From: Noviherbaspirillum sp.
GTDB lineage: Bacteria; Pseudomonadota; Gammaproteobacteria; Burkholderiales; Burkholderiaceae_D
Assembly: GCF_035254685.1 (NCBI RefSeq)
Contig: NZ_DATFAI010000043.1
Span: forward strand, 17,604 to 81,603
DNA: 64,000 bases
Direction of reading: 5' to 3'
The notes under the pieces are model-generated. The model was not told the DNA's origin. It saw only the letters and a program-made list of their open reading frames with translations, and searched no databases. The translations under genes were made by a program, and so were the position numbers. Positions within the stretch are counted from its first letter, which is position 1. Every line of letters starts with the position of its first letter. Shown one piece after another: positions 1-64,000 of the stretch.

Positions 1-75
1 GCTTTTATGTCGCCACGATACTGACGCGCCGCCGGCTGTTGAAATGATTGTCAGCTTTCTGGCTGGACTTCGACT

Positions 76-408
76 ATGCACGAGACGTTACTGGTCATGA
101 CCAACATTCCGGATGAAGCCGTTGCGCATGCGCTCGCGCACCGGCTCGTGGAGCGTCGGCTTGCCGCTTGCGTTAATGTGCTGCCTGCAGTGCGCTCCAT
201 CTATCAGTGGCAGGGTGCGATCGAGGAGGCCGTTGAAGTGACGATGCTGGCTAAGACGACGCCGTCGCGTTATCCAGAATTAGAGGCTGAAATCAGAGCA
301 GGGCACCCATATGAAGTGCCGGAAATCATTGCACTTCCAATCGTTGCCGGATTGCCGGCATATCTCGGGTGGATTGCATCGGAAACCAGGAAGGACACAA
401 ATGTTTAG
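76..408 (+). CDS. cutA: Divalent-cation tolerance protein CutA
   Basis: 110 aa with LAACVN and HPYEVPEIIALP motifs; sits directly upstream of dsbD, the usual arrangement. Confidence 0.95.
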   Translation: MHETLLVMTNIPDEAVAHALAHRLVERRLAACVNVLPAVRSIYQWQGAIEEAVEVTMLAKTTPSRYPELEAEIRAGHPYEVPEIIALPIVAGLPAYLGWIASETRKDTNV

Positions 409-2233
409 CTTATTAAGGCGGTGGGCGGACAGGACGGCTCATATCCGTCTTCTCACGGCAATTTTTGCCGCCATCGCCTGTTTTGTGGCGCCGCTTTCGC
501 AGGCTGGCGACAATTTTCTCGAGCCTGAGAAAGCATTCCGGTTTTCGGCACGCATGCTGGATGCAAAGACGGCGGAAGTCACCTACGACATCGCGGAAGG
601 GTACTACATGTACCACGATCGCTTTGCCTTCAAGGCCGACGGCGCGAAGCTGGGGCAGCCGTCAATCCCCAAAGGCAAGGTGAAGTTCGACGAGACTTTC
701 CAGAAGGACGTTGAGACCCATCGCAAGTCGGTCGCCATTACTATTCCAGTCGAGGCGTCCGGCAATTTCACACTCAAGTCTACGGGGCAGGGGTGCGCCG
801 ATCAGGGGTTATGCTATCCGCCGATGGAATCGGTGGCAATGCTGTCGCCTGCAGAAGCGGGAAGCGCTGCACCGACGGGGCTTGTCGGAGGGGGGGCAGC
901 TGCAGGCATCAGCAGCGTAGCAGCTTCCTCGTCTGATCCTGAAATGGGCCGTATCGAGGCCTCGCTTCGCAGCGGAAAGCTAGTTGCAATCCTGCCGCTG
1001 TTCCTACTGCTCGGCCTTGGCTTGGCGTTCACCCCATGCGTCCTACCGATGGTTCCGATCCTGTCTTCGATCATTGTCGGGGAGGGAACGCATGTCAGCC
1101 GCAGCAGGGGTTTCACCTTGTCTGCGTCGTATTCGCTGGGGATGGCGCTCGTCTACACCTTGCTTGGTGTCGCCGCTGGCCTGATCGGCGAGGGCCTCGC
1201 GGCAGCCTTGCAGAACCCTTGGGTGCTGTCGACATTTGCGCTCCTGATGGTGCTGCTGTCGCTGTCGATGTTTGGCGTATATCAGATCCAGATGCCGGCG
1301 GCGATCCAGACCAGGCTGACGATGGTTTCGGAACGCCAGGCCACCGGGAAGCTGTTTGGCGTGTTCGCGATGGGAGCGATATCTGCACTGATCGTCGGAC
1401 CGTGCGTCGCGGCCCCGCTTGCCGGCGCACTGCTCTACATCAGCCAGACGCGCGATATCGTTATTGGCGGCAGTGCACTGTTCGCAATGGCAATCGGCAT
1501 GAGCTTGCCGCTGCTGATGGTCGGCGTGTCCGCGGGCGCCTTGCTGCCGCGCGCAGGTGCATGGATGGAATCTGTCAAGTTCTTCTTCGGCGTCGTGATG
1601 CTCGGCATGGCGTTGTGGATCGTTACGCCGGTGATTCCGGGTTGGGTGCCGATGCTGGGGTGGGCCGCTCTTGGCATTGGTTATGGGATCTATCTGATGA
1701 GGGGCAAGCGCTGGGGCTGGATTTCCAAGGCAATCGGCCTCTCCGTGGTGAGCCTGGGGCTCGTGCAGCTGGTCGGCGCAGCAACCGGCGGCACGGATGC
1801 GCTGTCGCCTTTGTCGCACTTGGTTGGTGGCGTGCACAAGACGAATTTCAAGCGTGTCAAGACAACGGCTGAACTGGATGACATGCTGGCCAAGTCGAGC
1901 GGCAAAGCCGTGATGCTCGATTTTTACGCCGATTGGTGCGTGTCCTGCAAGGAAATGGAAAAACTTACCTTCAGCGATCGGCGTGTGCAGGCGCAGTTTG
2001 CCAATATGGTACTGCTGCAGGCGGACGTGACTGCCAATAACGACGATGACAAGGCATTGCTGAAGCGTTTCCAGCTTTTCGGACCGCCGGGAATTATCTT
2101 CTTCGATGCGCAGGGCCGCGAGGTGCAGGGATCGCGCGTGATCGGCTACCAGGACGCGGACAGGTTCCTGCAGTCACTGGCGCGGGCAACGGCGCAAGCA
2201 TCATCGACCATAGCCACGCTGCCGGAAAAATAA
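401..2233 (+). CDS. dsbD: Thiol:disulfide interchange protein DsbD
   Basis: N-domain CADQGLCYPP, membrane FTPCVLPM and GPCVAAP, thioredoxin WCVSC; start moved to ATG 401 after the AAGGA RBS. Confidence 0.95.
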   Translation: MFSLLRRWADRTAHIRLLTAIFAAIACFVAPLSQAGDNFLEPEKAFRFSARMLDAKTAEVTYDIAEGYYMYHDRFAFKADGAKLGQPSIPKGKVKFDETFQKDVETHRKSVAITIPVEASGNFTLKSTGQGCADQGLCYPPMESVAMLSPAEAGSAAPTGLVGGGAAAGISSVAASSSDPEMGRIEASLRSGKLVAILPLFLLLGLGLAFTPCVLPMVPILSSIIVGEGTHVSRSRGFTLSASYSLGMALVYTLLGVAAGLIGEGLAAALQNPWVLSTFALLMVLLSLSMFGVYQIQMPAAIQTRLTMVSERQATGKLFGVFAMGAISALIVGPCVAAPLAGALLYISQTRDIVIGGSALFAMAIGMSLPLLMVGVSAGALLPRAGAWMESVKFFFGVVMLGMALWIVTPVIPGWVPMLGWAALGIGYGIYLMRGKRWGWISKAIGLSVVSLGLVQLVGAATGGTDALSPLSHLVGGVHKTNFKRVKTTAELDDMLAKSSGKAVMLDFYADWCVSCKEMEKLTFSDRRVQAQFANMVLLQADVTANNDDDKALLKRFQLFGPPGIIFFDAQGREVQGSRVIGYQDADRFLQSLARATAQASSTIATLPEK

Positions 2234-2254
2234 CGCCAAGACGGTCAAACCACG

Positions 2255-2284
2255 AAGCGCTCACCATCATGAGCGCTTTTTTTA
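2255..2284. terminator. Intrinsic terminator between convergent dsbD and corA-like genes
   Basis: AAGCGCTCA-ccatca-TGAGCGCTT followed by a T run. Confidence 0.75.
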
Positions 2285-3385
2285 TCGCTCGCCATCGCGT
2301 CCCTGGTCGTCAAGATAACGCTTGCGGCGAAAGAAAAACAGCAGGACAACGACCATGACTGCCATCATGCCCATCGTGATCCAGAAGCCGGCTTTGTCCT
2401 TGATGAGGGGCATGTCGATGAAGTTCATCCCGAAGATGCCTGTGATGAGGGTGAGCGGCATGAAGAGGGCAGTGATCACCGTCAGGGTGCGCATGATTTC
2501 GCTCGTGCGGTGGGCCATTGCGGAGAAGTGGATCTGTACGGCGGATTCGATGGTTGCCTCCAGCCGCTGCGCATGGTTGAGCACGCGCGTAATGTGCTCC
2601 ATGATGTCGTTTACGCGCACCAGCATCAGGTCCTTCGCGCGACTGTTGGGGGAGTCATCGATGCTATCGACGAAATGGTCGCGCAACTCCTGCATCGCGT
2701 CGCGCTGTCCTTCGCACAAGTGGTCGAGTTTGCGCAGTTCGATGCGCGCATCCAGCAATGCGGACCAGTCATTGAACGGATTGCGCGGATTGAGCAGTGC
2801 GCGCTGCCACCGGTCGATCTGGCCGGTCAGGGGCTGGCGCAAGGCGAGGTATTGATCGACCATGGCATTCAGCAGGCGCAGCATGAGTTCATAGGGAGAT
2901 CCCGGCGGGCGGCTCGCATGGGCACCGTCACGCTTGTTCCTGTGCTCGAGAAGACGGTTGCGTGCAGCTTCGATGGTGCGGCTGTTCGTCGCATGTACCG
3001 TCACGAGCGCATTCTCCATCAACAGGAAGCTCACCGGCCTGGTGGCAAGCCTGGTCAATGCCGGCGGTATCTTGCGTTTCCGCACCATGTCCTCCGCCGT
3101 TTCCGGTTCGCCGTTGCCGTCGAGCGCAAGCTTCCTGAATACGACCATCGCATAGTCCTGCGTGGAATCAAAATACGACGGGTGGCTCAGGTTAGTGACA
3201 TCCGTCAGATGCGGGTCGTAGATATGCACACCGGTCGTGCGTTCCACGGCCTCGCGCCACGCGCCGGTATCTGCGGCGACTTCATCATGCGTTGCATCCA
3301 GCCACAGGAATCCTTGCGTCGGCGCCTGCGCGATTGGTGAAGGCACGGGTGCAACCTGGCCATTATTGACGTGATAGATATCCAT
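2282..3385 (-). CDS. CorA-family Mg2+/Co2+ transporter
   Basis: C-terminal TLITGIFGMNF (GMN signature) and two TM helices; start taken at MDIYHV. Confidence 0.9.
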   Translation of the reverse strand: MDIYHVNNGQVAPVPSPIAQAPTQGFLWLDATHDEVAADTGAWREAVERTTGVHIYDPHLTDVTNLSHPSYFDSTQDYAMVVFRKLALDGNGEPETAEDMVRKRKIPPALTRLATRPVSFLLMENALVTVHATNSRTIEAARNRLLEHRNKRDGAHASRPPGSPYELMLRLLNAMVDQYLALRQPLTGQIDRWQRALLNPRNPFNDWSALLDARIELRKLDHLCEGQRDAMQELRDHFVDSIDDSPNSRAKDLMLVRVNDIMEHITRVLNHAQRLEATIESAVQIHFSAMAHRTSEIMRTLTVITALFMPLTLITGIFGMNFIDMPLIKDKAGFWITMGMMAVMVVVLLFFFRRKRYLDDQGRDGER

Positions 3386-3553
3386 GGACTTCCGCGGGCG
3401 AAATGAAACGGTGCGCAGATCCGGTAACGGAACGACGCCGGCATTTGATCCGGCAATGGTAGCCGATATGCGGGGAGATGAGATGCCCGGGACGCCGCGA
3501 AGCACGCGGGGAGAGGCGGCGCCCGCGGCGATGCAGGCGCCAGGACGATACGC

Positions 3554-4780
<1,227 letters not shown>

Positions 4781-4795
4781 GCCTGGAGAATTGCT

Positions 4796-5497
4796 TCAGT
4801 GCGGATCAATATCATCATTACCTTCCGGCGGCACCTCTGACAAGCCAAGCAAATCAAGGATTCGTTGATTTGCCTCATCAACGCCGATGCGCTTGAGCGC
4901 CGAGAATAGCTGCACCGTAAACGGAAACGGTTTTCCCTGCTCATCCACATAGCTGCCCAGTACCGTGCGCGCCAGGCGCAGCGCATTCGTGGATTCGCTT
5001 CGGTTCAGCTTGTCGGCCTTGGTCAGCAGGCAGTGCACAGGCTTGCCGGTGGGGGCGAACCATTCCAGCATCTGCACGTCGAGGTCGGTGAAAGGCCGGC
5101 GCGAATCCATGATCAGGACCAGTGCCGCGAGCTGCTTGCGATTTTGGATGTAGGTGCCGAGCAGTTCGTTCCAGTGCAGTTTCGCCTCACCTGGCACTTC
5201 GGCATAGCCGTAACCCGGCAGGTCGACCAGCATCGCACGGATTTCGTCGACCCTCGTCGGATCGTTCCGGTGCTGGCCGACGTGTGCGCCGCCGATGGAA
5301 AAGTAATTGATGTGCTGTGTCCGGCCGGGGATCTTCGAGGCGAAGGCCAGCTTTTTCTGGTTGCACAGGATATTGATTGCGCTCGATTTGCCGGCGTTCG
5401 ACCGGCCAGCGAAGGCGATTTCGGGGACTTGCGTTTTTGGCAAGTCGCGAAGATGGTTCACCGTGGTGAAGAAGCGGGCTTGCCAGAGTAGGGACAT
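4796..5497 (-). CDS. engB: Ribosome biogenesis GTP-binding protein YsxC/EngB
   Basis: [10 protein letters not shown]-loop, DLPGYG and TKADK; start at [10 protein letters not shown]. Confidence 0.95.
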
Positions 5498-5644
5498 AGA
5501 GAGAGAAAATGCAGCAAAAACCAGCGAAAATGCTGAAAAGCTATTGTACAATAAGAGGTTATGTATTGCTGCGCCGCAAAAGCTGCGCAGCGCAACAAGA
5601 TCGCCGCCAGGCCAGAATTTTAATATCAAGTCCAGGGTGTTTGA

Positions 5645-6283
5645 ATGAACCGTGCTTTTCTTCCGTATGTAAAGTCCTTGTTCGTCGCAATGGTGGCAGT
5701 TTCCTCGGTTGCTTATGCAGCTGAAGAGAGCAAAGCGCCAAAAGCTGATCCTGCAAAGGGTGAGGCGGTGTTCACCAGCATGGCCTGCATCGGCTGCCAT
5801 GGCCCCAATGGCAATTCCACCATCGTGCAGAATCCGAAACTCGCTGGTCAGGTCGAACAGTATATCGTCAAGCAGCTCGCCGACTTCAAGACGCCGCAGC
5901 GTACCAATCCGGTGATGAGCGCCATTGCCAAGACCGTTTCGGATGTGGATGCGAAGAACGTTGCTGCCTATTTGAGTGCCCAGAAGCCGGCCCCGGGCGC
6001 GGCGAAGAACAAGGATACCGTCGAACTGGGCAAGAAGATCTATCGTGGGGGTATTCCGGAGAAGAACGTTCCGGCCTGCGCAGGGTGCCATGGCGCTACA
6101 GGCAACGGTATTCCGGCGCAATTCCCCCGTCTCGCTGGCCAGCACCAGGAGTACACCATCGCCCAGCTGACCAATTTCCGCGCTGGCACGCGTAACAACA
6201 GCGTCCAGATGACGACGATTGCCAAGCGCATGCTGGACGATGAAATCCAGGCTGTGGCGGATTACGTTGCCGGACTGAAGTAA
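5645..6283 (+). CDS. Diheme cytochrome c4
   Basis: Sec signal peptide and two CxxCH motifs (CIGCH, CAGCH); divergent from engB, the usual arrangement. Confidence 0.93.
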
Positions 6284-6320
6284 TCGGCAGACTAGATTCC
6301 GGTAGATACCCAAACAGAAG

Positions 6321-6353
6321 AAGGGGGTGGCAGATGCCACCCCCTTTGTTTTT
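6321..6353 (+). terminator. Terminator hairpin after cytochrome c4
   Basis: AAGGGGGTGGCA-ga-TGCCACCCCCTT followed by a T-rich tail. Confidence 0.7.
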
Positions 6354-6366
6354 GTAGAACACGCTC

Positions 6367-6615
6367 ATGAGCGCTGGCGCTACCTCCTGGCGGCGATTGA
6401 ACACCGGGCGATGCCGGCTGGGAGAATTCGTTGGGCCGGTTTCATCGATGCGCTTCGCGACCAGCCTCCTGACACTGATCGGCATCGCCTCCGTGATCTG
6501 CGTGGCACCGAAGCAGAACGAGCCCATGGCGAATCAGGCGAGTGCGGTGACGATACTTGCCTTCCTCGGCGTTAATATGTTCCCTTCCGGATTGCATTCA
6601 TACGGCGCGCTTTAG
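6367..6615 (+). pseudogene. Deletion scar fusing the resB (ccs1) 5' end to the ccsA/resC 3' end
   Basis: The first ~57 aa match the ResB start (SSMRFATSLLTLIGIASVI...KQNEPM); the last ~23 aa match the CcsA/ResC end (AFLGVNMFPSGLHSYG); lies at the usual resB-resC position after cytochrome c4. Confidence 0.85.
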
Positions 6616-6642
6616 AAAAATCAAGAAATTGCACCGGCGGAG

Positions 6643-6669
6643 GGAATAAAAGATCCGTCGCGGCTGTTT
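6643..6669 (+). promoter_or_regulatory. Putative ECF sigma promoter GGAAT-N18-GTT
   Basis: GGAATAAA at 6643-6650 and GTTT at 6666-6669, about 55 bp upstream of the first gene of an ECF operon. Confidence 0.6.
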
Positions 6670-6722
6670 ACCTCATGTGCGCACCACGGGCACGCCTGAT
6701 TAACCAGCTTAGCGAGGACATT

Positions 6723-7100
6723 ATGCAAATCCGTATCCCTTTGACATCGTCGTTGCTCGCCGTCCTTCTGGCCGGCAGCGCTTCCCTGGCCTTCGCAGAG
6801 GCACCGGTCAAGACCAGCGATGGTGTCCTGACCGATTCGGCCGGCATGACTCTGTACACGTTTGACAAGGATTCGGGTGGCAAGAGCGCCTGCACCGGAC
6901 AGTGCGCTGCAAACTGGCCGCCGCTGATGGCCAAGGCCGACGACAAGGCCAGCGGCGACTACAGCATCATTTCCCGCGATGACGGCAGCAAGCAGTGGGC
7001 CTACAAGGGCAAGCCGCTCTATACTTGGAAGAAAGACCAGAAAGCGGGCGACAAGACCGGCGACGGTTTCAATAACGTCTGGCACGCTGCCAAGCCCTGA
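6723..7100 (+). CDS. Secreted COG4315 / Lipoprotein_15-type repeat protein
   Basis: Signal peptide ending AFA; two repeats GMTLYTFDKD and GKPLYTWKKD; C..QC...WPP and QWAYKG motifs. Confidence 0.85.
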   Translation: MQIRIPLTSSLLAVLLAGSASLAFAEAPVKTSDGVLTDSAGMTLYTFDKDSGGKSACTGQCAANWPPLMAKADDKASGDYSIISRDDGSKQWAYKGKPLYTWKKDQKAGDKTGDGFNNVWHAAKP

Positions 7101-7115
7101 CCTGCCGATCTGTCC

Positions 7116-7619
7116 ATGGCCGATTTCGCCGACGAGCTCGCATCGCAGATCCCGCGCCTGCGGCGCTATGCGCGCGCGTTGACGCATGATGCGTCATGGG
7201 CAGATGACCTGGTGCAGGATACGCTGGAGCGCGCCTTGCAGCGACGCTGGCTGTTCCGGATCAACAGCAACCTCACCGCATGGTTGTTGACGATGTTGCA
7301 CCGCCTGTATTTGAACGAGGCGCCGCGCCGTCAACTTGTCGCCGTGCCGATCGAGGAATTGCCCGAGGCGGTTGCGCCAGGCGAACCCGGCCAGCAGCTC
7401 GACGTGCGGCGCGCGCTGGCCAGCCTGAGTCCGGAGCATCGCGCCGTCATCGTGCTGGTCGGCCTCGAGCAACTGCGATACCAGGAGGTGGCTGAAGTGC
7501 TGAACGTCCCGCTGGGCACCGTCATGTCCCGGCTTGCGCGTGCGCGAGCTCACCTGCGCGAACTGCTTTCCGGCCAGCCCGCGTCCGGCTCGTCGACGCA
7601 TTTAACACGGGTCAAGTGA
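7116..7619 (+). CDS. ECF RNA polymerase sigma factor (PrtI/ECF26-like)
   Basis: LRRYARALT, ADDLVQDTL, AWLLTML and GTVMSRLARAR (sigma regions 2 and 4). Confidence 0.92.
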   Translation: MADFADELASQIPRLRRYARALTHDASWADDLVQDTLERALQRRWLFRINSNLTAWLLTMLHRLYLNEAPRRQLVAVPIEELPEAVAPGEPGQQLDVRRALASLSPEHRAVIVLVGLEQLRYQEVAEVLNVPLGTVMSRLARARAHLRELLSGQPASGSSTHLTRVK

Positions 7620-7620
7620 T

Positions 7621-8379
7621 ATGTCCGCCTCACCGATCACTGAAATCGATTTGCATGCCTATGTCGATGGTCAGCTCGATGCGGCGCGTCGCGCCGAGGT
7701 CGAGGCTTACCTGGCAGCGCACCCGGAGGCGGTCGCCGAAGTCCATGCCTGGCGGACGCAGAATCAGTTGTTGCACGACGTGTTCGATCCCGTACTCAAC
7801 GAGCCGGTGCCGCTGCGCTTCTCCGCCGCCTTGCAGCGGAAGCGGTGGCCGCAAGGCCTGGTCGCGGGATTCGCGTGGCTGAGTTGCGGACTCGTCGCCG
7901 GCTGGCTGGCGCATGGCATGATGCAGCCAATCGAACAGCCGCGTGCCTTTGCTCGAGAGGCGCTGGCCGCGCATGTACTGTACTCGGCCGAGCAGCGCCA
8001 TCCGGTCGAGGTTCCGGCGCAGCAGGAAGCGCACCTGGTGGCATGGCTGTCCAAACGCTTGAGCGCGCCGATCCACGCGCCCAACCTGCGGGAGCAGGGC
8101 TTCTCCCTGCTAGGTGGCCGTCTGTTGCCCGGAAAAGACGGCCCGCTGGCACAGTTGATGTATGAATCGGATACGGGCGAGCGCCTGACATTGACCGTGC
8201 GCCACGCTGTGCAACCGCAGCCCGAGACCGGTTTCAAAGTAATGGAGCAGGGCGGCACCAGGGCGTTCTACTGGATCGACAGCGACTATGGTTACGCCTT
8301 GTCCGGCGGCATCGACAAGCGCAGGTTGCTGGATATCGCCCGTGTGGTCTACCTCCAGCTTCATCCGGTTCAAAATTGA
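7621..8379 (+). CDS. Transmembrane anti-sigma factor (PrtR-like)
   Basis: N-terminal DLHAYVDGQL anti-sigma domain, one TM helix, periplasmic GFSLLGGRLLP and AQLMYE motifs. Confidence 0.9.
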   Translation: MSASPITEIDLHAYVDGQLDAARRAEVEAYLAAHPEAVAEVHAWRTQNQLLHDVFDPVLNEPVPLRFSAALQRKRWPQGLVAGFAWLSCGLVAGWLAHGMMQPIEQPRAFAREALAAHVLYSAEQRHPVEVPAQQEAHLVAWLSKRLSAPIHAPNLREQGFSLLGGRLLPGKDGPLAQLMYESDTGERLTLTVRHAVQPQPETGFKVMEQGGTRAFYWIDSDYGYALSGGIDKRRLLDIARVVYLQLHPVQN

Positions 8380-8441
8380 TGTAAGGTTGGCAGGTGCTGC
8401 AAAGACCAAGTCCCAGTCCTCGACGAAATCATGGAGCAGCC

Positions 8442-9422
8442 ATGTTGTTCAAGCGCAATCCCAACGGAATCGACATTCCATTCAGTTCTGAAATTACTCC
8501 ACGCCACATTTTTGAATCTCGCCGCAGCTTCATCCGGCAGCTTGCGGTCGGCTCGATTGCCGGCGGCGCGCTCATGGACATGCTTACCCGCGAGGCCTTC
8601 GCACAGTCAGAAGGTGCGCAGAAACTCGCGGCGAAGAGGGACACTGCGTTTGTCGTGATGGACAAACCGACCTCGTACAAGGACGCCACCACCTACAACA
8701 ACTTCTATGAATTCGGCACCGACAAGACCGATCCTTCGCGCTACGCCGGCGCCATGAAAACGCGGCCGTGGACGGTTGCGATCGAAGGCGAGGTCAAGAA
8801 GCCGATGACGATTGACATCGACAGCCTGATGAAGCTGGCGCCGCTGGAAGAACGTGTATATCGCCTGCGCTGCGTGGAAGGCTGGTCGATGGTGATTCCA
8901 TGGACGGGCTACTCGTTCTCCGAACTGATCAGAAAAGTTGAGCCGACCGGCAATGCGAAGTTTGTCGAATTCATTTCGCTCGCCGACAAGAAGCAGATGC
9001 CGGGCGTGCGCAGCCCGGTGCTGGAATGGCCGTATGTTGAAGGCTTGCGGCTGGATGAGGCGAAGCATCCGCTGGCGCTGCTGACGTTCGGCATGTATGG
9101 CGAAGTGCTGCCAAACCAGAACGGCGCGCCGCTGCGCATGGTCGTGCCATGGAAGTACGGGTTCAAGTCGGTGAAGTCGATCGTCAAGATCCGCTTTGTC
9201 AAGGACCAGCCGCGGACCGCGTGGAACATTGCGGCGCCGCAGGAATACGGGTTCTATTCGAACGTTAATCCCGAGGTCGATCATCCACGCTGGTCGCAGG
9301 CGACCGAGCGACGCATCGGGGAAGACGGATTCTTCGCTCGCAAGCGCAAGACGCTGATGTTCAACGGCTACAGCGACGTGGCATCGCTGTATTCCGGCAT
9401 GGACCTGAAGAAGTTTTTCTGA
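8442..9422 (+). CDS. msrP: Methionine sulfoxide reductase catalytic subunit MsrP (YedY)
   Basis: Tat motif [21 protein letters not shown] Mo-ligand Cys and PWKYGFKS. Confidence 0.96.
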
Positions 9423-9439
9423 GGACGCAGGGGAATTCC

Positions 9440-10069
9440 GTGTTCAATCCGACTCCACGCCAGATCGCGTCGATCAAGACCGTAATCTTCGTTGCTGCGC
9501 TGCTGCCGTTCACGCGCCTCGTGCTGTTCGCATTCACCGATCGTCTCGGCGCCAATCCGATCGAATTCATCACGCGCAATACCGGTGACTGGACGTTGTA
9601 CTTTCTGTGTTTTACGCTCGCGGTCACGCCCTTGCGACGCCTGAGCAAATGGCACTGGCTGATCAAGCTGCGGCGCATGCTGGGCCTGTTTGCATTCTTT
9701 TACGCGACGCTGCACTTCACCACTTTTTTCTGGTTCGACCACTTCTTCGATGTCGACGAAATGCTGCGCGACGTGGCGAAGCGGCCCTTCATCACGGTAG
9801 GCTTCACGGCGTTCCTGCTGCTGCTTCCGCTCGCCATTACCAGCACGAACGGCATGATTCGCCGTCTTGGCGGCAAGCGCTGGCAGTCGTTGCATCGCCT
9901 CGTGTATCTGATCGCCAGCCTTGGCATCCTGCACTTCTGGTGGATGAAGGCGGGTAAGCATGATTTCGCGCAGCCCATCCTGTATGGCAGCATCGTCGGC
10001 CTGCTGCTTCTGACGCGCGGAATCAATTCCAGAATGCAAAAGCGCCGGACGGAGCCGGCGCCTGGTTGA
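9440..10069 (+). CDS. msrQ: Heme-binding membrane subunit MsrQ (YedZ)
   Basis: LRRMLGLFAFFYATLH, KRPFITVG and WQSLHRLVY; follows msrP; GTG start. Confidence 0.95.
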   Translation: MFNPTPRQIASIKTVIFVAALLPFTRLVLFAFTDRLGANPIEFITRNTGDWTLYFLCFTLAVTPLRRLSKWHWLIKLRRMLGLFAFFYATLHFTTFFWFDHFFDVDEMLRDVAKRPFITVGFTAFLLLLPLAITSTNGMIRRLGGKRWQSLHRLVYLIASLGILHFWWMKAGKHDFAQPILYGSIVGLLLLTRGINSRMQKRRTEPAPG

Positions 10070-10082
10070 GGAGGTTAGTGGG

Positions 10083-11366
10083 TCAGGGAAGCTGCGATTC
10101 CAGCGCGAACAGGTCACCCGCCGTTTCGCGCTTGCGGATGAGGTGCACCTTGTCGCCGTCCACCATCACTTCTGCCGCACGGCCGCGCGTATTGTAGTTG
10201 GATGACATCGTCATGCCGTACGCGCCGGCCGACATGATCGCCAGCAGGTCGCCCTGCTCGATCGCCAGCGCACGCTCACGCGCCAGCCAGTCGCCCGATT
10301 CGCATACCGGGCCGACCACATCGTAGACCTTCGGTGATGCAGCGCGCTGCACCACGGCTTGCACGCCGTGCCATGCTTCATACATGGCCGGACGCATCAG
10401 ATCGTTCATCGCCGCGTTGACGATCGCGAAGTTCTTCACCGCGCCATGCTTCAGGTATTCCACTTCGGTCAGGAGCACGCCGGCATTGCCAACGATCGAG
10501 CGTCCGGGTTCGAACATCACCTGGATGGGCGCACCCTTGTGATTCGTCAGACGCCATTTGTCGATTTTTGCAAACAACCGCGTCAGATAGTCGCCTACCG
10601 CGACAGGCTTGTCCTTGTCATAAGTGATGCCGATGCCGCCGCCGATGTCCAGGTGATGCAGGCGGATGCCTTCCTGCGCGAGACGGTCGACCAGTTCGAT
10701 CAGACGGTCGAGCGCTTCGAGCAGCGGCGCATCGTCCAGCAGCTGCGAGCCGATATGGCAATCGATGCCGACGATACGGATGTTGGGAAGCGTCGCGGCC
10801 ACACGATAGGCGTTCAGCGCTTCGTCATAATCAATGCCGAACTTGTTTTCCTTCAGCCCGGTCGAGATGTACGGATGGGTCTTCGGATCGACGTTCGGGT
10901 TCACGCGCAGCGAGATCGGCGCCTGCTTGCCCATTTCGCCGGCGACTTCATTCAGGCGGGCCAGCTCGGCGGTCGACTCGACGTTGAAGCAGAGGATGTC
11001 GTGCGACAGCGCAAGCCGCATTTCCTCGTGCGTCTTGCCCACGCCGGAAAAGATCACCTTGTGCGGATCGCCGCCGGCGGCAATCACGCGCCGCAGTTCG
11101 CCGCCCGATACGATATCGAATCCTGATCCCATGCGGCTGAGCAGGTTCAGCACGGCGAGGTTGGAATTGGATTTCACCGAGTAGCAGACCAGCGCCGTCG
11201 TTTCGTCCCGGCGGTTTTCCTTGCAGGCGTTGGCATAGGCGGAAAAATTCTCGACCAGCGCCGCCTTGGAGTAGACGTAGGTCGGGCTGCCGAACTGTTT
11301 GGCGATGTCGGTCAGCGGGATGTTTTCGACGTGCAGCACGCCGTTCTTGTAATGGAAATGCGACAT
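10083..11366 (-). CDS. lysA: Diaminopimelate decarboxylase
   Basis: YSVKSNSN, HIGSQ, EPGRSI and GPVCESGD motifs. Confidence 0.96.
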   Translation of the reverse strand: MSHFHYKNGVLHVENIPLTDIAKQFGSPTYVYSKAALVENFSAYANACKENRRDETTALVCYSVKSNSNLAVLNLLSRMGSGFDIVSGGELRRVIAAGGDPHKVIFSGVGKTHEEMRLALSHDILCFNVESTAELARLNEVAGEMGKQAPISLRVNPNVDPKTHPYISTGLKENKFGIDYDEALNAYRVAATLPNIRIVGIDCHIGSQLLDDAPLLEALDRLIELVDRLAQEGIRLHHLDIGGGIGITYDKDKPVAVGDYLTRLFAKIDKWRLTNHKGAPIQVMFEPGRSIVGNAGVLLTEVEYLKHGAVKNFAIVNAAMNDLMRPAMYEAWHGVQAVVQRAASPKVYDVVGPVCESGDWLARERALAIEQGDLLAIMSAGAYGMTMSSNYNTRGRAAEVMVDGDKVHLIRKRETAGDLFALESQLP

Positions 11367-11380
11367 GGGAAGGCGGAAGG

Positions 11381-11548
11381 CTATTTGGAAGCAGGTGCGT
11401 GATTGTCCGCAGGGGCCGGGGAAGTCGGTGCGGAAGACGTCGGGATCGGCGCGGGTTTTGCCGACAGGTAAAGCGGCCCCTTCTGCCCGCATCCGGCCAC
11501 GGCACACGCAAGCATGGTAACGACGACAAGAACCGAAGCGGACTTCAC
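11381..11548 (-). CDS. lptM: Small lipoprotein LptM/LppL (YifL family), 55 aa, missing from the ORF track
   Basis: Manual translation from GTG: MKSASVLVVVTMLACAVAGCGQKGPLYLSAKPAP...ASK*; lipobox VAGC followed by GQKGPLY; lies between cyaY and lysA. Confidence 0.85.
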   Translation of the reverse strand: MKSASVLVVVTMLACAVAGCGQKGPLYLSAKPAPIPTSSAPTSPAPADNHAPASK

Positions 11549-11588
11549 GATTAGAATCACGGTTTAAGAAAATTGATTGGAGTGTAGC

Positions 11589-11927
11589 ATGACTGAATCC
11601 GAATTCCTGGCACTGGCCGAGCAGACGCTAGGCGTGATCGAATCCGCACTCGAGCGTGCCGCGGACGACAGCGACCTGGACGTCGAATGCAGCCGCAGTG
11701 GCAATGTGCTGGAAATCGAATTTGTTGACAATGGTTCAAAGATCATCGTCAACAGCCAGGCGCCGATGCAGGAGATGTGGGTGGCAGCACGTTCGGGCGG
11801 CTTCCATTACCGCTATGAGGGCGGGCGCTGGATCAATACCCGCGACCAGTCCGAGTTGTTCTCGGCCTTGTCGCGCATGGTGAGCGAGCAGGGCGGCGTA
11901 CCGCTGGTGCTGCACGGCGCGAAATAA
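11589..11927 (+). CDS. cyaY: Iron donor protein CyaY (frataxin)
   Basis: GNVLEIEF, IIVNSQAPMQEMWVAARSGGFHY motifs. Confidence 0.95.
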   Translation: MTESEFLALAEQTLGVIESALERAADDSDLDVECSRSGNVLEIEFVDNGSKIIVNSQAPMQEMWVAARSGGFHYRYEGGRWINTRDQSELFSALSRMVSEQGGVPLVLHGAK

Positions 11928-11929
11928 AG

Positions 11930-11964
11930 AAAAAAGCCGAACTCGCAGGTGCAGGTTCGGCTTT
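11930..11964 (-). terminator. Terminator between convergent cyaY and mrcA
   Basis: AAAGCCGAAC-N12-GTTCGGCTTT with an A run on the left, which is a U tail on the minus strand. Confidence 0.7.
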
Positions 11965-11998
11965 GGCTTTTACCCCGGAGCGCCAACTCCCTTGAGTG

Positions 11999-14350
11999 TC
12001 AGAACAATTCGTTCTTCACCTCGTCCTTGGACTTCTCTTCATCCGTCGCCTGCTTCTCGCCCAGTCCCAGGCTGTGCACGCCGGTGCCTGGCGGATTCTC
12101 GGCGTAATAATATTCGCCGTTCACCTGGATGATGCCTTCCGGTACCGGGCGGTCTTCGATCGGTACATCCTTGAGCGCCTTCTGCATGTAGCTGATCCAG
12201 ATCGGCAGCGCGAGGCCGCCGCCGGTTTCACGGTTGCCGAGATTGCGAGGCTGGTCGAAGCCGATCCAGGCGATGCCGACCATCTTCGGCATGTAGCCCG
12301 CGAACCAGGCGTCGACCGAGTCGTTCGTGGTGCCAGTCTTGCCGGCGATGTCCGGGCGCTTCAGCACCAGCGCACGGGTCGCAGTGCCGTACTTGACCAC
12401 GTCCTTCAGCATGTTGTCCATCAGGAAGGCATTGCGTTCGTCGATCACACGATTGGATTCATCGCCTGCCTTGTCCGGCGTAACCTCGGACAGCACATTG
12501 CCATTCGAATCGGTAATCTTCGAAATGATGTACGGACTGATCTTGTAGCCACCGTTTGCGAATACCGCGTAGGCCCCGGCCAGCTGCAACGGTGTAACCG
12601 CGCCGGCACCGAGCGCCAGTGTCAGGTAGGGCGGGTTCTTGTCCGCATCGAAGCCGAAGCGAGTGGTGTATTCCTGTCCATACTTCGCCCCGATCCTGTG
12701 CAGGATACGGATCGAAATCATGTTCTTCGACTTGGTGAGACCCTTACGCATCGTCATCGGGCCTTCATACTTGCCGTCGTAGTTCTTCGGTTCCCACGCC
12801 TGCCCGCCGGTTTGGCCGGCGTCGAAGCTGATCGGCGCGTCGTTGATGATGGTGGATGGTGATAAGCCCTTTTCCAGCGACGCTGAATAGATGAACGGCT
12901 TGAACGAGGAGCCGGGCTGGCGCCATGCCTGAGTGACGTGATTGAATTTGCTGCGGTTGAAATCGAAGCCGCCGACCAAGGCACGGATCGCACCGTCGGT
13001 GGTGTTGGCTGCCACGAAGGCCGATTCGACGTCCGGCATTTGCGTGATGCTCCACGCCTTGTTCTCTTGGGTGACGCGGATGATCGCGCCACGCTTGATG
13101 CGACGGTTTGGTGCCGCTTTTTCGCTCAGCGCATTCGTCGCAATCGCCAGGCCTGGGCCGGTGATCGTGATTTCCTCGCCGGAAGACAGGACCGCCTTCA
13201 CGCTCTTCGGCGCTGCCTCCAGTACCACGGCCGCGACGATGTCGTCGCTGTCGGGGTGTTCGGCGAGTTCGGTTTCGATGGCGCTTTCGGCTTCCTCTTT
13301 CGCGTTCGGAATCTCCATGTAGCCTTCCGGGCCGCGATAGCCGTGCCGCTTTTCATAATCCAGCACGCCACGCCGCAATGCCAGGTAGGCAGCGTCCTGG
13401 TCGGCCTTGGTGATGGTTGTGTACACGTTCAGCCCGCGCGTGTATGCCTCTTCCTTGAACTGGTCGTAAACGAGCTGGCGCGTCATCTCCGCCACGTACT
13501 CGGCGTGGATGCCGAATTCGCTGCTGTCGGTCTTGATCTTCAGGACCTGGTCCTTGGCTTCCTGGTATTGATCCTGCGTGATGTAGCCGAGCTGGAACAT
13601 GCGCTCCAGGATGTACTGCTGCCGCGCGCGGGCTCGCTTGGGGTTGGCGACCGGGTTGTAGGCCGAAGGCGCCTTGGGCAGGCCGGCCAGCATCGCAGCT
13701 TCCGCCACGGTGATGTCCGAGAGCTTTTTGCCGAAGTAGATCTGCGCCGCCGAAGAGAAGCCATAGGCGCGCTGTCCCAGGTAAATCTGGTTCATGTACA
13801 GCTCGAGGATCTGGTCCTTCGACAGGTTCTGCTCGATCTTCCATGCCAGCAGCGCCTCGTAGATCTTGCGCTTGAGCGTCTGCTCGCTGGAGAGGAAGAA
13901 GTTGCGTGCAACCTGCTGGGTAATGGTGGATGCGCCCTGCTTCGAGTGGCTGGTCAGGTTGTGGACGGCAGCCCGCAGGATACCCATGTAATCCACGCCG
14001 CCGTGATCATAAAAGCGGTCATCCTCGATCGCGAGCACCGCCTTCTTCATGATGTCGGGCACATCCTTGATATGTACGAGATTGCGGCGCTCTTCGCCGA
14101 ATTCGCCGATCAGCACGTTGTCCGCCGAATAGATCCGCAGCGGAATCTTTGGGCGGTAGTCGGTAATGGCCTCCAGCGACGGCAGATTCGGGTAGGCCAT
14201 GGTCAGGGCAAAGCCGAGCAGCAGCACGCCGACCAGGGCCAGTCCGACGATTCCTCCAAAGAGGCCGAGTGTGAGACGCACTAACAGTGGGTACCGGCGT
14301 TTGGGCGCCGCTTCTTTCGGGGTGTCGCCGGGAGGATTTGGACGAGTCAT
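11999..14350 (-). CDS. mrcA: Penicillin-binding protein 1A
   Basis: TM anchor, transglycosylase EDDRFYDH and GASTITQQ, transpeptidase SSFK, SKN and KTG; divergent from pilM. Confidence 0.96.
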   Translation of the reverse strand: MTRPNPPGDTPKEAAPKRRYPLLVRLTLGLFGGIVGLALVGVLLLGFALTMAYPNLPSLEAITDYRPKIPLRIYSADNVLIGEFGEERRNLVHIKDVPDIMKKAVLAIEDDRFYDHGGVDYMGILRAAVHNLTSHSKQGASTITQQVARNFFLSSEQTLKRKIYEALLAWKIEQNLSKDQILELYMNQIYLGQRAYGFSSAAQIYFGKKLSDITVAEAAMLAGLPKAPSAYNPVANPKRARARQQYILERMFQLGYITQDQYQEAKDQVLKIKTDSSEFGIHAEYVAEMTRQLVYDQFKEEAYTRGLNVYTTITKADQDAAYLALRRGVLDYEKRHGYRGPEGYMEIPNAKEEAESAIETELAEHPDSDDIVAAVVLEAAPKSVKAVLSSGEEITITGPGLAIATNALSEKAAPNRRIKRGAIIRVTQENKAWSITQMPDVESAFVAANTTDGAIRALVGGFDFNRSKFNHVTQAWRQPGSSFKPFIYSASLEKGLSPSTIINDAPISFDAGQTGGQAWEPKNYDGKYEGPMTMRKGLTKSKNMISIRILHRIGAKYGQEYTTRFGFDADKNPPYLTLALGAGAVTPLQLAGAYAVFANGGYKISPYIISKITDSNGNVLSEVTPDKAGDESNRVIDERNAFLMDNMLKDVVKYGTATRALVLKRPDIAGKTGTTNDSVDAWFAGYMPKMVGIAWIGFDQPRNLGNRETGGGLALPIWISYMQKALKDVPIEDRPVPEGIIQVNGEYYYAENPPGTGVHSLGLGEKQATDEEKSKDEVKNELF

Positions 14351-14659
14351 TCGGAGAAAACGAGTGGGGACAGGAACGCAGAATTATAACGGCGCACATC
14401 GCTGTCCGAAATTAATGGAAAACCAATCATTACTAAAAGGTAACGTGGGCTTTTGGCAACGCGGTTACAAATTACTGGTAGGAAATCGCTTTACACTGGT
14501 TCAGGCTTATTGCTAGGATTTAATGTAACGTTGGATATTTATCACCTAAATATTGGTTTTTAAACGAGTTTTTCGTGAGTCGATGATTTTATCCCTTCAT
14601 TCGACATTCAGATAAGTGGTGCGTTCACGCAATAAACCACATTTTGGGGAGAGTTACCC

Positions 14660-15742
14660 TTGGCCATTGATCTCGGATTGTTACTGGGAAAGAAGAATCC
14701 GCCGCTGATCGGCCTGGACATCAGCACTTCGGGCGTCAAACTCGTTGAACTGTCTGAAGCGGGCAAAAATGAACTTCGGCTGGAGCGTTTCGCAAGCGAG
14801 CCCTTGCCGCGCGGCGCCGTCGTGGACGGCAACATCGAAAACATCGAACAAGTGACGGAAGCGGTGCGCCGCGTCTGGAAAAAAAGCGGCTCGCGTGCGA
14901 AGCATGTTGCGCTAGGCATGCCGCCAGCTTCCGTGATCACCAAGAAAATCATCCTGCCTGCAGGCTTGTCCGAGGACGAGCTGGAAATGCAGGTGGAAAG
15001 CGAAGCGAACCAATATATCCCCTTTGCGCTGGATGAAGTGAGCCTGGATTTCGACGTTATCGGCCCAGCCCAGAATGCGCCGGAAGACGTCGAGGTGCTG
15101 ATTGCGGCCACGCGCAAGGAAAAGGTGGAGGATCGCGTCGCCGTGGCGGAAGCGGCCGGATTGAAGCCAAGCGTCATGGACATTGAATCGTATGCCGCAC
15201 GCACTGCCATCGATCGCATCACGGCGCAACTGCCCAAGGGTGGCCAGGGACAGATCGTCGCCCTGTTCCAGGTCGGCGCACAGGTCACCCAGGTGTCGGT
15301 ACTGCTGGACGGCCAAACCATTTACGAACGCGAGCAGCCCTTCGGCGGCAACCAGCTGACCCAGGATATCGTGCGCGCCTACGGGCTGTCGTTCGAGGAT
15401 GCGGAAGCAAAGAAGAAGGCGGCGGACCTGCCGGATGGCTACGAGCGCGAACTGCTCGAGCCTTTCCTGGAAAACGCTGCGCTCGAAGTCACGCGCGCCA
15501 TCCAGTTCTTCTTTACGTCCACACCGTACACCCATATCGACCAGATCTTCCTCGCCGGAGGATGCGCGGTCATCCCCGGAATGGTGGAACTGGTTGCGGA
15601 ACGCACCAAGATTTCCACTTCCGTCGTCAGCCCTTTCAAAGGCATGCAACTGGCGTCTTCGGTGCGTGAAAAGCAGTTGCGCGCCGAGGCGCCATCCTAT
15701 CTCGTGGCCTGCGGGCTGGCGATGCGGAGGTTCGACCGATGA
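14660..15742 (+). CDS. pilM: Type IV pilus assembly protein PilM
   Basis: IGLDISTSGVK actin-like fold; TTG start; first gene of pilMNOPQ. Confidence 0.95.
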   Translation: MAIDLGLLLGKKNPPLIGLDISTSGVKLVELSEAGKNELRLERFASEPLPRGAVVDGNIENIEQVTEAVRRVWKKSGSRAKHVALGMPPASVITKKIILPAGLSEDELEMQVESEANQYIPFALDEVSLDFDVIGPAQNAPEDVEVLIAATRKEKVEDRVAVAEAAGLKPSVMDIESYAARTAIDRITAQLPKGGQGQIVALFQVGAQVTQVSVLLDGQTIYEREQPFGGNQLTQDIVRAYGLSFEDAEAKKKAADLPDGYERELLEPFLENAALEVTRAIQFFFTSTPYTHIDQIFLAGGCAVIPGMVELVAERTKISTSVVSPFKGMQLASSVREKQLRAEAPSYLVACGLAMRRFDR

Positions 15743-16353
15743 TTCGCATTAACCTCCTTCCTCACCGCGAAGAAGCGCGCAAGCAGCGCAAGATCGGCTT
15801 CTACAGGTTGCTGGCCATGTCAGGCCTGATGGGGCTTGCCATGGTGGTCGTGGTCGGCGGCATTATCGGTGCCCAGATCGCCAACCAGAACCAGCGCAAC
15901 ACCTTCATCAAGGCAGAGAATGCCAAGCTCGATGCGCAGATCAAGGAAATCGCGACGCTCAAGCAGGAAATCGACGGCCTGAAGGCACGCCAGCAGGCGG
16001 TGGAAGACCTGCAGAGCGACCGCAACCAGCCTGTCTACCTGATGGATGAACTGGTCAAGCAGGTGCCGGAAGGGATCTACCTGCGCTCCTTCAAGCAGGA
16101 AAACCAGCGCGTGGTGCTGGCCGGATTTGCACAATCCAATGAGCGCGTGTCCGAACTGTTGCGCAACCTCAGCAATAACTCGCCATGGCTTGAACGTCCG
16201 GACCTGATCGAGATCCGCTCGGCAAACGTTGGCCAGGGCAAGGACGCGAAGAGGGTATTCGATTTCACTGTCAACGTAGGAATCAAGCGCCCCCGCGAGA
16301 AGGATCAGGCGGCTTCGGGCAAGGCAGCTGGCGCGGCGCCCAAGCGCCCCTGA
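15739..16353 (+). CDS. pilN: Type IV pilus assembly protein PilN
   Basis: N-terminal INLLP motif, TM helix and coiled coil. Confidence 0.95.
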   Translation: MIRINLLPHREEARKQRKIGFYRLLAMSGLMGLAMVVVVGGIIGAQIANQNQRNTFIKAENAKLDAQIKEIATLKQEIDGLKARQQAVEDLQSDRNQPVYLMDELVKQVPEGIYLRSFKQENQRVVLAGFAQSNERVSELLRNLSNNSPWLERPDLIEIRSANVGQGKDAKRVFDFTVNVGIKRPREKDQAASGKAAGAAPKRP

Positions 16354-16368
16354 CATGAAAGACTCACT

Positions 16369-17034
16369 ATGGCAGATCTGAAGCAAATCGGTGACAAGGT
16401 CGCCGCGCAGTTCCGCGGCCTGAACGGAAGGCATCCGGGCCAGTGGCCGCTGATTCCGCGCATGGCCTGCGGACTCGGCACGCTGGCGGTTGTTGTGCTG
16501 CTTGGCTGGTTCCTGTACCTGGACGGCGAAATGGACGAACTCGATCAGGGCAAGCAGGAAGAGGTAAAGCTGCGCGACGACTACAAGCTGAAGGTGCAGC
16601 AGGCGATCAACCTCGCCAGCCTGCGCAAGCAGAAGGAGCAGGTCGGCGAGTATGTGTCGACGCTCGAGAAGCAGTTGCCCAGCAAGGCGGAAATGGACGC
16701 GCTCCTGTCCGACATCAACCAGGCGGGTCTGGGCCGCGGACTGCAGTTCGAGTTGTTCAAGCCTGGCCAGGTCGTCGTGAAGGATTATTACGCGGAGCTG
16801 CCGATCGATATCAAGGTGACCGGAAACTATCACGACGTAGGCTCCTTCACCAGCGACATCGCGAACCTGCCCCGGATCGTGACCCTGAACAACATGAACC
16901 TCGTTGCGGGCAAGGACGGCAGCCTGACGCTGGATGCGGTCGCCAAGACATTCCGCTACCTGGACAAGGACGAAGTCAGCGAGCAACGCAAGCTGGCGGC
17001 TGAAAAAGCCAAGAAGGCGGGAGCGAAAAAATGA
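16369..17034 (+). CDS. pilO: Type IV pilus assembly protein PilO
   Basis: LPSKAEMDALL, FYAELP-like YYAELPI and LPRIVTL motifs. Confidence 0.95.
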   Translation: MADLKQIGDKVAAQFRGLNGRHPGQWPLIPRMACGLGTLAVVVLLGWFLYLDGEMDELDQGKQEEVKLRDDYKLKVQQAINLASLRKQKEQVGEYVSTLEKQLPSKAEMDALLSDINQAGLGRGLQFELFKPGQVVVKDYYAELPIDIKVTGNYHDVGSFTSDIANLPRIVTLNNMNLVAGKDGSLTLDAVAKTFRYLDKDEVSEQRKLAAEKAKKAGAKK

Positions 17035-17573
17035 AAAGTCTTCGCGTCAGGGCAGCTCTTGCCGCTTTCATCGTCACGGGAATTCTCGCCGGTTGCGGCG
17101 ACGGCGACCTGCAGGAAGTCAAGCAGTGGATGGAAGACGTGCAGCGCCATACGCCGGTCACTGTGCAAAAGCTTCCGGAACCCAAGACATTCACGCCGTT
17201 CGTCTATAACGCCAAGGATGAGGTCGATCCGTTCAGTCCGCTCAAGCTCTCGACGGCGCTTGCCAAGATGCAGGCGAGTTCAGGCAGCGGGATCAAGCCG
17301 GATCTTGAACGCCGCAAGGAGCCGCTGGAAAACTTCCCCCTCGACAGCATCAAGATGGTCGGGACACTGGAGAAGCCCGGCTTGAGCTACGCCCTCTTGC
17401 AGGTCGACAAATCAGTGTTCCAGGTCAAGGCCGGTAATTACATCGGTCAGAATTTTGGGATGATCACGAAAATCACGGAAACGGAAGTCGAACTGAAGGA
17501 AATCGTCCGCGATGCGGCAGGGGAATGGTCCGAGCGCAAAGCCAAGTTAGAGTTGCAGGAGAATAAAAAATGA
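17031..17573 (+). CDS. pilP: Type IV pilus lipoprotein PilP
   Basis: Lipobox LAGC, DPFSP, KEPLENFPLD and GNYIGQNFG. Confidence 0.95.
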   Translation: MKSLRVRAALAAFIVTGILAGCGDGDLQEVKQWMEDVQRHTPVTVQKLPEPKTFTPFVYNAKDEVDPFSPLKLSTALAKMQASSGSGIKPDLERRKEPLENFPLDSIKMVGTLEKPGLSYALLQVDKSVFQVKAGNYIGQNFGMITKITETEVELKEIVRDAAGEWSERKAKLELQENKK

Positions 17574-19735
17574 ACGCGGTCAAACAACACTTCCAACGCT
17601 TGGGCGCAACTGTGAATGGCGCATCGAGGAGATTCGTCTTCGCATGCCTGCTGATGGCATGCGGCGCGGCTTTGGCACAGGAAAATGCCATCGAGTCGAT
17701 CAGCGCGAATCAGCAGGGCGCAAACGTCATCGTCAAGGTGATGCTGAAGAACCCGGTCAAGAAGCCACCGATCGGTTTTTCGATCACGAGTCCTGCGCGC
17801 ATTGCGCTGGATTTCGCCGGCACAGCCAATGCCACTGGGAAGTCTGCGCAGGACATCGGCCTGGGCGATGTGCGCAATGTCAATGTGGTGCAGGCGGGCG
17901 AACGCTCGCGGCTGGTGTTCAACCTGCTGCGTCCGCTGAACTACGCCACCGCAGTGGAAGGCAATTTGGTGATCGTGACGATCGACGGATCAGGCGGCGT
18001 GGCGACGCCAGTGAATGCGGCCGGCGTCCCGATTTCGCCCAAAGTTGCGGATACTGGCAAACAGGCCCTGCGTGATATCGATTTCCGCCGTGGACCGAAT
18101 GGAGAAGGGCGAATTGTCGTCGACCTGCCGAGCAACCAAGTGGCCGTCGACGTGCGCCAGCAGGGACAGGCGATTGTCGTCGATTTCCTGAAGGCTTCGC
18201 TGCCGGAGGTATTGCGCCGCCGACTTGATGTGACCGATTTCGGCACTCCGGTGCAGACCATTACGACTACGCCGAAGGGCGAGAACGTGCACATGGTGAT
18301 CGAGCCGAAGGGCCTGTGGGAGCACAGCGCCTATCAAAGCGATACGCAACTCGTCGTGGAAGTGAAGCCCATCAAGGAAGACCCGAACAAGCTGGTACAG
18401 GGGACACAGGGCTATCGCGGCGAGCGACTTTCGCTGAATTTCCAGAATGTCGAAGTGCGCGCGGTCCTGCAAGTGATTGCCGACTTCACCGGCCTGAACA
18501 TCATCACCAGCGACTCGGTCAGTGGCAACCTTACCCTGCGCCTGAAGGACGTTCCGTGGGATCAGGCCCTGGATATCGTGATGCAGGCCAAGGGCCTCGA
18601 CATGCGCAAGAACGGCTCGGTGATCTGGATTGCACCGAAGGATGAACTGCTGACCAAGGAAAAGCTGGAACTGGAGCAGAAATCGCAAATCGCCGAGCTG
18701 GAGCCGCTGCGGACCGAGACGTTCCAGCTCAACTATCAGAAGGCGGAAGCATTCAAGCAGGTGTTTGGCCTGGATACCGGCGGTGACACCAAGAAGAGCA
18801 TTCTCTCCAAGAGGGGCAGCGCAGTCATCGATCCGCGGACCAATCAGCTCTTCGTGACCGACATCGCATCCAAGCTCGAGGAGGTACGAAAGCTCGTTCA
18901 AAAGACTGATATTGCGTCGAAACAGGTGCTGATCGAGGCGCGGATCGTTGAAGCCGATGACAAGTTCAGCAAGAACCTTGGCGCGAAACTCGGCTTCAAT
19001 GACATGCGCAATCTCCGCGGTGGGGATGCGGGGTACCAGCTCAATGGCAATACGCGGGCTGCCGTGACGGGGAACTACATCGGTATCGGTGAACAGACCG
19101 GCCAGGCGCAGGATTCGGGAAGCGCTTTCAACAACACGCAGTTCGTGAATCTCCCGGCAGCCGGCATTAATGGATTGACGGCTCCGAGCCTTGCGGTCAG
19201 CCTTTTCTCTGCGGCCGCCAACCGGTTCCTGAACCTGGAACTGTCGGCACTCGAAGCGGATGGCAAAGGAAAGATCATTTCCAGCCCGCGCGTTGTCACG
19301 GCGGACCAGCTGAAAGCGCTCATCGAGCAAGGCACTGAACTGCCCTATCAGGTGGCTACGTCGAGTGGCGCAACATCCATTGCCTTCCGCAAAGCGAACC
19401 TGAAGCTTGAAGTGACCCCGCAGATCACGCCCGACGGAAACATCATCCTCGACGTGGATGTGAACAAGGATAGCGTCGGTGTCGAAACCCGTGCGGGCTT
19501 CGCCATTGACACCAAGCACGTCAAGACACAGGTGCTGGTCGAAAACGGCGGAACGGTCGTGCTTGGTGGTATCTTCCAGCAGACCCAACGTGATTCCGAA
19601 GCGAAAGTGCCTTTGCTGGGCGATGTGCCGGTGCTAGGACATCTCTTCAAGACAACCACTCGCACAAACGACAAGACAGAGTTGCTGATATTCATCACGC
19701 CGAAGATCGTGAACGACCGCCTTGCGACGCGGTGA
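17570..19735 (+). CDS. pilQ: Type IV pilus secretin PilQ
   Basis: AMIN domains, LSLNFQNVEVR, QVLIEARIVEA and VPLLGDVPVLGHLF secretin motifs. Confidence 0.97.
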   Translation: MNAVKQHFQRLGATVNGASRRFVFACLLMACGAALAQENAIESISANQQGANVIVKVMLKNPVKKPPIGFSITSPARIALDFAGTANATGKSAQDIGLGDVRNVNVVQAGERSRLVFNLLRPLNYATAVEGNLVIVTIDGSGGVATPVNAAGVPISPKVADTGKQALRDIDFRRGPNGEGRIVVDLPSNQVAVDVRQQGQAIVVDFLKASLPEVLRRRLDVTDFGTPVQTITTTPKGENVHMVIEPKGLWEHSAYQSDTQLVVEVKPIKEDPNKLVQGTQGYRGERLSLNFQNVEVRAVLQVIADFTGLNIITSDSVSGNLTLRLKDVPWDQALDIVMQAKGLDMRKNGSVIWIAPKDELLTKEKLELEQKSQIAELEPLRTETFQLNYQKAEAFKQVFGLDTGGDTKKSILSKRGSAVIDPRTNQLFVTDIASKLEEVRKLVQKTDIASKQVLIEARIVEADDKFSKNLGAKLGFNDMRNLRGGDAGYQLNGNTRAAVTGNYIGIGEQTGQAQDSGSAFNNTQFVNLPAAGINGLTAPSLAVSLFSAAANRFLNLELSALEADGKGKIISSPRVVTADQLKALIEQGTELPYQVATSSGATSIAFRKANLKLEVTPQITPDGNIILDVDVNKDSVGVETRAGFAIDTKHVKTQVLVENGGTVVLGGIFQQTQRDSEAKVPLLGDVPVLGHLFKTTTRTNDKTELLIFITPKIVNDRLATR

Positions 19736-19792
19736 TTGACGACAATATCCAATAGAACAACAAGATCCAATAAATAAAATCAGGGAAGAAAA

Positions 19793-21763
19793 ATGACATT
19801 TGGCTCGATAACAAGCGTCTTCAGAAATGCAGCCCGCATGGGAGTGACCGGGTTTGCGGCGTTCATGCTCGTATCTTGTGGAGGGGGCGGAGGATCACCA
19901 GGAACCGTTGCCGGCAGCAGCGGATCCACGAATACAACGCCGACGTCGGTTTCCCTGCTGTTCAGCACGCCCGAACTTCCTTCGTCCGGCGCGAGCGGTA
20001 CGGAAGTGACCGTGACGGCAGTGGTAAAGAATGCGAGCAACAATACGATTGCCTCGACCCCGGTTACCTTCTCCGCTTCTTCTGGCGCTTTGAGCAATGT
20101 GTCGAGTTCGACCGATACGAGCGGAAAGGCGACAGCAACGCTTGGCACTTCGGGTGACAAGACCAATCGCACCATAACGGTTACTGCGAAGGCCGGAAAT
20201 GTTTCCACGACCGGAACCGTGACCGTCAGCGGAACCGCCGTTACGGCGACTGGGCCGACAACGGTCACTGGTGGCGGCACAGGCGATTTCGTGATTTCCG
20301 TGAAGGACTCGGCCGGCGTCGCAGTGGCCAATGTTCCTGTGACGATTTCTTCCGCGAAGGGAAATGCGATTGCAATCACCTCTTCGGGTGGCGGAAGTAC
20401 CTCTGCGCCACTTACCAGCTCGCTGGGGCAAGTAGCCATCCGTGTTTCTGGTTCGCAAGCTGGCACTGATACGCTGTCGATTGCCTCTCAAGGCGCAACG
20501 AAATCACTGTCCTTTACCGTAAATTCGGTCAGCCTGACCGTCGCCACAGTTGGAACGACTGTAAACAGCAGCGGCAATGCACAAACCAGCACCGGGATCT
20601 GCACCAAGCTTGTGACAAGCTATGCCAATGCCGGCGTACCGCAATCCGGCACGGTCAATATCACCGCTTCCCGTGGCACCCTGTATTCGGACAGCGCCTG
20701 CTCCTCGGTACTGTCGAGCAGCGGAGTACCTGTGACTGCAGGCAGTGCAGAGGCGTATATCAAATCGGAGACGGCCGGTGTTGCAACCATTATTGCCACG
20801 ATCGTCAATGGCCCGACGGCACAAACGACCCTGGAATTTGCCGCCCCGCTGACGTCGACCGCAACGATTACCCTGCAGGCCGATCCCGCAGTCATCGGAA
20901 CCAATGCAACTACCCAGAGCGAGCGGAGCCGCTTGACTGCAGTCGTGCGGGACGGTACTGCGTATAACAACCTGGTAAAGGATGCAGTTATCGAATTTAC
21001 CATCGTCAAGGATGGCAGCGGCGGCAGTCTGTCCAACCCGGTGGCTACTACGGCAAGCGACGGCACCGCAACGGTCGACTTCATTGCCGGCTCTGCCACC
21101 ACGGAGACAAATGGTGTCCAGATCCAGGCAAAAATCCAGGGCACGAGCAAGCTTGCGACGGCTACGCTGACTGTGTCCAGGAAATCCCTGTTCATTACTG
21201 CAGGCACAGGCAATTTACTCGAAGCACCGAGTTCGACGACCTACAGGCAAGACTATTCGGTATTCGTGACGGATGCCTCAGGCAATCCTGTGCCTAATGT
21301 TACTGTTACCGCATCGATTCGCGTGACCAGGTATCGCAAGGGTCAATACCACTATTACACGACGGACGACGTTACCGCCGGGCTGGTAAGCCAGGCAGGG
21401 TGGGGCGTGGTAAATACATCCACCTGCGCCAATGAGGATGTCAATCTGAACGGAATCCTGGACCCGGGCGAGGATACGAACCAGAATGGCATCCTCGACC
21501 CGAGGACGCCGGTGAATGTCACATCGAGTGGTCAAACCGATGCCAACGGTGTTGCAGTGGTTTCCATCCTGTACCCGAAAGATAGGGGAAACTGGACCGA
21601 GTCAATGCTGACGGTCCGGGGCAGTGTTGCGGGTACAGAGGCGACCTACAGCACACAGGCTTATTTCCTGCCGGTTCTTGCTTCCGACCTGCAGAATCAA
21701 ACTGTTCCCCCGCCGGGCAGTCCGAGTCCATATGGGATTGGTACATGTGACGTGGCGTACTAG
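19793..21763 (+). CDS. Ser/Thr-rich lipoprotein with about five bacterial Ig-like (Big_1, invasin-type) domains
   Basis: Lipobox LVSC plus Gly linker; repeated V(K/R/T)D.sGn.v...V.F...G motifs and T..(D/N)G.A motifs; stop codon overlaps the aroK start. Confidence 0.8.
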
Positions 21764-22311
21764 TGTCTAATATTTTTCTCGTAGGCTTGATGGGCGCCGG
21801 CAAGACCACGGTCGGCCGTGCCCTCGCCAAAAAACTCGACAAACGCTTCATCGATTCCGATCATGAAATAGAGGCGCGCACCGGCGCTGCCATTCCATTG
21901 ATTTTCGAAATCGAGGGGGAAGCCGGTTTTCGCCAGCGCGAATCGGAAGTGATCCGCGAGTTGACACAATTGAACGATATCGTTCTTGCTACCGGCGGCG
22001 GAGCGATCCTGCGTCCGGAAAATCGCGAATACCTGAAAACACGCGGGACCGTGATTTACCTGCGGGCGAGCGTCAACGCCATCCTCCAGCGCACCAGCCA
22101 CGACAAGAACCGCCCCTTGCTGCAGACCGCCGATCCGCGCCAGCGGCTCGAACAGCTGGCGAGGGAACGGGAGCCTTATTACATGGAAGTTGCCGATCTT
22201 GTCATCGATACCGGCCGTCCTAACGTACAATCACTGGTGCAGACCATCCTGACCCAGCTGGAAACGGTGACCAAGGGCCGGGGCGAGGATAAGACGAACC
22301 CAACTTCCTGA
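21763..22311 (+). CDS. aroK: Shikimate kinase
   Basis: [10 protein letters not shown]-loop, DSDHEI, ATGGG and RPLL. Confidence 0.96.
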
Positions 22312-22320
22312 CACTTTTTG

Positions 22321-23421
22321 ATGATGACGCAACACGCTTCCCCGATTACCTTGCATGTCGACCTCGGGGATCGCAGCTATCCGATTTTCATCGGACAATC
22401 GCTTTTGTCCGATTCTGACTTCATCAGCCGCCATGTCGCAGGCAAGCGTGCTGCGATTGTGACCAACACCACGGTTGGTCCGCTCTACCTCGACAAGGTG
22501 GTGCGCGAGCTTTCCAACGCAGGCAAGCAGGTCACGACGATCGTCTTGCCCGACGGCGAAGAGGAGAAAAACTGGCCCAGCCTGATGCGTGTCTTCGATG
22601 TGCTTCTCCAGGAAAAATGCGACCGCAAGACCACCCTCGTGGCGCTGGGCGGCGGCGTCATCGGCGACCTGACCGGTTTTGCCGCGGCCACTTACATGCG
22701 CGGCGTGCCCTTCATCCAGGTACCGACCACCTTGCTGTCGCAGGTCGATTCTTCCGTCGGCGGCAAGACCGGCATCAACCATCCGCTGGGCAAGAACATG
22801 ATCGGCGCGTTCTACCAGCCGCGCGCGGTGATTGCGGATACGTCGACGCTGGATACCTTGCCGCCGCGCGAGCTGTCCGCCGGCCTGGCCGAAGTCATCA
22901 AGTATGGCGCCATCATTGATGTGGCGTTTTTCGACTGGATCGAAGCAAACATCGCGAAGCTGGCTGGCAGGGATGCGGATGCATTGGCATACGCCATCAA
23001 GCGTTCCTGCGAGCTCAAGGCCGATGTCGTGCGGCAGGACGAACGTGAAGGAGGGCTGCGCGCCATCCTTAATTTCGGCCACACTTTCGGTCACGCCATC
23101 GAGGCAGGCCTTGGTTATGGCGAATGGCTGCATGGCGAGGCGGTCGGTTGCGGCATGGTGATGGCCGCTGATCTGTCGCACCGCCTTGGCTTTATCGATG
23201 CATCCACGAAAGAGCGTGTGGCCGCGCTGGTCAAGGCCGCCGGCCTGCCCGTCGTGGCGCCGGATCTCGGCAAGGAGCGGTGGCTGGAACTCATGCAGGT
23301 CGACAAGAAGAATGAAGGCGGACAGATCAAGTTCATCCTGCTCAAGCCTCTCGGTTCGTCGGTCATCATGCCGGCGCCGCAGGACGTGCTGCTGGCAACC
23401 CTGGATGCCTGTGTCAGATAG
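22321..23421 (+). CDS. aroB: 3-dehydroquinate synthase
   Basis: [24 protein letters not shown] and [10 protein letters not shown]. Confidence 0.97.
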
Positions 23422-24570
23422 ATGAAACACGACGCCAACCTCGCACCTTACGCCGCTCGGCCAGAGGCATCGCGGGGACGGCGTTTCCCCGAACCGCCGC
23501 CCGCATCCCGCAGCGAATTCCAGCGCGATCGCGACCGCATCATCCACTCCACGGCATTCAGGCGGCTCGAATACAAAACGCAGGTGTTCGTCAATCACGA
23601 GGGCGACCTGTTCCGCACGCGCCTGACGCACAGCATTGAAGTCGCGCAGATCGGACGCTCCATCGCGCGGAACCTGCGCCTGAATGAAGACCTGGTCGAA
23701 GCAATCTCGCTCGCCCACGACCTGGGGCACACGCCCTTCGGCCACGCTGGTCAGGAAGCGCTCAATGCCGCCATGAAGGACTACGGTGGTTTCGAGCACA
23801 ACCTGCAAAGCCTGCGCGTGGTCGATGAACTGGAGGAGCATTACGGCGCGTTCGACGGCCTGAATCTGATGTTCGAAACGCGCGAGGGCGTCCTCAAGCA
23901 CTGCTCGCATGCGAATGCCTCGCAGCTCGGCGACATCGGCCTGCGCTTCCTCCAGCGCAAGCAGCCGACGCTGGAAGCGCAGCTAGCGAACCTTGCCGAT
24001 GAAATCGCCTACAACAACCATGATGTCGACGACGGATTGCGCTCAGGCCTGCTGACCACCGCGCAGCTCGATGAAATCGAATTCTACGCGCAGCATCGCA
24101 GGGAGGTGGAGACAGTGTATCCCGGCATCAGCGGACGGCGCGCGATCCATGAAACCATCCGGCGCATGATCAATGCGCTGATCGTCGACCTGATCAATGC
24201 ATCGCAGGCGCGCATCCAGGAGGCCGGATTGAAGACGGTGGACGATGTGCGCAATTCGCCCGCCCTGATCACGTTCTCCGACGACATGCAGGCGCAGGCG
24301 GCGCAATTGAAGCGATTTCTGCGTGAGAACCTGTATCGCCATTACATGGTGAACCGCATGACCAGCAAGGCCCGCCGCATCGTGCACGAGATGTTCGATG
24401 CATTCATGCAGGAGCCGCGCCTGCTGCCGCCCGACTACCAGGTTGTGGTGGGTGATGGTGAGGACAAGGCCCGCGCGCAGGCCCGCAAAGTGGCTGATTA
24501 CATCGCCGGCATGACGGATCGTTACGCGATCCGCGAACACCGGCGACTATTCCGGATCGACGAGATCTGA
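23422..24570 (+). CDS. dgt: Deoxyguanosinetriphosphate triphosphohydrolase-like HD protein
   Basis: [20 protein letters not shown] and [11 protein letters not shown]. Confidence 0.92.
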
Positions 24571-24575
24571 CTTGG

Positions 24576-25667
24576 TCAAGCGAGCTCGCGCAACGGGTGC
24601 GCGTGAGCCGGCCATGCCGGTTCAAAGAAGCGCTCGATCATGTCTGCCGTGACTTCCGCCCAGGTCGCGGGCGACCATTTCGGTGCGTTGTCCTTGTCGA
24701 TGACCACCGAGCGGATACCTTCCAGCACTTCGCCCTGTTCAAAGCAGCGGCGGACCATCGTGCGTTCCATGCGCAGGCACTCCGCCACGCTCATGGTTGC
24801 GCCGCGGCGCACCTGGGCTAGCGTCGCGCACATCATCAGCGGCGAGCGCTTCTTCATCGTCTCGAGCGTTTTCTGCGCGAAGTCGCTCGCGTCGGTCGCG
24901 AGCGAGGCGGCAATCGCGGTGACCGCATCATGCGCGAAGTGCCGGTCAATGGCGGCGCGTTCCTGTGCAAGCATGCTGCGCGCAGGATCAGCCTGTTCCG
25001 TGAATTCCGCCGCGAATGCGCGAACCGCCGCGCGCACGTCCGGCGCCTGCGTTGTCTGCAGCATGGCGACGAGCGCGGGAAGCTGCGCAGAGGGGACATA
25101 GACATCGGCCAGGTCCGCGTAAAGCGCGTCCGCTGCGCCGACCACTTCGCCGCTGACCCCGAGATAAGCGCCGAGCTGACCGGGTGCGCGCGAAAGGAAG
25201 TAGCTGCCGCCGACATCCGGGAACAAGCCGATATTCACTTCCGGCATCGCCATCTTCGTACGCTCGGTGACTATGCGCAGGCGATTACTGGCCCCGCCCT
25301 GCGCGACGCCCATCCCACCGCCCATCACGATGCCGTCCATCAGCGCGATGTACGGCTTCGGATAGTGATGGATGAGATGGTTGAGCGCGTATTCTTCCGT
25401 GAAGAAGTCTTCGAGGAGCGCGCTGCCGCCCTGCGGCGTGCTGCGGCCTGCGTCATGAAAGAAGCGGATATCGCCACCGGCGCAGAATGCCCTTTCGCTG
25501 CTGCCGTGGATCAGAACTGTACGTACCCCTTCGTCGCTGCGCCATGCCAGCAACGTGGCCGTGATCGTACGGATCATGTCGAGCGAGAGAGAATTGAGTG
25601 CCTTGGGGCGATCAAGGGTGATGAAGCCGATGTTGTTGGTGACGGCGAAGCGGACGAATTCAGTCAT
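24576..25667 (-). CDS. Enoyl-CoA hydratase/isomerase family protein, 3-hydroxyisobutyryl-CoA hydrolase-like
   Basis: LDRPKALNSL, AFCAGGDI, GIVMGGG and PEVNIGLFPDVG. Confidence 0.88.
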   Translation of the reverse strand: MTEFVRFAVTNNIGFITLDRPKALNSLSLDMIRTITATLLAWRSDEGVRTVLIHGSSERAFCAGGDIRFFHDAGRSTPQGGSALLEDFFTEEYALNHLIHHYPKPYIALMDGIVMGGGMGVAQGGASNRLRIVTERTKMAMPEVNIGLFPDVGGSYFLSRAPGQLGAYLGVSGEVVGAADALYADLADVYVPSAQLPALVAMLQTTQAPDVRAAVRAFAAEFTEQADPARSMLAQERAAIDRHFAHDAVTAIAASLATDASDFAQKTLETMKKRSPLMMCATLAQVRRGATMSVAECLRMERTMVRRCFEQGEVLEGIRSVVIDKDNAPKWSPATWAEVTADMIERFFEPAWPAHAHPLRELA

Positions 25668-25791
25668 GACGGCATTGATGGTGAATGGTCGTCGTATTTT
25701 AGCGGCATTGCAAAAACGTTTCAGTCACTGCGCCGACATTCGTCCGCAGCACGAAGCCCGCCGTGTGCAGATCGCGAGGCAGGAGGCCAAT

Positions 25792-25824
25792 AAAAAAGGG
25801 CGCACCCTTTGCATGTGCGCCCTT
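25792..25824 (-). terminator. Terminator ending the rpoN-hpf transcript
   Basis: AAGGGCGCAC-N9-GTGCGCCCTT with a 6-A run on the left, which is a U tail on the minus strand. Confidence 0.75.
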
Positions 25825-25865
25825 CATCATTTCCGCCGGCTTGCCCGACGGAGGAGGCGGCAAAT

Positions 25866-26213
25866 CTAGGCTGCCGGCTGCGTCTCCGGCATGCGCTTGA
25901 TCGCTGCGTGCTGATGATCCTGAAGTCTGGCTTTATGTCTGAGGACCTGGCGGTCCAGCTTGTCGATCAGCGTGTCGATCGCGGCATAGAGGTCTTCCGA
26001 GATGCTTTCCACGTGAATGACATTTCCTCGCAGACGTACGTTGATTTCGGCTTTCTGTCTCTTTTCTTTTTCGGGGAGCTTTTCCACGGCCAGGATGACC
26101 GCTACATCAATGACATGATCGAAATGGCGTTTGATCCTCTCCAGCTTCGTCTGCACATACTCACGAATGGAGGGGGTCAATTCGAGATGATGTCCACTGA
26201 TTGTGAGATTCAT
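25866..26213 (-). CDS. hpf: Ribosome hibernation promoting factor (HPF/RaiA)
   Basis: [13 protein letters not shown] and [16 protein letters not shown]; follows rpoN. Confidence 0.93.
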
Positions 26214-26317
26214 ACGCGCTCCTAAGATTGGTGTCGCCGGAGGTTCCCAACATGCCTGCATTCGCGTAGCAGGGTACGCCGGAACACAGCAACGAAGACA
26301 ACACTACAACACAAGAA

Positions 26318-27811
26318 CTACAGGGATTTGCGCAGATTCACTGGAGGGATTTTCAGAGCCTCGCGATACTTCGCGACTGTGCGCCGTGCCACGACCATGC
26401 CCTGTTCCCCCAACATATCCGCGATTTTGCTGTCTGAAAATGGATTCTTGGGGTCTTCTGCTCCTATCAACTGTTTGATCAGTGCACGTATCGCCGTCGA
26501 AGACGCTTCTCCTCCCGCTTCGGTGGCGACATGGCTACCGAAAAAGTACTTCAACTCGAACATGCCGTGAGGAGTGAGCATGTATTTTTGAGTTGTTACA
26601 CGAGAAATAGTGCTCTCGTGTAAACCAAGTGTATCAGCAATTTCACGCAGCACAAGAGGGCGCATGGCGACCGCGCCGTGCGAGAAAAAGTTGCGTTGCC
26701 GATCGACAATGGCTTGTGCAACGCGCAAGATCGTGTCGAAGCGCTGCCGCATGTTCTTGATGAGCCATTTGGCCTCCTGCAGCTGAGAAGTGAGCGATCC
26801 CTCACCCTTGCTCTGCTTGAGGATGTTGGCATACATCGCATTCACGCGCAGCCGCGGCATGACATCGTGATTGAGCATCACCTGCCAGCCGTTCTTTGTT
26901 TTCTTGACAATGACATCGGGCACGACGAAATCCGATGTGTCGGAGGCGAACAGCGCGCCGGGATGCGGATTGCAGCGCTTGATCACGTGTTGTGCCTCGC
27001 GCAGGTCTTCATCGTCGCAATCCAGGATTTTCTTCAGCTTGTTGAAGTCACGTTGCGCGAACAGCGCGAGGTGATTCTCGACGATGTCGAGCGCGCGCCG
27101 GCGTGTGACGAGCGGCACCTTCGGAAAGCGCCTGATCTGGATCGACAGGCATTCCGACGCATTGCGCGCGGCGACGCCGGCAGGATCGAAACTCTGCAGC
27201 AATTTCAGCGCGACGCGCAACTCCTCGATGTCGATTTCAAGTTCTTCCGGGAGCCGCGCATGGATTTCTTCCAGCGGCTCGTCCAGGTAACCGTTGTCAT
27301 TCAAGGCGTCGATGATCAATTCGACGAGCGCCCGGTCGCGCGCCTCATGCACGGTCAGGCGCATCTGTTCCAGCAGATGCTCGCGCAGCGTCGTTTCGTG
27401 CGCTTCGAGTTGCGGACGCGAGTCATCGTCTTCCGGCGCCTTGGATGTCCGGGCCACGTCGTCAAAGCTCCAGTCGCTTTCGCCGGACGAGGCGCCATCG
27501 CCGCTGTCGCCGCCTTCAAATCCGCCTTCGGATTCTTCCGGACCGGATGATGATCCTGCCTCGGCGGCCGGCGTTTCCGTAGTGCTTGCGCTTGATGCCG
27601 CCGGCGTCGCGCTGATGGCGCCGTCCGCCAGCAGGCGGACGGAATTGTCGAGCGGATCATCGATGCGTTCAAGCATCGGGTTATCGGAAAGGATCTGTTC
27701 CAGCTCCTGGTGCAGCTCGAGCGTCGACAGCTGCAGCAGTCGGATCGATTGCTGCAGCTGGGGCGTCAGCGCAAGATGTTGCGAGATTCGAAGTTGGAGA
27801 GTCTGTTTCAT
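26318..27811 (-). CDS. rpoN: RNA polymerase sigma-54 factor
   Basis: [26 protein letters not shown] and the RpoN box [10 protein letters not shown]. Confidence 0.98.
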
Positions 27812-27829
27812 TTGTTTGCCAAGCTTCCC

Positions 27830-28576
27830 TTACATCCGGAAGTGTTCGCCAAGGTAGACCCGCCGCACCGACTCGTTGGCGATGATGTCGTCCGGCCGGC
27901 CGCTGGCGAGTACGGAACCCTGGTTGATGATATACGCGCGATCACAGATGCCAAGCGTTTCGCGCACGTTGTGGTCCGTGATCAGCACGCCGATGCCGCG
28001 CTCCTTCAGGAAACGCACGATGCGCTGGATCTCGATCACCGCGATCGGATCGACGCCGGCGAATGGTTCGTCCAGCAGCACGAAGCGCGGATTGGTCGCC
28101 AGCGCGCGCGCAATCTCGACGCGCCGCCGTTCGCCGCCCGACAGGGAGAGCGCTTGGTTTTCGCGCAAGCGCTCGATCTGCAAATCGGCGAGCAGTGTAT
28201 TCAGCCGCTTTTCGATTTCAGCCCGCGACAGCGGCTTGTCATTGACGCGCTGCAATTCCAGCACGGCGCGGATATTATCTTCCACGCTCAGCTTGCGGAA
28301 TACTGATGCTTCCTGCGGTAAGTATGACAGACCGAGCACCGCACGGCGATGGATCGGCAGGCGGGAAATCCCGACGCCGTTCAGATCGATCTCGCCGGCA
28401 TCGGACGGCACCAGGCCCACGATCATGTAGAACGATGTGGTTTTGCCGGCGCCGTTCGGGCCGAGCAGTCCTACCACTTCACCGCTCTCCACTTCCAGCG
28501 AGACGTCGCTAACCACCTGGCGCGCACCATAACTTTTCTGCAGACCGCGGACGACCAAAGTACTTGCCATCGTCAT
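27830..28576 (-). CDS. lptB: LPS export ABC ATPase LptB
   Basis: [25 protein letters not shown] and [10 protein letters not shown]. Confidence 0.96.
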
Positions 28577-29124
28577 TTTTCCTTTGATTCCGTGCGTGGC
28601 TGGATTACAGCTTTGATGCGCCCGCCGCCCGGCTTGTTCTCGCCGGAGGGTGTGTTGTTGACCGTGAAAAACTCGGCGCGGCTGTCGTACGAAATGAATT
28701 CACCTTCGACCTCATCGGTCGGCTTCGTTCCTTCCAGCCTGCGCATCTTCGCCTTCGAAAACAGTTTCACCATCTCCGTCTTGCCGTCGTACTCGATACG
28801 CTCCGCCTGTCCTTCCACCCACTGGTTGGGGCCGGCATCGCGTTTCTGCCGGAAGGTCGCCAAGCCGCCCGGCGGTGCCAGCAGCGTTGCATGCTGGTAA
28901 CCGGCCGGATCTTGCGAAACGATCAGCTTGTTGGCATGCATGACAAGCGTGCCGCGCGTTAGCACCACATTGCCGATGAATGTGTTGACCTGCTTGACGT
29001 CGTCGTAGAGCATCTGGTCGGCTTCGACGTTGGTCGGTTTCTCGGAATCCGCTTTCTCCGCATGGGCGCCGCCTGCGACAGTTGCCATGAGTGTCAACAG
29101 TAGCAAGGAGAAAATCTGTTTCAT
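28573..29124 (-). CDS. lptA: LPS transport periplasmic protein LptA
   Basis: Signal peptide and OstA-like beta-jellyroll; operon position. Confidence 0.92.
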
Positions 29125-29162
29125 GAATGGTCTCGAAAGTGGTGCGTCAGTTATATCCGGAT

Positions 29163-29756
29163 TTATCGTAGCGGAGCTTGATACGTGCCATGAACATTGC
29201 TGGTCAGGCGGAATTCGCGCTTCGCGTTATCAACGAACATGCCGACGCCATTGAGCGTCGAAGACCCGAGGCGGATCTCCACCGGCTTGTCGGTCTTCAT
29301 GATTTCGTCGTCGGGCAGCACCAGCATGTAATTGGATGTCGCGTGCAGGTGCTGCGTCGTGGGTGATTCCGGACGATCGAGCTGCACGTTGTCGAACAGT
29401 TGCACCCGACTGTTGTCGCTGTTGACGTGTGCGCGCTCGGCGCGCATCGTCATCGGCACCTGCGCTTCGCCGATGCTGTTGATGACAGGCAGCGTGATGT
29501 CATACGAATCATCGAGCGGATTGTGCGTCAGCTTTGCGCCGGAAAAGTGGTATTGCACCTTGCCCGTCTTTCCCAGTTTCACGTAGCTGAATTTCTCGAC
29601 GTAAAAGTCTGGCTCGCTGCGCTGCCGGTCGGGAATGTAATCGCTGGCGGACCGGCGCATTGCTTCCAGCAGCCAGAAGCTGCCGAGCGCCAGCGCGATG
29701 ACTGGCAGAGCGATGGCCAGCACGCGAAAGCGGATTCCCGTGCGTCCGCTCATCAT
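29163..29756 (-). CDS. lptC: LPS export protein LptC
   Basis: N-terminal TM helix and EPDFYVEKF; lies between kdsC and lptA; start at MMSGRT. Confidence 0.88.
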   Translation of the reverse strand: MMSGRTGIRFRVLAIALPVIALALGSFWLLEAMRRSASDYIPDRQRSEPDFYVEKFSYVKLGKTGKVQYHFSGAKLTHNPLDDSYDITLPVINSIGEAQVPMTMRAERAHVNSDNSRVQLFDNVQLDRPESPTTQHLHATSNYMLVLPDDEIMKTDKPVEIRLGSSTLNGVGMFVDNAKREFRLTSNVHGTYQAPLR

Positions 29757-30280
29757 TCCAGGTACGGCGCAAGCACCGCCTCGTAGTTGCCCTGCGCACG
29801 CAGGATGAAATCGCAGAGTTCGCGCGCTGCGCCGCGTCCGCCGCCAGCCTGGGTGACAAGATGGACGCGGGCGCGCACTTCTGCATGCCCGTTCGGCACG
29901 CTCGCAGCAAAGCCGCAGCGCAGCAGGATGGGCAGGTCGATTACGTCGTCGCCGATGAACCCGCAAGACTCCTGCGGCGTGCCGGTGTCGGCCAGCAATT
30001 TCTCGAACGCGGCGCGCTTGTTGTGCACGCCCTGGTAAACATGCTGGATGCCAAGGTCGGCGGCGCGCTTTTCGACGATATCCGATTTGCGTGCACTGAT
30101 GATCGCCGTCGCCACACCGGAGCGCTGCAGCAGCTTGATGCCGTGTCCGTCGAGCACGTTGAAGGTCTTGATCACTTCACCGCTCGGGCCGTAATGCAGG
30201 CTGCCGTCGGTGAGGATGCCGTCAACATCGAAAATCATGAGCCGTATGCGCGCGGCTCTCGCGACCGCATCGTCTCGCAT
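29753..30280 (-). CDS. kdsC: KDO 8-phosphate phosphatase
   Basis: HAD motif FDVDGILTDG, DGHGI and GDDVIDLP. Confidence 0.93.
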   Translation of the reverse strand: MRDDAVARAARIRLMIFDVDGILTDGSLHYGPSGEVIKTFNVLDGHGIKLLQRSGVATAIISARKSDIVEKRAADLGIQHVYQGVHNKRAAFEKLLADTGTPQESCGFIGDDVIDLPILLRCGFAASVPNGHAEVRARVHLVTQAGGGRGAARELCDFILRAQGNYEAVLAPYLE

Positions 30281-31308
30281 CAGATCACCTTGGCCCGGGT
30301 CAGGTCGTGGATGTGCAGCGCGCCGACCAGTTTTCCATCGGTATCCGCCACCAGCAGCTGGTTGATGCGGAACTGCTCCATGACTTCGACGGCCTCCACT
30401 GCCAGCTGGTCCGGGCCGATGGTGCGCGGATTGTGGTGCATCACGTCCGACATCTTCAGCTTGCCGAAGTCCTGCACGTTTTCGATCAGGCGCCGCAAGT
30501 CGCCGTCGGTGAACACGCCGATGACCTTGTCCGCGTCGTCCACCACGGCAGTCATCGCCATGCCCTTCTTGGTGATTTCGAGCAAGGCGGCCGGCAGGGA
30601 AATGTCAGGCGTGACAGAAGGAACGGCGTCGCCGCTGCGCATCACGTCGCGTACATGCGTGAGCAGGCGCCGGCCGAGCGCGCCGCCGGGATGCGAAAGG
30701 GCAAAGTCTTCTTCACGGAAACCGCGCGCGTCCAGCAAGGCCACGGCGAGCGCATCGCCGAGTGCGAGCGTGACGGTGGTGCTCGCGGTCGGCGCGAGAT
30801 TCAGCGGGCAGGCTTCCTTTTCGACGCGCGCATCCAGATGGATGTCGGCAAGCTGCGCGAGGCGCGATGCCTCGTTGCCGGTAATGGCAATCAGCTTGGC
30901 GCCCATGCGCCGGATGATGGGGATGATGGCGATGAACTCGGCCGCTTCGCCGGAGTTGGAAATGGCGATCAGTACATCGTTCTGCGTGATCATGCCGAGG
31001 TCGCCATGCAGGGCTTCCGCGGCATGCACAAAGAGGGCGGGGGTGCCGGTCGAGGCCAGTGTGGCGGCAATCTTGCGCGCGATATGGCCGGACTTGCCGA
31101 TACCGGATACCACGACACGCCCGTTGCATTGCAACAATAACGCGACGGCTTGCGCAAAGACGTCGCCCGGTTTGCCGGAAAGCCGATCTTTCAGTGCCAG
31201 GATGGCGTCCGCTTCGATCTGCAGCGTTTCGCAAGCCAGATCCAGCGCACGTTGTGCACTTTTTATATCAAAAGCTTTCGGCGGGGATTTTGCATCGGTT
31301 ACACTCAT
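30280..31308 (-). CDS. kdsD: Arabinose-5-phosphate isomerase (KpsF/GutQ family, SIS plus CBS domains)
   Basis: GIGKSGHIA, HGDLG, LAPTAST and HPGGALG. Confidence 0.94.
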   Translation of the reverse strand: MSVTDAKSPPKAFDIKSAQRALDLACETLQIEADAILALKDRLSGKPGDVFAQAVALLLQCNGRVVVSGIGKSGHIARKIAATLASTGTPALFVHAAEALHGDLGMITQNDVLIAISNSGEAAEFIAIIPIIRRMGAKLIAITGNEASRLAQLADIHLDARVEKEACPLNLAPTASTTVTLALGDALAVALLDARGFREEDFALSHPGGALGRRLLTHVRDVMRSGDAVPSVTPDISLPAALLEITKKGMAMTAVVDDADKVIGVFTDGDLRRLIENVQDFGKLKMSDVMHHNPRTIGPDQLAVEAVEVMEQFRINQLLVADTDGKLVGALHIHDLTRAKVI

Positions 31309-31421
31309 GCGGGAAGTATAAACGAATTGTGAAAGCAAAAAACCTGCCAGTCATAACAAAAATCTGCGCCTTGCCTGTCAAAACGGCAAGCGTGCGCGGC
31401 AATTCGATGCCCTGCTCATAA

Positions 31422-33407
31422 ATGTTCTCCGCTCTCGAACTTACGCTCATCCTGCTGGCCGCCGCCGTGTTCGGCGTGGTGGCATTTCGCATGTTGCACC
31501 TTCCGCCCATGCTCGGCTACCTGCTGGTCGGCGTGGTGGTCGGACCGTACGGCTTCGGCATCGTCCATGAAAACGAGACCACCAACAGGCTGGCGGAGTT
31601 CGGTGTTGTGTTCCTGATGTTTTCGATCGGCCTGGAATTCTCGCTGCCCAAACTGTCTTCCATGCGCAAGACGGTCTTCGGCCTCGGCATGGCGCAGGTG
31701 CTGCTGACGCTGGCGGCAACCATGGTCTTCGGCTGGCTCACCGCGCACCTGCTGCCACAATTATCGAACATCAGCTGGCGCGCCGCCTTCGCGCTTGGCG
31801 GCGCCCTGGCGATGTCTTCCACCGCCATTGTTTCGAAACTGCTCACCGAGCGGCTGGAGCTGGACAGCCAGCACGGCCGGCAGATCGTGGGCATCCTGCT
31901 GTTCCAGGACCTTGCCGTGGTGCCGCTGCTGATCCTCGTGCCGGCGCTGGCGCGCAATGCCGAGGACATGCTTGCCGAACTGGCGCTGGCTGGAATGAAA
32001 GCGGCCGTTGTGCTGGTCCTGCTGCTGGTGATCGGGCAGCGTCTGATGCGCAGCTGGTTCCATGTGGTCGTCAAGCGCCGCTCGCAGGAATTGTTCATGC
32101 TCAACCTGCTGCTGATCACGCTCGGTTCGGCATGGATCACGGAGCAGGCCGGCCTCTCGCTTGCACTCGGCGCCTTCGTGGCCGGCATGCTGATTTCCGA
32201 AACCGAATACAAGCACCAGGTGGAGGAAGACATCAAGCCGTTCCGCGATGTCCTGCTCGGCCTGTTTTTCATTACGGTCGGCATGCTGCTCAATGTCCGC
32301 CTGGTCCAGGAGAACTGGTGGCTGGTGCTGCTATTGCTGGTTGGCCCTGTGCTGCTGAAATTCAGCCTGATCGCAATGCTGACAAAGCTGTTCGGCCAGT
32401 CCACCGGCGTGGCCTTGCGCACTGGTCTCGCGCTCGCGCAGGCTGGCGAATTCGGTTTCGTCCTGCTGAACCAGGCCGGAGCGCTGAAACTGATGGATCC
32501 TTTGCTGATCCAGCTGATCCTGGCTTCGATGGTGCTGTCGATGCTGGCCGCGCCCTTCATCATCGCCAAGTCCGATGCCATCGTGCTCAAGCTGTCGGCC
32601 AACGAGTGGATGATGCAGTCGCTCACGCTGACGCAGATCGCATCGCGCACCATGAGCACGCAGAAGCATGTGCTGATCGCCGGTTTCGGTCGTACCGGGC
32701 AAAGCCTGGCGAAGTTGCTGGAAGAGGAGCACATTCCTTACCACGCACTGGACCTCGATCCCGACCGCGTGCGCGAGGCGCAGGCGGCGGGGGCGCATGT
32801 GTCATTCGGTGACGCCGCGCGCCGGGAAAGCCTGGTGGCTGCCGGCATCCATCGCGCGGCCGTACTGGTGATCACCTATGCAAGCACGCCATCTGCATTG
32901 AAGGTGTTGCACTTTGCGCATGAGCTGGCGCCAACGCTGCCGGTCATCGTGCGCAGCCATGATGATTCCGACCTCGACAAGCTGCGCGAAGCCGGGGCGG
33001 CCGAGGTGGTGCCGGAAGCGATTGAAGGCAGCCTGATGCTGGCCTCGCATGCGCTGGTCATGCTGGGCGTGCCGCTGCGGCGCGTCGTGTATCGGGTACA
33101 GGCGGCACGCGACGAACGCTATGCTTCGCTGCGCGGCTATTTCCATGGCGCCAGCGACGCGCCGGAGGATGCCGAGCACATGCACGTGCGCCTGCATTCC
33201 GTGACCTTGCCCGACGGCGCGAAGGCAATCGGCAAGACGCTTGGCGCCCTCAAGCTGGGCGACCTCGGCGCAGAGGTGACCATCGTACGGCGTGGCAAGC
33301 GGCGCATCGAGGTCATGCCGGAGACGGTCATGCAGCCCGGCGATATCGTGGTGCTGCGCGGCGCCAGCGAAAGCGTGGTGCGTGCGGAGGAGCGTTTGCT
33401 GAAGTGA
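31422..33407 (+). CDS. CPA2-family K+/H+ antiporter with TrkA-N and TrkA-C domains (KefB/KefC-like)
   Basis: LSSTA-type AMSSTAIV, FQDLAVV, AGEFGFV and Rossmann IAGFGRTG. Confidence 0.9.
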   Translation: MFSALELTLILLAAAVFGVVAFRMLHLPPMLGYLLVGVVVGPYGFGIVHENETTNRLAEFGVVFLMFSIGLEFSLPKLSSMRKTVFGLGMAQVLLTLAATMVFGWLTAHLLPQLSNISWRAAFALGGALAMSSTAIVSKLLTERLELDSQHGRQIVGILLFQDLAVVPLLILVPALARNAEDMLAELALAGMKAAVVLVLLLVIGQRLMRSWFHVVVKRRSQELFMLNLLLITLGSAWITEQAGLSLALGAFVAGMLISETEYKHQVEEDIKPFRDVLLGLFFITVGMLLNVRLVQENWWLVLLLLVGPVLLKFSLIAMLTKLFGQSTGVALRTGLALAQAGEFGFVLLNQAGALKLMDPLLIQLILASMVLSMLAAPFIIAKSDAIVLKLSANEWMMQSLTLTQIASRTMSTQKHVLIAGFGRTGQSLAKLLEEEHIPYHALDLDPDRVREAQAAGAHVSFGDAARRESLVAAGIHRAAVLVITYASTPSALKVLHFAHELAPTLPVIVRSHDDSDLDKLREAGAAEVVPEAIEGSLMLASHALVMLGVPLRRVVYRVQAARDERYASLRGYFHGASDAPEDAEHMHVRLHSVTLPDGAKAIGKTLGALKLGDLGAEVTIVRRGKRRIEVMPETVMQPGDIVVLRGASESVVRAEERLLK

Positions 33408-33541
33408 CATCGCTGCAGTCGGTGGCGGGCTGCCGCGGCACTGGCAAACCCTCGGTTCGCCATGCTTTCCCGCCCGGAAAACGCGATTGCGCATTACTCG
33501 CTACAATGCTGCAGGCACGCATCTCCCGAAAGTAATCCCCC

Positions 33542-34447
33542 ATGCAAGTGTTTGAACGCATCCTCGGCATCATCTTGCCGGTATTCATCATCATCGGCCT
33601 TGGTTACGGATATGCACGCTTGCGCGGCGAACGCGTCAAGACGGACATGGGCGCGGTCAATCGTGTCAGCATGGATGTGCTGTGCCCGTTGCTGGTGTTT
33701 ACCGCGCTGGCATCGAAGGATTTTGATGTCGTGCAGAACGCAACCCTGATCCTGGCCGGTGTGCTGATTTCGCTCGGCTCCGGACTGCTCGCGTGGCCGG
33801 TCGCGCGCCTGCTCGGATACGATGCGCGCAGCTTTCTTCCGCCGATGATGTATAACAACTGCGGCAACATGGGGCTGCCGCTTGCGGTGCTGGCATTCGG
33901 TAGCACGGCGCTGCCGGCGGCCGTGGCCCTGTTCATGGCCAGCACGCTGATCTACTTTTCGGTGGGCATCAAGATCATCGAAAGCGGGCGCAGCCAGCAT
34001 ACGCCGATGTGGCGCTTCCTGGTCAGCCCGATGATGCTGTCGATGATGCTCGGTATGCTGTTCGCCATCTTCCACATCGGCGTGCCAGGGCCGCTGATGC
34101 AGGCGCTGAAAATGCTCGGCGATGCCTGCATTCCCATCATGCTGTTTGCGCTTGGCGTGCGCATGCTCGACGTGAATTTCAAGAGCTGGCACATTGGCCT
34201 GGCCGGCGCCATCATCTGCCCGGTATCGGGCCTCGCGGTCGCCTGGCTGCTCGATGGCGTTCTGACTCTGACGCCGATGCAGCGCGGACAGATGTATCTC
34301 TTCGCTGCACTGCCGCCAGCGGTGCTGTGCTTCATGGTGGCGGAGCAGTACAAGCAGGAGCCCGACAAGGTGGCGTCGATCGTCCTGCTGGGCAATCTTG
34401 CGGCACTGGCCTTCGTGCCGGCCGGGCTGTGGATGGGCTTGCGCTAG
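33542..34447 (+). CDS. AEC (auxin efflux carrier) family transporter
   Basis: ILPVFIII start, NCGNMGLPL motif and about 10 hydrophobic segments. Confidence 0.85.
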   Translation: MQVFERILGIILPVFIIIGLGYGYARLRGERVKTDMGAVNRVSMDVLCPLLVFTALASKDFDVVQNATLILAGVLISLGSGLLAWPVARLLGYDARSFLPPMMYNNCGNMGLPLAVLAFGSTALPAAVALFMASTLIYFSVGIKIIESGRSQHTPMWRFLVSPMMLSMMLGMLFAIFHIGVPGPLMQALKMLGDACIPIMLFALGVRMLDVNFKSWHIGLAGAIICPVSGLAVAWLLDGVLTLTPMQRGQMYLFAALPPAVLCFMVAEQYKQEPDKVASIVLLGNLAALAFVPAGLWMGLR

Positions 34448-34722
34448 ACCGTGGAGCGCACTTCGAAGTAGCCGTCCACCACGTCGCCATCATCAGCATC
34501 GTTGACGACGACTTCCCGCACCTGCGCAACCGCGGGGCCGCGGCCGGCCCAGGCAATGATTTTCTCGATTGCGTCCGGGCTGCCATTCACCATCGCTTCC
34601 ACCGAGCCATCGGTGCGGTTGCGCACCCAGCCCGACAGATTCAATGCCCGCGCCTGACGCTCGAAGGAGGCGCGATAGCCCACACCCTGCACCAGTCCGA
34701 TGATTCGCAGATGTCTGGCCAT
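34444..34722 (-). CDS. acyP: Acylphosphatase
   Basis: GLVQGVGYR, GWVRNRTDGSVE and GPAVAQV. Confidence 0.93.
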   Translation of the reverse strand: MARHLRIIGLVQGVGYRASFERQARALNLSGWVRNRTDGSVEAMVNGSPDAIEKIIAWAGRGPAVAQVREVVVNDADDGDVVDGYFEVRSTV

Positions 34723-34736
34723 GTTGCCTCCCGGGC

Positions 34737-37589
<2,853 letters not shown>

Positions 37590-37614
37590 GAACTGCCTTC
37601 AACTTGAGCTGGGA

Positions 37615-37666
37615 GCCTGTATCGGAAGGAAACATCCGGCGGGGAATGTTTCCTTCCGATACAGGC
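37615..37666. repeat. Perfect 21-bp inverted repeat in the uvrA 5' region
   Basis: GCCTGTATCGGAAGGAAACAT-N10-ATGTTTCCTTCCGATACAGGC. Confidence 0.9.
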
Positions 37667-37743
37667 GCTAATACGGGTCAACCTGATACTATAACGGGTT
37701 TTAAAGTCCGTCGTATCTCCCGAGCCGACCCGTCCAGAGCATC

Positions 37744-38976
37744 ATGCCCACACCATCCCCCGTCGAACCGAGCAGCCGCATGACCCGTGAAGAAATACGT
37801 GCCAGCCTGACACTGGCATCGATTTTTGCACTGCGCATGCTCGGCATGTTCCTGATCCTGCCCGTCTTTGCCGTACATGCGAAGTCGCTCCCCGGTGGCG
37901 ACAGCACGACACTGGTCGGATTGGCAATGGGGATTTACGGCCTGACGCAATCCTTTGGGCAGATTCCGTTCGGTATGGCCTCGGATAAATATGGACGCAA
38001 GCCGGTGATCGTCATCGGCCTGCTGCTGTTTGCACTCGGCTCCTTCATTGCAGCGGCGTCGCATACCCTCGCCTGGGTGATTGTCGGCCGCGCCGTGCAG
38101 GGCGCTGGAGCCATTTCCGCTGCGGTGACGGCCTTTATTGCCGATGCGACAAGGGATGAGCATCGCACCAAGGCAATGGCCATGGTCGGCGGCTCGATCG
38201 GGCTGACCTTTGCCGTGTCCATGGTCGCTTCGCCGGTGATGTACCGCCTGATCGGCATGGCCGGCATCTTCGCGCTGACCGGTGTTCTTTCTTGCATTGC
38301 CATTTTTGTTGTCCTGTACATCGTGCCGCCGGCACCGCAGAAGATTCACGCCGAAAAGGTTTCATTTACCGAGGTGCTGATGGATCGCGAACTCGGGCGC
38401 CTGAACTACGGTGTGTTCGCGCTGCACGTGGCGCAAATGTCGATGTTCGTGGTGGTGCCGTCCGCCCTGGTCCAGTATGTCGGCCTGCCGGTAGCGAGTC
38501 ACTGGAAGCTTTACCTGCCGATCATGGTGGTGTCGGTGGCGCTGATGCTGCCGCCAGTCTTTGTCGGCGAGAAGCGCGGCAAGATGAAACCGGTCTTCCT
38601 CGGCGCGATCGCCTTGCTCGCGCTGGTGCAACTCGGCCTGTGGGCTTTCATGTCCAGTCCGTCCACGACTCCCGCGTGGGTGCTGATCGGCCTGCTGCTG
38701 GCGTTCTTCGTTGCCTTCAACATCCTGGAAGCGACCCAGCCTTCGCTGGTATCGCGCATGGCGCCGGCGGCCGCAAAGGGTAGCGCGCTTGGCGTGTATA
38801 ACACGCTGCAGGCACTAGCGTTGTTCTGCGGCGGCGCGCTCGGCGGGTGGCTGCAGCAGCACATCGGGCCGGCTTCCGTCTTTGTCGCGGGCGCGGCCCT
38901 GACAATTGTGTGGCTTATAATTGCCGCGAAGATGAAGAGCCTGCCACGCCGCGGCGCGGCAACAGCATCCGCTTGA
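37744..38976 (+). CDS. MFS transporter (YajR-like)
   Basis: LRMLGMFLILPV, ASDKYGRKP and about 12 TM segments; usual position between uvrA and ssb. Confidence 0.88.
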   Translation: MPTPSPVEPSSRMTREEIRASLTLASIFALRMLGMFLILPVFAVHAKSLPGGDSTTLVGLAMGIYGLTQSFGQIPFGMASDKYGRKPVIVIGLLLFALGSFIAAASHTLAWVIVGRAVQGAGAISAAVTAFIADATRDEHRTKAMAMVGGSIGLTFAVSMVASPVMYRLIGMAGIFALTGVLSCIAIFVVLYIVPPAPQKIHAEKVSFTEVLMDRELGRLNYGVFALHVAQMSMFVVVPSALVQYVGLPVASHWKLYLPIMVVSVALMLPPVFVGEKRGKMKPVFLGAIALLALVQLGLWAFMSSPSTTPAWVLIGLLLAFFVAFNILEATQPSLVSRMAPAAAKGSALGVYNTLQALALFCGGALGGWLQQHIGPASVFVAGAALTIVWLIIAAKMKSLPRRGAATASA

Positions 38977-39030
38977 ATCCATTTCGTAATTGCATCACGC
39001 TACCACTTCAGTCAGCTTTAGGAGAAATTT

Positions 39031-39519
39031 ATGGCATCCGTCAACAAAGTCATTATCGTCGGCAATCTCGGGCGCGATCCGGAAACGCGCTACATGCCGA
39101 ACGGCGATGCAGTCACGAACATCGCGGTTGCGACCACCGAAAGCTGGAAGGACAAGAATTCCGGCGAGAAGAAGGAACTGACGGAATGGCATCGCATCAC
39201 TTTCTACCGCAAGCTCGCCGAAATCGCTGGTCAGTACCTGAAAAAGGGTTCGCAGGTTTATGTGGAAGGCCGCCTGCAGACGCGCAAGTGGACCGACAAG
39301 GAAGGCGTTGAACGCTACACCACCGAAATCATTGCCGACACCATGCAGATGCTCGGCAGCCGCCAGGGCATGGGCGGCGGTGCGCCGACAATGGACGAAG
39401 ACTATGGCAGCGCGCCTGCGCCACGCCAGGGTGCGGGTGGTGGCGGCGGCGCATCGCGTCCGGCTGCGCAGCGCCCGGCGCCGAACTTCAACGACATGGA
39501 TGACGATATTCCGTTTTGA
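39031..39519 (+). CDS. ssb: Single-stranded DNA-binding protein
   Basis: [21 protein letters not shown] and C-terminal DDDIPF. Confidence 0.98.
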
Positions 39520-39541
39520 TTAGCGTTCTCCGGCTCTGGAC

Positions 39542-39567
39542 AAACCCCGCAACGCGGGGTTTTTTTT
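39542..39567 (+). terminator. ssb terminator
   Basis: AAACCCCGC-aac-GCGGGGTTT plus a T run. Confidence 0.85.
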
Positions 39568-39732
39568 ATGCAGAAGCGCTGTTCCATTTTTGGTACTTTT
39601 CCAATAAGTTTTTATTGGGCAATCAATTTCCGGTCAACAATTTGTTAAGATGGCTACGCTAGGTGTGCTGGCGCCGTGGGAGTTGTGGCGCGCGCAGGAT
39701 CCGTAAGCCTTCTCCGAATCTGATTTGTAACG

Positions 39733-41454
39733 ATGTTTTCCATTCACCGGGATCGGCCCGATATTGACGTCAACAATCAAGTCGACAGCCTCATGGAGGC
39801 CGCCGGAGATGCCGTTTTTCGTATCAATGCGCAAGGTACCGTTCTCCATGCAAGCAGGCGATCCGCCGAGCTGATCGGGCCGGAAGTGCCGCTGATCGGC
39901 CAACCACTGGCTTCGCTGGTCCTAGGAGCCGACCATCCGGCGCTGGATGCGGCCGTGGCGCGCGCCCTCGAATCGGCTCAGCCCGGCAAGGCCAATGTAC
40001 GCCTCAAGACCCGTGTCAGCGCCTTATGGGTCGAGCTTCAGATCAGCACCTATCCGAATGCGCGCGGCGCCCCGGAATTGCTGGCAGTCGCGCGCGACAT
40101 CTCGGGTCAGCAGGCGACCGAAGAGCGTTTGCGGCACATGGCCACGCATGACGCACTCACTGGCTTGCCGAATCGATCACTGCTGTCGGACCGGATTCGC
40201 ATGGCGATTGCGCAGTCCCGGCGTACCGGGCGCGGATTTGCCATCGTCGCGCTTGATCTTGACGGCTTCAAGAAGGTCAACGATGCACTCGGCCACCCGG
40301 TCGGCGATGCGCTGCTGCGCGTCGCTGCAATGCGCCTGAGCGATACACTGCGTGACGTGGACACGCTCGCGCGCGTCGGCGGCGACGAGTTCGTCGCGGT
40401 GCTTGCCAGCGTTGCGTCGGAAGCCGAGATCCAGGCCATCGCGCGCCGTATGATTGCAACGATGCAGCTGCCTTTCGATATTCAGGGCCATACCCTGTAT
40501 GTCGGCACGTCGATCGGCGCTGCCATATTCCCCGAGCACGGCGAAAGCGAAGTGAAGCTGCACGCACACGCCGACACTGCGATGTATCGCGCCAAGGAAA
40601 CCGGCAAGGCGCGCTGCGTCGTCTACAACAACCAAAAATTCACCCAGCCGGAACATGATGTGTCGATGGAAGCTGCCATGTTCCAGGCCGTCAGGGACGG
40701 CGAATTTCTGCTGCATTACCAGCCCATCGTCGACGCGCGCAGCCGACAGATCATGGGATTCGAAGCGCTGATGCGATGGTCGCGCCCGGGGATCGGCATG
40801 GTGCCGCCGACGCAGTTCATTCCGATGGCCGAGAACAACGGGCTGATCAACCTGCTCGGCGCATGGGTGCTCAAGGCTGCCTGCATGCAGATCACGCAGT
40901 TCCAGGAAATCGCTGGTCGGCCTTTGTACGTGTCGGTCAACGTCAGCCCGCGGCAGTTCAGGAACGACCAGTTCCTCGACATCATGGACGAAGCGATCGC
41001 GCTCTCCGGCCTCAAGGGGCACCAGCTGCTGCTGGAGATCACCGAGGGCATCCTCATGTCGGACCCGGAACACGCCGAAGCCTTGCTCACGGAAATGACG
41101 GCACGCAATGTGCGGATCGCGATCGACGATTTCGGCACCGGCTATTCCTCGCTCGCCTACCTGAAGCGCTTCCCGATCGCCACGCTGAAGATCGATCGCA
41201 CTTTCATCAAGGACCTGCCGGCTTCGGTCAAGGATGCGGCCATCTGCAACGTGGTGCTGAGCCTGGCCAGCCATCTCAACCTCGCAACGGTGGCGGAAGG
41301 CGTGGAGAATGAAGAACAGTTGCAATACCTCGCGAAGCATGGATGCGGATTGATCCAGGGCTACCTGACTGGCCGGCCCTCGCCTCCGGAGGAAATCGTT
41401 GAATTGCTGAAGGCGGGACAGTCGATGCGCGCAGCAGCGGCCCTTCCGGAATAA
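39733..41454 (+). CDS. PAS-GGDEF-EAL diguanylate cyclase/phosphodiesterase
   Basis: PAS domain, DALTGLPNR, RDVD I-site, GGDEF, FEALMRW, DDFGTGYSS, KID and EGVE. Confidence 0.93.
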   Translation: MFSIHRDRPDIDVNNQVDSLMEAAGDAVFRINAQGTVLHASRRSAELIGPEVPLIGQPLASLVLGADHPALDAAVARALESAQPGKANVRLKTRVSALWVELQISTYPNARGAPELLAVARDISGQQATEERLRHMATHDALTGLPNRSLLSDRIRMAIAQSRRTGRGFAIVALDLDGFKKVNDALGHPVGDALLRVAAMRLSDTLRDVDTLARVGGDEFVAVLASVASEAEIQAIARRMIATMQLPFDIQGHTLYVGTSIGAAIFPEHGESEVKLHAHADTAMYRAKETGKARCVVYNNQKFTQPEHDVSMEAAMFQAVRDGEFLLHYQPIVDARSRQIMGFEALMRWSRPGIGMVPPTQFIPMAENNGLINLLGAWVLKAACMQITQFQEIAGRPLYVSVNVSPRQFRNDQFLDIMDEAIALSGLKGHQLLLEITEGILMSDPEHAEALLTEMTARNVRIAIDDFGTGYSSLAYLKRFPIATLKIDRTFIKDLPASVKDAAICNVVLSLASHLNLATVAEGVENEEQLQYLAKHGCGLIQGYLTGRPSPPEEIVELLKAGQSMRAAAALPE

Positions 41455-41471
41455 GGACAAGAGCAGATCGC

Positions 41472-42980
41472 ATGGCGACTTTTGCAGACCGGGATACCCT
41501 CAGCGGCGACGAAACGATCGCGCTGCTGTGGGCGCGCGTCCGGGAACGCGGCGACCTGCCCGGATTTTCCAAGGTGGTCAACGCGATCATTTCGGCCATG
41601 CACGGCGACGATGACCGTGAATTCAACATGACCAAGACCGTGCTGCAGGACCCAGCGTTGACGCAGAAAGTCCTGCGGCTGGCGAACAGTGCAATGTATT
41701 CCGTCTTCGGTCAGGGCATCAATACGGTGTCGAAAGCGGTTATCGTCCTCGGCACCGAGACGATCGGCCATATTGCGCTCGGGCTGAAGCTCATTGATGG
41801 CCTTTCTCGCGCCTCCGATTCCGCCAATGCGCGAGGCGAGCTGGAGAAGGCGGTACTGGCAGGTTATATTGCGCGGCAGGTGGCGCACACCGCCAGCATG
41901 CGCGACACAGAGGAAGCGGTCGTATGTTCGATGCTGCACGCCCTGGGACGGATGATGGTCACGTTTTACCTGCCCGACCGCTGGCTGCAGGCGCAGGAAT
42001 ACAGCATGGAGAACGACCTCGACGAAATGGAGGCGGCCAGCGCGGTACTTGGCATCGAGCTTGACGAAATCGGCCGCGAGGTGGCAACGCAGTGGAGCTT
42101 ACCGTCGAGCCTGGTCGATACGCTGCGCGACGTGCCGCCCACGCCGGTCGGAGAACCGCTCGATCACCGCGACTGGCTTGCGGCATTGTCGACGCTGTCT
42201 TCGCGCTGTGCCGGCGCACTGCATGACAATCGCTCATCGGTGCAGGCTGAGCTGGTGCAGCTCGCTGGCGATTACTCGGAAATGCTCGGACTGGAAGCAT
42301 CCGATGTCGTCGCCGCCGTGGATACCGCCAAGCAAACGGCGGCAGAGGAGGATGTGGTGGTGATGCGCCTGATGAAGCGCAACGACCTCGGCACCGACAA
42401 TCCGGAGGCTGTCCCCATGGGCAAACCCGCAGACGCCGCGACGATCCTGACGCGCGGCGTCACGGACCTGCGCGGCGCCATGGAGAGCGCGAACGTCGGC
42501 CAGCTGATGTCGATGGCGCTGGAGACGGTGTACCAGGGGCTCGGATTCACCCGAGCGATCATCTTCCTGCGCAACAGCGACAAGGCAAACTACGCGGCGC
42601 ACATGGGATTCGGCGAGGGCGCGCAGGAACTGCTGCCCCGCCTGGTGTTCGACGACGCCTACCAGCCGGACGTGTTTCACGCCGCGCTGGCAAACGACAA
42701 GATGATCCTTGTTGAAAATGCCCGCGACCCCGGATTCGTGAACAAGGTGCCGCGCTGGTGGAAAGAAGCGCTGCCGATGGTGCGCAGCTTCATGGTGCTG
42801 CCGCTGTCGATCAACCGCAATCCGGTCGGTTTCATTTACGGTGATTGGGGCATGATCAAGCCGGAAGCTCGCGTCGAACAGGCGGAAATCGTGCCGCTGA
42901 ATGAATTGCGCACGCTCGTGGTCCGCGCCATGGAACAGCGCCGCCTTGGCAACACCCAGTGGAGACGCCACCCGTCCTAG
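41472..42980 (+). CDS. HDOD domain protein with a C-terminal GAF-like region
   Basis: DLPGF, DPALTQKVLRLANS, AVIVLG and SMLHALGRM (the HD position reads HA). Confidence 0.85.
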   Translation: MATFADRDTLSGDETIALLWARVRERGDLPGFSKVVNAIISAMHGDDDREFNMTKTVLQDPALTQKVLRLANSAMYSVFGQGINTVSKAVIVLGTETIGHIALGLKLIDGLSRASDSANARGELEKAVLAGYIARQVAHTASMRDTEEAVVCSMLHALGRMMVTFYLPDRWLQAQEYSMENDLDEMEAASAVLGIELDEIGREVATQWSLPSSLVDTLRDVPPTPVGEPLDHRDWLAALSTLSSRCAGALHDNRSSVQAELVQLAGDYSEMLGLEASDVVAAVDTAKQTAAEEDVVVMRLMKRNDLGTDNPEAVPMGKPADAATILTRGVTDLRGAMESANVGQLMSMALETVYQGLGFTRAIIFLRNSDKANYAAHMGFGEGAQELLPRLVFDDAYQPDVFHAALANDKMILVENARDPGFVNKVPRWWKEALPMVRSFMVLPLSINRNPVGFIYGDWGMIKPEARVEQAEIVPLNELRTLVVRAMEQRRLGNTQWRRHPS

Positions 42981-43324
42981 CGGTTCTTGGCACCTCAATT
43001 TGTGTTTTTTGCCGGACGCCGGGCGTTGATTGCTGCGTTGCCCATCCCCCGCGATTGCAACATTGTTGCTCCGGTGAATGTCTTGCACTCGCCGCCGATT
43101 GCCTCGGCATAAACCGCCAATTGAGGCGCGACGGACCACTCGCCAGAGGCCGCGATCGTGCCGCACATTCCCGATTCCGCAAGAAACTGACCGTCGAAGC
43201 CATCCCGGGCCAGTCTTGCGTTATCTCAACATCCCTCCAGGAAAGCCGCCGTATGTTGCCGACTGGCATAGTCAAAACGATAATATTTGGCGACATGGTT
43301 ATCACACCGACAATGTAGGGAGAC

Positions 43325-43888
43325 ATGATGAGCGAGATGGATGCGATCGTTTTCTTCGGTATTGTGTTTGGCGGCCTGCTTCTCTGGTTCATTTTCGGAA
43401 GAGACAAGCCGGCGCGGTATCGCACCAAAAACCTGCTGACGGGCCGGGAGCGCGATTTTTTCTATCGACTGCGACGCGCGCTTCCCGATTGCCTGATTTT
43501 TCCGCGCATGCCGCTGTCGGCGCTGATTGAGCCGACGGGCGTCGGCAGCGCGCGCCAGGCCGCGCATGCCATGATTGACGGGTTGAAGGTTGGCTATGCC
43601 GTATTTGACATGGGAATGCGGCTTGTCGCGGTCGTCGAACTTGACCATGGAGTCCGCCCGAGCCGTCGGGCGACGGCCAGGGATACGTATCTGGCGGGGG
43701 CGGGAATCCAGGTTGTTCGCTTCCCCGCTCGCCGTTTGCCGTCGGAAACCAATATCCACGCCACCATCTATTCCCGGCCGGCGTCCGCTGGAAAGGGGCT
43801 GCCTAGCGGGAGCCACGCCCAGGGCGAACTGATCGAATATGTACCGCAGCGCTCCCCTTGGCGAAATACCGCCAACGTCCACAAGTAA
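43325..43888 (+). CDS. Membrane-anchored DUF2726-family protein
   Basis: N-terminal TM helix; LLTGRERDFFYRLRRALP, IFP, AVVELD, RD..L..AGI.V.R motifs. Confidence 0.75.
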   Translation: MMSEMDAIVFFGIVFGGLLLWFIFGRDKPARYRTKNLLTGRERDFFYRLRRALPDCLIFPRMPLSALIEPTGVGSARQAAHAMIDGLKVGYAVFDMGMRLVAVVELDHGVRPSRRATARDTYLAGAGIQVVRFPARRLPSETNIHATIYSRPASAGKGLPSGSHAQGELIEYVPQRSPWRNTANVHK

Positions 43889-43973
43889 AATACGCAAGGC
43901 AAAGTGGACATGCCTTCCAGAAAAATCGGCGAACAAGGGGTGGAGGAGGGCAATTTAATGCTTTAATTCGGTC

Positions 43974-44690
43974 ATGGCCAGACTTCCGCGACTTGTCGTT
44001 CCCCATCAGCCGCACCATGTCATTCAGCGCGGCAATGACCGTCAATCCATCTTCCGGGATGCGGAGGATTATTCCATTTTCCTGCGCTGGCTGCGTGAAG
44101 CGGCGAAACTGTTCAAGGTCGCCGTGCATGCCTATGTCCTCATGCCCGACCATCTGCACCTGCTCGTTTCCCCTTCGGACGAAACGGGGCTGGGGAAAAT
44201 GATGCAATGGGTCGGGCGCCACTATGTTCCGTATTTCAACACGAGGTACCACCGCTCCGGCACGCTTTGGCAGGGCAGGTTCAGGGCGACGGTGATCGAA
44301 TCCGAGGCTTACTTTCTTGCGTGCAGCTGTTATATCGAATCCAATCCGATGCGGGCCGGCCTCGTGCAGGACGCAGCCGAATATTCCTGGTCCAGCTTCA
44401 GTCATCACGCCGGGGTGAAACCTGATCCGCTGCTTACGGACCATCCGCTGTTCTGGGCGCTGGGAAATACCCCCTTTGATCGTGAGATGGCCTACAAAGA
44501 GCTGATGAATCAAGGTCTTGCACCACGCGAGATCGAGGTCATCGGTCAGGCCACCCTGAAGGGCTGGCCGCTCGGCTCGGATAAATTCAAGGCCATGCTT
44601 GCCAGGCAGACCAATCGACGTGTCACTCCAGCCAAGCGCGGCCGGCCACCCAAACCAAGACAAGACCCAGGCACGACCAACGCCGGTTGA
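43974..44690 (+). mobile_element. RAYT-like HUH Y1 transposase/nuclease (IS200/IS605 superfamily), no element ends recognised
   Basis: MARLPR, HHVIQRGNDRQSIF, AYVLMPDHLHLL (HUH), GTLWQGRF, YIESNPMRAGLV (catalytic Tyr) and YSWSS. Confidence 0.88.
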
Positions 44691-44731
44691 GCCGTGTTCC
44701 AAAATACGATGCATCAAGTAGTTTGCACGGA

Positions 44732-44798
44732 TTCACTCTGTCCCCATTTAATTGTAAAAATAATTCCCATATTTTTAATTTCACTCTGACCCTGTTTA
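44732..44798 (+). repeat. Two imperfect 19-bp direct repeats, 48 bp apart, in the AT-rich gltB upstream region
   Basis: TTCACTCTGTCCCCATTTA (44732-44750) and TTCACTCTGACCCTGTTTA (44780-44798). Confidence 0.8.
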
Positions 44799-44869
44799 TT
44801 TAAGTTGAACAATCTATTGCGCTGCACTATCCTTCAAGGTCAATATCACCAAAGTTGCGGAGAAAGCTT

Positions 44870-49546
<4,677 letters not shown>

Positions 49547-49613
49547 TTATCTATAAACGATGCTGGTGCAGGGATCCTCAAGCGGTCCCTGCAGCCAAGA
49601 ATGTGAGTAAAAA

Positions 49614-51077
49614 ATGGGAAAAGTAACCGGCTTTCTGGAATACCAACGCCTCCACGAGGCGAGTGAAGCACCCCAACTGCGCAAGAAGCATTACAAGGAA
49701 TTCGTAATGCATCTGAGCGACGAAGACGCGAAGATTCAGGGCGCGCGTTGCATGGACTGCGGCATCCCCTTCTGCAACAACGGGTGCCCGGTCAATAACA
49801 TCATTCCGGATTGGAACGACCTCGTCTATCACGGCAACTTCAAGGAAGCGCTGGACAACCTGCTCTCCACCAACAACTTTCCGGAGTTCACCGGGCGCAT
49901 CTGCCCCGCGCCGTGCGAAGCCGCCTGCACGCTGAACATCAACAGCAACCCGGTCGGCATCAAGTCGATCGAGCACTTCATCATCGACAAAGGTTGGGAG
50001 AACGGCTGGGTCCTGCCGCAGATTCCGGCCACGAAGACTGGCAAGAAAGTCGCCGTGGTCGGCTCCGGTCCTGCCGGCCTGGCCGCCGCGCAGCAGCTCG
50101 CCCGCGCTGGACACGACGTAACGCTGTTCGAAAAGAACGACCGCATCGGCGGCCTCCTGCGTTACGGGATTCCCGACTTCAAGCTGGAAAAGTCGCACAT
50201 CGACCGCCGCGTCGAGCAAATGAAGGCTGAAGGCGTCACCTTCCGCACCGGTGTTTTCATCGGCAAGGAGTTTACGTCGAACGTCTACAACTGGGCCAAG
50301 GAAACGATCTCTCCTGATCAGCTGAAAAAGGATTTCGACGCTGTTGTGATCGCTGGTGGCGCCGAGCAGCCGCGCGACCTGCCGGTACCGGGGCGCGAGT
50401 TGAAGGCCGTTCACTTCGCGATGGAATTCCTGCCATTGCAGAACAAGGTCAATGCCGGCGACAAGGTCAAGGACCAGATCCTCGCCACCGGCAAGCACGT
50501 CATCGTGATCGGCGGTGGCGACACCGGATCCGACTGCGTTGGTACGTCGAACCGGCATGGCGCGGCTGCGGTCACGCAATTCGAACTGCTGCCGATGCCG
50601 CCGGAACAGGAAAACAAGCCGCTCGTCTGGCCGTACTGGCCGACCAAGCTGCGCACCTCGTCTTCCCACGAAGAAGGATGCGGTCGCGACTGGTCGGTCG
50701 CGACCAAGCGCCTTGAAGGCAAGAACGGCAAGGTCGAGAAGCTGATCGCTGCCCGTGTCGAATGGAAGGACGGCAAGATGGTCGAAGTGCCGAATTCCGA
50801 GTTCGAGCTGAAGGCCGACCTGGTCTTGCTGGCAATGGGCTTCGTGTCGCCGGTGCAAACCGTGCTGGATGCTTTCGGCGTCGACAAGGATGCGCGTGGC
50901 AATGCCAAGGCGACAACGGACGGAGAAGGCTGCTACAAGACCTCCGTAGACAAGGTGTTTGCAGCGGGTGACATGCGCCGCGGTCAGTCGCTGGTCGTCT
51001 GGGCAATCCGGGAAGGGCGTCAATGCGCCCGCGCAGTGGATGAATTCCTGATGGGTTCGACGGTTCTGCCGCGTTAA
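49614..51077 (+). CDS. gltD: Glutamate synthase small subunit
   Basis: [27 protein letters not shown] and IGGGDTG. Confidence 0.97.
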
Positions 51078-51096
51078 TTTGTAACAATGTTCAGGG

Positions 51097-51131
51097 AAAA
51101 ACCGCCGCATCGAAAGGTGCGGCGGTTTTTT
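51097..51131 (+). terminator. gltBD terminator
   Basis: AAAAACCGCCGCATC-gaaa-GGTGCGGCGGTTTTT. Confidence 0.85.
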
Positions 51132-51211
51132 GTCACATTTCGGCGCTCCGTTGGGGTAAGCCAAAAGTCCGATTGCCGTTTCTGCACTACAATCTCATCT
51201 TTGCGTTGAAG

Positions 51212-52024
51212 ATGAATGACGTGCCAAACCTCCTCGAAATCCGCGACCTGCATTTTGCCTATGGCGAGCGCCCGATTCTGTCGGGGCTGGCGATGGATTT
51301 CCCGCGCGGGAAAGTGGTGGCAGTCATGGGCGGTTCCGGCTCCGGCAAGACAACCATCCTGCGCCTGATCGGCGGGCAGTTGGAGCCGCAGCGAGGGGCC
51401 ATCATGCTTGATGGCCAGCCGGTCGATGCTCGCAATACCAAGGCGATGTATGCCATGCGCCGCAAGATGGGCATGCTGTTCCAGCACGGCGCGCTGTTCA
51501 CCGACCTGACGGTGTTCGAGAACGTCGCGTTTCCGTTGCGCGAACATACCACCTTGCCGGAAGAGCTGATTCGCGATCTCGTGCTGATGAAGCTGCAGGC
51601 GGTGGGACTGCGCAATGCCGCGCAGCTGAAGCCGGCCGAGATTTCCGGCGGCATGGCGCGCCGCGTCGCACTCGCGCGGGCGGTGGCACTGGATCCGCAG
51701 CTCATCATGTACGATGAACCCTTCGCGGGACTCGATCCGATTTCGATGGGAGTGACGGCCAACCTGGTTCGCCGCCTGAATGACGCGCTGGGCTCGACGT
51801 CGATCATCGTCTCGCACGACGTGCACGAGACCTTCCTGATCGCCGATTATGTGTATTTTCTGTCGCAGGGAAAGATCGTGGCGCACGGCACGCCGCAGCA
51901 GATGAGCGAATCGTCGGATCCCTACGTTAGGCAGTTCGTGCACGCGGAGACGGATGGGCCTGTGCCCTTCCATTACCCGGGGCGTTCGCTGGCGGAAGAC
52001 CTGCACCTGGAGGCGAAGCAATGA
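51212..52024 (+). CDS. mlaF: Phospholipid ABC transporter ATPase MlaF
   Basis: GGSGSGKTT, ISGGMARR and YDEPFAG. Confidence 0.92.
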   Translation: MNDVPNLLEIRDLHFAYGERPILSGLAMDFPRGKVVAVMGGSGSGKTTILRLIGGQLEPQRGAIMLDGQPVDARNTKAMYAMRRKMGMLFQHGALFTDLTVFENVAFPLREHTTLPEELIRDLVLMKLQAVGLRNAAQLKPAEISGGMARRVALARAVALDPQLIMYDEPFAGLDPISMGVTANLVRRLNDALGSTSIIVSHDVHETFLIADYVYFLSQGKIVAHGTPQQMSESSDPYVRQFVHAETDGPVPFHYPGRSLAEDLHLEAKQ

Positions 52025-52800
52025 TCCTCGACATGGTCAGCGGGCTTGGACGATGGGTGCGCGAATTCATCGGCAATGTGGGCTATGCAACGCGCATGTT
52101 CCTGTCCATGCTGCTCGCACCGGCAAGCCTGCTGAAGCGGCCGCGTCTCGTGACCGACCAGATTCACTTCATCGGCAATTATTCGCTCGTGATCATTGCG
52201 GTGTCCGGCCTGTTTGTCGGCTTCGTGCTCGGCCTGCAGGGCTACTACACGCTGAACAAGTATGGTTCGGAACAGGCGCTCGGCCTGCTGGTTGCACTCT
52301 CGCTCACGCGCGAGCTGGGGCCCGTGGTGACGGCGCTGCTGTTCGCGGGCCGCGCCGGCACTTCGCTCACCGCCGAGATCGGTCTGATGAAGGCAGGCGA
52401 ACAGTTGTCTGCCATGGAAATGATGGCGGTCGATCCACTCAAGCGTGTGGTTGCGCCGCGCTTCTGGGCCGGCGTCATCGCCATGCCGGTGCTGGCATCG
52501 ATTTTCAGCGCCGTCGGCGTCATCGGCGGCTACATTGTCGGTGTGCGCCTGATCGGCGTGGACGAGGGCGCGTTCTGGTCCCAGATGCAGGACGGCGTGG
52601 ATGTCTGGAAAGACATTGCGAACGGCGTGATCAAAAGCGTAGTGTTCGGATTTGCGGTAACGTTTATCGCACTGTTCCAAGGGTATGAGGCGCAGCCGAC
52701 GCCCGAAGGCGTTTCGCGCGCAACGACACGTACCGTGGTCATTGCCTCGCTGATGGTTCTCTGGCTGGACTTCCTGCTGACGGCGATCATGTTCGATTGA
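52021..52800 (+). CDS. mlaE: Phospholipid ABC transporter permease MlaE
   Basis: RELGPVVTALLFAGRAG and GVSRATTRTVV. Confidence 0.95.
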   Translation: MILDMVSGLGRWVREFIGNVGYATRMFLSMLLAPASLLKRPRLVTDQIHFIGNYSLVIIAVSGLFVGFVLGLQGYYTLNKYGSEQALGLLVALSLTRELGPVVTALLFAGRAGTSLTAEIGLMKAGEQLSAMEMMAVDPLKRVVAPRFWAGVIAMPVLASIFSAVGVIGGYIVGVRLIGVDEGAFWSQMQDGVDVWKDIANGVIKSVVFGFAVTFIALFQGYEAQPTPEGVSRATTRTVVIASLMVLWLDFLLTAIMFD

Positions 52801-52902
52801 TGGGCCGGCAGCAATGATTCACCTGCGTACGGTCCGGGAAAACCACATTTTTCATGTTGCAGCCCCCCGAGGCTCGGCATCTTCAATTTAGGGTATTCGA
52901 TT

Positions 52903-53376
52903 ATGCAGCGAAAATCGTTAGACTTATGGGTTGGCTTGTTCGTCCTGCTCGGTGCGCTGGCCCTGTTTTTCCTGGCGATGAAGGCAGGGAACATGAGCTC
53001 GATGTCGTTCGAGAAGACGTATCCGGTCATCACCAAGTTCGACAATATCGGCGGCCTCAAGCCGCGCGCACCCGTGAAGAGCGCGGGCGTGGTGGTGGGC
53101 CGCGTGGGCGACATCAAGTTCGACGACAAGAGTTATCAGGCAGTCGTGACGTTAAACCTCGATACCAATTACAAGTTCCCGAAGGACAGCTCCGCAAAGA
53201 TTCTGACGTCGGGCTTGCTGGGTGAGCAGTACATCGGCCTGGAACCGGGCGGCGATGTCAACAACCTGGCCGCCGGCGATCGCATCAAGATGACGCAGTC
53301 CGCCGTCGTCCTGGAGAACCTCATCAGCCAGTTCTTGTACAGTAAGGCGGCCGAGGGAAAGGAAGGCAATAAATAA
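52903..53376 (+). CDS. mlaD: MCE protein MlaD
   Basis: FDNIGGLK, GVVVGRV and TSGLLGEQYI. Confidence 0.95.
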   Translation: MQRKSLDLWVGLFVLLGALALFFLAMKAGNMSSMSFEKTYPVITKFDNIGGLKPRAPVKSAGVVVGRVGDIKFDDKSYQAVVTLNLDTNYKFPKDSSAKILTSGLLGEQYIGLEPGGDVNNLAAGDRIKMTQSAVVLENLISQFLYSKAAEGKEGNK

Positions 53377-54245
53377 TGAACCCTGCGTTACGAATCAGTG
53401 TGTTGGCCATGTCGCTTGTCCTCGGCGGATGCGCGACGACGGCCAATCCCAGGGATCCTTTTGAAAACTTCAACCGCGCCATGTTCCAGTTCAATGACGC
53501 GGTGGACCGGGCTGCGCTCAAGCCAGCGGCCGAGGGCTATGCGAAGCTCCCGGGTTTCGTGCAGACTGGCGTCAGCAATTTCTTCGGCAATCTTGGCGAC
53601 GTCTGGACCGCAATCAATAACTTTTTGCAAGGCAAGGCAGGCGACGGCATGTCGGACGTCATGCGCGTCGCGGTCAATACCACCATGGGGCTGGGCGGCG
53701 TGCTCGACATCAGTTCCGAAGCGGGCCTCACCAAGCACAAGGAAGATTTTGGACAGACCCTGGGCAAGTGGGGCATCAAGTCCGGCCCCTATGTGGTGCT
53801 GCCGCTTCTCGGCCCCTCGACGCTGCGTGACACGCTTGCACTGCCGCTCGATTCTCAGGCCGATCCCTGGTACTACGTCTATCCTGTTTATATCCGCAAC
53901 AGCGGAACCGTCTTGCGGGCCGTGGATCAGCGCGCTGCCATCCTGGACGCCTCCAACCTGCTCGAGGAGGCTGCATTGGATCGCTACGTCTTTGTGCGCG
54001 ACGCCTTCCTGCAACGCCGGGAGAGCAAGGTGCATGACGGCGCAGCGCCGGAATCGCACTACGAAGATGACGTAGGGCCGACCTTCACGGAAGATGATGC
54101 TTCCGGATCGCAACAAAATGCCGCAACCTTGAATGGTCAGAAGGCAACAGATGCGGAACCCGCGGCCAAACCGGTTGTCGAAGTGGAACAAAACGGTGCC
54201 GGCAAGCCAGGGGCGACATCGCCCGGGACGGATACCAGGCAATAG
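53376..54245 (+). CDS. mlaA: MlaA/VacJ lipoprotein
   Basis: Lipobox LGGC, DPFENFNR, EDFGQTLG and GPYVVLPLLGPST. Confidence 0.94.
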   Translation: MNPALRISVLAMSLVLGGCATTANPRDPFENFNRAMFQFNDAVDRAALKPAAEGYAKLPGFVQTGVSNFFGNLGDVWTAINNFLQGKAGDGMSDVMRVAVNTTMGLGGVLDISSEAGLTKHKEDFGQTLGKWGIKSGPYVVLPLLGPSTLRDTLALPLDSQADPWYYVYPVYIRNSGTVLRAVDQRAAILDASNLLEEAALDRYVFVRDAFLQRRESKVHDGAAPESHYEDDVGPTFTEDDASGSQQNAATLNGQKATDAEPAAKPVVEVEQNGAGKPGATSPGTDTRQ

Positions 54246-54357
54246 CCGGCCTCACTCCTCCCACTTCGGGCGGCTCGAATGCCCGGCCGGATTTTGCTCA
54301 GTTGAATTTTGACAATGGGGCGGTAAGCCGCCCCGCATGTAACAATCACAGGAAATC

Positions 54358-55008
54358 ATGAAACTACTCAAGAAATTGTTTGCTGTTATCGGATTTTTCG
54401 TTGGTATGGCAGCCTTCCTGCCCGCTGCAAGCGCACAGGAAACCCCGGATGCGCTGGTGAAACGGATCAGTCAGGAAGTGCTGGACGCAGCCAAGAACGA
54501 CAAGGAAATCCAGAACGGAAACCAGAAGCATGTGCTGGAACTGGTCGAAGCCAAGATCCTCCCGTACGTCGACTTCCAGCGCATGACGGCGCTGGCCGCC
54601 GGACGCTTCTGGCGCCAGGCAACGCCCGAGCAGCAGAAGCAGTTGACCGATGAATTCCGCTCCCTGCTGGTCTACACGTATTCTGGTGCGATCTCGCAGA
54701 TCCGCGACCAGAAGCTGGAATTCAAGCCGATGCGCGCCGATCCGTCCGATACCGAAGTGGAAGTGCGCTCCCGGGTGCTGCAACCACGCGGCGGCGACCC
54801 GATTCAGCTCGACTACCGTCTCGAGAAGTTGCCGAACGGCTGGAAGATCTATGACATCAACGTGCTTGGCGCGTGGCTGGTTGAAACCTACAAGGGCAAT
54901 TTTGCGGCTGAAATCAGCAAGGGCGGCATCGACGGCCTGATCAAGACCCTGTCCGAGAAGAACAAGCGCCTTGCCGCCAGTGCGGCAAAGGGTACCAAGG
55001 CTTCCTGA
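54358..55008 (+). CDS. mlaC: Periplasmic phospholipid-binding protein MlaC
   Basis: Signal peptide, DFQRMT, LVYTYS and WKIYDINVLG. Confidence 0.93.
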   Translation: MKLLKKLFAVIGFFVGMAAFLPAASAQETPDALVKRISQEVLDAAKNDKEIQNGNQKHVLELVEAKILPYVDFQRMTALAAGRFWRQATPEQQKQLTDEFRSLLVYTYSGAISQIRDQKLEFKPMRADPSDTEVEVRSRVLQPRGGDPIQLDYRLEKLPNGWKIYDINVLGAWLVETYKGNFAAEISKGGIDGLIKTLSEKNKRLAASAAKGTKAS

Positions 55009-55015
55009 GTCCACC

Positions 55016-55312
55016 ATGTACCGTCCTGCCCTCACGCTGACCATCAACAACGCCAGGACCGCGCTGGAAGCCGGCTTGAAGGCCATCGGAGATGGGCAGA
55101 CGGAGTTTGATCTTGGCGACCTGACGGTGGTCGATTCGGCCGCCGTCGCTACCTTGCTGGCCTGGCAGCGCGCTGCCGCTGCCGGCGGCAAATCCCTCGT
55201 ATTTCGCAATCTTCCGGCCAGCCTCCAGAGCCTGGCCACACTCTACGGCGTGACCGGCCTTCTGCACCTCGCGCCCGCCGGCGAGTCCCGCGCCGCTTCG
55301 TCGCACCATTGA
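55016..55312 (+). CDS. mlaB: STAS-domain protein MlaB
   Basis: DLGDLTVVDSAAVATLLAW and LATLYGV. Confidence 0.88.
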   Translation: MYRPALTLTINNARTALEAGLKAIGDGQTEFDLGDLTVVDSAAVATLLAWQRAAAAGGKSLVFRNLPASLQSLATLYGVTGLLHLAPAGESRAASSHH

Positions 55313-55461
55313 CGCTTCCCTGATTACCCGCGCGATCAGGCTTCCTGATCGGAAATCCCATATAATCAAGGGTTCCGCCAAAGGTTTCGCACTGTTCTGC
55401 AAACATTTGGCCCTTTTCCGGTCCTTTCCCGGCTCTTTCTCGCTACATTGACCAAGCCAAC

Positions 55462-56370
55462 ATGGCGGCTCTTCAAATCGTCGACGTCGAAAAACGCTAC
55501 AAGTCGCTGCGTGCGCTTGGCGGTGTATCGCTGTCCATCGAGCAGGGCGAATTTTTCGGCCTGCTCGGACCGAACGGTGCCGGCAAGACCACACTGATTT
55601 CCATCATTGCCGGACTCAACCGCGCCGATTCGGGCAGTGTGTCCATCCATGGTTTTGACGTGGTGCGCGACTATCGCGAAGCGCGCAAGCGGCTCGGCGT
55701 CGTGCCACAGGAACTGGTATTCGATCCATTCTTCACCGTGCGCGAAACCCTGCGCATGCAATCCGGCTATTTCGGACTGAAGAACAATGACGCATGGATC
55801 GACGAGGTGATGGCTAACCTCGATCTCACCAACAAGGCCGACACCAATACGCGCGCGCTGTCGGGAGGCATGAAGCGTCGCGTGCTGGTGGCGCAGGCGC
55901 TGGTGCACAAGCCGCCAGTGATCGTGCTCGACGAGCCGACTGCCGGTGTAGACGTGGAATTGCGCCAGACCTTGTGGAAGTTCATTGCGCGCCTGAACCG
56001 TGAGGGCCACACCATCGTGCTGACGACGCACTACCTGGAAGAAGCGCAGGCTTTGTGCAATCGCATCGCGATGCTCAAGGCGGGGAAGGTGGTCGCGCTC
56101 GATTCCACGTCGGCCCTGATCAGACGCATTTCCGGCTCGCAACTAACGCTGCGCCTGAAGGGACCTTTGCCGGACACGCTGAAAAGCCTGGTATCGCATC
56201 CCGACGAGCTGGTGACGGGCAACAAGTACACGCTGCGTGTCAATGAGTACTCCGATGTCGAGCCGATTCTCGCCACACTGCGTCAATCCGGCGCGGTCAT
56301 CGACGACATGCAGCTGCAGCAGGCCGACCTGGAAGACGTGTTCATCCAGATCATGGAGGGCGAGAAATGA
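55462..56370 (+). CDS. ABC transporter ATP-binding protein (YadG-like)
   Basis: [24 protein letters not shown] and TTHYLEEA. Confidence 0.9.
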   Translation: MAALQIVDVEKRYKSLRALGGVSLSIEQGEFFGLLGPNGAGKTTLISIIAGLNRADSGSVSIHGFDVVRDYREARKRLGVVPQELVFDPFFTVRETLRMQSGYFGLKNNDAWIDEVMANLDLTNKADTNTRALSGGMKRRVLVAQALVHKPPVIVLDEPTAGVDVELRQTLWKFIARLNREGHTIVLTTHYLEEAQALCNRIAMLKAGKVVALDSTSALIRRISGSQLTLRLKGPLPDTLKSLVSHPDELVTGNKYTLRVNEYSDVEPILATLRQSGAVIDDMQLQQADLEDVFIQIMEGEK

Positions 56371-57122
56371 CCGGCTTCCAGACATTGTTGTACAAGGAGG
56401 TTCTGCGCTTCTGGAAGGTCGCGATGCAGACCATCACTGCGCCCATTCTGACCGCGATGCTCTACCTGCTGATCTTCGGCCATGTGCTGGAGGACCACGT
56501 GCAGGTGTATCCGCAGGTGCGCTACACCTCCTTCCTGATCCCGGGCCTGGTGATGATGAGCGTGCTGCAGAACGCGTTTGCGAACAGCTCCTCCTCGCTG
56601 ATCCAGTCCAAGATCACCGGCAATCTGGTATTCGTACTGTTGCCGCCCCTGTCACACTGGGAGATTTACGGCGCCTATGTCCTTGCGTCCGTCGTGCGCG
56701 GACTCGCGGTCGGCACAGGAGTGTTCATCATCACCGCCTGGTTTGCCAAATTGACATTTGTCGCGCCGTGGTGGATCGTGATCTTTTCTCTGCTCGGCGC
56801 CGGCATGCTCGGCACCATGGGTCTGATCGCCGGCATCTGGGCTGAAAAATTCGACCAGCTCGCGGCATTCCAGAACTTCCTGATCATGCCGGCAACCTTT
56901 CTGTCAGGAGTGTTTTATTCGATCCACTCCCTGCCTCCATTCTGGCAATCGGTGTCGCGTTTCAATCCGTTTTTTTATATGATTGACGGCTTCCGCTACG
57001 GCTTTTTCGGCCAGTCCGACGTGAATCCGTCGACCAGTTTTTCGATTGTTACCGTATTTTTTGTGTTGCTGGCCGCCTTCGCAATCTACCTGCTGAAGAG
57101 CGGCTACAAGTTGCGCCACTAG
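56367..57122 (+). CDS. ABC-2 type permease (YadH-like)
   Basis: KEVLRFW, PGLVMM, SGVFYSI and NPFFYMIDGFRYG. Confidence 0.9.
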   Translation: MTGFQTLLYKEVLRFWKVAMQTITAPILTAMLYLLIFGHVLEDHVQVYPQVRYTSFLIPGLVMMSVLQNAFANSSSSLIQSKITGNLVFVLLPPLSHWEIYGAYVLASVVRGLAVGTGVFIITAWFAKLTFVAPWWIVIFSLLGAGMLGTMGLIAGIWAEKFDQLAAFQNFLIMPATFLSGVFYSIHSLPPFWQSVSRFNPFFYMIDGFRYGFFGQSDVNPSTSFSIVTVFFVLLAAFAIYLLKSGYKLRH

Positions 57123-57131
57123 AGAGTAGAT

Positions 57132-58620
<1,489 letters not shown>

Positions 58621-58621
<1 letters not shown>

Positions 58622-59271
58622 TGAACCAACAACTGACTCTCGCGCTGTCCAAGGGACGGATCTTCGAAGAGACGCTGCCGTTGCTGCAGGCAGCCGGCAT
58701 CACCGTCACGGAAGATCCCGAAAAGTCGCGCAAGCTGATCCTGCCGACCAACGATCCCAACATCCGCGTCATCATTGTGCGCGCATCGGACGTGCCAACC
58801 TATGTGCAGTACGGCGCGGCCGACTTCGGCGTCGCCGGCAAGGACGTACTGCTCGAGCACGGCGGCGAAGGACTGTACCAGCCGATCGATCTGAACATCG
58901 CCAAGTGCCGCCTGTCGGTCGCGGTGCCGGCGGGCTTCGACTATGCCAGCGCGGTGCGCCAGGGTGCGCGGCTACGCGTCGTGACGAAGTACGTCAATTG
59001 CGCGCGGGAGCATTTCGCTGCGAAGGGCGTGCACGTCGACCTGATCAAGCTGTATGGCTCGATGGAACTCGGCCCGCTGGTCGGATTGTCGGATGCGATC
59101 GTCGACCTCGTCAGCACCGGCAGCACGCTGCGTGCCAACAACCTGGTCGAGGTCGAGCACATCATGAACATTTCCTCGCGCCTCGTCGTCAACCAGGCTG
59201 CGCTCAAGCTGAAGCGTGAACGCCTGCAGCCGATCCTGGAAGCATTCGAAGAAGCTGCGAAAGCGAGATAA
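58621..59271 (+). CDS. hisG: ATP phosphoribosyltransferase, short form
   Basis: 216 aa; [21 protein letters not shown] and DLVSTG; the short form implies HisZ is encoded elsewhere. Confidence 0.95.
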
Positions 59272-59275
59272 GTCC

Positions 59276-60589
59276 ATGGCCATCCAGATGCGCAAACTCG
59301 ATACCACCGATCCGGACTTCAAGGCAAAACTGAGCGCCGTGCTCGCTTTCGAGGCGAGCGAGGATGAAGCCATCGATCGCGCTGCCGCGCAGATCCTCGC
59401 CGATGTGAAAGCGCGCGGCGACGCCGCCGTGCTGGACTACACCAACCGCTTCGACAAACTGAATGCCTCCGCCGTCTCCCAGCTCGAGATCGGCAAGGAA
59501 GAACTCCATGCGGCACTGAACGGCCTGCCGCCGCAGCGCCGCGCAGCGCTGCAAACCGCCGCCGACCGCGTGCGCGCCTATCACGAGCGCCAGAAGCGCG
59601 AAACCGGCAGCGACGGATTCACTTACACCGAGGCCGATGGCACCGTGCTGGGCCAAAAGGTGACGCCGCTCGATCGCGTCGGCATCTATGTCCCTGGCGG
59701 CAAGGCGGCGTACCCGTCTTCCGTGCTGATGAATGCGATTCCTGCCAAGGTCGCCGGCGTGCAGGAGATCATCATGGTTGTGCCGACGCCGGGTGGGGTG
59801 AAGAACGAGCTGGTGCTCGCCGCTGCGGCGATCGCCGGCGTTGACCGCGTGTTCACCATCGGCGGCGCACAGGCTGTCGGCGCGCTCGCGCATGGCACCG
59901 CAACGATTCCACAGGTCGACAAGATCGTCGGCCCCGGTAACGCCTATGTCGCGGCAGCAAAGCGGCGTGTATTCGGCATCGTCGGCATCGACATGATCGC
60001 CGGCCCGTCGGAGATCCTGGTGATCTGTGATGGCACGACCGACCCGGACTGGATTGCGATGGATCTCTTCTCGCAAGCGGAGCATGACGAACTGGCGCAG
60101 TCGATCCTGATCTGCCCGGACGACACGTACATCGCCAGGGTCGAAGCCAGCGTCAACAGGCAGCTCGACGCCATGCCGCGCAAGGACGTCATCCGCACCT
60201 CGCTGACCAACCGCGGCGCGCTGGTAAAGGTTCGAGACATGGACGAGGCATGCGACATCGCAAACCTGATCGCGGCGGAGCACCTGGAAATTTCAGCGGA
60301 GAATCCGCAGCAGTGGGTCAACAAGGTACGCCATGCCGGCGCCATGTTCCTCGGGCGCTTTTCCTCCGAGTCGCTGGGAGATTACTGCGCCGGGCCGAAT
60401 CACGTGCTGCCGACCTCGCGCACCGCGCGCTTTTCGTCGCCGCTCGGTGTGTACGATTTCCAGAAGCGTTCCAGCATCATTCAGGTGAGCGAAGCCGGTG
60501 CTCAGGTCCTCGGCAAGGTGGCCGCCGAACTCGCGTATGGCGAGGGCTTGCAGGCGCACGCTCGTTCCGCCGAGTATCGGTTGAAATGA
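59276..60589 (+). CDS. hisD: Histidinol dehydrogenase
   Basis: [26 protein letters not shown] and GPNHVLPT. Confidence 0.97.
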
Positions 60590-60599
60590 GGTCCGCCAG

Positions 60600-60627
60600 C
60601 GTCATTCCCGCGCAGGCGGGAATCCAG
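60600..60627. repeat. REP-like palindrome (CGTC-type, ATTCCC...GGGAAT core)
   Basis: CGTC-ATTCCCGC-gcag-GCGGGAAT-CCAG between hisD and the methyltransferase. Confidence 0.8.
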
Positions 60628-60636
60628 GTGCGCTGA

Positions 60637-61407
60637 ATGGCGGGCTGGCGCAATCGCATTTTCTGCGAAGATGCACTGCAGGGATTCGCGCGCATGCCGG
60701 ATGCGAGCATCGACCTGCTGATCGCCGATCCGCCCTATGGCCTCGGCAAGGATTACGGCAACGATTCCGACAAGCTCGATGCGGACGCCTACCTGCGCTG
60801 GACCGAGCAATGGGTCGATGCGGCGCTGCCGAAACTGAAACCAAACGGCAGCATGTACATCTTCCTGACCTGGCGTTATTCGCCGGAGATCTTCGTCATG
60901 CTCAAACAGCGCATGACGATGATCAACGAAATCATCTGGGATCGCAGGGTGCCGTCCATGGGCGGCAGCACGCGCAAGTTTTCGTCAGTGCACGACACGA
61001 TCGGTTTTTTTGCGAAGGCGAGGGATTATTATTTTGACCTCGACGCCGTGCGCATTCCGTACGATGCTGAGACCAAGAAGGCCCGCTCGCGCTCGATTTT
61101 CGTCGGCGCCAAGTGGCTGGAAATTGGCTACAACCCGAAAGATGTATGGAGCGTGTCGCGCCTGCACCGCGAACATCGCGAGCGCGCCGACCATCCGACG
61201 CAGAAGCCGCTGGAAATCGTCGAGCGCATGGTGAAAGCCTCCTGCCCTCCCGGCGGCGTCGTGCTCGACCCTTTCATGGGCAGCGGGACCACGGCAGTCG
61301 CCGCGAAACGATGCGGTCGGGAATTCGTCGGATTCGAGCTCAACCCGGAATACTGTGAATTGATTGAAAATCGCCTGTCGGAACTCGACAAGCCGGAAGC
61401 TGCATAA
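60637..61407 (+). CDS. Orphan beta-class N6-adenine DNA methyltransferase, probably the Burkholderiales GTWWAC type
   Basis: Motif IV DPPY precedes motif I DPFMGSGT; HPTQKP; no cognate restriction endonuclease adjacent. Confidence 0.88.
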
Positions 61408-61418
61408 AGAAAAACATC

Positions 61419-62504
61419 ATGTCCCTGATTGAAAACATCATTCGCCCTGAAGTCCGCGCACTCGCGGCCTACCATGTGCCAGACGCCAGCGGTTTTGTGA
61501 AGCTGGACGCGATGGAAAACCCGTACACACTGCCGGAGAGCCTGCGCGCCGAGCTCGCGCAGCGCCTGGGCGACGTTGCCATGAACCGATACCCAGTGCC
61601 GTCCTACGCTGCACTGAAGGAAAAGATCTGCAGCAAGCTTGGCGTGCCGGAGGGGTTCGATGTCATTCTGGGCAATGGCTCGGACGAGCTGATCAGCATC
61701 ATGTCGGTCGCCTGTGCAAAACCGGGCGCGAAGGTGCTGGCGCCGACGCCGGGGTTTGTCATGTACGCAATGTCTGCCAGATTCGCGGGCATGGAATTCG
61801 TTGGCGTGCCCCTCAAGCCGGATTTCGCGCTCGACAAGCCGGCCATGCTGGCGGCCATTGCGCAGCATAAACCTGCCGTTACCTATCTCGCCTATCCGAA
61901 CAACCCGACCGGCAACCTGTTCAACGCGGACGACATGGTGGAAATCGTCCGGGCCGTGGGTGATTCCGGCATCGTTGTCGTCGATGAGGCCTATCAGCCT
62001 TTTGCTCAGGCGAGTTTCATGCCGCGCCTTGCCGAATTTGGTAATCTGGTCGTGATGCGAACCGTCTCCAAGCTCGGGCTGGCCGGAATTCGCCTCGGCT
62101 ACATGTCTGCTGCCAAGAATCTGCTGACTGAGTTCGACAAGGTGCGTCCGCCATACAACGTGAACGTGCTGAGCCAGGCAGCAGCAGAATTTGTGCTTGA
62201 CCATGTTGAGGTGCTGGATGCACAGGCTGCAGCGTTGTGCAATGAGCGAACCAGATTAATGGCGGAACTGGCTGCCCTGCCAGGGGTTGAAATTTTCCCT
62301 TCAGCAGCAAATTTCCTGCTGATCAGAATAGAAACGCAAAAAATTCATGCTGACGATGTCTTTTCTGCATTGTTAGACCGTAAGGTTTTGATCAAAAATG
62401 TCGGTAAAATGCACCCATTGCTGGAAAACTGCTTACGGGTTACTGTCAGCACACCAGAAGAAAACCAAGTATTCCTTGACGCCCTGAAGGCGTCGCTCGC
62501 TTAG
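61419..62504 (+). CDS. hisC: Histidinol-phosphate aminotransferase
   Basis: [24 protein letters not shown] and [14 protein letters not shown]. Confidence 0.96.
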
Positions 62505-62527
62505 CCACTTAGCCGTACCCACTTAAC

Positions 62528-63124
62528 ATGCCCACGTCACGCGTTGCAGAGGTCACTCGCAATACCAACGAGACGCAAATCCGCGTCGCGATCAACCTCG
62601 ACGGCACCGGCCAGCAGAAGCTGAACACCGGTGTGCCGTTCCTCGACCACATGCTCGACCAGATTGCACGGCATGGGCTGATCGACCTCGACATCGAAGC
62701 CAAGGGCGACCTGCATATCGATGCACACCACACCGTCGAAGACGTCGGCATTACACTCGGCCAGGCGTTTGCCAAGGCCATCGGCGACAAGAAAGGCATC
62801 CGCCGCTACGGCCATGCCTATGTGCCGCTGGATGAGGCTCTGTCGCGGGTCGTGGTCGATTTCTCCGGCCGTCCCGGGCTGGAATTCCACGTTCCTTTCA
62901 AGCGCTCGATGATCGGCACTTTCGACGTCGATCTCACGCACGAGTTTTTCCAGGGTTTCGTCAACCACGCGCTGGTCACCTTGCACGTCGATAACCTGCG
63001 AGGCGAAAATGCGCACCATCAGTGCGAAACCGTGTTCAAGGCCTTCGGCCGCGCATTGCGCATGGCCGCCGAACTTGATCCGCGTGCGGCGGGGACGATA
63101 CCCTCGACGAAAGGCAGCCTGTAA
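62528..63124 (+). CDS. hisB: Imidazoleglycerol-phosphate dehydratase
   Basis: FLDHML, HHTVED and NAHHQCE. Confidence 0.97.
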
Positions 63125-63163
63125 AAACGTGACGCCCCCGGCGTTGCGATTTCATTTTCTGAC

Positions 63164-63802
63164 ATGAACAAGATCGTTGTTGTAGATTACGGCATGGGCA
63201 ACCTGCGCTCGGTGGCGCAGGCGCTGCGGCATGTCGCTCCTGAGGCCGACGTCCGTATTTCCGGTGAGCTCGCTGACATCAGGTCCGCAGACCGCCTCGT
63301 CCTGCCGGGCCAGGGTGCCATGCCGGATTGCATGCGCTGCCTGCGCGACTCCGGCCTGCAGGAAGCGGTGGTCGAATCGACCCGCACCAAGCCCATGCTC
63401 GGTGTGTGCGTAGGTGAGCAGTTACTGTTCGACTGGAGCGAAGAGGGCGACACGCCGGGCATCGGTTTGCTGCCCGGCAAAGTAGTGCGCTTCCGGCTCG
63501 AAGGGATGCTGCAAGAGGACGGATCGCGCTTCAAGGTGCCGCAGATGGGCTGGAACCGCGTGCAACAAACGTTGTCCCATCCGCTGTGGAATGGCATTGC
63601 CGATAACAGTTACTTCTATTTCGTGCACAGCTATTACGCAGTGCCCGCCGAACGAAAACATATAGCGGGCGAAACCACCTACGGCGTACCGTTCGCGTGT
63701 GCTGTTGCAAAAGACAATATTTTCGCTACCCAGTTTCATCCGGAAAAAAGCGCAACTGCCGGCTTGCAGTTGTACAAGAATTTTGTTCACTGGAATCCGT
63801 AG
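63164..63802 (+). CDS. hisH: Imidazole glycerol phosphate synthase amidotransferase subunit
   Basis: DYGMGNL, LPGQG, GVCVG, PQMGWN and QFHPEKS. Confidence 0.96.
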
Positions 63803-63855
63803 TCGGGAAATCGTTGTTCATCATTAATTAACCTCAATGCATCCTTAATGTAGCC

Positions 63856-64000
63856 ATGCTGCTCATACCTGCCATCGACCTCAAGGACGGTCATTGCGTG
63901 CGCCTGAAACAGGGCGATATGGACCAAGCCACCGTGTTTTCCGATGACCCCGGCCAGACGGCGCGACATTGGCTGGCCCATGGCGCCCGAAGGCTGCACC
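63856..64000 (+). CDS. hisA: HisA (ProFAR isomerase), 5' part only, cut by the window end
   Basis: [20 protein letters not shown]...ARRLH. Confidence 0.92.

Follow-up and report, generated by a model that had tools for sequence, protein, structure and literature searches.

The 82-codon open reading frame (ORF) that lies between cytochrome c4 and a Lipoprotein_15-family gene in this Noviherbaspirillum genome is, taken as an explanation of the evidence as a whole, very probably the dead stump of the operon for the System II cytochrome c synthase. Positions given without a contig name refer to the window, i.e., the whole 64,000-nt stretch of DNA that was analyzed; the genome from which it comes (G000) is 96.5% complete and comprises 57 contigs. 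It was compared with its nearest sister species (G001) and with two further Noviherbaspirillum genomes (G024 and G012). The features of the locus are as follows.

311-2233, plus strand: dsbD (protein-disulfide reductase), intact (NCBIfam NF001419, 600.6 bits against a cut-off of 330)
5645-6283, plus strand: dihaem cytochrome c4, intact, with CIGCH and CAGCH; left flank (Pfam Cytochrom_C, 7e-21, two stretches)
6320-6357, plus strand: intrinsic-terminator-like hairpin (12 pairs, 8 of them G-C; 6320-6347) and T-run, between c4 and the old resB start (terminator scan)
6367-6615, plus strand: resB'::'resC fused open frame, 82 codons (ORF list)
6367-6534, plus strand: resB 5' remnant, codons 1-56 of about 715, N-terminal tail and first transmembrane helix (tblastn, alignment)
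6448-6615, plus strand: internal 55-codon ORF from Met28 (another gene caller's product on three Logan contigs, P0121)
6535-6546, plus strand: junction of 12 nt, CAGGCGAGTGCG, assignable to neither gene (pairwise and four-way alignments)
6547-6615, plus strand: resC/ccsA 3' remnant, last 22 codons and stop, encoding the final part of the last helix plus the GLHSYG tail (tblastn, TIGR03144)
6675-7100, plus strand: Lipoprotein_15-family secreted protein; right flank (Pfam PF03640, 4.6e-37)

The fused reading frame and its counterparts in sister species

To characterize the two ends of the ORF, the ResB and ResC proteins of G001 were used as tblastn queries against the whole of G000. ResB residues 9 to 55 matched window positions 6394-6534 (68% identity, E value of 1e-9) and ResC residues 366 to 387 matched positions 6547-6612 (86% identity, E value of 2e-4). 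The 82-codon ORF was the sole match in the genome for the two queries, a divergent paralogue at C57:132042-133103 aligning to ResC separately. The last 27 residues of the ORF also align to profile positions 226 to 252 of the 252 in TIGR03144, the NCBIfam model for CcsA/ResC (E value of 1.9e-4), while the ORF as such has no Pfam match. The original prediction that the frame starts as ResB and ends as CcsA/ResC is thus borne out by both methods, the two halves aligning to the ResB N terminus and the ResC C terminus. What a working System II would need is absent: of ResB (PF05140), residues 9 to 55 are found in place of a full-length protein, and just the last 22 codons of resC remain at the locus, in place of a CcsA whose WWD domain and the histidines flanking it are intact. 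The 82-residue product is nevertheless listed as a protein in the public record of the genome (cluster member P0122, on the 89,644-nt contig).

In the alignments to the sister genomes, homology stops on the left at 6534 and begins on the right at 6547, in keeping with the predicted break near 6535-6545. Mapping of the junction therefore succeeded as far as its position is concerned, but pairwise and four-way alignments turned up no recognizable microhomology: neither side resembles the 12 junction nt (6535-6546) above chance. As far as the sequence tells, these 12 nt could be either filler or drifted sequence; a 9-nt slippage at the junction (AAC TAC GTG AAC CAG to AAT CAG) is conceivable as speculation. 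A search of metagenome contigs for exact copies of a 25-nt sequence across the junction found none.

When window positions 5400-7200 were searched against the DNA of 43 genomes of the same genus, the query split into two blocks (1-1134/1135 and 1147/1148-1801), for which 29 further Noviherbaspirillum species show a separation of 3.0 to 3.4 kb within a single contig, with intact resB-resC in between. In G001, positions 5400-6534 and 6546-7200 are collinear at 87% and 90 to 92% identity, respectively, with 3,089 nt between them; the flanks are likewise collinear in G024 and G012, with about 3,116 nt between. The interval in the sister genomes holds exactly two genes, resB (715 residues, Pfam ResB at 497 bits) and resC/ccsA (387 residues, Cytochrom_C_asm at 170 bits), so that the stump occupies the same position as intact operons do elsewhere. 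ResB is present in 23 of the 24 genus genomes sampled, the single absence being a genome that is 71% complete. These alignments show that resB from about codon 57 onward, the 10-nt spacer, and resC up to about codon 364 were taken out by a single deletion of about 3.08 kb, which joined the resB start to the resC stop. The loss of roughly 3 kb that had been proposed agrees with the approximately 3.09 kb absent relative to G001.

Gene order in the genus is c4, resB, resC, Lipoprotein_15, ECF sigma factor, anti-sigma factor, msrP, and msrQ. The assumption that resB-resC normally lie between c4 and msrPQ consequently stands in a broad sense but not in a strict one, as the Lipoprotein_15, sigma, and anti-sigma genes intervene. 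In the flanks, c4 is 88.6% identical in nucleotide sequence to its G001 counterpart, with three amino acid changes on the G000 branch, and the Lipoprotein_15 gene is 91.3% identical, followed by the ECF sigma, anti-sigma, msrP, and msrQ genes. Directly upstream of msrP-msrQ (window 7116-10069), the ECF sigma gene is accompanied by a gene for a zf-HC2 anti-sigma factor, an arrangement presumably akin to the one in Azospira, where SigF/NrsF control a methionine-sulfoxide-reductase response to reactive chlorine species. As had also been predicted, c4 and dsbD are both intact. A 514-codon open frame running antisense through c4 (window 4796-6340, minus strand), in frame with an engB/yihA-like gene, displaced c4 in a crude gene call and is almost certainly spurious, a long ORF of the kind that G+C-rich genomes produce.

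The strong terminator-like hairpin lies 10 to 20 nt before the resB start and is retained in the alignment with G001, where resB-resC are intact. This conservation implies that transcription from the c4 promoter normally reads through the hairpin into resBC.

Decay of the stump and the frame that remains

The original prediction held that the remnant is drifting. Differences between G000 and G001 were polarized with G024 and G012, which gave the following numbers of branch-specific changes.

c4 coding sequence: 26 on the G000 branch, 26 on the G001 branch
Lipoprotein_15 coding sequence: 13 on the G000 branch, 13 on the G001 branch
Stump, resB part: 31 on the G000 branch, 9 on the G001 branch
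Stump, resC part: 5 on the G000 branch, 2 on the G001 branch

The ratio of G000 to G001 changes is hence 36:11 in the stump versus 39:39 in the flanking coding sequences, a difference that is significant although the counts are small (Fisher P = 0.0045). Nonsynonymous and synonymous changes number 23:13 on the G000 branch versus 2:9 in the functional G001 gene, again with small counts (P = 0.014). In absolute terms, the stump has changed at 0.15 per site on the G000 branch (0.19 in the resB part), compared to 0.09 to 0.16 for the four-fold sites of four flanking genes on the same branch. Nucleotide identity to G001 is accordingly 74.5% in the resB remnant against 86 to 91% in the flanks, and the block SSMRFAISLLTLIAIASVIGTVLKQNEPMPNY, which is nearly invariant in 25 loci of the genus, carries at least seven replacements in the stump, with three more in the resC tail. 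Relative to both its orthologue and its flanks, the stump thus displays an accelerated rate and a loss of purifying selection, which confirms the drift and makes the 82-codon frame, on sequence grounds, best read as a pseudogene remnant. Because its rate is close to that of four-fold sites, the stump has evolved without constraint for about as long as the G000 and G001 lineages have been separate, which makes the loss an old one.

Contigs of the locus from three public runs, assembled by Logan, provided a second view of the frame. They span c4, the scar, Lipoprotein_15, and the sigma gene; the SRR5133179 and SRR5177928 contigs match the window without a difference over 1.6 kb (100% identity), and that from SRR5133178 is 99.5% identical. 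The three contigs are independent of the assembler used for the genome, while their biological source is perhaps shared with the assembly. Compared to the window over 1.17 kb, the SRR5133178 contig (L117) differs by four substitutions and two single-base indels, and three of the four substitutions and both indels fall within a 175-nt stretch (about 6286-6459) that covers the c4-resB spacer and the 5' stump. This cluster may reflect either a local hotspot of mutation or relaxed constraint, or errors in a low-coverage contig. One of the changes, a 1-nt deletion near 6387 that could itself be a low-coverage error, breaks the 82-codon frame and leaves the 55-codon ORF from Met28.

It had also been suggested that the remnant is translated into a small membrane peptide. 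A functional two-helix membrane protein born from the scar, of 82 residues or of 55 from Met28, would fit a frame that runs uninterrupted between the former resB start and the former resC stop and keeps two hydrophobic segments, as well as the presence of the 82-residue product in the public record. The protein sequence of the 55-codon part is also identical across the three Logan contigs, but these contigs are little diverged. The substitution rate, by contrast, is about neutral, with the 23:13 excess of nonsynonymous changes given above, and the longer frame is broken in a contig that is otherwise 99.5% identical. No Shine-Dalgarno-like sequence is legible before either ATG, the strong hairpin lies 10 to 20 nt upstream, and among 5.8 billion sequences no homologous small protein was found except the ORF itself. 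By chance, one deletion in three is expected to be in frame, and the probability of remaining free of stops after 36 substitutions is about 0.2 (an estimate rather than a computed value). A functional small ORF is accordingly improbable, and the suggestion finds no support in the rate, the broken frame, the translation signals, or the search for homologues. If there were a peptide, the 55-codon version would be the most plausible one, joining helix 1 of ResB to the last helix of ResC with a use of its own; such a gene birth from a deletion scar seems to us a long shot, and we retain the reading of the frame as a pseudogene remnant.

System I and the remaining cytochrome genes

If resB-resC are gone, c-type cytochromes would have to be matured in another way, for which the original prediction named an acquired System I or a relocated System II. 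The search for ccm genes returned one complete set.

G000:C57:96566-104084, on a separate contig from the scar: ccmABCDEFGHI, nine genes in canonical order (Pfam/NCBIfam)

CcmA, CcmB, CcmC, CcmD, CcmG, CcmH, and CcmI all score above their Pfam cut-offs, and CcmE matches NF009729 at 223 bits; with the Cytochrom_C_asm domain (PF01578), CcmC scores 125 bits and CcmF 186 bits. The translations are uninterrupted and contain the expected motifs, i.e., the WWD of CcmC and CcmF, HDENY in CcmE, WCVSC (WCxxC) in CcmG, and LRCLVC (LRCxxC) in CcmH. A complete System I, CcmA through CcmI, is thus present in a single cluster. DsbD supplies reductant to CcmG as well as to the thioredoxins of System II; retention of dsbD is therefore expected, because CcmG also depends on it. 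There are many potential clients, as the crude ORF set contains, in addition to c4, 14 ORFs with at least two CxxCH motifs and 55 ORFs with one.

Downstream of ccmA-I, two divergently oriented pairs of an MtrA-like decahaem cytochrome (TIGR03508, 285 bits) and an MtrB/PioB porin (433 bits) were observed (G000:C57:108581-118612). The first 60 N-terminal residues of the two MtrA copies are almost identical, which suggests a recent duplication or gene conversion. Next to the pairs are a 681-residue protein in which eight CxxCH motifs are fused to a formate-dehydrogenase-gamma-like cytochrome b domain and a 117-residue monohaem cytochrome. Together, these genes likely form an extracellular-electron-transfer island.

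The alternative of a System II placed elsewhere was not substantiated. No match to the ResB family (PF05140) was detected in the genome (96.5% complete in 57 contigs, with room for a divergent copy in the unassembled part). Four genes carry the Cytochrom_C_asm domain, two of which are ccmC and ccmF; a third, on contig C45 (a 272-codon frame), may be a YpjD-like paralogue, judging by its size. The fourth (G000:C57:132042-133103) could in principle perform the work of System II with an unrecognized partner, as it encodes a 353-residue Cytochrom_C_asm protein that is 34% identical to ResC (E value of 1.4e-36) and adjoins a monohaem cytochrome c gene. Its score of 106 bits nonetheless falls short of the TIGR03144 cut-off of 187.6, its WWD block is degenerate (RGGHWMWEPMVTW versus WGGYWSWDPKETW), it lacks both of the histidines that follow the WWD domain in ResC (in WLH and GLHSYG), and no ResB-like partner appears anywhere in the genome even at E values up to 10. 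A relocated or alternative System II was rejected on these grounds as very unlikely. The orphan gene (L004:1063-2124) lies beside a 102-residue cytochrome c gene and a histidine kinase gene, and its product may be a haem-sensing or regulatory paralogue. Complete System I thus remains the maturation system that was found.

The original prediction further portrayed System I as newly acquired and the replacement as caught part-way. Entry of System I into this species by horizontal transfer shortly before the deletion would be compatible with the location of ccmA-I next to Mtr-type porin-cytochrome clusters, which are reported to be mobile in Betaproteobacteria (PMC8805035). A pattern scan in which the best CcmF among the matches listed was 72% identical had at one point made ccm appear foreign to the genus, but that notion was overturned by a protein search, which returned CcmF matches at 95%, 91%, and 78 to 88% identity (78 to 95% in Noviherbaspirillum), many of them from N. 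denitrificans, N. agri, N. autotrophicum, N. aridicola, and sp. ST9; against the named species, CcmF is 78 to 91% identical. The 91% match belongs, on CP176528.1, to a ccmA-I set that comes after ack, pta, and crp and ahead of MtrA/MtrB-type genes. The ccm genes with their ack-pta-crp flank (G000:C57:92355-104091) are collinear with this G012 chromosome at 81 to 87% nucleotide identity, and a nearer metagenome contig (L114, 88% nucleotide identity) has the identical arrangement from ccmF-I to Mtr. The G+C content of the ccm region (0.59 to 0.64) shows no anomaly against the genome value of 0.605, and the age of the scar is close to that of the branch itself. We therefore consider such a recent transfer scarcely probable.

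The G012 chromosome also has intact resB-resC at the c4 locus. Since ccm is syntenic there alongside intact resBC, the common ancestor of G000 and G012 had both systems, a claim that draws on one syntenic complete genome (G012), contig L114, and the CcmF matches in named species. With ccm syntenic in a dual-system relative and a scar that has evolved neutrally over about the whole branch, the picture of a recent acquisition caught part-way does not hold. The loss of System II is old and complete, and the part-way, dual state is that of the sister species.

That the assembler collapsed or skipped about 3 kb and the organism really has resB-resC is a reading to which a 57-contig draft might invite but which hardly deserves credence, given that the junction lies 24 kb inside an 89.6-kb contig, resB or resC sequence is on no other contig, the breakpoints have no repeat able to cause a collapse, the excess of lineage-specific and nonsynonymous changes in the stump goes beyond what a collapse can produce, and another assembler's contigs from three public runs span an identical junction.

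Proposed history and relation to known maturation systems

The organism comes from a Noviherbaspirillum lineage in which, as the comparisons above show, two systems for haem attachment coexisted: native resBC beside c4 and ccmABCDEFGHI beside the MtrA/MtrB-type modules. System I may first have entered the lineage as a passenger of an Mtr island, a step suggested by the pattern in the literature. System I can mature any CxxCH protein, which would have made System II dispensable. System II would then have been lost on the branch of this species, early after its split from the nearest sequenced sister. With DsbD and CcmG for thiol reduction, System I would now mature all c-type cytochromes, including c4 and the 8- to 10-haem proteins, as the gene content suggests. 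It is also conceivable, if improbable, that the genus keeps both systems for different client cytochromes, in which case this species would carry compensatory changes allowing System I to handle the full set.

The genus offers a favorable setting for such questions, System II being kept in most of its sequenced species and System I also being present in at least several. As a natural knockout, this species could be compared with the strain of CP176528.1 to learn whether System I alone matures c4, any c1, cbb3 subunits, and the 8- to 10-haem proteins; the same comparison with a dual-system sister might reveal what makes both systems worth their cost to most of the genus. For annotation, the 82-residue protein in the public record is to be regarded as a pseudogene fragment.

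Compared to the System II of Bordetella, Bacillus, and chloroplasts, the stump shares the N terminus and first helix of ResB and the last helix and GLHSYG tail of ResC, whose histidine we take to be the distal periplasmic haem ligand, and it occupies the locus downstream of c4 where System II is found in the sister species. It lacks about 92% of resB and 94% of resC, the WWD domain and every other haem-handling residue among them, and therefore cannot be a synthase. With the System I of E. coli, Shewanella, and Rhodobacter, the genome has in common all nine genes, their canonical order, and their motifs; the difference is that System I is here the survivor of two systems rather than a novelty.

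The closest parallel is provided by the mtr/mto islands described by Baker et al. (2022, PMC8805035), in which ccmA-I adjoins mtr clusters in Betaproteobacteria, likely as co-mobilized passengers, and some strains keep ccsAB/resBC elsewhere. Here too, ccmA-I is directly followed by pairs of MtrA (10 haems) and MtrB, and sister species hold both systems. Whereas coexistence was described there, the present genome exhibits the next step, in which System II has been physically lost with a recognizable scar. Switches of maturation system have been deduced from phylogenetic distribution, e.g., from System I to System III in the mitochondria of Archaeplastida (PMC10879542), with the same logic of two systems overlapping before one is lost. 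Those earlier cases were deduced from presence and absence, and switches are usually recognized from gene distribution alone, while in the present case the step of loss is recorded in a scar that can be dated and has been physically mapped. One of two systems that had long coexisted has been lost completely, a well-documented case of a known process rather than a new mechanism or a new kind of system.

Follow-up and report, generated by a model that had tools for sequence, protein, structure and literature searches.

A conserved Y1/HUH protein gene directly upstream of gltBD in Burkholderiales and its candidate operator boxes at the putative gltB promoter

The DNA analysed here (the window) is a 64,000-nt stretch of a contig from Noviherbaspirillum sp. 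At positions 43974–44690 its forward strand holds an intact open reading frame with an ATG start, coding for a Y1/HUH protein of 238 residues that is of the TIRYT type and resembles subclass 2.1 of TnpA-Y1. The gene is placed between a DUF2726 gene (43325–43888) and the forward-strand genes gltB (44870–49546) and gltD (49614–51077), which encode the large and the small subunit of glutamate synthase. The likely true start codon of gltB is the ATG at 44870, with a GGAG at 44859–44862. The Y1/HUH gene has a GC content of 0.586 (GC3 0.678), a little below its neighbours and not foreign against the 0.60 of the window, and its downstream gap is AT-rich (GC 0.374); a preliminary description of this DNA had reported genome-like codon usage and an AT-rich promoter immediately downstream, in line with these values. 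No Rfam element was found in the intergenic region. The gene is present as a single copy in the genome of 5.38 Mb.

The sequence motifs named in the preliminary description were found in place. The HUH motif H60-L-H62 (44151–44159, forward strand) and the catalytic-tyrosine motif Y120-IESNP (44331–44348, forward strand) are both intact in the window copy, and the tail carries RRVtPAKRGRPPK (44616–44654, forward strand), of which KRGRPPK (44634–44654) includes the AT-hook core RGRP. With the Pfam family PF01797 (Y1_Tnp), residues 14–124 score 47.1 bits (gathering cut-off 23; E = 3e-12), and this profile was matched by all 81 of the 81 orthologues searched. The AlphaFold2 model, built on the 81 orthologues, reached a mean pLDDT of 90.4 and a pTM of 0.85. 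Its best match in the Protein Data Bank is TnpA-REP of E. coli (4er8; E = 5e-8, TM 0.70 on the target), and further structural matches are the TnpA proteins of IS608 and ISDra2 (2vjv, 2xma). The HUH-fold core extends to approximately residue 127 and is followed by a conserved stretch comprising S141, H144-H145, H157 and W161, by C-terminal helices (167–213) and by a basic tail (214–238) that is modelled as disordered, with a pLDDT of 43–56 over residues 221–238. No Pfam match, DNA-binding families included, was obtained for the C-terminal 99 residues at E values up to 10. KRGRPPK presents an R-G-R-P core with basic flanks in a disordered segment, which is the sequence pattern of an AT-hook, a motif that contacts the minor groove of A/T tracts and is too short for Pfam; judged by this short motif, the tail may be an AT-hook.

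An IS200/IS605 element was ruled out. The gene is single-copy, no tnpB lies beside it (its neighbours being the DUF2726 gene and gltB), the IS200 model NF033573 scored 17.8 against a cut-off of 55, and hairpins are missing. A REP-associated RAYT was ruled out as well: the score with the NCBIfam equivalog REP_Tyr_transpos, NF047646 (78.1 bits) is below the cut-off of 80, and neither flank of the gene contains a REP array or a hairpin. The 16-mers flanking the gene are all unique genome-wide, with no repeats, so that both flanking k-mer frequency and repeat search were negative for a REP/REPIN association. A separate canonical RAYT of 179 residues in the same genome, flanked by repeated REP-like hairpins, served as the positive control. 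The repeat GTGTTTTCCGTGGACA, abundant in the genome with about 168 copies, occurs neither in the window nor at any of the three Y1 loci. Hence, the absence of tnpB, REP arrays and hairpins in the preliminary description is correct for both flanks, whereas its term RAYT-like does not apply in the REP-associated sense. Two associations proposed there were rejected. The DUF2726 gene, put forward as a co-component, was seen only at Noviherbaspirillum loci and in metagenome bins and is a genus-level neighbour inserted upstream, not a partner. The hairpin near 60600, thought to be a related REP, is one of about 10 copies of an unrelated family.

The gene fits a Y1/HUH protein of the TIRYT or TnpA-Y1 subclass 2.1 kind and not a REP-associated RAYT. 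Subclass 2.1 as defined by Quentin et al. (2018; PMC6006769), here probably 2.1.1, corresponds to Group 1 of the RAYTs in Bertels et al. (2017; PMC5581495) and is treated in the literature consulted as REP-less and of unknown function. Membership was judged by the described features and not by the authors' HMMs or MCL clusters. On this basis the likeness is close: the length of 238 residues is the median of the subclass, and the protein has the YIE(S/L)NP motif, a WQ at residues 99–100, the Ser motif at S141 and a C-terminal extension (128–238), together with the absence of REPs, the low copy number and the prevalence in Betaproteobacteria. A difference lies in the HUH motif, which reads DHLH in the window and, across the family, [DN]H[LVI]H as against the tabulated NHVH or NH[YF]H. 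RAYTs and REPtrons, represented by TnpA-REP of E. coli (4ER8), share with the window protein the fold (4ER8 being its best structural match), the single copy, the domesticated appearance and the Y---NP motif. The window protein differs from them by the lack of REP/REPIN sequences, by the equivalog score below the cut-off and by approximately 90 additional C-terminal residues.

The preliminary description had suggested that a similar gene precedes gltB in other Burkholderiales, and this proved accurate. Within the genus, the Y1/HUH gene was found in 23 of 24 genomes at 60–89% identity, the exception being a genome of 71% completeness, and at all 20 loci retrieved it immediately precedes gltB in the same orientation. 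The same order and orientation were seen at 80 out of 80 further loci of the Oxalobacteraceae (Herbaspirillum, Undibacterium, Collimonas, Herminiimonas, Paucimonas, Oxalicibacterium and Keguizhuia); both sets together comprise 89 distinct loci, and the adjacency is present in all 89. Among 121 evenly sampled genomes, the adjacency with gltB occurred in seven families of the order, i.e. in six beyond the Oxalobacteraceae, and it was found in 14 of the 15 genomes in which the N-terminus of gltB is at least 77% identical to that of the window. Orthologues outside the Oxalobacteraceae, named through exact-sequence look-ups of single representatives, belong to the Burkholderia cepacia complex, Polynucleobacter, Hydrogenophaga, Roseateles/Mitsuaria, Derxia, Bordetella and Limnobacter, and are annotated in the databases as 'transposase' or 'hypothetical protein'. 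The cluster of the Burkholderia orthologue has 255 members from many species of the cepacia complex.

Of 81 close pairs, the 70 closest gave pairwise dN/dS values between 0.01 and 0.13. With one copy, one fixed locus and this purifying selection, the gene is immobile, as had been supposed. Co-inheritance with gltB, for which a gene-tree comparison had been suggested, is broad. The protein distances correlate with the nucleotide distances of gltB (Mantel r = 0.58; none of 999 permutations was as high), and the two trees have 27 of 72 splits in common, where 0.24 would be expected at random. On the other hand, among 44 supported splits there are 19 that contradict a supported split of the gltB tree. 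Congruence is thus substantial but partial. The origin of the lineage was addressed with a tree that combines 36 gltB-linked proteins with 27 homologues encoded elsewhere in the order; its root is undefined and some of its rows are long branches. All but one of the 27 homologues (26/27) form one clade with an SH-aLRT support of 99, apart from the gltB-linked proteins. The label 'gltB-linked' requires 2 changes on this tree versus 20.4 when shuffled, and monophyly of the gltB-linked set was not rejected by the AU test (p = 0.48). These trees are compatible with one ancient capture that would have been followed by vertical descent.

Two boxes are located between the stop codon of the Y1/HUH gene and the putative core promoter of gltB. 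Box 1, TTCACTCTGTCCCCATTTAATT (44732–44753, forward strand), contains the core ACTCTGTCCC at 44735–44744; box 2, TTCACTCTGACCCTGTTTATTT (44780–44801, forward strand), has its core at 44783–44792 and ends 3 nt before a −35-like hexamer. They are direct copies of ACTCTG[T/A]CCC, 48 bp apart, and A/T tracts (ATTTAAT and TTTATTT) follow them. TIRYT (TIR-associated tyrosine transposase) genes, which are RAYT-like and lack REPs, are flanked by terminal inverted repeats with the consensus GGGGWSAS (PMC3733652). In reverse complement the boxes read GGGG(A/T)CAGAGT; the reverse complement of the box 1 core, GGGGACAG, fits this consensus, and GGGTCAG, likewise in reverse complement, is a less exact fit. 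In the alignment of the gap across the genus, the two boxes, the hexamer block described below and the ribosome-binding site of gltB are conserved and the remainder is unalignable. At least two boxes are present at 87 of the 89 Oxalobacteraceae loci, with a spacing of 48 or 49 bp at 85 of those 87, and the distance from box to gltB is constant, falling within 80–89 nt at 78 of 89 loci. Boxes spaced by 48 or 49 bp come to lie on roughly opposite faces of the helix, and no obvious dimer geometry is seen.

The conserved block next to box 2 reads TTGAAC-N17-TATCCT (44805–44833, forward strand) and has the near-invariant spacer TTGCGCTGCAC, as delineated by a footprint over 84 loci. It agrees with the sigma-70 consensus at 8 of 12 positions, which is weak, and was not called by a simple scan. 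A sigma-54 reading was ruled out by eye, there being no GG at −24. We infer that the block is the core promoter of gltB. A point of comparison is provided by B. cenocepacia J2315, in which the transcription start of gltB (BCAL0289) has been mapped at position 317647 (PMC4603805). If placed on a Burkholderia locus according to its distance, this start would be 6 nt after a TATATT, a −10 element downstream of the boxes there, and the boxes would by analogy be at about −98 and −61. In the window the boxes are at about −52 and −100 from the putative gltB start site, so the architecture of both loci would be the same.

A third box is found in inverted orientation in relatives, approximately 50–60 nt upstream of the start codon of the Y1/HUH gene and touching a conserved TAAAAT, which results in a full TIRtron layout. 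In two of them (L009 and L020) the intact inverted left box directly abuts the TAAAAT. This left box is kept at 45 of the 89 loci and is degenerate in the window, where alignment of the upstream regions points to a remnant at 43909–43929 (forward strand); it adjoins AAAAAT (43921–43926), a −10-like element of the gene's own putative promoter. The statement of the preliminary description that no mobile ends can be identified is therefore correct for the decayed left side of the window locus and was wrong with regard to the two TIRYT-type boxes downstream, whose inverted partner persists in about half of the loci.

The boxes are not dispersed in the window genome. ACTCYGWCCC occurs five times, two of these occurrences being the window boxes, and GTCTGWCCCC occurs three times, as does its control pattern, i.e. 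without enrichment; extra or rearranged copies of the boxes were not found in the genome. The two window boxes, which are half-sites, have no hairpin potential (z = 0.35 and 0.77). By comparison, some motif-intact relatives have a perfectly palindromic box with strong hairpin potential (z = −5.5 at L119). Many related boxes, GTCTG(A/T)CCCC, surround paralogous TIRYT genes whose loci have no relation to gltB, and box enrichment is seen in the genomes carrying these paralogues, with 16–43 copies as opposed to 0–2 for the control pattern.

The locus can thus be set beside the TIRtrons of Di Nocera, De Gregorio and Rocco (2013; PMC3733652). Common to both are a Y1/HUH protein of RAYT-like type without REPs at its flanks, flanking repeats related to GGGGWSAS and, in the relatives of the window locus, the full inverted-repeat layout. 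The differences are that at the window locus the left repeat is degenerate and the right one is present as two direct copies, that the boxes are not dispersed in the window genome, that the cassette stays fixed at the same host promoter in different families, and that catalytic residues have been lost repeatedly among the gltB-linked orthologues. No mention of left-end decay, of a cassette fixed at a host promoter, of undispersed boxes or of catalytic loss was found in PMC3733652.

Among the 89 Oxalobacteraceae orthologues, H60 is kept in 82, H62 in 81 and Y120 in 86, corresponding to a conservation of 91–97% at a mean column identity of about 68%. All three residues are retained in 77 orthologues and at least one is missing in the other 12. 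The HUH motif is replaced by QxQ, QLH, HIA and similar sequences, and the tyrosine by F, S or A in three orthologues. On a tree built without these columns, the losses require at least nine changes within the Oxalobacteraceae. In the six other families, 9 of 13 sampled orthologues have lost the HUH motif or the tyrosine; catalytically dead forms occur in Burkholderia (QVQ, Tyr to Val), Roseateles (Tyr to Ser), Derxia, Bordetella and Limnobacter. The paralogues away from gltB, by comparison, retain the catalytic residues without exception (27/27), in the stereotyped motifs TNHVHLL and YIELNPVRA. Other positions of the gltB-linked protein are invariant in all 89 orthologues, namely H14, H52, Y54, S141, H144-H145, H157, W161, the GNTPF motif and R170-E171. 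The same is true of G223-R224-P225 in the tail; GRP is present in 12 of 13 orthologues of the other families and is looser in the paralogues. Purifying selection continues where catalytic residues are missing, with dN/dS of approximately 0.10 in pairs lacking the HUH motif and 0.045 in a pair lacking the tyrosine. Judged by these substitutions, catalysis appears dispensable for the conserved role, yet the residues are intact in the window, where nicking of ssDNA may be possible. A catalytic role may persist in most lineages given the conservation of H60, H62 and Y120 in the family and their presence in the window copy.

The explanation that we favour, and to which we give slightly better than even chances, is that of a domesticated factor which binds the boxes at the gltBD promoter and for which catalysis is dispensable. 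Its observed part consists of the family and fold, the single copy, the fixed synteny, the purifying selection, the conservation of the boxes and the repeated catalytic loss. Binding of the boxes by the protein, and an effect of this binding on gltBD, are what we infer from sequence comparison. According to this model, a TIRYT-type Y1/HUH element would have become fixed directly upstream of gltBD in an ancestor of the Oxalobacteraceae, Burkholderiaceae, Comamonadaceae-like and Alcaligenaceae-like families and would have been inherited vertically thereafter as one orthologous lineage. Its conserved function would be sequence-specific DNA binding, not transposition. The protein would recognise its own former end boxes, i.e. 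ACTCTG(T/A)CCC followed by an A/T-rich tract, the core supposedly being read by the HUH fold together with the C-terminal helical body and the A/T flank being contacted by the invariant RGRP of the putative AT-hook tail. Binding at about −52 and −100 would modulate transcription of gltBD. Autoregulation is likely in those relatives that keep the inverted left box beside the gene's own −10 element, while in the window genome this box would have decayed beside the genus-level DUF2726 gene inserted upstream. With respect to the three functions offered in the preliminary description (repeat generation, local recombination, or binding and regulation of the nitrogen-assimilation promoter), the comparative data favour binding at this promoter. 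The description of the protein as an ssDNA-processing enzyme, in contrast, is unlikely to capture the conserved function because the HUH motif and the tyrosine were lost repeatedly under continued purifying selection.

This last point bears on an explanation in which the protein would be a domesticated but still catalytic HUH nuclease that nicks or joins ssDNA at the boxes (e.g. during replication or transcription of the region upstream of gltB) or elsewhere in trans, the chemistry being the host function wherever HUH and tyrosine are kept. The two motifs of the window copy, their retention in most Oxalobacteraceae orthologues above the level of an average column, and the resemblance of the fold to TnpA-REP and IS608 TnpA speak for it. 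We nevertheless consider it unlikely, since nine or more independent losses left purifying selection unchanged and since most of the orthologues sampled from other families, including that representing the large Burkholderia cluster, are dead and yet intact as genes. Moreover, the window boxes lack the hairpin that is the usual substrate of Y1 enzymes, and extra or rearranged boxes are missing from the genome.

Other explanations separate the boxes from the protein or deny the common descent of the locus. The boxes might be operators of an unrelated gltBD regulator or UP-like elements of the promoter, with the Y1/HUH gene as a long-term neighbour that has some other trans-acting function. At two loci (L126 and L127) another gene is inserted between the Y1/HUH gene and gltB, and the boxes remain just upstream of gltB and have not stayed with the stop codon of the gene, which speaks for such an explanation; the extreme conservation of the core-promoter spacer also hints at further factors. 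However, in each of the four sampled genomes with no such gene upstream of gltB (L128 and L132–L134) the boxes are missing too, the same type of box flanks paralogous TIRYT genes away from gltB and matches the published terminal-repeat consensus, and an inverted box is found at the gene's own promoter in many relatives, which together render independence of boxes and protein distinctly improbable. Finally, an ordinary and occasionally active TIRtron or IS-like element with a preference for the region upstream of gltB could have reached the same position by repeated insertion rather than by common descent. Motif-intact paralogues and dispersed boxes in related genomes would be in keeping with this, as would the imperfect congruence of the gene tree with that of gltB. 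The likelihood of such repeated insertion is very small in our view: against it stand the single copy in the window genome, the identical position at every one of the 89 loci with its fixed box spacing and box-to-gltB distance, the separation of the gltB-linked proteins from the paralogue clade without rejection of their monophyly, the decayed left end in the window, the many dead orthologues and a dN/dS far below 1.

The model of a box-binding factor at the gltBD promoter can be extended to an evolutionary scenario, which we propose tentatively and consider somewhat short of an even chance. In an ancestor of the classical Burkholderiales families, a HUH transposase would have been exapted into a dedicated transcription factor of gltBD with its former ends as operators. 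Catalysis would then have been lost independently in many lineages, among them the Burkholderia cepacia complex and Bordetella, and the window copy would represent a catalytically intact stage without the left end. Transcription regulators of transposon origin are known, such as the TnpB-derived TldR proteins and the transposase-derived transcription factors of eukaryotes. As in these regulators, a transposon protein whose catalysis is lost or not needed would be kept together with its former end sites at a host promoter. The differences are that the protein is of the HUH Y1 class and not of the RuvC or DDE class, that a guide RNA is not involved and that the regulatory function is here a putative one.

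A search of the literature (gltB with tyrosine transposase or IS200; BCAL0288) returned no description of the gltB-linked gene. The literature searched thus seems to contain no account of the fixed linkage to gltB, of the boxes embedded in the promoter or of the repeated catalytic decay. Quentin et al. (2018; PMC6006769) analysed only sequences with both the HuH and the Y motif, which places the dead orthologues outside the scope of that study. The patchy, HGT-like distribution reported there for subclass 2.1 differs from the syntenic and largely vertical inheritance of the gltB-linked lineage.

Domestication is widely suspected for Y1 proteins of the RAYT and TIRYT types, and the REP-less subclass is without a known host function. 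The gltB-linked lineage offers one defined locus, two candidate operators at a fixed distance from a promoter central to nitrogen assimilation and a natural series of intact and dead orthologues, which makes the question of host function directly accessible to standard binding and reporter assays. If the proposed scenario is true, a bacterial transition from HUH transposase to regulator would be caught at several stages. The genes annotated as 'transposase' or 'hypothetical protein' beside gltB in Burkholderia, Bordetella, Herbaspirillum and their relatives would then have to be regarded as host genes, and a new element of gltBD regulation in Betaproteobacteria may emerge.

A paralogue of the transposase-derived gene was found in another Noviherbaspirillum genome (locus L111, G008:C1:431500-441200), where the encoded protein is 45% identical and retains both the HUH motif and the catalytic tyrosine. 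Around this paralogue, boxes of the form ATCGAGTCTGACCCCATATA are present in nearly all of the intergenic gaps (region G008:C1:413-440 kb), with 11 of them in the 9.7 kb of L111. Genome-wide, GTCTGWCCCC occurs 17 times in G008, and 12 of these copies fall inside ~26 kb. Boxes are likewise clustered in a further genome, G036, across ~110 kb.

The genome from which the window derives also encodes a canonical RAYT of 179 residues on the minus strand (L022:1360-1899, corresponding to G000:C41 ~166.0-166.6 kb), with the motifs PDHLH and YIHFNPVKHGYV. It has GC-rich hairpins (TGTTGGGCTTTGCAGCCCAAC) and a direct repeat of ~60 nt on either side, and the gene together with these elements is a REPtron-like unit. 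The third Y1_Tnp match of this genome, on contig C25, contains an in-frame TGA. A dispersed repeat with the core GTGTTTTCCGTGGACA is present in ~168 genome copies (e.g. G000:C1:4124-4201), often as inverted pairs with ~60-80 nt between them, a REPIN-like arrangement. The window contains no copy, and none comes closer than 1.5 kb to a Y1-transposase locus, of which this genome has three.

The hairpin GTCATTCCCGCGCAGGCGGGAATCCA at 60600-60627 of the window, named as a REP in the preliminary description, proved to have no relation to the boxes; it belongs to the TTCCCGC-N3-6-GCGGGAA family, of which this genome has ~10 copies. Elsewhere in the window, Rfam matched anti-hemB (Burkholderia RNA 7) at 4686-4780 on the plus strand (60.2 bits; gathering score 49.5).

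Upstream of the transposase-derived gene lies a DUF2726 gene (43325-43888), which among the fetched loci is limited to Noviherbaspirillum and a few metagenome bins. Where this gene is present, the inverted left box has mostly been lost, the few exceptions that still have an upstream inverted match being L057, L075 and, more distantly, L027. At several other Burkholderiales loci (L109, L119, L121) the upstream neighbour ends in a dGTPase-like ADYI(A/S)GMTDRYA motif.

On the gltB side, the box pair is 80-89 nt upstream of the gltB ATG in 78 of the 89 Oxalobacteraceae loci, compared with ~300 nt in the Undibacterium loci L052, L055, L061, L066, L069, L072-L074 and L081, which means that either the leader is long or DNA has been inserted there. 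Within the inferred gltB core promoter (TTGAAC-N17-TATCCT, 44805-44833), the spacer TTGCGCTGCAC at 44811-44827 is near-invariant in 84 Oxalobacteraceae loci. Because this conservation exceeds that expected of a spacer, TTGCGCTGCAC may be a second operator.
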